Source: Dimorphilus gyrociliatus
Lineage: Eukaryota > Animalia > Annelida
Assembly (NCBI GenBank): GCA_904063045.1
Contig: CAJFCJ010000015.1
Location: forward strand, 868,001 to 932,000
Direction: 5' to 3'
DNA: 64,000 bases
Part shown: piece by piece, positions 1 through 64,000 of the stretch
How positions within the stretch are numbered: the stretch's first letter is position 1
Layout: the number at the start of each line of letters is the position of its first letter
Position numbers and translations under genes: made by a program
The notes under the pieces: model-generated
Databases searched by the model: none
What the model was told of the DNA's origin: nothing
Seen by the model: only the letters and a program-made list of their open reading frames with translations

Positions 1-1220
1 GAATCATTTTAAAATTTATTATACTTGATAGATAGACAGTCTCTACTTAGGAAACTATAATCGTATTAAATACAATTGGTATCTTAATGTCTTAATTCTA
101 TTGACTGAAATAACCAACACTTTGAAGTGTGACCAACGGCTTCTAATGTCAAAGAGCTTTTAAAAGACTTTCTTTTTTTTTTTCCTTATTTTCAAGGCTT
201 TAACTGTTAAAATGACTAATCAGCGCTTTTTTTTCTTTCTTTTTTAGTTATCCTGTTGTTATTTTATTTATGTATATTTATAAAAAGCGACAACTTTATG
301 TATATAACAAAAAAGAAATAGCTTATAGCATAAGAGTTTACGCGTATTACTTATCCTTCCGTTTTTCTCTTTTTTTTTTAATTCTTAGTATAGTTCTTTT
401 TGAGAAGTAACTACTATTCATTCGTATTCAATTTTTCTATAGTTGAGTCATCGCTTTCTGACTATCGCTTCAATTGTTAATAATACAATGTATTTACCTG
501 TACATAAAACGCGCAATTAGGCGTAGTAAAATAAACAAAATAGAATTTTCTCATCGTTATTTATCTTTTACTCCCTTCATCATTTGAACTAAGTAACCTC
601 CTAAGATGAGCGAAGAAGAGCGTGTTTTTTTTTTTTTTCTTTAGGTACAAGTAGATAGAGTCTTAGAGGCTTAGTTTTTTTCTCTCTTAACGGTAAAAAT
701 TGATATAATAGAATGAAAATTATCTATATTTTATTTTTTTTTCATTTTTGGAGACGCGCTCTTTCCAAATAGAGTACAATTCGTTTTTCTCGGTTTGATT
801 ACGTTTCAGAATTATTAGATTTCTGTTATATATGTTGGAGTATATCACCATATTCTCACGTTTATTTACGAGCCGCTAAACTCTCAATATAATCTAGTTA
901 ATTCTGGTTATAATTATACATCGCTGGTTACCATCTTCCGTTTTAGATTTTATAGATAAAGAATACATTTAATTTCCGTAATCGTAATAAAGTGAAGAAT
1001 GTTAGGTAGATGGTTACCATAGAAACCATACTGCACTTAGGCAACGTTCGGTTTAGGTCTTTTGACTAGCTTGGCTTCATCTAAAGCTACAAGTACGTAA
1101 TTAGAATTCTCATCAATAATTTACCTTTAATTCTATGGTTCCTTTTTTTTTTTATAAATAAAAATCAACAAAAAAAAGTGACATAATCTATAATCATTTT
1201 TTTTCTTCCGATTGTTCCAG

Positions 1221-1804
1221 TTTCCGGAACATGGCCTTTATAGTTTACAAGAAAGATTAGTTCTTTTTAAACATGATAACTCAAATTCGAATATTTTGCG
1301 CCTTATTCAAGAAGCCTCAGAAGTGACTTCAAATTGTTTAGTGGAGGTTGTTCTCTCTTCTTCTACAACTATTGAAGAATTGTCAATTCGACCGCATAAT
1401 TTGAACATTCACTCATACAAATCGCCACATTTTTGCGATTTCTGCGGAGAAATGTTGTTCGGATTAGTGAAACAGGGTTTAAAATGCGATTACTGTGGCC
1501 AAAATTATCATAAACGTTGTGCCTACAAGATTCCTAATAACTGTACAGCAGCAAAAATAAGAAGAACTTCAACGCAAGTCAGCTTAACTCACAACCCATC
1601 TGTGAATCAGGTATTTATCTTTTTTTCCTTCTTTTTTTTATACACTATCTATCCATCTTTTTTTTTACTCCTTTTTCCTTCTAATACGCATTAAAAATCT
1701 TTTTTATGGAAATATTTTGTGCGAAATAAAGGACGCGGCGATCGGCGTAGTTGCTGCTCCATTTTCAGCCAAGTTCCTTCAAAGAGACGACAGCCACTCG
1801 GTAC

Positions 1805-1835
<31 letters not shown>

Positions 1836-3409
1836 GATATGTACTTGTACATATACTGTATATATTTTCTATCCATTTTCTCTTATTTCTCTTTTTCTCT
1901 TTCTGTTTGTCTGTCTCTCTACTCCCCTCTCCTCTCTCTCTCTTCCTTCAACATAATCCCTTGTTTTTCCCCATCAAAATTCCTTTCCGTCTTTCATTCC
2001 TTCCCATATATTTGTTACGAAATTTTATATAAATATCTATATATGAATACTATATACCAATCGGTATGTAATAGATATTATATTCCTGCATGGTTTCTGT
2101 CAATTATACGGGGTCGATCGCCTTTTATCGATTCCAGGACGCTTGCATTCGAATGCATGATTTATTCTGTCGTCATGTCGTATTTTGCATATACAGCTGT
2201 CCTCTTCGCGGCATTCTCGTCCTCCTAATCCCGGTGTTGTTAATTTGAATTCGAAATATTTGGGTCGTCGAGTAAGTTGTTTCTAAAATCTTTGTATTAA
2301 TCACTTTTTTATCCAACCTATTTATTATTTATAGAAGAATGTCTCAATGTAACAGTTTTTATCCTTTTATAATTTTCTCCTTATAAAACAGTCGGTATCG
2401 GGAATTGAAAGGAGTTCAAGATCAAGCTCTTGGTCCGGAAGACCACTATGGATGGAAGATGAATTTCGCAAACGTATTAAAGTCCCTCATACGTTTATTG
2501 TTCATAATTATACTCGACCAACCAAATGTATGCTTTGTAATAAATTATTGAAGGGCTTATTTAGACAAGGCGTACAGTGTAAAGGTGAGATTTATTACTA
2601 AATGGGTGCAGTTTTAGTCGATTTTCTTTTATGATAAACGCTTTCCTTAATAGATTGCAAATTCAACTGTCACAAAAAATGTTCTGAAAAGGTAGCGAGG
2701 AACTGTTTGGGAGAGGATAATTGGGTTCCTGGAGGTATGTATTGTTTATTTTTAATTTTTCGAGTAGCAATATAGACGGGTCCCCTTTGGCTTGATTTAT
2801 TAACGATAAAAGATGACGGTGACATGGTCTGTGTAAGTGAATTACCGGACGATTCCGAGGATGCTACTCTTGATGAAGATATCGATGAAATGGTTGACAC
2901 AAAGTTAGCACTAAGGTAAAAGGAGAAGCATGTCGCCGTCCTGTGTAGAATAAGATCGACAAAAAAAATAGACCATACAAACGCTCTTTTTTCTCACTCT
3001 CACTCTCTCTCTTTCTCATAGTTTATACTTTCGATTCTGTATTTTTTTCTGCATGTTTATCTCCTTTCCTCTCTCAGCCATTGGCTCAACGCAATCGATC
3101 GACTCGAACGGTGATACTAGTGATCAGAGTTCAACGCTCTCAGAGGAACTCGATCCGACCAAACAGCCGCAGGACAACGAGGAAGATGTAGAAGAATACA
3201 TCCCACTTAAACCGGCTATAAGGTGTTGTTTTCTTTTTGTCGTGATTAGAACCTATTCTTTTTTATCTCTTAGTTTAAACTCATCTATTCTAGATACTAG
3301 CAAGTACTGTAAGGAGGTGAGGAAAAAATGAAAGCGGATTTCTCTTGTTCCGCCTAAAATCCTCCCCGTGACATCCTTTGTATAATTATATAAATATAAA
3401 TATATACAG

Positions 3410-3454
<45 letters not shown>

Positions 3455-5525
3455 AAAGTATATAAAAAGAAAAAGAAAAAGATATAACACTAGTAATCTT
3501 TGTGTAAACGAAGCTTAAAAGCATTTCCGAATCCATCGTTTTTTCCACTCCCGTTCCCACTTTTTCTTTTTTCATGTTCTTTATCTTTTTTTTTTAATTA
3601 GACATTTATATATATATATATATATCTTAATTAAACAATAATTTTGATTATCCTTAATTAATAGTATTATATTTTTTTTCATATTTGAACCCAAACCAAA
3701 CCAAAAAATTCAAAAAATTGTACAAAATCAAAGTCCGACAACTAGTTCAAATATTCCTTTGATGAGAGTTGTTCAATCTGTGAAACATACAAAGAGAACT
3801 GGTTCGAAATTTATCCGCCAAGGTTGGATGGTGCATTATACTAATCGAGATAATCAAAGGAAGCGACATTTTTGGCAACTGGATCCAAATGCCATCACGC
3901 TATTTCCGAATGACAATACCAACAGGTTTTTCCTTAATCTATATAATATTTTTTGAAAGCTTTAACAAGAATAAGACAAAAATTCTTGTTTGTTTATTTG
4001 TTGTTTTTTGTTTCTTTCATAAAGATATTATAAAGAAATTACTCTTTCTGACGTTTCTTCAATGGAAATGAATGATGATATGGCTAACGGTAATTATGTT
4101 TTTGAGTTACATGTCTCAACGGGAACCATTTTTTACGTTGGCGCCTTGGCCGAAACTGATATTACCTCCGCTGAGAGTGGAATGGGTAAGGAACAAGCTG
4201 AATACTGGGAGAGTGCAATACGACAAGCTTTAATCCCTTTTACTAACGTTCGTATGGAGAAGAAAGAGGAGTCGGAAGTCGTAAAAGTTGAAAAGAAAGA
4301 GGAAAAAGAAGACATTAGCAAACTATATCAAATATGCCCCGATGACGTTTTAGGCTCTGGCCAATTTGGTATCGTATACGGAGGCAAACACCGTAAATCT
4401 GGCAGAGACGTGGCCATAAAAGTAATTGATAAAATGAGATTTCCTACAAAACAGGAGGCACAATTAAAGAATGAAGTTTCTATTCTACATAACATAAATA
4501 ATCCTGGAGTTGTTAATTTAGAGCATACGTTTGAGACACCTGAAAGAATATTCGTTGTTATGGAAAAATTGAAGGGTGATATGCTGGAAATGATACTTTC
4601 CAGCCCAAAAGGCAGATTAACCGAGCGTATTACGAAATTCTTAATTTCTCAAATTTTAGCCGCGTTACGTCATCTACATAACAAAAGTATAGTACACTGC
4701 GATCTTAAACCGGAGAATGTACTCTTATCCTCTGAAACACCATTTCCCCAAGTGAAACTTTGCGATTTTGGCTTTGCTCGTATTATCGGGGAAAAATCAT
4801 TTAGGAGATCGGTTGTAGGAACGCCAGCCTATCTGGCTCCAGAAGTTCTCAAAAATCGCGGATATAATAGATCATTGGATATGTGGTCTGTTGGTGTCAT
4901 TATCTACGTAAGTTTAAGCGGTACATTCCCATTTAACGAGGACGAAGAGATATCCGATCAAATACAAAATGCTGCATTTATGTATCCTCCTTCACCGTGG
5001 AATGAAATCTCTCGAGACGGTACGATCTAAATTTAATACTCTATTTAGTTAACTAATTAACAACATTCACTTAAGATTTTAAATTGAAAGAGAGTATTAT
5101 ATATAGTTATTATTTACTCCTTTTTAGCAATATTTTCCCTTTTTTCTTGTATTCTATTTTATTTCATTTTTTTTATTCCATAAATCATTTTTCTTCTTGC
5201 AAGAGTATTTTTTTTTTTACAACTTTTCAGCCGTTGACATGATCAAACGCCTACTTAAAGTAGAGATGACGAAACGTCTAGGTGTTTCGCAAGCACTAAG
5301 AGAATTGTGGATATACGAGGTCATTTTCCTACATATCTTAACAAAACAAAAATTTTCTTATCTATTTCATATTTGGCATGTTAATTAAGAAAACAAAGCA
5401 AAAAAAAAATCCACACTATTTTTTTTTAAAAAAACAATAATTTTAATTTTTTTAATTTTCTTGCTATTTAACATGCTTTTTGTTAACTAAAAGTTATAAC
5501 AGTATTATTGATAGTACTAATCATA

Positions 5526-5556
<31 letters not shown>

Positions 5557-7084
5557 GTGTGTGTGTGTGTGTGTGTCCTTGCTTTATTTCGTTTTAAAGT
5601 ATTACATGTCGTTCTATGGAAGACTAAAGAATGTACTTAATAATTGACAAACAATAACTACGAAGGATTTTAGTTTTTAAATGCGCTTCGCGTTTTGTCT
5701 TATGTTTTTATTCTTTTCTAAAAAATAGTTTTTTTAATTTTTTTCAAAGAAAAAACATATTAATTTAATTGAAACTATACAAAATACTCTTATGAACTTT
5801 TGCTCATTATTCTCCATTCTCCTTGAAACGCCAACATATCTTAGCCCTTGTCCTACCCCTGCTCCCTTTATATTAAGCATAAGAAAGAAAACTGTATCAT
5901 GCCTTTTGTGCTTTTGTCTCTTACAGCTATTGATATGATAAATAATTTACTGCAAGTGAAAATGCGTAGACGATATACGGTGGAGAAAACATTCTTTCAC
6001 GGTTGGCTGCAGGTATACTAATAAATAGAAATAGAAAAGAACCTAAATAGATATTATGGTCACATTTTTTTTTTTAATATATTATATTTTATTTTACACT
6101 TACTTTTGCAAAAGATTAGATAGAAAAGAGACCTTAGTTGCATTATATTTTTATTTTATAGATGGAATATTGGAATTATTTTTTATTATATTTTTCCTTA
6201 GTTTCAATATTTTATCTTATTGAATATGCATTATAGTATATACTGTATATATCTATAAATATATAAATATATATATATAGTATATTAATGTATATTCTTT
6301 AAGGTAAGACGAATGTTCACCTATTATTAGAGTAGTTTTTTTTATTCTTAGTTTTTGTTCAATTCCCTTGCCAAGAAGAGTATATGCTGCATGGACTTCT
6401 TTAAAATTCAGATGTACAGTATATACACATACATACATATATATATAACTACAATTAACAATATATACATACTGTATATATTGTATATAGAATGTACTGT
6501 ATGTATAAAAGTGTATGCTGTATATTATTTACTTAAAGGAGAATGTGATAGAGTCTAAATAAAAAAAAAAGGAAAAACAAATATATCTACTTATTTTGTC
6601 TTATTCTGCTGCTAATATTTATTTCTGCACTAGTTTTTTTGTATCTTTTCATTTTTCCGTGCATAAATCCTTGGCTACGCTGCTTTGATTTATAGATGTT
6701 TTTTTTTCTTACCTTTTTTTTATCACTAATTAATCAAATTAACCCTCTTTTTATAATATATAAATTTTTGTATAACTATATGCAATCTTTTACTAATTAT
6801 TGTTTCTTTTTTTTTTCCCTCCCCACATCCCATTCCTTCTTCTCCCTCTCTTCAAAAAAAAAAACAAAAAAAAAACAATTTATCTATTATAGGATTATCA
6901 ATGTTGGTGCGATTTAAGAAAATTGGAAGAGCACGTCGGTGAACGATACGTAACCCATGAAAGTGATGATGAACGATGGGAATTTTACCGAAAAGAGCAT
7001 AACTTGGAAATTTGGACAGAGAAGGGACAAAAAGGTGTGTCGAAGCACGAGATCTTTCCATTAAATAAATCGTCTAAATCATAA
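1221..7084 (+). CDS. PRKD1: Serine/threonine protein kinase D (ULD-C1a-C1b-PH-CAMK-type kinase); first coding exon(s) not located
   Basis: Exons ~1221-1610 (C1a [31 protein letters not shown]), 2197-2271, 2392-2584 and 2654-2734 (C1b), 2813-2915 or 3078-3222, 3734-3925 ([13 protein letters not shown]), 4025-5019 (kinase: [34 protein letters not shown]), 5231-5319 or 5927-6012, 6893-7084 ([22 protein letters not shown]). All GT-AG and phase-compatible. Confidence 0.96.
1732..1800 (+). CDS. Candidate 69-nt cassette exon of PKD ([23 protein letters not shown])
   Basis: GC-rich island in an AT-rich intron, flanked by AG and GTACTA; phase 0-0, no stop, frame-preserving. Confidence 0.5.
2813..2915 (+). 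CDS. PKD acidic-region exon variant X
   Basis: 103 nt, phase 1 to 2, encodes [34 protein letters not shown]; donor GTAAAA; acceptor ATAAAAG is weak. Confidence 0.65.
3078..3222 (+). CDS. PKD acidic-region exon variant Y
   Basis: 145 nt, phase 1 to 2, strong pyrimidine tract + CAG, encodes [48 protein letters not shown]. Confidence 0.65.
5231..5319 (+). CDS. PKD kinase subdomain XI exon, divergent variant A
   Basis: TTTTCAG acceptor, GTCATT donor; [30 protein letters not shown]; phase 1 to 0. Confidence 0.7.
5526..5576 (+). repeat. Compound (CT)n(GT)n microsatellite
   Basis: Visible dinucleotide runs in the intron between the two alternative kinase exons. Confidence 0.9.
5927..6012 (+). CDS. 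PKD kinase subdomain XI exon, canonical variant B
   Basis: CTTACAG acceptor, GTATAC donor; [29 protein letters not shown] closely matches the known PKD sequence; phase 1 to 0. Confidence 0.9.
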
Positions 7085-7425
7085 TTTTTTAACAATCAAT
7101 AACAAAAAATAAATTTACATACGGACATTTTAAATATATATATATATATATAAATTTATATATATATTTATATATATCGTTTTAAAACATATTTCATTCA
7201 TATTGTTATTGCGTCTTATTTTATATATGTATATGCATATATATGTGTATGTGTCCATGTATACATTATATACGATACTTACGACATATATATATATATA
7301 TATACCCTGTCTTTCCTGGCTAATTGGTTGTTCAAGCAAATATGTGTTATGAAAGAAAAGGATAAAAAATAAAAATTGCTTTTTTTCCAATAAAACAGAT
7401 TAGTACAGCTTCTTTCAAGTTTGTT

Positions 7426-8109
7426 TTAAAAAAAAAACAAAACAAATAATATGTATATACGAAGATTGATGTGTGACGGTTTAATTGCTGTTTGCTTTAA
7501 ATTTCCAGTTTGATAATCTGGTGAAGGAATTACCCTTAATTTTCTACTACTAGTGTTATCTAACACGCAGTAAGTCTTCGATATAATCTGATATTCTATA
7601 CAGGCTAAGTGTAGTTGTTTTGGCTTCCATAGTGCCTTACTGTTATGTTTTTTTTCTTTTTGTCTCGTCTAAAGTGATAATTAAACGATTTTTTTCGCGA
7701 AAAAAAACAAAAAAATATACGAAATCGCATAATGTAAATAAAATATATACAAGAAAAAATTACTCACATTCAACAGAATATTCGGTAGGCTAAAGCATTG
7801 AAAAACACTTGATCTAGTCCTATGCATCCATTTTGCAGTTCTCAAATGATCTGTCTTATAAAATTGCCGCCACTTTTCCAAATTGCACAAAAAAGATAAA
7901 GATGGAATATATGACTCAGAATTACACTTTTCCAGCGAACGATAAGGTTTTAATTCCGGGTAAAATCTGATTAAAAGGTCATCCACCGAATAAGCAGTAC
8001 ATTCGATTAATTCCCTGTTTATTCCTGAGGAACTAACACTCTCTTGGAATAGGGAGAGGAGTAAATTATCAGCTTCGGAAATTAGCCTACACTTATTAGT
8101 TTGTTCCAT
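7426..8109 (-). CDS. Hypothetical (orphan) two-exon protein, ~190 aa; 3' end uncertain
   Basis: ATG at 8109; exon 8109-7768 ends at a strong GTGAGT donor; 99-nt intron ends TTTAG; exon from 7668 stays open in the spliced frame for ~80 codons (TRQKEKKHNSKALWKPKQLHLACIEYQ...) to TAA at 7428-7426. No family recognised. Confidence 0.55.
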
Positions 8110-9062
8110 CGAGTGTTAAAACTAATAAAATCAAGAAATGTATTGATATCAATCGACTCCCGATATGTCGTATAATACCGTATTGAAATTCTGTCTATTC
8201 AAATAAGCCGCTCGTCTCGATTTGAACAATCTTTTAAGTAAAATAGGCGTGACTAGTTTTGTAAAAAAAGGAGTATAAGATTGGCTTTTGGCTAACGACG
8301 GAACCTAAACTCGATGCACGCAATAAAACTTCATTTAAAATATCTAATGCAAACTAATCCATTAAAGAAAATTTTCAGTATTTTTAGGAAATATAGCACG
8401 AACCAGAAGACGACAGTTGCATTAATGTTATATTCTCTCTATTCAAACGGTACCAACGCAATTGAATTTCCTAAATAATTAATGTATGTACAATTACACA
8501 CAAATTTTCGTTATTCGAAAACAAACATTTTCACATTTTTTTCTTCACAATTTTCTATACAATTCTTTTCTGACCAAAAAAACATTTTTTCATAATTTTT
8601 AGACATATATAGAAATTGCAAAAATTCAAATCTACACACCTCGCAATTATTTTAAATAGATAAAACACAAAACTAACTATTTCCTCTATGATTTTTTCGG
8701 GTTAACACTATAGCGCTCGTGAAAATAAGAACAAAAAAAAGAAATAGAATATTAAAAAAAAATAATTAATTTCTCTAAGCACAACAAAAAATATCACACT
8801 ATCAACATGGCGACTCAGCAGGGATCGAGCATATACACGAACGAAAAACCAACCGACCATTTTATGTTTTTTCTTCTTCCTCTCAAATGAGAAAATTCAT
8901 CTGAGAATATCAAAATCGGTGTTCGATATTAAGCTCACTAAATCACTTTCCTAAAAATCTGCAGTTAATTGCAGGCTGACCAGCGTTTTTCGGAAAAATA
9001 AAGAAAATCGTGTCCGTTGCATGAATTAGAGTGCGAAGCGTGGAACAAGATCATATACATGA

Positions 9063-9064
9063 AG

Positions 9065-9098
<34 letters not shown>

Positions 9099-9194
9099 CG
9101 TAGACATGAAAACTTATATGAACGTTTGAATGGTGCACATAAATATATATGTAAGATATATATAAATTTACATCTCTTACATACATATTTATAC

Positions 9195-9244
<50 letters not shown>

Positions 9245-9251
9245 TTTATAT

Positions 9252-9323
<72 letters not shown>

Positions 9324-9335
9324 GTATATATATGT
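9063..9335. repeat. Compound (TA)n/(CA)n microsatellite just downstream of the NOVA stop
   Basis: Long interrupted TA/CA runs; source of the spurious YI-repeat ORFs. Confidence 0.95.
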
Positions 9336-9391
9336 TTCAGTATTGGCTTGGCCAACAAAGATGACGAAGGGGCGAAGAGTCGAACTAGATG

Positions 9392-11652
9392 CTAACGGCT
9401 AGTTCGTGCTCGCTTTTCCTCCTCCACGCCAATGCGATGCTCGATGATCGTTTGAGCCCTTTGAACGTTTGACGCCGTTCCAGTGATAGTAACAATTCTA
9501 TTTCTAGTCCCAGGTGCATAAACACCTTTCTTCGATATTTGGATATTTGTGCAAGTCTGTTGTTGGATGTCCACAATTCCTCTTCCACCTGGACCGAGTA
9601 TTGCCCCAACAATATGCTCGCCAACTTCCAATTCTTTTTTATCCTCTTCTTCTGTTCCGGACGCGTTTCCTGCTATTGACATACCGAGACCGAATGAATT
9701 CTGATTCTGACCGATAAACATCGCGTCTCCACCGCCTGCTCCCGAAACTCCTGCTTGTGTGACTGTGCCCCCGGTTTGGGCAGTTCCATAAGCGGGCCTT
9801 TCATGAACATAATCTGCAGGAGTATCCGAAGTCATGGACGAAGTGGTCGTGGCGCCCATAGGTCCGAAGAAACTGTGACCATCTCCAGTAGTAGCATTTG
9901 CCGCGTTGGGAGCAGTTCCAGGATATGTTGCCGCTGCAGCGGCAACTGCTGCTGCTGCTGCCGGATTAGGTCCTTGGCCGATAATACCAGGCATTGTTCC
10001 TGTGTTATGGGGACCTGGATTCGGTGCCATTAACGGTGGAGGAACACCGCCTGCCTGGAGAGTTGTAATGTGAGTCATTAGTTGTTGCATAGCCATTCCA
10101 AAAAACCCATAGTTCAATAATGTCAACATAGCGCTACTAATCTCTTCAACAGCTACTTCACTATATCCGGCGTTACGCAAGGCGGTTTTCATGGTATCGA
10201 ATAAAGAATTATTTCCAGATGATAATGTAAGGTTGTTTATGCCAGTTCCAAGGTTTTGAAAAGGAGATACATGAGATGGAGTAGGACCGGGAGCCGACGG
10301 GCCTTGATGACTAGTTGCATAAGGAGAACCAGTTGGATTAGCAGAAGCTACTGGACCTAATTGCAGAAAATCATCTATTTTTATAAAGTTACAAAGTGTT
10401 TTGCCTCTATAAATTATGTGAAAAGATGTTTATATCTTTTCACAAGAAACTCACCCCTGTAATCGGCATAACTTATGTTTGGGCAGCTTCCGCTTTGAGG
10501 ATCATCAATGATTTTCTGCAGTATCAAATCGACGGCCTTTTTTACTTGAGATAAATCACCGGCAACAGTTACACATCTCTCAGGTAAATTCATCTCCTTA
10601 GATTTTTGAGAGATTTGAACGTAAGCGTTACTGTCTTCTTTAATTTGAGAGATATAATTACCAGCTTTTCCTATTATCATACCAGCTGTACTATTTGGAA
10701 CTAATATTTTCACCTGTATTTTATTTGAGTCAGTTAATACCTTAAATCGTTAAAAATTTTTTAGCGTAAAACAAGTCTGTACGCCTTTATTTGGATACTT
10801 TTCTATATTATTATTAACATCAGATCAATGATTAAGTGACCGATTGCAAGTGTAAACAATTGCTTCGATCTTTTCAATTTAATACAATATTCACTCTTTC
10901 TATTTTATTAAAGCCAGCGTTACCTGTTTGTGGCGTTCCGTGTGTCGGCTACCGTCAGATGATTCACTACGTGAACCCTGGTCAGGTTTATCTCTAATCT
11001 TTTCCATAACGAAGTTATGTACAGTACGAACGGCGTCCGGTGATCCTGTGATTAGGCAGACTCGTTCTGTCGTGCCTGCCAGCAGAAAAGAAATCAGTAA
11101 TGTCAAAAAATTAATATATTTAAGGGATTAAACCTGGATAATAATCGTTGGATTTCGACATTTTGATATTGGCCCCAGTATCTTTTTGTATCTGTGTTAT
11201 CGTTTCTCCACCCTTGCCAATAATGGCACCTGCTGCTACGGAAGGCACCAATACTTTGAGGTAGATATTGTCGGTTCCGGTACAATCTGTCGTTGGAGTT
11301 ATATTAAAAAATAGTATAAAGATAAAAAATCACGATTTATGTTGTAGTAACACGGTGACAACCACTTTTTCATCTTTTGATGACATACATAAATTTAATA
11401 ACTTAACATTGACTAGTTAAAATTGATGTAAAAAGCGTCTATTTAAAATCTTATTACGAAACCATATTGAGCGGCAGTAAACAGGAGCCATTTTTGCATC
11501 GAGGTCACAATTTCTAGTCAATTTTATCCATTCTTCTAAAAGCACATCGATCATAATTTAAACCTACCCATTCTTTGAAGTGATTTTTTCAAAATGCCTG
11601 ATTCAGATTCACTATCTAATGGTCGTTTTCGTGAATCAGAGGCTGTTTCCAT
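9392..11652 (-). CDS. NOVA1: NOVA/pasilla KH-domain splicing regulator (3 KH domains)
   Basis: Exons 11652-11568 ([13 protein letters not shown]), 11286-11134 (KH1 [22 protein letters not shown]), 11075-10924 ([11 protein letters not shown]), 10713-10455 (KH2 [17 protein letters not shown]), 10356-9392 (A/G-rich linker, KH3 [27 protein letters not shown]). Confidence 0.95.
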
Positions 11653-11681
11653 TATACAAATCGACAGCGTTCATCCGCCAT
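11652..11681 (-). promoter_or_regulatory. 9-codon uORF (MADERCRFV*) whose TAA overlaps the NOVA ATG (TAATG)
   Basis: Minus strand: atcATG GCG GAT GAA CGC TGT CGA TTT GTA TA[ATG]GAAACA. Confidence 0.55.
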
Positions 11682-12069
11682 GATCACAGATACACCGGGC
11701 CAAATCACGTTTATTCGCACGATACTGTATTCCTGAACGAGATTTATAATTTAATTAACTAATTTTTTTCCTGCTTCTTCTTCCTCAGGGTTTATTTATT
11801 TATTGTTAATTTATTTTTCGTTTTCTTAGCAATATTTAAGAATTTATTTTTTATTCAACTTTTTAACATGCTCCCTAATACGTTAACATTTACAAATGAT
11901 CAGTTTTATCTTTTGAAAAGTCATTAAAAATATATTTTGAATTTTATATTTATAAAGGAAATAATTATTAAAATTATTAAGTCAATATCAATAAGTTTTT
12001 CGACAAATTTGTACACAGGGATCATTTAATTCAAGTTACCGGCTGGGAATATTTTCGTTGGTCACATAG

Positions 12070-12077
12070 TGACGTCA
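12070..12077. promoter_or_regulatory. Palindromic CRE (TGACGTCA) between divergent NOVA and PP1 starts
   Basis: Exact 8-bp CRE, 11 nt upstream of the PP1 ATG; function not shown. Confidence 0.35.
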
Positions 12078-12088
12078 TTTGTGCAAAA

Positions 12089-13762
<1,674 letters not shown>

Positions 13763-13945
13763 TCATGAACTTTTTTTTTGTAAAGTGCAGAAGTCGGTGA
13801 ACATGATTGTAAAATGTTTTGTATGTTTGGTGTAACGACGAATGATTCTCGATTTATTCTTACATACAGTAAAGTAAATGGTTTGATATAAATATTAAAA
13901 CAAAACAGTCACGAAACATTAACCATATTTCAATACAAGTTTCGT

Positions 13946-14632
13946 TCATTCATAGTGTGTGTCAGTATGGCATGAATCAGCATAATAATCAGTTGTAACG
14001 CCAGATCCCATTCTAGGTGGATGAGTAAAAATAAAAGTTGCTCTACCAACTTTTTTGATTTTATAGGTCGCTGGTAGAAAACTGTTTACTTCCAAAGCTA
14101 GATCTTTAAATGGGCTCAAAATTGAGATCACTTTCTCTATTGCACAAATGCGACAATCCAAAGGAGGCTTTATAATAATATCGAGTTGCTCAATGGCTAA
14201 ATTAAATACAGAAGGTGGTAATAGACTCTTCATCCTTTTAATGAAGCGGAGATGTTCACTTCTGTAAAGGGATTGACCATTTCCTCCGTCACATAAGCGA
14301 AGGACTACTCCCCTTCTCTGAATAGTTACTACATAATTCTCAGGTAAAAAGTTATTAAGAGAGTAAATGAGCTCAAATTTGCTTCCACACAGTTCAATGG
14401 CTTGTTCAATAAGACGTAGGCGTTCAGATTCTGAAAGTTCTGAGAATAATCTTTTTATAACTATCTGCAGTGGTTTATAAAAAGCAGTTGGTAACTCCTT
14501 TTGAGCTTTTTTCAAAAATGACGACGTCGGCGTTTCTCTTGCTTTTTTCCTTTTTTTCTTGTCCTTCCAACCGACAAGTTTAGGTCTGTAATCCACATCA
14601 TAGGATTTCTCCGTTTTCAAGCTAAAATTCAT
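13946..14632 (-). CDS. Intronless ~228-aa protein with a basic NLS-like segment and two PAH-like (Sin3 paired amphipathic helix) repeats
   Basis: First true ATG at 14632 (track start 14710 is TTG); KDKKKRKKAR; two repeats ending LIYSLNNFLPENYVVTIQ and LALEVNSFLPATYKIKK, resembling the Sin3 PAH1 end LIMGFNTFLPPGYKIEVQ. Confidence 0.7.
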   Translation of the reverse strand: MNFSLKTEKSYDVDYRPKLVGWKDKKKRKKARETPTSSFLKKAQKELPTAFYKPLQIVIKRLFSELSESERLRLIEQAIELCGSKFELIYSLNNFLPENYVVTIQRRGVVLRLCDGGNGQSLYRSEHLRFIKRMKSLLPPSVFNLAIEQLDIIIKPPLDCRICAIEKVISILSPFKDLALEVNSFLPATYKIKKVGRATFIFTHPPRMGSGVTTDYYADSCHTDTHYE

Positions 14633-15120
14633 GGCACTGAACGAACGATATTGAATGGGATAGTGTTTTAGGCCAAAGAAAAAGGTCTTTCGCCTACGAT
14701 TAATGCTCAATAAAAGAGATTTACAGCGTCGTTAATGACGCGTCGCTAAGCAACAGAAAAAGTTGGTATACATTATACGAAAATACTTTTAGTAGCTAAA
14801 CTTTTACAATGGTTCTTTAGTTTTCTGCTTTTATATTTAATGTTAGTGGGCCGAATTGATCTTTGGGTTATTTTTATAAGATTAGTTTGTGGTCGTAGCC
14901 CTGTCTAATTCAATGATTAAATATATACTTTTGTCAGCTGATAAATAGGCCTTCTGAATTTGCGGGAAATCCTAACATCCGGGGAGAGCAGAGAAATTCT
15001 GACGCAAGATGGCCGCTGTTTAGATATTTCGTACGAATTGCATAAGACTGATTTATTTATATAAGTATATAGTATCCATCTAGAATTTAGTCATATTTGA
15101 TAAGAAATACATCGAAAGCG

Positions 15121-17028
15121 ATGTCGGAGTCATTAATAGGATTTTTTGGACCTGATTGCCAAGAAATTGAGCCTGTTCCTGATACTTTCCCACCAGAGGT
15201 ACGTTTTTTATCAGCTGTTAACCATAAAAGTTGAAAAGATTATTTCTAATTTACAGGTGGAAGAGGGTAATATAGAATATAAACGACAATTAGTCAATAT
15301 ATCAGTAACAAGATTAGAACATTTAATATCTCAAATGAAATGGCGTTTACAAGAAGGAGGAGGCGAAGCTATATATGAAATTGGAGTTACCGACACAGGA
15401 ATGTTGAAAGGACTCAATGCAGATGATTTAGAAGAATCATTAAATTCTTTACATAAAATGGCTGATAGGTTAGTTTACAGAGAAATTTTTGTATTATCTG
15501 TTTTTGTTTTTTACTCATATAGGCCTTTTCTGTGTTGAAATTTTTTATGTGTATACAAACACATAAGCGTATAGTGATAGTAGAGATTTTGCTTTGTTTT
15601 GGTTTTTTTATGTGTATTACTTACCAGTTTTTTTAAATCTTTTTTTTTTTATTCGACAGATTAGGAGCAACTGTTACAGTTGTAAGAGAAAGAGAATTAG
15701 AGAATCATAGGAAAGTTGTTGAAGTACTCGTTAGGAAAGTTCCAGACAGTCACGACTTCATTGACGTTAGAATAAGTGTGTTGGGAAGTTGGGGATCTGG
15801 AAAGTCTACTTTAGTTGGAGTATTGACCGATGGTCAGCTAGACAATGCTGATGGAAGAGCGAGATTGAATCTTTTCCGTCATGTACACGAAATTGAAAGT
15901 GGAAGAACTTCTTCGGTTAGTCAAGAGATATTTGGATTTGATGATAAGGGTAATGTTTTGAACTATGCGGAGAAACCGAATATCGAAGATATATTGAATT
16001 TGGCATCTAAAATCATCACTTTAATAGATCAGCCTGGACATGATAAATATCTAAAAACAACGATGTGTGCCTTAACGTCCCAACAGCCTGATTATGCCAT
16101 TTTAGCTGTTAGTTGTACAACTGGAATAACTAATACTTCAAGAGAGCACTTGGGTTTGGCTTTAGCCTTAAAATTACCAACTGCAGTTGTATTAACAAAG
16201 TCTGATGCTGTAGGTAAGCAGCAACTTGAGAAATTGATAAAGTGTTTGGAAAAGACACTAAAATCTCCAGGAATCAAAAAAGTACCTTTTAGGGTAGTCA
16301 ATGAAGATGATGCCATTATGGCTGCTTCGTCAATTAATGGTAATGTTTGCCCATATTTTGTTGCTTCGAGCGTGAGTGGAAGAGGATTAAATCTTCTTAC
16401 AAAATTTCTGTATGCTGTTCCATCCGTATTTGGTAAAAACAAGGAGATTGATGGTTCAGTGGAGCATCAAGTTGATTCTGTATATGATCTTGCTCATTGT
16501 GGAACTGTGGTAGCTGGAACTCTTGTAAAGGGTGTTATAAAAGAACAAGAAGAATTATATATCGGACCTGATTCTTCAGGTAATTTCTTCCCAGTAAAAG
16601 TTCAATCGATACACCGCAGTAGAGTTCCAACACTAATTGCGATGGCTGGACAAGCCGTCGCACTTGCTTTGGGCAACGTACCATTAACAGTGCGAAAAGG
16701 AATGGTGCTATTGAAAAATCCCTTCCCGATTTGTTGTATGGCGTTTGACGCTGATATTAGGGTTCTTTTTCATCATGGAAAAGGCTTAACTAAGAATTTC
16801 CAATGTGTTGTACACATAAACAACGTGTGTCAGACAGCAATTATTGAAGAGTGTAACAAAGCTTGTGTGCCAACTAATAGCCGCGCAGTTGTTCGTTTCC
16901 GTTTCTTAAAAAGACCTGAATTCATTAGCGTTGGTTCAAGGCTACTTTTCAGAGAAGGAAGGACAAAAGGAACTGGTGACGTTTTAAAAATATACCCCTA
17001 CCAAAATGATCCTGATTTGATGAGATAA
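15121..17028 (+). CDS. GTPBP2: GTP-binding protein 2 (translational GTPase, ribosome rescue)
   Basis: Exons 15121-15198, 15257-15468, 15660-17028; PPEVEEGNIEYK, QMKWRLQEGGGEAIYEIG, GKST, IESGRTSS, DQPGH, TKSD, LLFREGRTKG. Confidence 0.93.
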
Positions 17029-17315
17029 GGAAAATAGTGAGCAACAATATTAATTTTAAAGAATAAGAAACTGTAACACTAAAGTGTCATAAACCGCCGG
17101 AGTTTTGTTGGTCTCGTTCTAGATGAATTAAATATAATGTATTTTTCCTCCTTCATTTTTCTTCTTTTTCTTTTATCCTTCCTTTATTGTCTTTGATGTA
17201 AAATTTGAAAGAATTTAGTTGGTTTATCCTATTTATTTATTTATATTTCTTATTTATGATAAATCAGATAAAAATTCAGTAACAAAAGATAAATAGCATT
17301 GTTATGCTCGTATTA

Positions 17316-19760
17316 TCAAAGCCACACGGCATAACGCGAATTCCAATCTCGAGTAAAGATATCGAGTAGCTGTTTCTGTACTGTAGTGACATCTATTGTA
17401 CCATCGGCTCTTGTTTGATTGACTATAAGCGAAGTACCTGCTGTATTAGTGAAGTAATCTCCAGACCAATTTGAGGTTCCTTTAAAAAAAATTAAACGAG
17501 ATGGAAGTGTTAAATAGCCTTTGAAGAAATATATTGAAATGGCAAAAAATGCTATTTTTCTCTATTGTTATATACCTATAAAAGCTGCATTATCAGTGAT
17601 CATATACTTGTTATGGTTAACTCTGGCGTAGGGAATCTTTTCTTGAGCTTTGCTTACCGGAACTTCAAACAGTTTCTAAAATAAAAACAGGTTGTTATTT
17701 ATTGTTCGTGTCTCGCCTTTGTTAAAAAGAATAGCATAAAAGACTCATAGGAAAATAGAAAACAAGACTTACTACTTCAAATTTCACTTTATCAGCACCA
17801 TTTTCAATTCCATTGAGGGCTTTAAGAGACTTGAGAAAATGGTACATATCCTTTCTCGTATGCCTCCATCTGGATATTAGTAATCGAATTTCAACGAAAT
17901 TCTCTAAAGCTACCTTTCTAAGTGCATTGTCGATAACTGGCCAAAATCTGTTGGTCAAACGAAAAAGATTAGTTTTAAAAGGAAAGAAATAGGGAGAGAG
18001 GGGCAATAAGAGGAATAAGTAAAAGGAAAAGGGAGAGGAGATTGGTAGATTTAATTTAATATCCTATTAGAATCTTTAAGTATTATTTCTCATTGGTACA
18101 TGAATAATTAGACAAGGCATATTTACAATTCAGGTTTACGGTATTCAATAAGGGGATGATAATCCATAACGGATATATAGACAAATTTTCGAGCTCTATT
18201 GATTACGGATACAATTGCGTAGATATCATTCGTCCGACCACGTGGACAGAGAGACTGTGGGGAATTCTGCAGGGGAAAATCAATCGTTTTTTTTTTAGTA
18301 ATGACAAAGCAAGAAAGAAGTAATTTCGCGAGACGAAATAAGAAAGGTTCTTTTCATCTTACTGTAAAAAACAGTCTGGCAATATCCTTCATACCCCTTA
18401 AAGACACAACCATAGGGGACTCTATGTCATACAAGGTTGACAAGGAAGTTGGCCAAGTAACTGGTATAACAGCATCCTTAACGGCCAATTTCCAATAAAC
18501 GATAAAATTCTTCACTAAATCTTTGATCATACACGAACAATTTGTAATTAGCACCCCTAATTCTTTTACTTCTGTCAACGACCTCCAATCCATATTGGCC
18601 GACCCCACGTATGCGTGCTTATCATCAATAATCCACATTTTTGTGTGTAAGATACCACTACTATTTAGAAGCTTTTTCATATCTAAACGTCTCACTTTCG
18701 CACCTTTAAACAAAAAGAGAAATGGAAAAGTCAGAGAGGGAGCCGAAGGCGTTACGAATTAAGATAAAAAGTTCTATATGTTATTTTTTTCTCTTTTTTT
18801 ATATCCCTAAAGAATAACTAAATAACTTGAGATTTATTCGTTACAAACCGAGTTTCGCCAGCTCTTCTAAATTTCTTCTACTTTTATTATAACTTTGCGC
18901 GTCTGTGACAATTTCGACGTTGATCTTTCTTGCGCTCAAACTTCTTTTTAATAATTTTAATATTTCTTCTCCCTTTTCGTATTAAGATAAGAAAATAGGT
19001 AAGATTATAGAAATAAGAAGCTTGTATTTATATGTATCAACTGTAAAGCGTTCACTATCGATTAAACGCCAACAGCAAAGATTTCGGTAGAAAATGGTTT
19101 TTTTAACCTTTTATTCCCTTAAGGAATCTTTAGTTATAATAATAAAACTTATATCTTACTTGCCAAGCTGAAGAAAAGTGAAAGTGCCCCGTATCGTTGC
19201 TAGTTAGGCTCCAATAGCAAGATGCAATTTTTATAGTTTTATTTGCTTTTGTGATCAGTGTTTTCCAAGCGTTGAATGTTGACAAATGTGCTACGGTTTC
19301 ATTAAAAGTCACGTTTTCCGGAATGCTTTCCACTAATTCAACCCTGCAATGAAACGGACGGATAAATATAGACGAAGCCTTATTCCCAATCATACAGACA
19401 TTAATTGACAGGCTAATAAAAGTCAAGCACTTTTTAGATTTTACAACATCAAACTTGTTTAGTAAGAGATAGTCCTCTATCTTTTCTTTTTTTTTTTTAC
19501 AGTACCGACTAATTTCTCAAACTAATTACTTACTTGCAGTATGAGTCATCACATCTTGGACCGATACGCTTAGTGAACACATTAAATTTCATTCCAAGCA
19601 TTCTTGAGTTAACTAATGCTGGAAATAAAACTACGAAAGCAGTTAAAGCTAGAACAAATCCAACGGCTACATAAGCTGGTCTCCTATATTGCAATTTATC
19701 GACATCAACTCCTGCTTGATCGGTTACAATCATCTGCACATTGACTTTATTACTAGTCAT
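17316..19760 (-). CDS. PLD3: Phospholipase D3/4-like type II membrane lysosomal 5'-3' exonuclease
   Basis: N-terminal TM ([20 protein letters not shown]), VELVESIP, two HKD motifs ([26 protein letters not shown]; [25 protein letters not shown]), end [14 protein letters not shown] exon is preceded by a TTGCAG acceptor (~19792), so an upstream exon exists. Confidence 0.93.
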
Positions 19761-20081
19761 TGTATCTGGATTCCTAGTTTGGCCAATCCACTGCAAGATA
19801 AAGAAATACGAGAAGTTGAATTAGACAATAATTACATGATAGGTAAAGTACAAAATATTAATGATAATAATCAGCGGAACCTGTTCTTGGTCCGTTTGGT
19901 TTTCGTGCAGACTATCCGCACTGGCGAATTGTGGACGGATAAGTGTGCTCTTACAACTCGACTTCATCTATTGTATAAATGGAAAAATAACTAAAGGAAG
20001 AAGACAATTTGCTGAGCCGAGGATAAAAGAAGTAATAGGAGAGACAGATGTGAGAATTAGATAGAGAGGACGACACTGAGT

Positions 20082-20135
20082 GAGAGAGAGAGAGAAAGAG
20101 AAAGATACACACACGCAGGCACGCACATCAATACT

Positions 20136-20167
<32 letters not shown>

Positions 20168-20222
20168 GACAGAGCAGAGCCGAGCCGAGGGAGAAAGAGT
20201 GAGTGAGCGAGAGAGTGAAAGA
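20082..20222. repeat. (GA)n-rich purine tract
   Basis: Interrupted GAGA runs upstream of PLD3. Confidence 0.85.
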
Positions 20223-22397
20223 GACACGTCTAACACCTATTTATACTATACCATGTTAACCGAGAGTCGCGAAAGTAAGGCGCTGGTGTCACGGTATGCT
20301 TTTTAAATAAAGTAAAGGCTTATTATTTCAAAAGAAAATGAAAAATAGCTTGTTCTATCCAACAAATTATCCCCTCAGGTTACAGGTGACTACGTCATTT
20401 CTAATATGATCTAGTTTATACTTGAGTGAAAAGATAAATCGGAAATAAAAAGAAGATTAGCCTTTAATAACCTACACTCTTTTAAGCGTTATTGTAATTT
20501 TAATTTTTAAATAAATAAAGTAGTGACGCTATCTAAATATAAACAACTGCTTAAGTGGGGCTTGATAAGTGCTCCATCTGTCGATAAAACACCTATAACG
20601 ACCTCGATCGATTTACGAAATAAAAATGAAAAAATAGTATTAAAGACTATACGCAACAAGAAGAATTAGTCAAAATGCAAACATTGATTGGTTAGTTTTA
20701 TCTCTCATCACTTTCCGTCAAGTGTCTATGTGATGGAGGAAATAGACTGTGGCCTGATTTTCCTATTGGCAAGCGTCGTTAGCTTGGATAAGCAACGTCC
20801 CAGATGTAGTAGCATCGTTTGTTAAATACAATAGAATCTTCCACAGAAAACATTTGAAATAGAATATAAATTACCTCCAAACTATTCAGGGCACGAAATC
20901 GTTTTAGGCGTCCTCGTCCCTAATTAGCCATCTTGACAATCTTCAGTAAAATGCCAAATAATAAACCGCTTATTTAAGGGGGGAACAGTTAAAGAGGCCT
21001 TTACAAACTGATATGCGATATTGACTATGCATTTGATGAAATGTCCGAGTGAAAGGATTCTAGACATCTGTGCATATTGCACGAACGTGTATAAATCGAT
21101 TTGCAGTACAAATCAGTATAAATAATAGTAAATGGAACGGAGTCGTTAAAATTTGCAGCATAAGCAGAAATATCAGTGAAATATTTTATTCGATAGTGTT
21201 TGAAGCTTATCGAAATTACGGCGAAAAAAATACTTGATTAGGGGCAATATGATGTAAATCCGTTATTTTTTGCTTTAGATTTTAGACCAGACATCCAAAC
21301 GATATCAAGTAGAATAGTACACGCATAAAAGATGATACTATAAAAATTGCTGTCGGAAATTGCACTAACTTTATTAAGACTATAACATAGTGGAAATGTA
21401 CTTTCGATGGATCTATGAGAATCGGAAGAGAGAAGTTGGGGAAACAAAAGCAACTAATCACCTCTGTGGTCCGCCTCAGGCCTAAGGGAATTTATCATTG
21501 AAAGATTCTATGCTTTTTCTTTAGATTGTCAATCCGTTGAAGGATTATTATTTCGGCGGAGCGTGATATATGGTATATGAACAGTGTACAGTTTATCCAG
21601 GCATCAGCATTTAAAAAAAACAAGAGGTTAAACATTTGGCGCCATCTATTAGTTATCGGAAATTTTCCTCCTCGGAAGAAAAAATGACGCTTTTAAGTTT
21701 CTCTTGTTCAACGTCACGAACGTCACCTGATAAGTTACGTGAGATGAATGATTCCCATACCACAGGCGAATAGTTATGTATATATATACAGTATATATAT
21801 ATATATATGTATGCCAATGGCTAGGGCGTTACATATAATGCAGAATGCAAATTTCCTTCCAAAAAAAGAATAAAAAAACCATTCACATAACGTTTGGGGC
21901 TTTGTTTTTTCTTCCTTTAACGTATTTATTAATAATTTTTACTAACCGTTGAAATTTTTTCGCTTATACTCAATTCTTCTGTTTTATCGTTAATGAGCCG
22001 TTCGCTATCTTCGACTTCCGCAAAATCCGAAAGAGAGTCACGCTTTGAAGGCATCTGTCGCATTTATGATAAATATAGCAAAAAGAAAAGAACAAAAACA
22101 CAATGATATCATTTATATAGATAGATTTAGTATGAAAAACGATGAAATGGAACAGACGTTTAAACGTTCTGAATATAGAATTTCTTTCGCGCCATTTGAT
22201 ATCTGTCAGTAGTTTAGAATTCGCTCTGGGGAAAGAAATGAATCGGAATGTCAACAAATCCAAACAATAAAATGAACGATTTTGGATCCTTCAGTTTAAA
22301 ATGGAAAGCTTTGTTATATTTTCAATACTTTAAGCCATATAATGTATATATAGATATATATATATATATTTAATTGTTTTAATTGCCTATACCATAG

Positions 22398-22407
22398 TCA
22401 CGTGACA
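22398..22407. promoter_or_regulatory. Perfect CLEAR/USF palindrome GTCACGTGAC
   Basis: Exact 10-bp match in the gene-free interval 2.6 kb upstream of the PLD3 ATG. Confidence 0.35.
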
Positions 22408-23586
22408 AATAAAGAGACTCATTATTTTTGTTTTTAATGATAAGCCTATTTTGAACTTTTTCCTTCCGGCTTACGCAAAACATAAATAAAGCCAATAAAA
22501 ATCTTAAAACAAATACTAGTTTATAACATCTCCCAAAACGAAATATAATCAATTGAGAATTAAGTCATAATTGTCAATAATTCTTTTGGGCTCCTGGGAT
22601 GTAGGTTATATCAATGCATTATTCTTTCTTATCATAAATAACGATTTTATCGGTTTTGAAAGTTATTTTCCACTAACCTTGCATCAGCATGTAATTCCAG
22701 TTTCTTGCCACGAAGGACGCTTGCCGTAATTTAACTTTTTGAGTCAAGTTTCGAGTTTCTCGACGCCAGAGGGTTATGGACACTGAATTTGTAAATCCAG
22801 AATAAATTGGAATAGGAGTCGATAGGCCGCGACGGGCTCTCATTCAAATAATCTTTATGTCATATACATTATTGTATAGGACACAATCTTCTTCTTTGAA
22901 ACTAAACAGAATAATCTACTTTTATTTGATTCTCTATCGTATTTAATGTGTTGCGTAAGCTAATGAATGCCAGCCTATTTGCGATTTCCTAATTCTCAAG
23001 GGGAGATGAGAATCATTTTTCTTTTTTATATATAGAAACAAAATTCATATTTATTTAAATCGGTATAAAGTATTCTACAATGGTTTTAAACAAAAAAACA
23101 TTCCCAATTTGCGTGTGTCTGTCCATATATTGTATGTATATATATATATGCAAATATCTCCCTGCCTCCGATCCCCTCTCTATCAACTGAAAGTAATTAG
23201 CCAATAAGCTTAAGAAGGCAGAAGAAAATCTTTACAACATTACTCAACAGGTAAATAAGGAGAAAAAGAAGCTTTAACTAAATTATTTATAAATTTTTTT
23301 GTTATTATTCCATTCATTTCTCGTTTGTCAACGTCTGGTTAAGAATACAAATGGAGCTATTCTGAATCTAAAGACCATAACTAAAGAGAAAAGGATATTT
23401 TTACGTCTCTTCCATCAAAGAAATTAATTATATTACATGTTGATATTATTTACTGTTACATTTTTTTTGTACCATTATCAATTACCTTCTATTACCTAAT
23501 TAAATGGATAATCGTTTGATCCAATATTAATTAATCCAATGATGCTATATACTATATGCGCTATAAATAGTATACCCAGCTTATTA

Positions 23587-23617
<31 letters not shown>

Positions 23618-24197
23618 TACTATACATATCATATATAGACAGTATATAGATAAGTAAGTACTAAATATAAATAGCAATTTTTTTAGACTTTCTATTAGAT
23701 TGCCTAAGAAGTCAAAAAAACAGAAAATATTGTTATTTATGTGAATTGGTAACTTTTTGTTTCTATACCAGAAAAACACTGAAAATTTCATTACTCTATT
23801 GATCGGAATACTGCATTCTAAGATAGCGATGCTCGAGGGATAAGTAAAATCTTCTGAGGCGTAAAAGTAGTAAAAAATTTTTCAAGCTGAAGTCTATTTG
23901 TTAAGTAACATATTGTAGTTTTAATAAAACGTTGGATAGAGAAAGAGAAAGAGACAGAGACAGAGACAGAGATTGACATGAAGGCGAATGGGAAACAAAG
24001 ATGAAATAACGTTAACAAAAAAAAACGAAACAAGAAGTAATTTCTATAAAAATGACAGTAATACTAATAATTTATTGTCTTTTTTTGGTAGGCGGAGGAG
24101 GGGGGGAGAGGGGGAATATTTGAAAGGATTTCTCCGGTTTACGAATGATAATGGCTAAAACAAAATCAGGAAAAATTGATAGGTTGTCGAAGTAATT

Positions 24198-27100
24198 CTA
24201 CCGTACTCGGAATGTAGATTCATCTAATGGAGCGGTATAAATGTCTGCAAAAATAAAAAAAGAAAGAGAAATTCGTATGCTTATCTATAAAAGTACAATA
24301 TCATTATTAATAATAATTTACTTTCTTCATTATCAAATCTTCTGTCAAATACATTATTCACATTGCCTTGACACTGGTTAGAATTCTTTTCTATGCAAGA
24401 ATGCGATTGATGAGCATTTTTAACAAAGTTGCTGTGTTCCTGATATCTTTCCTCAGTTATACAACAACGTCCACAGACCATTATTGCATTTTCCAAACAG
24501 TTACAGCAGGAATTTCCTATACTTTCCTCTACATAATTAAAATAGCAGCAAGCCAAACCGATACACATAAGTAGGATAAGAAAGGCAAACGAGAAATACA
24601 TTAAGTCTCTATTTTGGGATGAGGCTGTGAAAAAATGTTTTTAATATTGTATACAGTTTATATACTTGTATTAAAAATAGATATAATTTAGTGATTAATC
24701 GTTAATTACCAGGAGTTTCAATATTAAAGCCAGACCCATCCCACAATGAATTTGAAATACAATTGAAAGAAGTCGAATAATTATGCTTTAAAACGATACA
24801 CTTCAGATCACTGGGACAAGGTCTATTTGCGCACGGATCGGTCATCTTTTCGCAACATCTATCTTTATAAGCTTTAGGACAAATACAATAAAAGGCATCA
24901 TCATCATGTTTGCAAAAACCATGACCACAGGGAATTTTTTTATGAGATAGTAAGCATTTATTTTTGCCTTTTATACGTTTTTCGCACCTTTTACCGTACC
25001 ATGAAACCTGACAATTGCATTCGAAATCTAGAGGATTAGTCTCATAACAAATTCCTCTATGTAGACAAGGATTTTGATTGCATACGCAACCATGCTCTCG
25101 GCAGGGTCTAATTTTAAATCCTTCGATTTCCAGCAAATCCTCATCTACGTTCGATTTTCTAATATTACAAAATTGTCCAATAAATTCGTTTGGACATAAG
25201 CATTTATAATGATCGTCTATTCTCTCGCAGACACCGCCGTTTAAGCAGGGATGGGAATTACATGGATTTGTCGGAGAAATGTTACAAAATTCTCCCGTCC
25301 AGCCGGGGTAACAGTCACAAATTATTTCCGACTTTGAATCAGGTACTTTAGCACATACCCCATGCCAACAAGGTGAACTTAAACATGGATCAATTACCAT
25401 TTCACATTTTTCACCAACCCAACCACTTGGACAAACACATCTTCTTTGATAATTTACGGAATCGCACCTGCCTCCGTTAAAACATTCACTATTCGAATAG
25501 CATTTGTGGAGAATTCCATTTTCGCAGAATTCTCCTGTATAATCAGGCCGACATAGGCAAGAGGGATTTGTACTATTGTTTCCTCTAAGACAAATACCGT
25601 TATTCATACAGGGTCTGGTACCACAAACTTCTAAACCTTTCCGACAATAATCACCAGTCCAATTAGGTGGACAAAAGCATCGACCTTTACCATTGACTAT
25701 TCGGCATCTTCCAGAATTCATGCAAGGATTTGGTGTACAAGGCCCAATTGGTGGTCCTATTCGCCATCCTGAGGGTAAAGTTTGATGAGGCGATAGAGTG
25801 AAACCTGGAGGAAGCGTGGCAATAGACATTTGACAGACTTCTCCATAGAACCCTTGTGGACATCTGCAAATAAAAGAGTCTCTAATAAAGGAACAGGTTC
25901 CATCATTTTCACAGGGATAATTATCGCAGACGTTTCTGACTGTTTCACATCTGGGACCGGAGCGATTGTTCCCACACAAGCAAATGTAAGTCCATTTCCA
26001 AGGTACACAAACTGATCCGTAACCGCAAGATATTCCTGAACAAACAGATGGTTTTTGAGAGTCGGGAATACCAGCTAAACAATTCGTATCTTCATCAGTC
26101 TGCTCAATTTCTCTTCTGCAATTTGTCCTTCTTTTCGCTAAATGTTTACAATTGGCTCCAGTCCATTTTCCATAGCATTTGCATCTATAGCCATTTGGTT
26201 CATCTATACATTCTCCGTGCTGACAAGGGTTACTTTCGCATTCATTGATATCTTCTTCGCAGTTGCCACCCGTAAAACCTTGTAAACAAATGCAAACGGG
26301 TCCATTCGAACTATCGAAACAAGTTGCACCATTTAAGCATCTAATCCTGTCAGAACATTCACTAACTAAATATTCGCATCTTTCTCCTTTATGAGTGGAA
26401 TGACATCTACACCTAAAACCATTTAGTTTATCTTCGCAAGTTCCTCCATTCATGCAAGGTGAACTTGAGCATGTCCTAACCTCACTTTCGCACCGTTCAC
26501 CTGTAAAACCTTCATTACAAAAGCACACTATCATATCTTTAATTGCTAAATCACAATAGCCACGACCGGAACAAATTAGCTCCTGATTAACATCTGTACA
26601 CTTAGCAGTTAATCTTTCACAGCGCTTCCCTTCCGTACCAGACTTACAAATGCATTTGTACTTTTTCCTTGATACTTTCAAGCAAGAAGCACCATTTTCA
26701 CATAGAGATTTCAAACACGGATGCCCATCATTCACTTGATACAATTTAATTGAACATAACTGTATAGAATCGGTAAAAAGAGGATGTATAATAACGTATC
26801 TCCCAGTTAATGGCCTTTTACAGTGTCCACTAAATTCCTTTATTCCTCTTTTGACAAAAACGCAGAGCTTTAAATTCGGAGTAATTGGCCATCTTTTATC
26901 CGGCAAATTATCCCCTACTTCAACGACTAGACCATTGTGAGAGTGCTTTGTTCTTAATTCTAATTTACCAAGATATTTCTTTTTCTTTAAATCTATAGCC
27001 CACCAACTCTTTGACGTTTTAGACGTTCTAGTGCAACCCGGTAATTTTAAAGCTTGAATAGGCCCATATTTCTTTCCATCATTGTTATAAATATCCGACT

Positions 27101-30100
27101 GATAGGCGGGTGAATTTTTCAAATTAAGAACAATTAATTTAGACTGATCATAAGACAACGAAGGTTTGAAATTTGGAAGATTTAGACGGTATACTAGTAA
27201 ATCACATAATTTGACATCACTTGATGAATTGAAATAGATTACAATATAGGAGGCAACCAATCCAGGGCATGAAATGAATTCGTTAAAGCTTCTATTAGGT
27301 ACAGTTTTAAATTTATTACACTCCTTATTAGTTTTTGAATATTGATAACGATCTTTGCCATTTAGATTAAAAGCTCCTTTTACGATTATCCATGTTGTTT
27401 CATTAGTAAAACCCCGAATAGATATTTTATCAATTGTGATATTCTTTCTTAAATAAATAGCTAACCAACGATGATATTTTACTTTAGATTTATTAAAATT
27501 AACACAACTTCTTTCATCGTCATCGACCGCTAATTGACCATTATTCACCAATGGATAGCTAAGTACCGGTTTAAATTTTGCAACATTATCTTTAATTGCG
27601 AATCTTTTGATTCTTAATTCTATATAGGATGTAATAATCTATTTAATAAGAATCTGTTTTTTGCCTTAAAACTTATAGAAGTTAACCTGATTCTGGTCCG
27701 TAAACCCAAACTTCACACATAGACAAAATAAACTTAGGTTGGTAGATGGTGATATAACGACCTTTTCTCGCTCTAATGCATAAAAAATTTATCTTTGGAC
27801 CAGTAATTATGTATTTAAAATGGCATATATTATCCTCCTTTCGTATTTCTAGTGTAACATTTTTCGGAAACTGTTAGATAAAGCTTAGTGTAAAGGTTTG
27901 TTTGACCATTTGTTTGTTTTTGTCTTATCATAGAATATAAACAAACTTTTACCTTGAGTAGTAAAGATAATATAATCATGTTGTTTTCTATTTTTCTATT
28001 ATTTTTTATATCTGCGTTAAAAAGTATTACTATTCTTCTAACAAGATATATATTTCTCATATCGGCCATCCACCAATAGGGTGTGCTTAGTTTAGAGTAC
28101 AAACAAGTGGCAGTGTTTCCATCTAATGCCAAACCACCTTCGTCATAGTTCGATATTACATTTTGTACAGCCCATTTCTTATATAACAAATTTAGCTGAT
28201 TTGTACCAAATATTTGAACTTTACACAGACTAAAAGGTCCTTCGCGAGCGGAAATTCGCAAGATGGAACCATCGACTGGTTGTAGACAATTTTTACTAAC
28301 TGTAATTGTTTCATTGCTTAAGGAATTATTTGTATGAAACACTACGCATAATTTTGGCTGTTCATTTGGATTAAATAGTTCAATTTCGAATTCAGAACTT
28401 TCGGCTATAAAAATATACATGGAATAGAGTTAAAAGAATAAAATAATAATCTCACATCGGTAAGCAACAGTGACTTTATGGACCGTGTGACGTTTGTTTA
28501 AAAGGATCGAAATCCATAAATTTTTTCCAGACGAACGAGCAAAGCAAGAGAATCCATTACTTTCGACTAAATTCTGAGCAATCTTTTGCGGTAAAAAATT
28601 AGAAGTTACCCTTTGGTCTTGTGCTAGATTTGTTGGTTGGACCGAAAATTCTGATAATTCTCTCTCAATTTCATTGTTAGAAGGAGATATTTGCATGTTA
28701 TTATCTTCTTCGTCTTCCCCGAATACGTAAATTTCGCAGATTCTAAGTGATTGACCAATACCATCAATAAAAACAAAACGGCCTGAAATAGGCCTTAAGC
28801 ATTTTCCTCTTCCCTCACTTTCATTTAACTTTCGACTAACGTAGCATATTTTAAGCTAGTTGTATTCGAACAAACACTAAAGCGATCCTAATGTAAGTGA
28901 ATAATTTACATACCATTAATCCAGGATCAGCTAAGAGATAGGGAAGTTTGTCAATCAAGCCCACCCTGTAATGAGATTGGCCGTTTTCTCCCTGATAAAC
29001 AAGGATAGATCGAACTGATCTGTTACTTTGCAAATCAGATGCCCACCAAACTTCATAGTCCATTAAACCTAATTTGAAAGACGTCACAGAACACGTCGAT
29101 CTAGAACCATCTATTGCTTTTTCGCTACTATGATCCTGCTCTACTGAACTCTGCCAAGTTTTAGTTTTATAAACCATATTTTTTGGGCCAGTTCCGAATA
29201 TTCGAATTTCGCAAAGGTTTAATTCTTGCTTATCGGTGACTATTGCAAGTATAGTACCTTCAAGAGGTTCAGGACTACAATTTCTATGCACAAACTCCTG
29301 TCTCACTCGTATGGTAAAACATTCTTTTGCATCTACATTAAAGTCGATTTGCTTACCAGGATCATTTTTGGCAACAAGAACTCTCGCAATTGGCAAAGCA
29401 TACTTATCTGTTATTAAGTGAGAAAATTTGTTAAAAGTACCCTTATACTAATTTGCTGTATGAAACTAACTCGTATTATTCAATAGTACACTAAATATTA
29501 ATTGATTTCTAGAGAATTCAATCGACCACCACAATTTCTTTTCAATGGTGCTGGCAATAAAGCAGGTGGAGAAACTATCATCTATAGCTGTCTTGGGATC
29601 TATATCATTTCTTTTTAGTGAACTATTAACGGAAGAACCAAAAATTACTAAATCAATAGGATCAAGTAATTCCACATTATCTAATGATCTATTTGATGAA
29701 TTAATCGATCTTCTAGTAACTATTTTTAGAATTATCTGATAAAGTAGGTCATAAATTATATATTTTATCTATTACGTAAATGCTCTTCCGAATGTGCTTG
29801 TATTTCACATATTTCTTTATTATATGCGCTGTTAAATTTAATAAGTAACCAATAGCCATGCAGCGTAAACTCACAAGTTATATTTGTTAAAACGAAATTA
29901 TTAGAGTCCACTAAAACATTTATAGAGTGAGGTATGCATTTTGTTTGAGTTCTTAAATTAGTTTCATTAAGGCTTATTGGAAGATCAGAGAACGTGCTGA
30001 GGCGGATATCCTCTTCTTTCTCTGAAAGAATACTTGGAATAGAGAAACATTCCCATACTAGTAATTTATCATTTTAAAAATATTATACATTACTTGTTAA

Positions 30101-33100
30101 TAAAGATCTAGTAACGAACAATATAGTTTTAACAGGTAGACCGCGCTCCAAGTTGATTAAATATCTCATTGAATTCGTTAATAAACACGTATCATAATTT
30201 CCATCTGTTAAATGAGTAACTAATCTCATTTCGTCCATATCAATGAGTCTCTCTCCGAATAATACATTTCTTTCTATGTTCGTTCTATTTAAATCCTCTG
30301 GTATATTATCTATTTCGAAAGCATTCACTTCGCATAATTCAAGTTGAGTATTTGTAGTTGTAACAATCAAATATCGACCCTTTACTGCATCATTAGTACA
30401 AATTTGGTCAACAGTTTTTAAAGCTTGTAGATTGTGTTTGACGTAACATTGAATTATATCTTTAAAACGTGGCCACATATTATTCGTCGGTGGATTTAAT
30501 TCGCTTAGTCCTACCATTATGCTAAGAGAAAATCCCTGCTCTTTAAAAGTTATATCATATAAAGTCATTCATATATTTGTTAAAAAAAATAGTGAGATAT
30601 GTTACCGCTTCTTAACTCTATTCGTTTAATACTAGCTATCCTTCCAATATCTACAAACCACCAAGCTCCTGTTTTTCTTGAAGAGCTAATATCATATTCA
30701 GTTACACTACAAGTATTTAAAAAACCGTCAATTGCCAAGCCAGCATTTTGACCATCAACTGTACTAGACTGGAATGCATCATGACCTAGTAACAAATTCA
30801 AGGATAATGTCCCTCTCCTATATCCTGTTTAAATATTATCTTTTCACTAAACCTAAGTAATAGATAACATTTACTCAATATTTTTTTATACTTTGGAATA
30901 CTTTCTGAAACACTGCTACTTCACAAATAGTTAGAAAAGGAGTATGGGACAATAATACGGCATAAACGCCTGACACTGGTGTAATACAAATACCCTCTAT
31001 TTCTCTAGTATTTGATTTTCTTTCTTTATAGCAGGCGTCACCATTTAATGAAAATTTTTTATCGAGTAATGATTTAACAATGTCAGTCATAAAAGCGGAA
31101 AATTGATTACTAATAACATCTATATTTTTTATTCTTATCTGAGCAACAGTTTTTTTCTTTTGTAAATCAATAGCTATCCAGGCAAAGAGATAATCTAGAA
31201 ACTCCAGGTTTGTACAAGTAAATAGTAGATTATCTATAGCCTTCTGCGGGCCAGTGTCAGAAGACTGGTATGATACGTTTTCACCAGTAAAAATTTTTTT
31301 ACCAAAAGCAAGATTTCCTATTTGATAATATAAAAAAATTTGTAGAATTTCTGTACGGATTCATATAATATACAAACTTGATGTGTACATTTTCCCTGGG
31401 AATGAGGTGGTTGTAATATTAACAATCATCGTCTTTCTTAAGATTGTCTGCAATTTATATTTGTTAAAATTTTGTGTATCAACATCTTTGCCAAATATTT
31501 GCACTTCACAAATCATTAATTGCGTGCGAAGTGTTTTAACAACTAAATATTGAGTAATGATTGGATTATAGCATCTTTTAGAATATTTAACACCTTTCCA
31601 CAAATTAACTCTAAAGCATAGAACAGTATTATCATCCTTTTCTACATGGTTATTATTATTATTGATAGGCCATTTGGCATGCAGGAAAGCTGACATATGA
31701 GCTATTTCATTTCCTTTAACAGGAAGGTGAATAAACGTTATTTTAAAATTCTTATGAAGAGGATCACTTACGTTGACTAATTAAAACAACCTTTTCCACT
31801 ATTGTGTCGTCGTCTAGTTGTACCATCCACCATGGATAATTATAAGATTTTTCAACGTAATTTGTAAAGGTGCAAGTGTTAACTATACCATCATTGGCCA
31901 AATTTGGATCGGTTGGATTAGTTTTTGTAAAATCTTTCTGATAGGACGGCCTATTCATAGCTCTATTTATTCCTAATTCTAATAAATCTTCAGTTAGTTC
32001 GTCTAGTGAAAAATAATCAGCAATAGACGTATTATATTTAGCCTTTATTGAATTCTCTTTTTTCAAGTTTGTCTTCGAATGAATAGTCTCTCTTGAAAAT
32101 AGAATTTTATCAACAGCTTTTCCTATTGATTCTAGAAATGATTTGGCTTTCTTATCTTTTTCGAGGGAGAATGGTATTGGCTTTTCAAACATTTTGTTGT
32201 TTATCGTCATTTCACAAAGAACTAATGATGGATCGTCCGTAAAAAGGACGACGTAACGGCCCAGCGTATTTTCGCCACAGTTGAATAAGCCTGATTTAGA
32301 TTTTTCCGAAATTTGTTGACAAATTATACTATCATTTATGTCAGAAGAAAAGTTATTGAAAATGGCAACATTTACTTTAGGAACCGGATAATCTAATTTT
32401 ATAATTCGAAATATTAGTATCAGGTTATTTTGAATATTAAGGAAGGTCAACAAACCTTTTGTCACAATGGATAAAGAGGCTATATTTCTTGTGTCTGACA
32501 AATCAAAAATGACACATGGTCTACCTGATATTAAATTTTCATTAGTTTCTAGGCAATGTACAGTCCCACTTCTCCAATGCCCTTGAAGATTATTCTTTAC
32601 AATTATCTCAGTACAAGATTCCGTTTTATGTTTTAATAAGGACGATTCGATTGTCCTTTTTCTTCTCTTTCTTACATTTAATAATTTTATTGAATTGATA
32701 ACACGCATTTGAGATTGTGTGGTATTATTGAAATATAAAGTAGAATGAAACTTAAAAGGGAACCATTCTATTTTACATGGGGGTACAAATTTTCGAGGAA
32801 GAGAAGTTCTTAGAAAAAGGTATTTGCCTCTAACGCTATTAGCACAATTTACAAGCAAATATAAATCGCTATACTCTTTTACCTATTTCGGAAAGATATA
32901 AAGGATAAAAGGATACGAATCTTTTTTATATTTATACTAATTAACCTGAACGCATTTTCTAATTTCCTTTTCTCCCACCACCTTTGATCTATTACTAACA
33001 AAAATTACCAAATTTTCGATTTTACTTTTCTCTAGAATAAAATTATCAAGAAATTGATTAGAAACTCATTTTAATTCTATCAACGCTGTAATTAAATTAC

Positions 33101-34211
33101 CTTTGAAAATAATCAATAAAGAATTTATATTTTGCATGTTTTGCAAGTCAAACATATTATATGAATATTCATAGTATGTAAAATTTGAGCAGGTAATATG
33201 CAAATTAAATATTAATGGTAAAATTCTCTCTTTCAATATCTGAATTTCTTCCTCAATGGTTGCTTTATTTAAGATTGAAAGTTTTACTTTTTGTTTTGGT
33301 ATGATACAGGAAGAAAATTTAAGTGTTAGTAACTCTTTCGAAATTACACTTTTTATTTGATATTTTCTATCATAAAAGACTCTTTGTGAGGAGTTTTTCA
33401 AAGGTGACAAAAATAAAATGTCGTGTAAGACAGAATTCCTAGTTGTTAAATTTCTATGCAAGGCAAAAACCATTTTAGCATTAGGGGAATTACAGTGTCT
33501 ACATAAGGAACCAAAATTTTGCAACAGAATTGTTTGAATTATAACACCTCCTTGAAAAGGATTAATATAATTAGAAATATATATTATATAGTGTAAAAAT
33601 AGAAATAATTATATTGCTAATTTTAATTACCTTTAGTGTTCTCTCTTTCGGAAGAAAATTTAATACATGAAATTTCTAATCTACTATTTAAACTGTTGAT
33701 TATTAAATATCGACCGATATTTTTTCTCAATTTGCATTTATTTAAAGTTTTTTCATCTATATTCGATATAACGTTACAAAATTGTGTAATTGCTCTTTTA
33801 TCAATTAAATTGTCAAGATTTGATATTTTATCTTGAATGCTTAAGAGATAACTTATGTTATTCGTTTCGTTATCTACAAATTATTACAAACAAAAGGGAC
33901 GAATTACTATTTTCCTTATTTTCCTGAAATATAACAAAACTAATATTTTTTCGTGATAAATACTTACTAAAATTTTTTATATATAAGCGAATATAATTCA
34001 TTCTTGTAAATTGTTCTAAATCGAATATATACCACAAAGATTTAACAAATAAATTATCTATTTCATCATTCACGGAAAGAGAATTATTAAAGAGTAATAA
34101 TGTCAACTTATTAGTAATTTTGGAATTATTATTTTCGAATGATATTATAAACTTGAAAAAACTATTCCATAGAATAATATTACAAAAGTATAGAACGTTT
34201 TTAATATTCAT
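24198..34211 (-). CDS. Large type I membrane protein: ~12-13 degenerate F-type lectin (FTP/F5-8C-like) domains, ~14-15 EGF repeats, TM helix, Cys-rich cytoplasmic tail
   Basis: Hydrophobic start at 34211; repeated motifs such as NL...A.QSS, A.DG...TC, PWW.V.L, GRY...LCEV spread over many exons; EGF array in ORF 27551-24702; TM exon from 24606 (LMYFSFAFLILLMCIGLACCYF); last exon NIYTAPLDESTFRVR* (stop 24200-24198). Confidence 0.85.
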
Positions 34212-34613
34212 AATAATATTTCTCTATCTTCTCTAAAAAAATTAGAATATTTTTATTATTTCATAATATTTTTGAAATTTTCATTTTTCAACTAATTATT
34301 AGGATTTAAATGATTTGTAAAAACAAAAACAAAATATAATTAGAACATTTTTTATTTACCATGTCTCTTTATTCATTTCTTAACACTTTTCATTGTATTT
34401 CTTTCTAAAAAAGATATATATTTAATTGATTTTTATATAGTATTTAATTTTTATATTAGAAATAAGTTATAGTTTTTAAACTTTACCAAAAAAAGATTCT
34501 TTAATAGAATGAAGAATATTTCGCTTGGACATCGTAAATATCATTTCGACTATCTTTCGTTTTCTTGATCGAACACCACTTAACGCAATAGTAATCATAA
34601 GTTATCTTGTAAT

Positions 34614-35561
34614 ATGGACGCTTTAGATACGTTAGAGATATCTCAAACAAATCGCCAAAATAATGGCACTGTAATTTTCTTACATGGAGCAGGTTGGCAA
34701 GTTTCGATAGATGTATATTCACTCAATTAACTTTTATCATGCTTAAAAGGAGGTAGCGGAGAATCTCTAGCCGAATGGTTGGAATGGGTGATGAAGCAGA
34801 GATTTTCTTTCTCTCACTTGAAAATTATTTATCCTACTGCACCTGAAATATTGTACAAGGCAGCTGGAAATCAGTTGTGCAATATTTGGTTCGATTGGGA
34901 AAAAATTGATATAAATTTTTCTGAAAATTTGTCAAGTATCGACAAGATGTGTAAGAAAATAGATGGAATTATCGAGGATGAAGTTTCTTCTGGATTGAAT
35001 GTGGAGAATATAATAATTGGTATATTCATTTAAAAAATTTGTATATTCATATGAAATGAAAGAGTAATATGTTTTCAGGAGGCTTATCTATGGGTGGTAT
35101 AATGGCAATGCATTATTGCTTAAGACATAGATGTGACATAAAAAATATGTTCATTCTATCAACATTTCTTCCAAGAAACTCTGCAGTCTACAAGGTAAAT
35201 TTTTTTGTCAGTTTATTAATAAAAATTCTCGCATTTAATCTAATTTATACATTTCTTCAGTGTCTGGCCGATACTCCAAATGAAAAACGTCCAAGAGTAT
35301 TTCAGTGTCATGGTTCTATTGACAAGCTAGTAATTAAATTGATATAATTTAATGAATATGGTACTGATACAACTTAATATAATTAATATTATATATTTTC
35401 AGATACCTGAAGCTTGGGGTAAAGAAACGTATGAAACATTGAAATCGCTGGGTATATCTTTAACAGACTTTAACAGTTACGAAATGGGTCATGAAATGTG
35501 TTATAAAGAGCTAAAGGACTTAAAAGCTTGGATAACAGAAATTTTCCCAGAAACAAAATAG
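34614..35561 (+). CDS. LYPLAL1: Lysophospholipase-like 1 (alpha/beta hydrolase)
   Basis: VIFLHGAG, HLKIIYPTAP, WFD, GGLSMGG nucleophile elbow, FQCHGSIDKL, MGHEM; 5 exons. Confidence 0.92.
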
Positions 35562-35771
35562 GAAACATTCTTGGGGCTAATTGTAGATTATACGTCATAC
35601 TTATAGTGCACTTTTTCGTGAGACCAGTTGAAAGGTCTATTGATTTCATTCTATCATGTGATTTTAAATAATATTTTGTATCCTATTACCATTTAATTTT
35701 AATAAGTATTAGAATAATACTAAGCGAGTCACAAGTTTTAATCACATGGTGTTGACTTGCAGTAACTAAAA

Positions 35772-38700
35772 ATGAAGTTATTTTTCATTTTCTTGCTCTG
35801 CCTATCTCTCCAAGGTTTTAATACATTTATTAATCTTATCAAAAGTTACAAGTTATAGTAAAACATTGTTTCCTACTTGATATAAAGCCTCTTCTAGCTG
35901 GAAAATTGCTACCGGACTACTAGACTTACGTGACTCAGTTTTAAAGCCGAATGGAATTTTAGGGTAAATAGTAAACTTACTTCTGATAGAATATTATTTG
36001 TAAAATAATTTACTTCATTTATTTTAGTTGTTCTGTTAACTATTGTAAAAATGGTGGAACTTGTGTTCCAAGTTTATTAAGTAGTTGTATTTGCCCAAGG
36101 AATTTCAAAGGGTCTAAATGCGAAATTGAGATAAAGCGGAATGTTTCTGAATTATCTGGTAAAACAAAAATTATAATTTTCCTATCAAATCTTAATAAAA
36201 CTATTTATTTTTCAAACAGTTGGAGAATATATTGGCTGCTCTAAATATGAGCATGCTAAAAACACGCTAAAAAATATTCTAAGTTTAAGTAAACGGAAGG
36301 GAACAGCTAGTCAGTGTATTTCTCATTGTAAGAAGAGTAATTATACTCTTGCTACAGTTCATGTTAGTCTGTAATATATATATTATATAGAAATATGAAA
36401 TTGTTATTCAATAATTGTTTAGGTGGGCAAAATATACCGTATGTGCGGTTGTTCATCTAAAATGCCCAAAAAATTTAAAGGAAAATGCAACTATCAATGT
36501 CCAGGAGACAAGAGTGAGGAGTGTGGAGGAAAATCTTCATTAAGTGTATACGCCACAGGAAATATTTGTAAATTTATAAAATTTTCTCCTGAAGCTAGCA
36601 AATTAATTACAACTATGTTTTTATATAGCTAATAGCTGTCCAGATTTTACATACTGTACAAAACAATGCCTGTATGGGTATAAAGTTGATCCGTATACTG
36701 ATTGTTTTAGATGTCAATGTGAAAAAGATCCATGTAAAAATATGATTTGTCCAAGAAATCAAGTATGTAAAGCAAACCTTGATGACTGTGCATCAATTCC
36801 ATGTGGAAAAGTTTCAGCGCAATGCTATGGTTTATAATAATTAAAAGTATGATTTTATTGTTAAAATATACCCTTTATTAAACCAGCTCCCTTGTCAAGG
36901 GATAAGGATTGCCCACGTGTAAGGTGTAGATTAGTATGCATACACGGTTATTTGTCGGATGAGAAAGGCTGCGAAATTTGTTCATGCAACACAGATCCTT
37001 GTAAAGTAAGTTTGTCATATGATGTAGAAAGTTCTACAGTATATGTGTTTTTCTCAAAGGGAATCAAGTGTCCTGACCAGTATGTGTGCATCGAGGAGTC
37101 AACATTGTGTGAAGCTGGAAATCGCTTCTGTAGTCAACATAATCTTTACATCAATGCGACAAGTTTTAATGAATTTCTGCACGGTAATATAACACAAAAG
37201 GGAGGACCAGGAGCTTGGGGTAAAAATTTAAGAAATATAGACCCAGGTAAAGTTTGGGGAAAACAAAAAGGAAAGAGAAGAGGAAAGAAAGGATGGGTCA
37301 AAAACATTTTGCGAAAAACAAAAGGTGTTTGTAGAGCAACAGTCAAAAAAGGCAGCTGTCCTCTTGATTTGACATATGACTACGCAACATATCCCACTGA
37401 TATCTACGACAGCGATGGAAAAGATAGCTGGTGTGCACAGGAATGTGAATCAGATATAGATTGCTCCGGAATATTAAAATGCTGCCAAAATGAATGTGGT
37501 AGTCAGTGTGTTATACCTGATTTAGAAGGTAACTGAAATACTTTGAGATGCACTATCTAACATTAGCTGTTCTAATTCGCTTTAGATATAACATTTTGCC
37601 AGGTGCAAAGGGAAGAAGCTATCACTACAAATTCATCCTTTGTTCCGGAATGCGATGAAGAGGGAAATTTCGAGCCTGTTCAATGTCGAAAATTAGGTGT
37701 AGGAAAAAATTGGAGAGGATTTAACAAGGGGTCTGGAAAACGAGGGTATCACTGGCAAGTCTGGGGTAACCGAACAATTATATTTGGAAGAAACAAAAAT
37801 AAATCCGACGAAAGAGGACAGAGAGGTAAAGGTCGTGGAGAACGAAGAGGATGGAAAGGAAATAAAGGTAACTTTTTGAAGCATAGTGAAATATGCTGGT
37901 GTGTTGACGTAGGGACTGGAGAACAAAACAAATTCGAAATTGGCTTTAATAAAACAGCATTGAAATGTGATGGTAATGACTTTCTTTTCAGTATATTATA
38001 CTTTTATTGTCATGTGTTGTATAATTTATCCAATAGAATTACCGCTAAATGAATGTCAAGTTAAAACATGTATGATGGAGAACGGACGTGAGGAAAAAAA
38101 ATGTGAATTTGGGTTTGAAACTGATGATGTTGGATGTCCATCTTGTCTATGTAAAGAAAATCCTTGCAGCGTAAATACATGAATTTTTAATAATAGATCG
38201 TTTCTCAATGAGAGTTTTCCCTCAGAATTATCCCTGTAAAGATGGTCGCATTTGCGAGTTAGTTCGAGTCAGCTGTAATGATGCTACAGATTGTCAGCCA
38301 ATACCTGTTTGTTTTGAACCAAATTATGGCAACGTTGCTTGTCCAAAGGGTGAAGTTTATAGAGATCTTAAAAGCGCAAGAATTGTAACTTGTAACAATT
38401 ATAAGTCTGATTCTACGTGGCCAAATTCGCTTTTTGCGGGTATCTTAGGCAGGGCTGCTATTTTAAAGGATGATCCAGCTGCTACTTTTCAAAATCAGAC
38501 AAATGTTTGTCCCAAAAAATACAAATGTCTTTATGACAAGAAAACGGGGTTAGGTGTTTGTTGTCCAAACACGGGTAAAAGAGAGAATTTTATAGGAACT
38601 TATGAGTGGTACTAATTTGTAATTTCAAACCAGATAACGACGATAGGCTTTTGAAGTGTCAACAACCCAAAAAGCCTGGGAACTGTAATAATAACAACAA

Positions 38701-41700
38701 ATATGTTACACGTTACTTCTTTAATACAAAGTCCAAAGTATGTGAATCGTTTTCCTATTCTGGCTGTGATGGAAATAGTAACAATTTTGAAACTTATAAG
38801 AAATGCAAAGATTATTGTGAAGGTAACAAGATAGCTTCAAACAAACTTGTCAAGCATATTTTGTTAATTTATGCAAACACTTGTTTTTCACTTATGTTAG
38901 ATAAACCTGGAATATGTCCTTGGAAATCCAGCTATATCCATTACTATTACAGACGCTCTTATAAAAAAGAATGCAGTCATGATTTAGACTGTAAAGAAGA
39001 TCGTAAATGTTGTAAATCAGCCTTTGGTCAAAGATGCATGAATCCTCTTAGTAATACCTTCAAAATTTGAATGAAAATTTTTGCCAATAATAGTAATTTT
39101 TTAGTAAACTCAACTGGTTCTTGCGCCAAAGCTAAAGAAGCAGCCATTCAAGTATTGAAAGCATCTCCAAGTTCCCCAATTATGATTCCACGATGCAAGT
39201 TATCAGGAGAATGGGGGGAAATTCAATGCTTAGATTCACTAGGAGTTTGTTGGTGCGTCGATAAAAATGGAAAGCAGATAAAAGGAACAGTAGTTAGGGG
39301 AAGGCCTAATTGTAACTCTACAACTTCTGATGATAGTAGTAATTACCCTTAATATAACCAATTAAATAACGAAATCTTAATATTATACTATTTAATCATT
39401 TTATTATAGTTTGTCCACCTGATACAACGATTAGAAAATGCAGTTATAATCTATGTGCAAGACTTACTTGCCCCGGTAATCCTCTCGCTGTTTGCAGAAT
39501 AGACCCATGCGGACATTGTCGACCTAAATTCTTTGATACCAAAAACAGGGAGGTTGACTGCAAAGACAATTTGCAGCCGTGCGAACGTCGTAAATATACT
39601 GGTAGATTAAAAGCAAGAGAATTTAGTGGAAGATTATATGGAAATCAGAGTCTTTATCAATATTCTAATAAATATTATACACCTACTCACACACGTATGT
39701 ATTAGTATTTTAGTAAAAATCTTTATTTCCACCATTGATTTACATTATTTCATTCAATCGATTAGATCCTGCAATTGGAGAGAAAAGAGGAAATAGAATC
39801 ATTTACGACGACTTATGGTATTACGATAGAGATAGATTTATATCAACTAACCAATTATGGAGTAATATAAAACAAATTATACAAGTTTTAAATAATCTTT
39901 TAAATACAATACGAAATTTTTAGATCACAATTGTCCGACTTACAAGATCATCTATTACCGGTCAACGTCAGGCTGCACGCATGAATGTTCTAAAAATAGT
40001 GACTGTTTATCCGGTACTATTTGCTGTTATGAAAAATGCGCAAGAAAATGTGTTCAACCAGCGCCAAGTGTTTGTGACATGCCCCCGAAAATTAAATGCA
40101 GAAAAACTAAAGATAGAGGCATAATATATAACGATTACTTGTTTCTTTACAATTATGAAACATACTATTTTGATAAACAAAGTAGCAGATGTAAAAAGCT
40201 AGCAAATGCAACAAACTGCTCACTTTCAGGAAAAAATAAATTCTCAACTGAACAAGAATGCCTTGCAAAATGTAGCAGTAAGTCTTTCTGAAGATGTGTA
40301 GGAATTATACATCTTCATACATTCATATTTATATGATCTAATTAATTAAATTTTATAGGCTACCATTACATGCAAGACGTTATTTCGCTTCAATGTATCA
40401 ACAAAAAATTCAAATCTAAGGTTTCCATTCTCTACTATTCAATTTAGAAAGTTTAATTTATATTGTTCAATTAGCAATGTTATAGCGGATTTTGCTGGTG
40501 TATTACGCAAGATGGTAAACCAGTTGAAGGTACACTGACTAAGGCAAGTCTCAAATGTACTGCTGATGGACAAATTGAAGATCGCAATAACTTTGTTCCC
40601 GTTATCTGTCCTGATAATAGAAAACCTAAAATCTGTCAAGATGATTGTCTAAAAGCCAGTTGTGCTCCCAGAAGGTCCGGGGTGACTTGTCTGGCTGATC
40701 CGTGTAATAATTGTAAGGTGTCCTTTAAAACAAGGTACTCTATGAAAAATGTTACATGCAAAGGTAAAAATGATAAAATTCTTTTAATACTTCTTAAAAC
40801 TTAAGTGTATCTATCATATGTTTTCGCCAACCTATTAAAAACAACCTATAGATGTGAACAGATGTACTCTGCCTAAACACGATGGTGATGCAAAATGTAA
40901 TAGGCATGAATTAAGATGGTTTCATAATACGAAAACGGGAACGTGTGAAAAATTCTTCTATACGTAATTAAAAAAATACCAAAAATCGATGTTAAAATAA
41001 GTGAATTTTTATTATTTGAAGCGGATGTGGTGGAAATAAAAATAATTTTAAAGATTTGGAAGCATGCGAATGGTCTTGCGGTGGAAATTTATGTAAGAAT
41101 GGTGAAACCCCAAAAATATGTCCCGATGCATGCAAAGATGCCGTATGCCTGAAGTTTCCGGAAGCACTATGCTATACCGACCCTTGTACTTGCAAGCCGA
41201 CTTTTATTAGTGTAAAATATAATGGTCCGATCTCCTGCACAGAAGGTTATTTTTTCACATATTACGAAATGTTACTAGTTTTAAATGAAAATGAATTTTT
41301 CGATTTCCAGATACAACACCATGTCAACGCATGGTTATTGATACAGAAAGGATACATCTGCTTTCCCGAAATTCCAATATCACAAATAAACCATTTGTCC
41401 CTGAGTGCGATGAAAATGGAAATTTCAAACCTTTGCAATGTCATATGTCAATGCATGTTTGTTGGTGTGTTACTGAACAGGGTTTCGAGATAAACGGAAC
41501 TAAAGCATTACTGACAGCTGGCGACAGAAAACCATCGTGTAACAAAGGTTAGTTGCATAGGACATTGAGGACAAAGATTGGCTGCTGTTTTATATTTAAT
41601 ATGAATATTTCTAATTTTACATTAAAATGAAAGCAAAATTCCCTTTTTTTTTTAAAGAAACCGGTAAGGTTGAGAGAGCTAGTGTTACTATTATAATGCA

Positions 41701-42497
41701 AGACGACTTTAATCTAATAAAAAACGACTTAACTACATTTAGCAAGTAAGTTAATGCGAAAAAAGTGCAAATATAGGCTTTAAATATATTGGTCAACATG
41801 TGTCTGAACTCTTTTTTTTTTAACTAGTATTTGGCGTCAAGAATTGCTGAAGATCCTGGAAATCGGAGATGATAACATAAGAGATATGGCACTAACCTCT
41901 GGTAGCATCCATTTATCGTTTAATGTCCTTGCTGATCACGTCCATGATCTTTGGAATGGAATTTCCTTACTGCGAGAATTAACTTTCTTCGGAAAATTAT
42001 TTGTTTCATACAATGATAAAAAATTTGTAGCTGCAGATATTCAAACAAATTTGACACAGTTCGGTTCAACACCTACAATGTCCCCAGACTCAAGAACCAC
42101 ACCTCAACCCACTCACGCGCGTATTATTAAGGAAAATGATAAAGTTGTTGTGAAAGAAGAGGGGTCAATGACTGTTTACATAATTGCTGGCATTGGTGCT
42201 ATACTTGCGGTCATTTGCCTTTGTTTACTCGCCGCCTTTATAATAAGGCGCCGACTGGCGGGAGTAAACAACGATGCAGTAAGTTCTTTTTTGTCTTACT
42301 ACCAACTGGAAAGGCGTAAACAACCTAATTTTACAATAAAAAGAAAGAATATGCATATATACATGCCGTTTATGCTATCCACCCTATAGTCTGTTTTTGT
42401 TTTTCAGCCTATGTCATTTAGCAATAATATTTACGAGCCAAGTAAAAGAGAAGGACAAGTAAACATCACACAAGATAATACCGATTCAACGGCGTGA
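35772..42497 (+). CDS. Multi-domain type I membrane protein: signal peptide, EGF, WSC, antistasin-like, WAP, thyroglobulin type-1, Kunitz and lustrin-like Cys modules, SEA-like region, TM, NxxY tail
   Basis: MKLFFIFLLCLSLQ start; WSC (CGCS..C..QCPGDKSEECGG); TY (QC...CWCVD, several); Kunitz (YSGCDGNSNNF; GCGGNKNNF); WAP (CSHDLDCKEDRKCC); TM IIAGIGAILAVICLCLLAAFII; tail SFSNNIYEP...STA*. Confidence 0.88.
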
Positions 42498-43357
42498 TGT
42501 GAAGAAGAAAAGAGAGTCTGGGAGGAGAGAAAGGTTGGGGTTTAAACCTTTATCACAAAAGATATATATTTAAGATTAGAAATATCTTATTGTCTTTATA
42601 AATTTTGAATATCACCAGAGGCTTTTTTATATAATAATAAAAGAGAGTATAATAAAAATCTGTAGCAAAGAAAACAACGTTTCAATCCATGACATATTCA
42701 TAATAACCATGCAGTTTCCTTAGACGAAAATAAACTTGAAATTTGTAAATATTTACCTAAATTTGCCTTTAGGTCTTTCTGCTCTTTCTTAGTCCATTTC
42801 TTTGAAGGCAAACATATTTATAAGAAATGCTTATGATAGATTATTAACAATCTAGCTTAGCAGGAAGATTTTTAGAAAATCTAATTATATGATTTATTCA
42901 AAAGAAATATTGCATCAGTTTTTTTTTTAAAAATAGAACGTTTTAAAGAAAATCGTATTCATGAAATATTGCGTAATGCAATATCAAGACTCAATAGTCT
43001 ATAACAAAGGCTTGTAGGCCTATAAAGCAGAAGGGAAAGGTAGCAAATAAAAGTTTACTACATATATATATATATATATATATGCACATATGCATGCATA
43101 ACTATCGCAAATGAACAAGATATACTTATTTAGAAATATGTTACGTATTTAACATATGGTATAATTCAATAATCAATAACAAAATGGTAAGATCAGAACA
43201 ATAAAAACGGAATTTTTAATAAATCAATTTTTTAATCTTGTTGATTAACGTCTAATCACTAAGCCAAAAGTGCTATATGTAACGTAATTTGATCATTGAT
43301 TCAATTATCCAACGTTTCGTTAAATAAAAAGCATGGAAAATTCAGCATTTCCTAAAA

Positions 43358-43408
43358 CACGTGATAATCACGTGTCATGAATATTCAGTATGTTTCCGTG
43401 TATAAAAG
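43358..43408 (+). promoter_or_regulatory. Glutamine synthetase proximal promoter: CACGTG-N5-CACGTG double E-box plus TATA box
   Basis: CACGTGATAATCACGTG at 43358-43374; TATAAAAG at 43401-43408; ATG at 43464. Confidence 0.6.
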
Positions 43409-43463
43409 CGCTCCTATTTATGAGTTTGCTTCAGATCAGCTGTGCGTCGTATTGAAGCAGACA

Positions 43464-44761
43464 ATGGCAAAAACACATCACAGTAAAACTGACAAATCCA
43501 TTCTTAAACACTATATGGAATTGGAGACAAAGGATGAGAAAGTTCAAGTTATGTATGTTTGGATCGATGGAACTGGCGAGGGTCTTCGCTGTAAAACCCG
43601 AACAATGGACAAAGAACCTAAAGATCCAGAAGAATGTCCACTTTGGAATTTTGACGGTTCATCCACCGGTCAAGCTGAGGGATCGAACAGCGATGTTTTC
43701 TTAAAACCAGTTAGATTATTTAATGATCCATTTCGAAGGGGTAAAAACAAGCTTTTGCTATGTGAAACCCTAAAATATAACTATCAACCTGCTGATACCA
43801 ACCTAAGAAGTACATGCAAGGAAGCAATGGACAGAGCTCATGATAGCTACCCATGGTTTGGAATTGAACAAGAATATACATTGCTAGATATTGATAATCA
43901 TCCATTCGGATGGCCGAAAGGAGGTTTTCCAGGCCCTCAAGGTATTTTCTACTATATACGCTATTTAACATATCAATAGGCCTACAATGCACGTGGAGCC
44001 CTCGTTGCGCAGATCTCATAAATATTCATGAGCAACAGTGCTTGTTTTTCTTTTTTTTTCCACATTTTTGTTGATATTTTTTCTATCATTTCCGATATAT
44101 GATAAAGATCTAATGCTATAATATTTCCAATTGTTCCCATCCAGGTCCATATTATTGTGGCGTGGGAACAAACAGGGTTTTTGGACGAGATATCGTTGAA
44201 GCTCATTACAGAGCATGCCTATACGCTGGAATCAAGATTGCTGGTACAAATGCCGAAGTTATGCCCGCCCAATGGGAGTTTCAAGTCGGACCATGTGAAG
44301 GTATCGAAATGGGAGATCATTTGTGGATGGCCCGTTTCTTACTTCACAGAGTAGCCGAAGATTTCGGAGTAGTTGCTTCATTTGACCCAAAACCCATGCC
44401 AGGCGATTGGAACGGAGCTGGTGCCCACTGTAACTACAGTACCATCCAAATGAGAGAAGATGGTGGTCTAAAAGTTATCGAGAAGGCAATTGACAGGATG
44501 TCAAAGAAGCATAAGGAGCATATTGAAGCGTACGATCCTCACCAGGGTAAAGATAATGAAAGAAGATTAACAGGTTTACACGAAACAAGTTCAATCCACG
44601 ACTTTTCTGCTGGTATAGCAAATCGCGGCTGTTCAATTAGAATACCAAGACAAGTTGGAGAAGATAAAAAGGGCTATTTGGAAGATAGACGACCAAGTTC
44701 TAACTGTGATCCTTACGCAGTTACCGAAAGAATCGTTAGAACAACGGTTCTTGACGAATAG
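43464..44761 (+). CDS. GLUL: Glutamine synthetase (GSII)
   Basis: Exons 43464-43941 and 44145-44761; [74 protein letters not shown]. Confidence 0.97.
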
Positions 44762-47700
44762 ATATCCCTTCCCATTCATTTTATTTGTACAGTCTTCGTA
44801 TCGACGACTTATAGATGTTTTTCTCATCATATTATGTTTTTAACATGTCTGCCTTTTAAAAATGGATATACATAATATATATATATATATATATATATAC
44901 TGTACTTTATATATCAGAGGTTATATATAACCATATCTTCTGCACTATGCATACGAAACTTCACTTAATAACATATTTATGATATTTATAATGTCAAAAA
45001 AAAAACTATCATAAGAAAACCAAGAAAGAAGAATCTGAGATAAGGAAATATTTTTGATGACCCCCAGTCATTCAAAATGGAAGAGGGCAATTTTTGTGCA
45101 TTTAAATAACAATCTTCAGGTAAAACCTCTCTGCAACGCGAGTTGATTCTTTGTGATGTTTTTTTTTACTTTTACTTACATTGATTGAAACTGACGCGTT
45201 CAAAAGGTTTACTTGAAAATAAAATACAAATATCATACATGGAGAAAGTTTTTATTTATAGTTTATTTTTTATAAGATAGATGTCGCTATCTGAAAAAGA
45301 ATTTTTTAATACAGTATATAGTTCCTTTATACAAATCCATCTAGCGCTTGGTCTATATGAAATGAAAATATTATGCACGTAGTACAAAATATTTAGATAT
45401 ATAGATAAATATGACTGGAGAAAGGGTAACGTTCGCTAGGTTATTTAGTATAATAAATAAGGTTAGCTTCTTTTTGCTAATATAACAACATATTCTTACG
45501 AAGATGATATTTCACTGATCGCTTTTAATTGACCAGATTTTACCAGTCCTTTTAGAGGGACAGTTTTTTTTAATTATCTGAATAAATACTTCTATTTTTC
45601 AAACCGACCTTGGAACATATGTTTACGCCATTTAATAATTAAATCAGCTTGTTAGACTATAATACATCTGTTGACTGGGGTCAATTCTAGATCAGACATC
45701 CAACTATTTTGTCGTAGTGGCTAAATATGGTTCGGATGAAAGTTGAATGATCTATACTGTGCGACCTATTTAATCTAAAGTTTATTTACTTTATCTATTT
45801 TTTGCCCTTAAGAAACTAAATTAAGACTTTGTTTACTTTTGTCTTTTGAATTATGAATTATTAAGGCTATTATCTACATAATCGAAAGACAGTAAGATAT
45901 TGTTTATATTAGAATATTTAAGGTTCACCTTTAGTTTTGTTCTATTCTTAAAAGTACTCATCACTTCAAAATATTCCATTTTTTTTAAAGGTCAAGGTCA
46001 GTAACATAAGGTAAAATCATTTCAATGTACTTACATTGATTCGTTGAATTTTGTTCTTCAAAAGAAAATACATAATCAGAGTCTTCTATTTCGAATCGGA
46101 AGTCAAGTTAATATTGAATAAGTTTCAATTGATTTTTTTAATATTACATAGGCGGCTGGGTTGGTATAATTCCAAGAATTCTTCTCTAACTTCTAATATA
46201 ACGTCAACGCTCGCTTTCTTCCATGGAAATCAGTAAATTTAATTAAGAGTTTTACTTAAAAAGCGTAACATAATCTGAGAAGTATATGAAAATCAACTAA
46301 AAAAAGTACAAAGGAACCTGACATTAGGGTAGAGAGGAGAGTTGTATGATAATTCACTACAAATTATTGATATTCTTTATCATATTTATCAATCAGTTAT
46401 GGCACTTAAATTCCAAATTCCCTAAGGATAGGATGTCATATTCCTCTTTCCTTTCCTTCCTTCCTCCCACCCTCTCTTCCCCATTCCCCTCTTGATAGAC
46501 AATAATCTTCAGGCATCAGTCTCTTACAGAGATACCCACTCTTAAAAGTAGTTTTTTTTCTATATTAGATAATACAGGTTATTTAATAATATAAGATTTA
46601 TATGCAAACCCTCTCCCTCCCTACCTACCCACTTAATTATGCTATCTATATTTTATATTCTCTCCTCAAAATATCACTATTTAGTTTTACTTGTTCTATT
46701 TGGTAACAGCTTTTAAGTAGTCCTATATATATATATATATATATACGTAATTTCTGCTTTATTCTCCTATAATCACTATATATCTAAATGAAAGGGTTTC
46801 TGATATATTCTAATCCATTTGTGGAAGAGATGATATATTTTTAAGTAACATAGACATAAAAAAGTGTATGATATCTGCTGTTATTTATTAAAATATGCCT
46901 ATTGGTAATGTCTGTTCAAGGATTATAGATTTTAGCTGTTTTTTATATATATGCAGTATATATATTGATATATATATAAGAAATAGCACTTAAATATTGT
47001 ATATATCACAAAGTATATATATTACGTATTATCTATAATTTACACAACAGCTGGTTATCTGGTATACAATTCATTATAATAAACTAAACAAGAAGCCAAA
47101 TTTTTATTAAGATAACTTAGAGATCTACATTAGCTATTATTAATAATAATAACCATCTACAAATTTGACAAACAATGCTTTTTATTCTTTCATTAGAGGA
47201 AATGCGAAAAAATTCTTCCTAGTATCAAGAAATCGTTTTTATTAATTAATAATCATTTTTTTTTTCAAATTCAATGCTTTGTTCCTTAATGATTTAATTT
47301 AGAATAGAATTAGGAAGTAATTCATTTTAATTATCAATCATTATAATTGCTTAATTAGCATATTAAAAATAGCTTTATTTGTTTTTAAATCCGATAGATG
47401 TCGCTTCTTTTTTTAAATAATGACCCTAATGTGGTATAAATTTATATATTATTCCGTTAATAATAAACAAACATTTCATCTCTTTGTCGTTTTTATTACA
47501 AATGATTATATACAATATATTTACTATATAATAACACATTTTATTATCCTAATAATGCTATCTATCATTTTTCCAATATGGAAAAAGAGAGGATTCTTAA
47601 TGACTGTAAATTATGAAAATGATTGATATTGAACGTTACTGTCCAAATCATTGATTTTATCTATATCTTCTTTTGGTCTTTATATTTATATTTTGATAAT

Positions 47701-47919
47701 ATTAGATTAGTATGATATATTCAATAGTTAATAGTAGGCTAGCATTTAAGTTATACCTAATTTGGTATTGTTTACAATGCTAACGTGTTTTTCTTCTTAT
47801 CTATCATGAAACGTAGTCCATATATGGTCAGTGAGATGTAGAAATGCGATAATATTAAAAGAAAACTATCTATATATATATATAATACTGCATATTTTCA
47901 ATTCAATGTTCCTTTAACA

Positions 47920-49557
47920 ATGACTTCTAAGACTTTCTTTCTAATTGTTTTTCTGGGTTTTGCGGGAGTATGCTATACTGCAAAAGTTGCTCTTGTACCG
48001 GTAAGTAACTTTTTTTCCACTTATTTTTAGCCTATTAACGAGAATATTGATTGGTGACATTTATAGATGAGTCTAGGAAGTCATATTTTGTTTTTTGCCC
48101 GTTTTGGCGAGGCACTCGTGAAAGAGGGACACGAAGTTCACATGATATTATCATCTACCGTAAAAATTCCCGGAGGAGATTCCACCTCAAATATAATTTG
48201 GAAAAGATTCGAAATAAGCAATCATACGACATCCTTAAATTCTAAAAGAGCCTCTCAGGTACATGTTAATGTAGCATTGGATAATTCAACTTTTGGGTTC
48301 ATTTGGTCTATGCTACCAATAGCTGATTTATATAAGGAGGCTGTAGCGGGAGAATGCGAGCAGTTATTGAATAATTCACAAAATTGGAAGATTATGGAAG
48401 ATGAACATTATGATTTTATTGTTTTGGATTATATTTATCCTGTTTGCCATATCGTTATACCTTTTAAACTCAATATTCCTTTTGGATTTCTTAGTATACC
48501 ATCATCAACAATGAATTTTAGAGTTCCGTCTTTGCCATCATTTGTTCCCTCCAGAGTACTTCCCACGGATCTACCAATGACTTTTAAGTATAGATTAATG
48601 AACTTTCTATTAGAAGGCTATGCAAGACTGATGGCATCATTCGTATTCCCGTCTACATATCTAGATAAATATTACGAAAATACACGGGGATTAACTGTAA
48701 TGAATGCAATGTCTGAGGCATCAATCTGGTTTTTTTTAGAAGAACAACTCGTTAATACGCCTCAACCAAGGATGCCAAATACAGTTGATGTTGGTGAAGT
48801 AGTCATTCAAGAGATTAAACCATTAGATAAAGAGTGGTCTTTGCGAATAGATAGTATTAACCGTCCAATAGTTATTGTATCGTTGGGTTCTTTCTGTAAT
48901 TTTATACCCGAACATTTAGAGGCGGAGTTTTGTAAAGCTTTCTCTGCAATGAAACAGTTCTTTTTCATATGGAAAGTAGGCGAACTAGGTTTATGCGAAG
49001 AAGAAAACGTTTATACATCAAAATGGATTCCCCAGAAAGAACTTTTGTCCAATAATAAAGTGAAAGTATTCGTAACACACGCCGGATTGAATAGCATTAT
49101 AGAAACATCGTATTACAGAGTCCCTGTAGTTAGTATACCAATATTTGCAGATCAACTTTTTAACGCTAAAATGGCCGAACAAAATGGGTTTGGAACAACA
49201 TTAACATTGGTGACACTACAATCAAATCAACTTGTAGAAGCAATAACTAAAATTTACAATAATTCTGATTACTTTAATAATATTAAAAACATATCGGAAT
49301 TAATGAGAATGAAGATAAAAGCTTCTTCCAATATTCAAAAAGCATCGTACCTTATTAATCATGTTGTCAAATTCGGAGATGAAAGAATAAGATCATCAGC
49401 CTATCATTTAAATTTATTTCAATTTTTGATGATTGATATTTTTCTTACAATATTCTTATCTTTAATGTTAATGATACTAATTAGCATATTTACTATTTAC
49501 TATCTGTGTATTAAAACGAGGTGCTTTAAAGCTAAAAATAAAACAAAAAAAGACTAA
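47920..49557 (+). CDS. UDP-glucuronosyl/glucosyltransferase, paralog 1
   Basis: Signal-peptide exon 47920-48000, exon 48067-49557; catalytic-His context SHI; signature WIPQKELL..VFVTHAGLNSIIE...PIFADQ; C-terminal TM and KTKKD tail. Confidence 0.94.
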
Positions 49558-49858
49558 AGAGTAATTGTAGTTACTTTTTTTCTTTTTTATATAGCCTTCA
49601 ATTTTTATCTATCTATCTATCAATCTGTCTGTCAATCTGTCTATCTATCTAACTATGTCTCGTTGTCTTTTTCCTTCTTTCTTTCATTTTTTCTGTTCAT
49701 AATTTTTGTTTTTTCTCTCTATCTCCTTTTACGTAAGATATGTTACAGATAAAAAGAGAAATATGTCACTTGTGTCTGAAGACTTGAGTTGTATAAAATA
49801 TAAGCATTTGATAAAATATTCCTTATCATAATTAAGATTTATTTACACGTCGTTATCA

Positions 49859-49897
<39 letters not shown>

Positions 49898-49902
49898 GAA
49901 CA

Positions 49903-51547
49903 ATGAGAGGCATTCTTCTTTTCTGTCCTGTTGTTTTGATATGCTCTCTGGAGGCTGCAAAAGTTGTCCTCATTCCAGTAAGTACACTATTGATATCATG
50001 AAGTTACCTTCGCTGTAATATACAATTTAATAAACGTTTATTTTCTTTCTACTTCATAGGCCAACGCTCCAAGTCATGTCATATACTTTACGAAACTCTC
50101 TAATGCTTTACAAAAAGAAGGTCATGAAGCTCATGTCTTGTTGTCCTCTAATTCTGAAGTACCAGGGTTCGTTAAAGACTCCAAACAAACCCAAATAAGA
50201 ATATTCAACGTCAGTAAAGAGTCTATAACTCTTAATTCAGAATACTCATCTAAACTTCATATAGACATTGCATTTAGTAAATCGCAACTGGAAGTCTTCA
50301 AAGGTTTGGGTAGACTTGTTAGTCTTCACGAGGAAGCGATTGGAGCCGAATGCGAGCAACTCTTGAACAATACCGACAATTGGATGTCAGTTGAAAGAGA
50401 GCAGTACGATTTCGCAATTATCGATGTTCTCTATCCTGCTTGTCAGCTAGCTATACCGTTAAAACTGAATATTCCCTACGGATTATATGGACTACCTATA
50501 TTTAATTTTTTGATACGAGTTCCCTCTTTGCCTTCGTTCGTTCCAAATAGGTTATTGGCTCTCGATTTACCTATGACCTTTAGTCAAAGACTGATCAATT
50601 TTATATCTCAAATGTTGCTTCATTTCTTTTTCGTATTCGGTCAGAATGAACGATATTTTCGAAAGTACTTACCCACTAGACCAACGCTAGATGTATCGAA
50701 CTCTTTTATGAATGCTTCGCTTTTCTTTTTCATGGAAGAGCAAATTCTAACATTTTCACAACCAAGAATGCCTAATGCAGTTGATGTAGGCGATATAATT
50801 CCTCAAGAACCGAAACCTCTCGACGAAAAATGGTCAAAAATTGTTGAATACAACTCAAAGCCCATTATCCTAGTTTCACTGGGATCTTTTTGTAATTTTA
50901 TCCCCAAGGCTAAGAAAGACGAATTTTGCAAGGCGATGTCTTTAATGAAAGAATATTTCTTTATATGGAAAGTAGAAGAATTAGGCGGTTGCAAAAAAGA
51001 AAATATCCACGAAACTATGTGGTTTCCACAAAACGATTTGTTAGCAAATTCAAAAGTTAAGCTCTTTATTACTCATGCAGGACTCAATAGTATCATGGAA
51101 GCTGTCTATTTTGCAGTACCAATTGTCAGTATACCTGTATTCGGCGATCAGATAATGAATGCTAAGGCTAGTGAATCTAACAATTATGGTGAAACACTAT
51201 CGCTCAAAGATTTTGTAGCAGAAGATCTCGTATCATCTATAAAGAAAGTAATAAACAACAATTCCTACAAGCAAAACGCTCAAAAGCTATCTGAAATGTA
51301 TAGGTTGAAGAGAGCACATTCCATTAGTATAAAAAGAGCATCCTATCTCATAGATCATATCGTAAAGCATGGCGATGAAAAATTAAAATCTTCAGCAATC
51401 CACCTAAATATATTCCAATTCCTTATGTTGGATATTTACCTTTTTTTAACATTGGCTGCTCTGTTTACAATAATTCTCCTGTTTGGTGTTTCTACTCGTT
51501 GCTATAGATTATTTTCTAAACGGTCTAATAAAATAAAAGAGGATTAA
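49903..51547 (+). CDS. UDP-glucuronosyl/glucosyltransferase, tandem paralog 2
   Basis: Exons 49903-49977 and 50060-51547; SHV; WFPQNDLL..LFITHAGLNSIME...PVFGDQ; TM and KIKED tail; same intron position as paralog 1. Confidence 0.94.
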
Positions 51548-52270
51548 TTTGGTTTAATCCAAGATATCAGTAATAATGAGGTTGATATAAAATATTAACA
51601 TGCTTCTGTGTTATGTTTGTTACAATTGTTACAGATTTGGTCCATCTTAATTTGAGATAACTAACCATTTTATTCGTAAAGTATTTAACATTTCTACCGA
51701 TGTAAGAACGATAAACCTGTAGCGTTTTTCAACCATGCATAGACTCGATAAAATTGTTATCCAAACATAACTCAATTCCTTAGACAAAAAAATCAATTTG
51801 TAATGTTTTACCTACTGTATGAGAGAAAGGGAGACTTTCAACGAAAATTGTTGTTCGTTTACAAGCGACTTCAAGTTAAAAATTGTATTAACTTATTGCA
51901 GATAGAGTTGTAATAACTTATATTTTCTTGATAGTTACAATAATTGTATTAACATTTTAACTTTTTTGAATGTTTGTGTTTACAGGAGTTTTCCGATCAA
52001 AAAAAAATTTAAAAGCGTATAATTTAATAGTTAAATACACTATAGACACGTATAAAAATATATAGACTATATATATATATATAGCAAACTTATTTCTTGT
52101 AAAGATTTTTCGAGTTTTTTTTAGCTCTACGTATCATGCTAAACCTAGAGTAATAAAAAAGGGTGTTTTAACGGCTTTAAATATGAAATTTTGGATGTAA
52201 AAATAAAAAAAAAAAGATAGAGAGAGATAGATAGAGAGAGAAAAGATTGTTGGGGAGCGATATATTCTCT

Positions 52271-54359
52271 TTATTCCAATGGGCCGAAGTACTTTGAAGG
52301 TTTACGACGAGCTGAACGAGGGCATGGAGGAGTAAGTGGGGGAACGTTGCTATTAGTGCTGTCCATCGTTATATTAATGAAAGTTGACCAGTAGTCGTTA
52401 CGAATCTTTAAGAGGCGTTCCATGACGATATGCTGTTGTCGAGTTTGAGCAATCATCTCCATTGGCTGCGGCTCTGGGACCGAGTAGCCAACGACTGATG
52501 GTCCAAACATCTTAGCCAGAGATGAGGCTGACATTCCAGTTTGAGGTGATTCGCAAACTTTCTGTAAATGAATGATTAAGTAGGCGAGTGTGTCTCGATT
52601 AGATTGTGGTAGTTCGCTTATTGCTTGATAGAGTCCAGCTTCTCCATCACTACTATCTTCCGCTGCTTTAACAAATCGTTCCCACAGACGATATGTCAAG
52701 AGAGGTTCGGATAGGGAACGCAGGAAATCCTTTAAACATCCACAAATAGCATGAATATCAGAGATGATAGATAGATTGGGAGTGCCTCGTCCTCTTAAGA
52801 ACTTCTCTTTCAATTCTTTAACTTCTTTGTCACTTCCAGATAGTCTATAAATACCCTTTTCTGCTAAGCCACGATGTTCAACCTCGTTTATACAATGAAT
52901 GATGATTGCTGGGACATATGGTGGCTGATACGGCGCTAATTCAGCCAATTTAATGTTTGTGAGTGGAACGTGAGAAGAACCAGGAGAACCCGGAGTACTA
53001 ATTGGATTACAGGGTAGCGGTAATTCGTCACGGCAAGTAGTGTGAACAGTTGCTTTACAATCTTTACATTTATAGGCCGTCTTAGCAAATCTCATTTTCT
53101 TATCACACACACCGCAAGTCTCAGCCCGACCAAAGAGAGTTTTTGATTGGAAGTTGTGCGGTCTTGTCAAGCTAGAAGCAGATCCCGGGGCCCTTCGCAA
53201 AGTCCCTGTACTAAGCGATGGTGAGTAACCTGGCGTATGTCCATTTACAATGGGCGATGGTCCAGAGGAATGACGGATTTTTTTCTTTTTCTTTCCGCTC
53301 GTTATTTCAGCTTCCGCTTCTAGATTACCTTCCTCATCTACTTTCACTTTTGCTCGAATCTCAGCAGATTTTGATCTCCTACGTCCAGGCTCTTTCAACT
53401 CTCTGCTGGTTCGATCCTTTTTCATTGGAGGAGCGAAATCCTCGATTAATCCATTACTTCCAGGCATTGGTGGTGCCGAAGGCCTTTTCCACTTTTTCCC
53501 ACTTCGTAAGTAGCTGACACTCAATTCATCAAGATCCTCGTCCGTTTTATCATAACTTATATCTTGCGATAGAATGGAATCGTTCGATTCTTCTATTCTA
53601 CTGAGAGCGTTTGGAACACTCTCACCTCGAACTAATGTACTATTTAGGAAGGCTAAGCGAGAGCGTTCATCTTCATTTAATTGTAACGTGTTATTATTTC
53701 TCTTATCTCTTAGTAATTCTCTGATTAAATTAACTTGTCGATCCAAATTATCCCTTTCACGTTCTGCAAGTTGTCGCCTGTGTGTTTCAGATTCGATGAG
53801 ACTCCTGCAAAAAGATAAAGAGTTTAGCACATCATATTTACAGCTTCATCATCAAAGCGAACCTGGCGTGTTTTAGCTTTGTCGCTAAAGTCGCATTTTC
53901 GCTTTCAAGTTGCTTAACTACAGACTCCCTATCCCCCAGTCTTTCACTCCAGTCTGCCCTTTTCGATTCAACATCCTTAACATAAGTTATAAAAGCTGTG
54001 TATTGTAAGATAAAAACAATGATTAATAGTTTTTTCAAGGAGTTAAAGGGCACTTTTATGGCTAACCTTTGTTCTGCTCATCCCAACTACTTCTTAAAAA
54101 TTCATACTTTCTTATTACATCATCATATTCTGCTACAAGTGAAAGTTGAGATATCTTGTTAGCGTGTCTATGCTGTAAAGTTAAACATGATTTGTTAAAA
54201 TCCGATCGCAATCACAGAAATGGAATAAAGAAAATGGAATACTTTCGAAGCACACCACCCATACCCATGCGATTAAATCATCAGAAAAAGTTAATATCTA
54301 AATCTTTTCTATACTAAGTCAAAGGCAATTTAATTCTAAATAATAAATCTACTAACCAT
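52271..54359 (-). CDS. RACGAP1: Rac GTPase-activating protein 1 (CYK-4/MgcRacGAP, centralspindlin)
   Basis: Coiled coil (LSLVAEYDDVIRK...KLKHAR), C1 domain (HNFQSK...CGVCDKK...CKDCK..VHTTCR), RhoGAP (HCINEVEHRGL.EKGIYRLSG, DFLRSLSEPLLT, KMFGPSVVG). Start ATG at 54359 inferred from ATG|GTTAGT. Confidence 0.93.
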
Positions 54360-54445
54360 ACTCCATAAATATATTAAGAACAAAACCTAGTGTCCAGAAT
54401 TCTATAAAATAAAGGATCGAGTGGGAAACCTAACGTCCGAAATTC

Positions 54446-54478
54446 TTTGAACGAGTGATCAGCCAATGAGCAACGCGT
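54446..54478. promoter_or_regulatory. CHR-like TTTGAA, CCAAT box and ACGCGT upstream of RACGAP1
   Basis: TTTGAA 54446-54451, CCAAT 54463-54467, ACGCGT 54473-54478; matches the known layout of G2/M gene promoters, but short motifs in AT-rich DNA. Confidence 0.3.
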
Positions 54479-55407
54479 TTTTTGGCCGGAAATTGAAGTA
54501 CCGCATTTTAGTAAATTAACTATATAAGTTTTAATACAAAGCTTATTTTTATAAAACTTACATTATTATCATAAAATTTGTTAAATAAATATACGAAAAT
54601 TGGAATAGATAGACAATAATCAAAAGAGCAATAATAACATAATATCATCAACTTCGCGGGAAACCATTATTTAGCTTATAACTTTCATTTAATATCACTA
54701 TAGGCAAATTGAATGATTGAAAATATGACTTTTGCCAACCAAGAGATTAGAAAAGTTGCTTAAAACAACTAATTGTCAGGGGAATTCCTTTTGCATGCAT
54801 TATACACGTTAATGCCTAATTTCAACTCAAATTCATCAACTTAACTACGGTATAATGAAAAGAAATCAGCAAATTTTCATCAATCAGACCCAAGTCGGAT
54901 TATTGCTTAAGATTAAAAGTCCTGATACTTTTTCCCATGATAATTCCCTAACAAGAAGAGAAACGTATTCTATGATATCTAGCGCTCTCCTGCAATGCTG
55001 CTGAGCGATCAATTCTTAACATAATAACAAAAATAGAAAACATTTTGGAATTTTCGCAATAAAAATACTTTAACGAATCAATTTACGGAATAGACAAGAA
55101 AATTCTATATAAACAATGTTAGACTAGAATAACACTGCAATTTTTTTCAGTGCAGTAAGTATAAAATTTCTTTGTATATTGGTTTTACATCACCAATTTT
55201 CTATAATAAAAAAATGTTTGATGCATTATCTTTTCCATAGAAATGACAAACAAGTAACTAACAAATACAACAAGTGCAATAGCCTATTCAAGCGTTACGT
55301 TATCATTTACAATCTGTAAATAATTTATTCTTTCATCAAGCAACTGTTCACTTTTACATAATATTAACATGAATTGGAAAATATTAATATCAATAAAATA
55401 ATAGGTC

Positions 55408-58112
55408 TTATTTCGAGACCTGCCTGTCAATAATTTTCAGTAAACATAAGCCATTATTTATGTCGTTATCAACGTTTCCATTTAGAAGGACAACAAGTAA
55501 ACTCTTGTCTGGGACGCTTTTAATGATTTTTCGGATTCTGTCATCGGTCTTCTTCAAAAGATACTGTAAGAAAGTGAATTAAGTTTGAATAAGTATAAAA
55601 CTTGCGAACTATTAGCTTATAAAGAAAATAACCTCTTTTTCATTATCATTAATCTTTTCGCCTTCAGTAAGATTTCCATAAGATTGTAACCGAATCCATG
55701 AAAAGTCATCTTTATTAGCTTCCGAAATAAAGGACTTGACAGCCACCTTATCCGATGGAAAAAATTCCAATTCGCAATTATCTAAATTGGCTTTCAATTG
55801 CTTCATTAGACTTTCCTTGCTTTGTCGTTCATATAACTTGGCTATTACGTAATTATTTTAAATTTGGGAATAAGAAAATAAATATCTAAATAATATTTCC
55901 ACTTCTCTTACCGGTTTTTTGCATGTCCTTAAATAAAGAAAAGAAACTTTCGTAGAGAGAAACCCCTGGCAACTGAAAAAATGCATTTTTTATGCACCCA
56001 TTTGACTTTTCCCGAACCAAAGCGTTCTCGGCTACCATATCCTCTCTCATTCTAAGAACATCACCAAAATTTAAACCCTCCTTTAATTTTAGTTTAACTA
56101 ATTCCATAGTAGTTTCTGCATCTTCAGTAGGATGATGACCTTCTGATTGGTCTTGAATAGTTTTGCTAAAAAAATGAATTGACAGTTAGTCATATATGAC
56201 TGTTAATATTTAGATATTTATGTGCTTTATTCATGTTATTTTTTTTATTATAAAACATACTTAAGGAAAGTAGCAGCCAATCGTTTAAGACCGGATTTCA
56301 TTCGTCTATCTCCAGTTAAATTAAAGATACAACTCGTATCGATAACATATGGATGATACATTTGCAAAGCAAATAAATCGGAAACTAAAGATTGACCACA
56401 CCAGATAGCATCAGCTGGTAGAATATTCCTTAGATGTTTTTGGACATCTTCCAGCGTAGTTTCCACGTTAAAAAGATGTTTAGGTGTAATTCCACTGTAT
56501 CTGTAAGTAAAGTAGTTTTGTAAAGCCCGTTAAGATTCGTTTTTTATTCTAAGTGCTCTCTCTAGTTAAGGAGAAATGGGAATGACTTATTTAACATACG
56601 GTGTTAAGAAATTGAGAACTTTCGTTGGTGGCTTAACTAAGGTTTCATATATACATTCAAGATCTTCGTTAACAACTGATATACGGGCTAATTCATTTTG
56701 TCTTCTTACTGAATGAACCTGTCAGTAAACGAGGGAAAGAGAGGCATATTTATTGATTATCTGAATAGATATTTAGTATATGCATATAAAGTATACCATT
56801 TCACAATCGACTGCAAACATGGGAGAGTTTTCTGTCACTGGCTTGTAATCATCCTTCGATTGCACAAAATTCCTTGTCTTGACAGCTAAATTATAATGAA
56901 AATTCATGTAGACTAATAAATTCTCCATAACACTCTTAGGTGTAAGCTTACTCTTAAAATAGGGCAAAGGATATCCTTCCGAGACTAGTTGTTCGGGAGA
57001 AAGTAATAGGTCCAATCTCGAAAATTGACCATTTTCCTTTAATTTTGCTTTATTATTCTCGATTTTAATCTTTATACTTGTTTTTTTATGAATTTTCTGT
57101 GATAATTCATTGGCTGTCTGAAGTAATTAACAAAAAGTTAGTAAAGGCAGAAACAGTTGTTCTCTTAAGTCCCATAAGGATCAGTAAAATATTTAAACCA
57201 GCTAACCAAAGAAAGCAGAATTGTAAATTTGCTCATTAAATTATACTACACAAAATTTAATTATACTTTTTAAACATAATAAAGATGATTGATAATTACT
57301 AACTAGATCAAGATCTTTTGCCTTCTGAAGACTTGTTCTACTGTATGCAACTCGAAAGAGCTCTTCTTCGACTGATTTATCATACTGATAAGGAGTCGCG
57401 AATTCTGCAGTCTAAGGGATAAAAGTATGACATAATTCAATTGGCTTTGGCTAGTTTGCTTTTTAAATATAAAATATACCATAGGAAATTCCTTAAGGAA
57501 TTTAAGTGATGGACTAGTTCTATATTCTTTAATGCCAACTTTCTCAACGTTTACAACTGTAACTTTGGATATCTTTGTCCATCTTAAAAATTTACACCAC
57601 CTGGGTTGAAAGCTAGTTTTATTTCCTTGAATTGCATAAGAAACAGCATGTTGAATATCTGTGACGAAAAGGGGTGAACTATTTCTCTCTTCTTCTTCAC
57701 TCCACCTTAGATGTTCTGGAGTTGTTGAAGAAATGTCTGTTATGCTGGAAGCATAGGGATTAACTTCTGGTACTTGCAAAAAGATTTTTGGTTTAGTCAT
57801 TGACAGTTTCTGCCTTTCACGTATTTCTGCTCGTAATCTGGCCAGTTTTTCTGACTGTGATTCTTCTATTTTTATGTCTTGGCAATTATCAAGAGTATAG
57901 TCGTTTTTCTTCTTTTTATGAGGTGCTTCATCATCAGATGAAAATGATATCTATGTTCAAATGATATTTATTGGTTTCAATAATGAAATCATTTAATTTA
58001 ATACCTTATGTTTCTTATCATTTTTATTAATATTCATTATATTAAGCTGTGCTTCTGCCTTTTTTGCCTTTCTTTCTATTCGCTGTTCTTTCTTGTTTAA
58101 TTTAGGAGGCAT
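55408..58112 (-). CDS. REXO5: REXO5/REXO1-family DEDDh RNA exonuclease
   Basis: Basic N-terminus; WCKFLRW; LLLSPEQLVSEGYPLP; ExoI MFAVDCEM; GQSLVSDLFALQMYHPYVIDTS; GHHPTEDAETTMEL; C-terminal DDRIRKIIKSVPDKSLLVVLL..GLCLLKI. Confidence 0.88.
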
Positions 58113-58989
58113 GTTTTGTTCCCAAAAACACGTGGTGTTATCGCTCCTATTCGAACAAAAGTAAAATATTCACTTCGGCTTAATAAATAACTGGTAAACT
58201 CAAAAAGTTAAGTGAACAATACATCGTCTTTGCATGCTTTCAAAACTGCAATTTTAAATTATAAGACAAAATTAAGCATTGAAAGACCAGTGCAGCTTTT
58301 ATAATAAAGGTAATTAACTTTTTGTCAAAAATTAAAATAACATATAACAGAGAAATTAAGTAAGTGATTAATAAAATAATACAGGCAACCTCGAAAATAT
58401 AAAAATTCAAAAAAAAGACAGGTTTATAATATTCCAGAAAGCGAATAAATCAGTAGTCGCAGGAAATATGAGATATGTAACGCTTACTAAATCCATTTTC
58501 TTTTTTAAAGTAACAGATATAACATTTATTATCAGTGTACACACATTGATTTTTGGTAAATAAAAGACTTACTTTTTGTTAGGCTTATGTATACATCTTA
58601 AGTATTATAGACTTGAGTACAATTTCACTTTTGCAGCATCCAAATAGGAAATTGTACATAAGCCTATTATAGTCTACATCCATTTTGAAAGTGTATGATA
58701 GTTTTCATCAGTAGAAATCTATTTTTATCTTTAGAACCTTGAATTTTGTCTCGCTAATATTTTATCAAGATAGAGGTCAGTCTAACGAAATCAGTGTGGT
58801 ATTCTTATTGATTTTTGGTATATCATTACCAAAATTTTTGGGAATCGATACGAGTATTTATCTAAGAATTCAGAGTTTCGTGTAGTTCATTTTTTCCGAA
58901 AGCTATGTGGGAAATGGTACTTACTGCAATAATAAACTATTAATGACGCAATAATACATTTTAAAAAACTATATAATATCCACTTTCAG

Positions 58990-60240
58990 ATGTCTAATCC
59001 GGCTAATACTTTGCCGCCTAAGTTTGATGGTTATGAACCAATAAATTATGATCCTGCTTTTACTGTCCAAATTAATGAATCTATGATTGTACCAAACAAG
59101 ATTGGTTTAACCAAGGAAAATAGCGACACAGCTCCTGGAGGACCTCAAGTTGAACTTGAATCAAAATCAATGAATGTACCAGCTAAGATTGTGTTAGATG
59201 GTCTGTTATTATAAATAATTTGATATTTTCACAACTAATGGCCAAACTTGATTTATTTTCTTATACTTCATAGGTAATAACAGACATATTGGACTGCCTA
59301 ATGAACCTAGACTGCATTTAGATCTAAACGGGTTGCCTGACCAGGCAGAAGCTATTGTATTAGAGACCCCCCCAAGAACTTTAAGTATTGGCGAATCTAA
59401 ATTCTCTTCAATGAGCAAAATTGAAAAACAGGAGGAGACTGATCAGTATCCAATAAGTGAAGGTTTCAACACGCCGAAAGATACAGCCTCCAGCAGGTAT
59501 TAAAACATTATTTTTTTTTTATAAAAAGTTTTTTTAATATCCCTCCTACTCTATGTTCTGTTAAGTGAAAGCCTTTTGGAAGTGTGTGTTGAGTAAGTTA
59601 TAGAGATTTCTTCGCTTTCTTTTAACAAATAGATTTATTTTATAGTTGTTGTTCGTTATTTCTTTTTAAAAAACATTTTTTTTAAAAAGAAAACCTTTCG
59701 TTCGAGGTCTTTTTCTATAAAAATATAATTCTCTTCTCGCTCTGTCTCTGTATGAAATAACTTTGCTGTTTAATAATTTATCTTCTTATCATAATATATT
59801 TTATTTTATAATATTTTATTTGCTATTTATCCTCTTCAAGATTTTTTGAGCAATGTTTAATTATTTAATTATTGTTTTAAACAGAGATAATAGAGTCTAT
59901 GTTGGAGGTGGTGGAGAACCATTTGAGAAGCAATCAGAACAGGACTTAGTTATGAATATGCATTCACGTTTAAATACAATAGAGGTATGTAAAAATATAA
60001 AGAAAGTTCTATTAATTTACTATCTTTATATTATATACAAAAATACTGTCTATATATATAATCAAAGAAATGCTTTTCTTCTGTTTGTATTACTTATATT
60101 TTTTTTCCTGCTCATAGAGACACATTACTCACCTACAAGATGAAAATGAAAAGATGAAACAACGCGAAATAATCCTCTGTACTGTAGTTGCCGGCTATTT
60201 TCTACTAAAGTCCTTCAAATGGCTTTTTCATAAGAATTAA
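58990..60240 (+). CDS. MFF: Mitochondrial fission factor (Tango11/MFF)
   Basis: Exons 58990-59200, 59274-59496, 59885-59984, 60118-60240; repeats MIVPNKI, MNVPAKIVL, LETPPRTLSI; coiled coil and tail anchor LQDENEKMKQREIILCTVVAGYFLLKSFKWLF. Confidence 0.88.
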
Positions 60241-61572
60241 CTTAAGTTTTATTATATAATTGCTTCCCATTGCACTGGATATATTTTTTTTTTAATATCA
60301 GCTTTAACTTTCTGAATTGTTCTCAAGCTTTTTAAATATTTTGAGGAGCGAATTATAAAAGTCATTAAGTCATTATAAAACGAGACACTGTTGTTTTTGT
60401 ATCTCATTCATGAATTATTCGAGTTTTATTTACTAGATCTGCTCGCTTTATCGATATCTTAAAACAATTGGACGTGATAAGTCTTTCATTAACTAATTGA
60501 AAGGTATTTATTTAGTCTTTGTTGGGAGAAACCTAAATCAAGTATAAAATTTTAGTAAACTGTAGGAGACAAGATTCCTAAGAAATTGACTAACTTATTT
60601 AAGATAAGATTGCGCTTTGCAATCTTAGTAGAAGGGTTTATGAAAACACTATCCTTAAGTCTATCTTACACGAAACTGAACTCGAATATGCTAATTTTTT
60701 TCTTAATGGAATTATCTACTCTCTCCATTGCAGCATATATTAAAACAATGGATTCAATTTGCTTATACTATCGATTTATAATCTTCTTCTTTATTCCATT
60801 GATCAATCCCAAAGGAACTCAGGTCCTAAAACTAAATTAAGGTTCATTCGATAAAGTTGTACTAGAAGTGTCTGATCCTGATGAATGATTCGATAAACCC
60901 AAAGATTAATTAAAATGTTAAGGGAGATCTGTGAAAGTTCGTTTCTATAATAGATTTAGCACAGAATAAACGTTTTCTCCAATATAAACTAAAAAATCGT
61001 CTAATGTTTTAGTTCCAACTGAAAACTTTTACCATAAAAGTAAAATAGAATTTCCGTAATAAGTAAATAAACTGATTAATTGATAAATATAGGCTTTCAG
61101 CGAAAATAATAAGTGGGAAGAAGTTGACTAAAACTTATAAATTCTACGAATCATCGATGATAAGTGCAATAATGTCCTTCAGCAAATGCATTACGACTCA
61201 ATTTATACTTCTCAAATAATTATTACTATTGAAAAGGCGCGAAAGCTCCCAAGCTCTATGCAATTATAGTAAATTGTTCTATAAACTAACGATATACTGA
61301 ATAAAGCATGATATATTAATAAACGATATCTTTTTAACAAATAAATAATACTTATGGATTTTGTATTCCTAATATACAGTATAAAACAATGGCTTAGTGC
61401 GCTGGAAAGCTGTGACAGCGCATTTTTATTCTAGGTAGCGCTGACTGTATAGCTAGGGGTCAGCTGTTGTTCAAGGACAAAACGTCCTTTCTACGTGTAT
61501 TTCGAATATATTTCGATTTTTCTCCTTTATCTGGACACATTCAGCCAATATTCGTAAAATTTACATGATACA

Positions 61573-62662
61573 ATGGGTAGCTCACAATCTACACCTGACC
61601 AACCGAAAGAAATAGTGCCGAAAGGCCTCCAGAGAGAAGTAGTTGTTATACCGGTTGACCCAAGTCGTCAAGCTGAAGCAGCTTTTGAATGTAAGTACTG
61701 AAAATTACGATTGAGAATGCTATCCTTTGTAATATTTGCAGTTGTTTTTTGTTCTTGAGAATTTTTGTTCCTATTCAAATTCTTAGGGTACGCGAAACAT
61801 GTGTACGATAGAAAGCACAAAGTGCAAGTGCTGTATTGTCAAGAGCCGATCCAGGGTAATCCTTATTACCCAGAACATACGTTCAAAAGTGAGAGAAACA
61901 TCTTATAGCCCTGAGCCAGCCGAGTTGTTTGACCTTGCTTTAAATAATATTCTTCATTTTTAAAAACAAACTCTTACTCTAAAACTGAATTTAGTAGGTT
62001 ATAACAAAAAAAAAATCAAAGAATATCTTAATTTATTCGCTTGTATTTTCCTTTACAGGGTACCGAGCCCATGCTCATAAGTCAACGAATAAAGTTCATA
62101 TTATTCACTGTCAGGAAATCGAACATCCGGCTGGCGAGAACTATCCTGATTACGCTGTAGCTCGTATGTGTTTTTATTGTTCTAAATTAAATCTAAAAAT
62201 CAGGATAGATCAATTTGGGCAACATATTATCTTTAATTTTTTGTTAAAACTATATGAATTACTAAATCATTTTGTACTTGTAAACATTTATAGCTGAATC
62301 TTGGGCAGAGCAATTTGAAAAAGCAAAATCAGCAGGAAAGGATCTAGTTGAAAAATATGAAACAAAATTGAAAAACTATGGAATGGAAGGAAGTGTTTCA
62401 GCGGAAGTTGGTAGACCAGGTGAACTGATCGTTAAGTCGGCGCACGATAATCATGCTTCGCAAATTGTAATGGGTACCAGAGGCTATGGAATAGTCAGAA
62501 GAACAATTCTTGGTAAAATAATTCGATTAATTAGAGTAAAAACTTTGTGTTATAACGCAAGTGCCGTTTTTATTTACAGGAAGTGTTAGCGAATACGTAA
62601 TTCATCATTCTAACGTACCAGTGACTGTCGTTCCAAAAGAAACTCAAAGTTGGTTCTTTTAA
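61573..62662 (+). CDS. Universal stress protein (USP-domain) 1, with two alternative exon-2 copies
   Basis: [53 protein letters not shown] (G-2x-G-9x-GS motif). Exons from 61573, 61787-61888 or 62059-62163, ~62295-62512, 62580-62662. Confidence 0.92.
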
Positions 62663-62793
62663 ACGGTCTATTAATAATAAATCACCAAATACAACATTAT
62701 ATTGGATAATAAATAAAACAATAATCGAAAGAGATAATTATAATATGAAAATGTCTACTTGGAGTACTAGATGTGCGATAGTGATAGTTGATG

Positions 62794-63413
62794 TTATTGT
62801 CGACAAATGAGAACAGGACATTTGGCATGGTGAACAACATAGTCGCTGACGGATCCCATTATGGTTCGTCGAACTTTTCCCAATCCCCTAGTTCCCATAA
62901 CTATCAGAGAGGCTTTCTCTTCCTCCCCAACACGTACGATCACTTCGCCTGGTTTACCTCCCTGCTCTGATCGAATTCTCCCAGATAACTACAAATGATA
63001 AAAAGAAATCAATGTAGTAATCAGTTAATTTAGTAGTCTATTTCATTTTGTAACATACACCGTTCTCGAGAATTTTCGTTTGGTATTTTTGTTCCAGCTC
63101 GATAACTTTTGCTTGCTCTTTCTTCAGAGCTTCTTCCCATCCTGACGCCGTGTAACCAACTCCTATAGAATAAAATACATTAACGGAAAACGGTTTCTAT
63201 GCCGATACAATCCTTTGCTATAAACACGGATAAGAGCGCAATAATTACATTTCCGGTTGCCTCGAGCATAGTCCTATAAATATAGGGCGGCAAGACGAAA
63301 AAAACGTATATGTCATATTCGTTTATACTTACGTTTCTTCTCCCCATCCAGTATTTCAGGAACGTGGATGAGAATCAGTTTGTAGTCTCGTTTATGGATA
63401 AACTTTAAGTACC
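62794..63413 (-). CDS. Universal stress protein (USP-domain) 2, first exon not identified
   Basis: Exons 63413-63333 (YLKFIHKRDYKLILIHVPE), ~63163-63059 (WEEALKKEQAKV), ~62990-62794 (PGEVIV...IVMGTRGLGKVRRTIMGSVSDYVVHHAKCPVLICRQ*). Confidence 0.88.
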
Positions 63414-64000
63414 CTGTTCTCAAAGCAAAAAGGTAGATAAATTTTCGAGATAGTCAATAAACAAACTAAATCCTGTTAACAGTTTATTCTTAAAGAGAAA
63501 AGACGAATGAAATACGATTAAGATTAAAAGGCGCCCTGCTAGTTCATTAATTAGCGATCGATAAACAAGGAATCTGGTCGGAATTCGATTGTCGTACTAT
63601 TCACGCATTAGTAGTAAAAAGAATTCCGCAAAGTGAATAAAAACTTAAGTAAGAAGTAGATTACGTTATTATTATCAAAAAAAGTGATCAGGTGTTTCAG
63701 CGTATCACGTACACTGATCATTTCAATTTAATTAAAGAAGAAAGAAGAAATATGACGTTTTTTTAATTAAGTATCACGAAAATGAGCGTTCGTTTACATG
63801 CTTGTCGACTTTAGACGTTACTATAAATGAAAAAAGCGTCAAAAACGAAATATTTGGCCAAATAATGCGAAGGAAATAATAATACAATATAAACGTTTCA
63901 CAAACAATCGGTATAAATAAACAAAGGGAGAATTAAACTCGCTGAATTATTCAAGAAGCAGACTCCCCACCAACAAACAGTTGCTGGATCGAACTTGGAA

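Follow-up and report, generated by a model that had tools for sequence, protein, structure and literature searches.

A probable pair of tandem-duplicated, mutually exclusive exons for kinase subdomain XI in the sole protein kinase D gene of the annelid Dimorphilus gyrociliatus

Mutually exclusive exons (MXEs) are already known in kinases, and the closest described systems are those of JNK, p38α and Fyn. The JNK1/2/3 genes (MAPK8/9/10) carry exons 6a and 6b, which, like the protein kinase D (PKD) pair reported here, are tandem-duplicated exons in the C-lobe of a Ser/Thr kinase; choosing one or the other exchanges a short helical stretch of the surface, which changes the docking of partners or substrates and leaves the catalytic residues as they are. 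JNK is a CMGC kinase with the swap in subdomains IX-X, whereas the worm PKD is a CAMK kinase with the swap in subdomain XI. Exons 9 and 10 of p38α (MAPK14) resemble the PKD pair in phase (1 to 0), in having a length (80 nt) not divisible by three and in coding for a helical part of the C-lobe, but they represent another exon of the kinase fold, have been dated to vertebrates and are not homologous to it. FYN exons 7A and 7B (FynB/FynT) are likewise a tandem duplicated exon swap, one that tunes kinase autoinhibition and partner binding, and paralogues of this gene each retained one copy after gene duplication. In contrast to PKD, however, Fyn is a tyrosine kinase, and the swap affects the SH2-kinase linker and the ATP site of the N-lobe, not the base of the C-lobe.

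PKD is a central diacylglycerol effector. Vertebrate PKD1, PKD2 and PKD3 belong to the same family as the worm kinase, with the domain order ULD, C1a, C1b, PH, kinase and tail. Vertebrates possess three PKD genes, each with a single B-type (canonical) subdomain XI, whereas the worm has one gene and a choice of exons. A literature search identified no published exon switch in a PKD. MAPK8/9/10 and MAPK14 are included in human MXE catalogues, PRKD1-3 are absent from two of them, and the dkf genes are not mentioned in a survey of MXEs in C. elegans. A 2.8-kb intron of a gar PKD gene also contained no exon resembling exon A of the worm (see below). These observations are consistent with the preliminary description of the locus, which knew of no such switch in vertebrate PKDs. 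With this pair, PKD joins a short list of kinases (JNK, p38, Fyn) with a catalytic domain diversified by mutually exclusive exons.

The locus lies in a 64,000-nt window of the D. gyrociliatus genome; all positions given here are those of the window, and all features are on the forward strand. The gene encodes a PKD (PRKD) of the CAMK group. Its N-terminal region matched the Pfam domain Ubiquitin_PRKD1_N (E = 3e-15), followed by two C1_1 domains (E = 1.9e-15 and 2.5e-08), and the catalytic domain shared 64-86% identity with named PKD1/2/3 proteins of insects, fish, a scallop and others. The end of the ubiquitin-like domain and C1a are encoded at 1212-1640, in one or more exons with approximate borders that reflect ORF limits only, and C1b, the weaker of the two C1_1 matches, at 2452-2598. 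The next exon part, at 3759-3925 (donor CAG/GT at 3925/3926), was tentatively assigned to the PH-domain region by position and because homologues that align here carry PF00169; its 55-aa piece (3759-3923) itself had no Pfam match. A large constitutive exon at 4025-5019 encodes the end of the PH region and kinase subdomains I-X (Pfam Pkinase, E = 1.5e-62, profile positions 6-208 of 263), is 70-86% identical to named PKDs, was covered by RNA contigs in four runs and ends in phase 1 at the donor ACG/GTACGA. The last coding exon (6893-7084) encodes the PKD-specific tail motif DYQxWxDLRxLE and the TAA stop codon at 7082-7084. Analysis of the 77.9-Mb genome revealed a single PKD gene and no retrocopy.

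Between these two exons lie two adjoining, homologous exons. Exon A (5231-5319, 89 nt) follows a 211-nt intron (5020-5230) and has the acceptor TTTTCAG and a weak donor, GAG/GTCATT. Exon B (5927-6012, 86 nt) follows a 607-nt intron (5320-5926), has the acceptor CTTACAG and the donor CAG/GTATAC, and is separated from the last exon by an 880-nt intron (6013-6892). Both exons have AG/GT borders and run from phase 1 to phase 0, and with the carried-over G they encode 30 (A) and 29 (B) codons. Coordinates, splice signals, phases and translations all agreed exactly with the preliminary description. Its proposal that exon A is a diverged homolog of exon B was borne out by 11 identical residues and a BLOSUM62 global alignment score of 53 (z = 8.1), a score reached by none of 2000 shuffles. 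Exon B is canonical PKD, as had been proposed, with 62-76% identity to the corresponding segment in PKDs of many phyla (72% to that of gar). The placement in subdomain XI also held, but the restriction to the last helix of the domain did not, as the exon encodes αH, the invariant Arg and αI. Exon A aligned to residues 251-279 of CHK2, 250-276 of DAPK2 and 238-265 of CaMKII-delta, and the structural match of the upstream exon stopped at CHK2 residue 249, directly before this segment. A structure search found no solved PKD kinase domain; of the chains with solved structures, CHK2 and CaMK1 came closest. Both exons retain the residues on which the fold depends: the hydrophobic face of αH, the Arg partner of the APE glutamate, and the αI Trp. 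Most remaining positions differ: NN is replaced by KR, Q by K and K by E, for example, and αI differs over its entire face.

We examined splicing of the pair in Logan contigs of public environmental metatranscriptomes (runs X1-X4), not in reads from identified worm tissue. These analyses revealed the junctions 5019^5231 and 5319^6893 in X1, the latter also in X2, and 5019^5927 in X3, all within the 2-nt ambiguity of the aligner. Each of the two exons was therefore seen spliced at junctions predicted from the two-isoform model. The most complete evidence was a single 448-nt contig from X1 (record 3) with 0 mismatches, in which the upstream exon, exon A and the last exon were joined (4818-5019, 5233-5317 and 6891-7049), with a synonymous CC>CT at the junction, and exon B was skipped. 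A contig from X2 (record 8) joined exon A to the last exon (5238-5317 to 6891-7092). The upstream exon was joined to exon B in X3 (5017>5925), with a short side of only 29 nt, and the joint from B to the last exon (6012^6893) was absent among the RNA contig matches listed. No joint between A and B was present among the contig joints listed, which is to be read with the reservation that contigs prove the presence, not the absence, of transcripts carrying both exons. Exon A was the sole form in X1 and X2. The fourth run, X4, represents a relative with about 93% identity (66 differences in 956 nt; 6.9% in the upstream exon), and in it exon A was at least as deep as exon B, with unitig depths of 182 for its exon A (A′), 134.6 for B and 293.9 for the upstream exon; these values are contig-based and their ratios are not reliable. 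Exon A is thus a major isoform rather than noise. The best explanation of these data, to which we assign a probability of roughly 85%, is a real mutually exclusive exon pair, produced when the subdomain XI exon of the sole PKD gene was duplicated in tandem.

To place the pair in a wider context, PKD loci of other animals were searched for an A-like exon. One was present in the scallop Argopecten irradians (locus L004), as might be looked for in an annelid or mollusc PKD under the preliminary description. It is unannotated, spans 49430-49518 (89 nt), is bordered by ag/gt, shares the phase of the worm exon, matched Pfam Pkinase at positions 236-263 (E = 0.02), and lies between the upstream exon (ending at 47159) and an 86-nt B exon (51169-51254). 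The worm and scallop A exons shared only 8 of 30 residues (27% identity), and each resembled B-type sequences more than it did its counterpart. Given this low identity, the case for their common ancestry is based on where the exons lie, on their order and on lengths of 89 and 86 nt in both species. From this comparison the pair probably predates the split between annelids and molluscs, and the scallop exon also suggests that an isoform is missing from present mollusc gene models.

No A-like exon was found in the PKD loci of tick, a monogenean flatworm, gar and several arthropod-like sequences, and no A-type sequence was found among 120 plus 7 PKD proteins. The members of ten PKD clusters were all B-type. 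Among 80 JGI metagenome and metatranscriptome loci, every spliced PKD was B-type, and the genomic loci had introns too short for an A exon or no A-like match. The metagenome contigs L048, L050 and L051 carry PKD exons of vertebrate type and may be mammalian or human. Word searches with the ORFs around the worm and scallop A exons returned no candidates, and such pieces are probably excluded there by length filtering and gene calling. When 1.84 billion representatives were queried with the scallop exon A, the hits were limited to a repeat protein and a multi-kinase CAMK protein. Since clustering at 50% identity groups an isoform together with its B-type sibling, this null result is no proof of absence. 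A more far-reaching reading is possible but, in our judgment, somewhat doubtful: an ancient spiralian pair, shared at least by annelids and molluscs, in which B is frozen and A provides a fast-evolving, lineage-specific docking or autoinhibition surface, so that selecting an exon would let one gene fill the role that three PKD genes have in vertebrates, and the selection would change from one sample or stage to another.

The alternative that survives best, although we consider it improbable, is that exon A is present in real mRNAs but its isoform is not a working kinase, being instead impaired, acting as a regulatory form (decoy or dominant-negative) or drifting under relaxed selection. Fast evolution of the exon would fit this reading. 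Exon A′ of X4 had about 10 differences in 87 nt compared with the worm, including AVD>AIM at its start, against the 6.9% of the upstream exon and 0 differences in the 89-nt unitig of exon B. Neither X4 nor the scallop A-like exon keeps the Asp of the A-x-D motif, and the low identity of the worm and scallop A exons points the same way. In contrast, the ORF, splice sites, invariant Arg, Trp and hydrophobic heptad are all preserved in worm, relative and scallop. Exon A alone also matched the general Pfam Pkinase model (positions 237-263 of 263, E = 0.044) with a score of 13.6 bits, compared with 13.8 bits for the scallop B exon and no match for the worm exon B, and A was the dominant form in two runs.

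A second alternative, that exon A is a decaying duplicate (pseudoexon) seen only through splicing noise, is very unlikely. Its weak donor would suit a pseudoexon, as would the absence of A-type sequences from the database proteins and metatranscripts searched outside the lineage. The RNA contigs largely refute this reading, however: the assemblies of X1 and X2 contained no form other than A, exon A was deeper than B in X4, and it remains in frame to the normal stop codon. The preliminary description had named an exon A that is never spliced and that has stops or frameshifts in related genomes as the result that would speak against it; the exon was instead spliced, and its ORF and splice sites were intact in the relative.

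Equally slight is the probability that the A and B contigs derive from separate strains or cryptic species with one exon each and no alternative splicing per animal, a reading suggested by the environmental origin of the metatranscriptomes and by the reference-like X1 with A only and the variant strain X3 with B only; against it, X2 and X3, which come from the same study, shared the same SNPs (4136, 4748, 4811, 4850, 4853 and 4943) and yet contained A and B, respectively, X4 had both exon unitigs at high depth with one upstream-exon contig, and both exons are intact in the reference genome. A retrocopy was excluded as the origin of the spliced contigs because exon A, like the tail exon, occurs only once in the 77.9-Mb genome.

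Under the mutually exclusive exon model, each mRNA would take either exon A or exon B, giving two full-length PKDs that differ only in the 29-30 residues of αH and αI at the bottom of the C-lobe. Both isoforms are predicted to retain kinase activity, with the difference lying in a surface for docking or autoinhibition and not in catalysis. A natural two-state swap of αH-αI with all else constant implies that this surface probably matters functionally, and it offers a ready-made experiment on docking partners, whether regulatory domains, substrates or scaffolds.

Exclusivity would be enforced mainly by the reading frame. Joint inclusion of A and B shifts the frame, as had been predicted, with a stop codon 9 nt into exon B; this stop lies upstream of the last junction, and an mRNA carrying both exons should therefore be degraded by nonsense-mediated decay (NMD). 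When neither exon is included, a stop codon follows after 16 codons, and the product would have a truncated domain. Steric exclusion is unlikely as the mechanism because the 607-nt A-B intron is too long. In JNK genes exclusivity is achieved by incompatibility of U2 and U12 introns, whereas the worm PKD introns have ordinary GT-AG ends. The donors GTACGATC, GTCATTTT and GTATACTA had no match to the U12 donor consensus RTATCCTT, and this type of MXE was ruled out; no TCCTTAAC-like branch site was found before 6893. When docking and selector RNA elements that could pair, as in Dscam and ATE1, were sought, the 25 longest inverted repeats in 5020-6892 were all low-complexity pairs of A/T runs with 70-85% complementarity. 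The YCAY cluster reported before exon A in the preliminary description is present, with three motifs within 26 nt (5164-5188; starts at 5164, 5178 and 5185). Its caution that the cluster is weak evidence for NOVA-type regulation was justified, since three or more YCAY motifs occur in 0.5% of 30-nt windows across the AT-rich 64-kb stretch. A (CT)n(GT)n microsatellite lies within the intron between exons A and B, at about 5527-5577.

The PKD (protein kinase D) gene of Dimorphilus gyrociliatus contains two alternative exons for kinase subdomain XI. Splicing of each one follows the predicted junctions, and the reading frame is kept only if exactly one of them is used. The gene lies on the forward strand within the first 7.1 kb of the window, and its pieces matched the PKD ubiquitin-like, C1a, C1b and kinase domains in Pfam. 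The upstream kinase exon (4025-5019) shares 64-86% identity with database-named PKD1/2/3 from insects, fish, scallop and others, and ends one base into a codon (ACG/GTACGA). It is followed by exon A at 5231-5319 (89 nt; acceptor TTTTCAG/, donor GAG/GTCATT; 30 codons with the carried-over G) and exon B at 5927-6012 (86 nt; acceptor CTTACAG/, donor CAG/GTATAC; 29 codons with the carried-over G), a position and layout that exactly match the preliminary description. The last coding exon, also on the forward strand, begins at 6893 and supplies the PKD-specific tail, closed by a TAA at 7082-7084; the three introns around A and B measure 211, 607 and 880 nt. Joint inclusion, which had been predicted to break the frame, brings a stop codon into frame 9 nt inside exon B, and skipping of both exons leads to a stop after 16 codons.

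Evidence for splicing came from Logan contigs of metatranscriptome and unlabelled environmental runs, four of which (X1-X4) were aligned to 4062-7100. The presence of the worm's transcripts in coral and marine samples is consistent with a small marine worm. X1 (RNA, coral metatranscriptome) yielded one 448-nt contig that covers 4818-5019, 5233-5317 and 6891-7049 with 0 mismatches. The apparent 2-nt shifts at its borders arise because exon A and the intron before 6893 both end in AG, and the contig is thus a complete upstream-A-last splice, in frame and with B skipped. CT replaces the genomic CC at 5231-5232 in this contig (GCC to GCT); this strain difference at the splice border, C5232T, is synonymous (Ala). 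A 415-nt contig from X2 joins 5238-5317 to 6891-7092 and continues into the 3' UTR. X3 belongs to the same study as X2, with upstream-exon SNPs common to both, and one of its contigs shows the upstream-to-B splice as a joint between 5017 and 5925. The letters at this joint are AG instead of CG (GAC to GAA), so that C5018A replaces the Asp of the upstream exon's final complete codon with Glu; the same change is found at the upstream-exon end in X4 (...CAAGAAG/CT), and Glu or Asp occupies this position in most PKDs. The junctions foreseen in the preliminary description were recovered as upstream-A and A-last in X1, A-last in X2 and upstream-B in X3, and the possibility that exon A is never spliced does not hold for X1 and X2. 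No A-to-B joint was present among the joints listed for the four runs, and the matches listed for them did not include a B-to-last joint. A retrocopy as the origin of the spliced contigs was ruled out, since the 77.9-Mb assembly contains a single copy of the exon A peptide and a single copy of the tail exon. Behind the PKD gene itself, the highest kinase-domain match in the worm genome had only 40% identity, indicating a single PKD gene.

X4 derives from a close relative of the worm, with 66 differences in 956 nt of upstream exon (6.9%; 4062-5017). An exon-A homologue, preceded by 25 nt of upstream exon and followed by a further 30 nt, makes up a 142-nt unitig with a depth of 182, and an 89-nt unitig (depth 134.6) consists of exon B plus three flanking letters that do not distinguish spliced from unspliced forms. 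Depth was 293.9 for the shared upstream exon and 31.2 for an unspliced piece over the intron-B border; the sum is roughly consistent (182 + about 103-135 versus 294), and A and B look comparably abundant in X4, contig depths being a rough guide. Exon B (5925-6013) showed 0 differences from X4 in 89 nt, compared with about 10 differences in 87 positions for exon A. The chance of 0/89 at the upstream-exon rate of 6.9% is about 0.002, which suggests that exon B may be under additional nucleotide-level constraint, for example from splicing control.

Alignment of A with B gave 11 identical residues (z = 8.1), a score reached by 0 of 2000 shuffles. Both exons retain the hydrophobic positions together with the Arg and the Trp, and the majority of the remaining positions differ. 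Exon A alone matched the Pfam kinase model at 237-263 of 263, its last 27 positions (E 0.044); exon B alone gave no match to this general model. In comparisons with solved structures, the match of the upstream exon stops at CHK2 residue 249, and exon A aligned with CHK2 251-279, DAPK2 250-276 and CaMKII-delta 238-265. Exon A therefore begins where the upstream exon's match stops, and continues the kinase fold in register. The segment had been identified as the last helix (subdomain XI); the segment was right, and it holds slightly more, which by comparison with PKA we take to be helices alphaH and alphaI with the invariant Arg, partner of the APE glutamate, between them. The sole other match of exon B in the worm genome (L003 1501-1587; G000:C6:690052-690138; 45% identity) falls on the exon for subdomain XI in another CAMK-group kinase, an exon that starts at the same fold position.

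Exclusivity would be achieved through the reading frame together with nonsense-mediated decay of double-inclusion mRNA, because the stop in exon B precedes the final exon junction. The sequence gave no evident sign of the usual special mechanisms: the intron between A and B, at 607 nt, exceeds the length at which steric hindrance could act, the donors (GTACGATC, GTCATTTT, GTATACTA) are not of the U12 type, and the 25 longest inverted repeats in 5020-6892, examined as candidate RNA-pairing elements, were all A/T runs. The intron separating A and B carries a compound (CT)n(GT)n microsatellite at 5527-5577. The donor of exon A is weak, with C at +3, and this feature and a small upstream YCAY cluster, itself weak evidence, may leave room for regulated choice. 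Both isoforms retain the core residues and would for that reason fold as kinases; the difference between them would lie in the alphaH-alphaI surface, at the bottom of the C-lobe. PKA uses this region as a docking surface for the regulatory subunit, and in CaMK/DAPK-type kinases it lies just before the autoregulatory segment; the swap could plausibly alter autoinhibition or partner docking.

Three cases of mutually exclusive exons (MXE) within a kinase domain are known, namely JNK1-3 exon 6a/6b, where U2/U12 incompatibility is used, p38alpha exon 9/10 and FYN exon 7A/7B. The PKD pair would join this class. PRKD1, PRKD2 and PRKD3 were absent from the accessible parts of two human MXE catalogues that do list the known kinase genes, a C. 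elegans MXE survey made no mention of the dkf genes, and no paper on a PKD exon switch was found in the literature searched.

The canonical (B-type) segment was present in 120/120 listed PKD homologues reaching the subdomain XI region, in seven further cluster members and in every spliced PKD among 80 metagenome loci. Genomic loci from tick, monogenean flatworm, gar and several arthropod-like sources share the phase-1 intron position, and none has an A-like exon in the interval from the upstream exon to B; several of these introns measure only 40-130 nt. The exception among the PKD loci searched was the bay scallop Argopecten irradians (L004), in which an open 89-nt stretch of the same phase, a candidate A-like exon (49430-49518; borders ...tttcag/ and /gttata), lies between the end of the upstream exon at 47159 and the 86-nt B exon (51169-51254). 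Its translation (AKNFIK...HPWLVQ) matched the end of the Pfam kinase model (E 0.02), slightly better than the scallop's own B exon did. We estimate the chance of such a match at roughly 1e-4 (E 0.02 / 24,736 models, with about 4 kb of intron read in three frames), before splice sites and phase are considered. In both species the A exon lies upstream of B, measures 89 versus 86 nt and has its extra codon after the Trp, and IK at positions 5-6 and Q at 21 are common to the A exons but not B. Only 8/30 residues are identical between them, each being nearer to B-type sequences than to the other A. On these sequence features, common ancestry of the two A exons is likely, at about two chances in three. 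Word searches and a search of 1.84 billion representatives returned no A-type protein, which is weak evidence because isoforms are hidden within clusters and short pieces are filtered out.

A separate PKD-like lineage (proteins P0087, P0094 and P0106, and metagenome locus L084 394-693) diverges strongly in subdomain XI (for example VNCIQNLLVVEHEARYTVDDAL...) and differs in the tail as well (D.QC..DI..LEEEVG), and represents a paralogue or distant clade and not an A-type exon. A metatranscriptome contig (L011 808-894) came nearest to the worm's kinase exon (86% identity), and its tail closely resembles the worm's. Its subdomain XI, of 29 residues (AEDIIIKLLQVNKRKR...), shares only 48% identity with exon B; another annelid whose B-type exon has diverged is a possible source. 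At 45577-46089 of the scallop locus, after the real exon 45379-45453, about nine tandem degenerate copies of a short exon piece form an exon-derived minisatellite inside an intron. Vertebrate-type PKD1/PKD3 exons are present in metagenome contigs L048, L050 and L051, which may be contamination of mammalian or human origin and were left out of further comparison. One 3.7-kb metagenome contig (L060) contains two different PKD-type kinase exons 2.6 kb apart (733-870 and 3445-3643), and may represent a tandem PKD gene pair in some animal.
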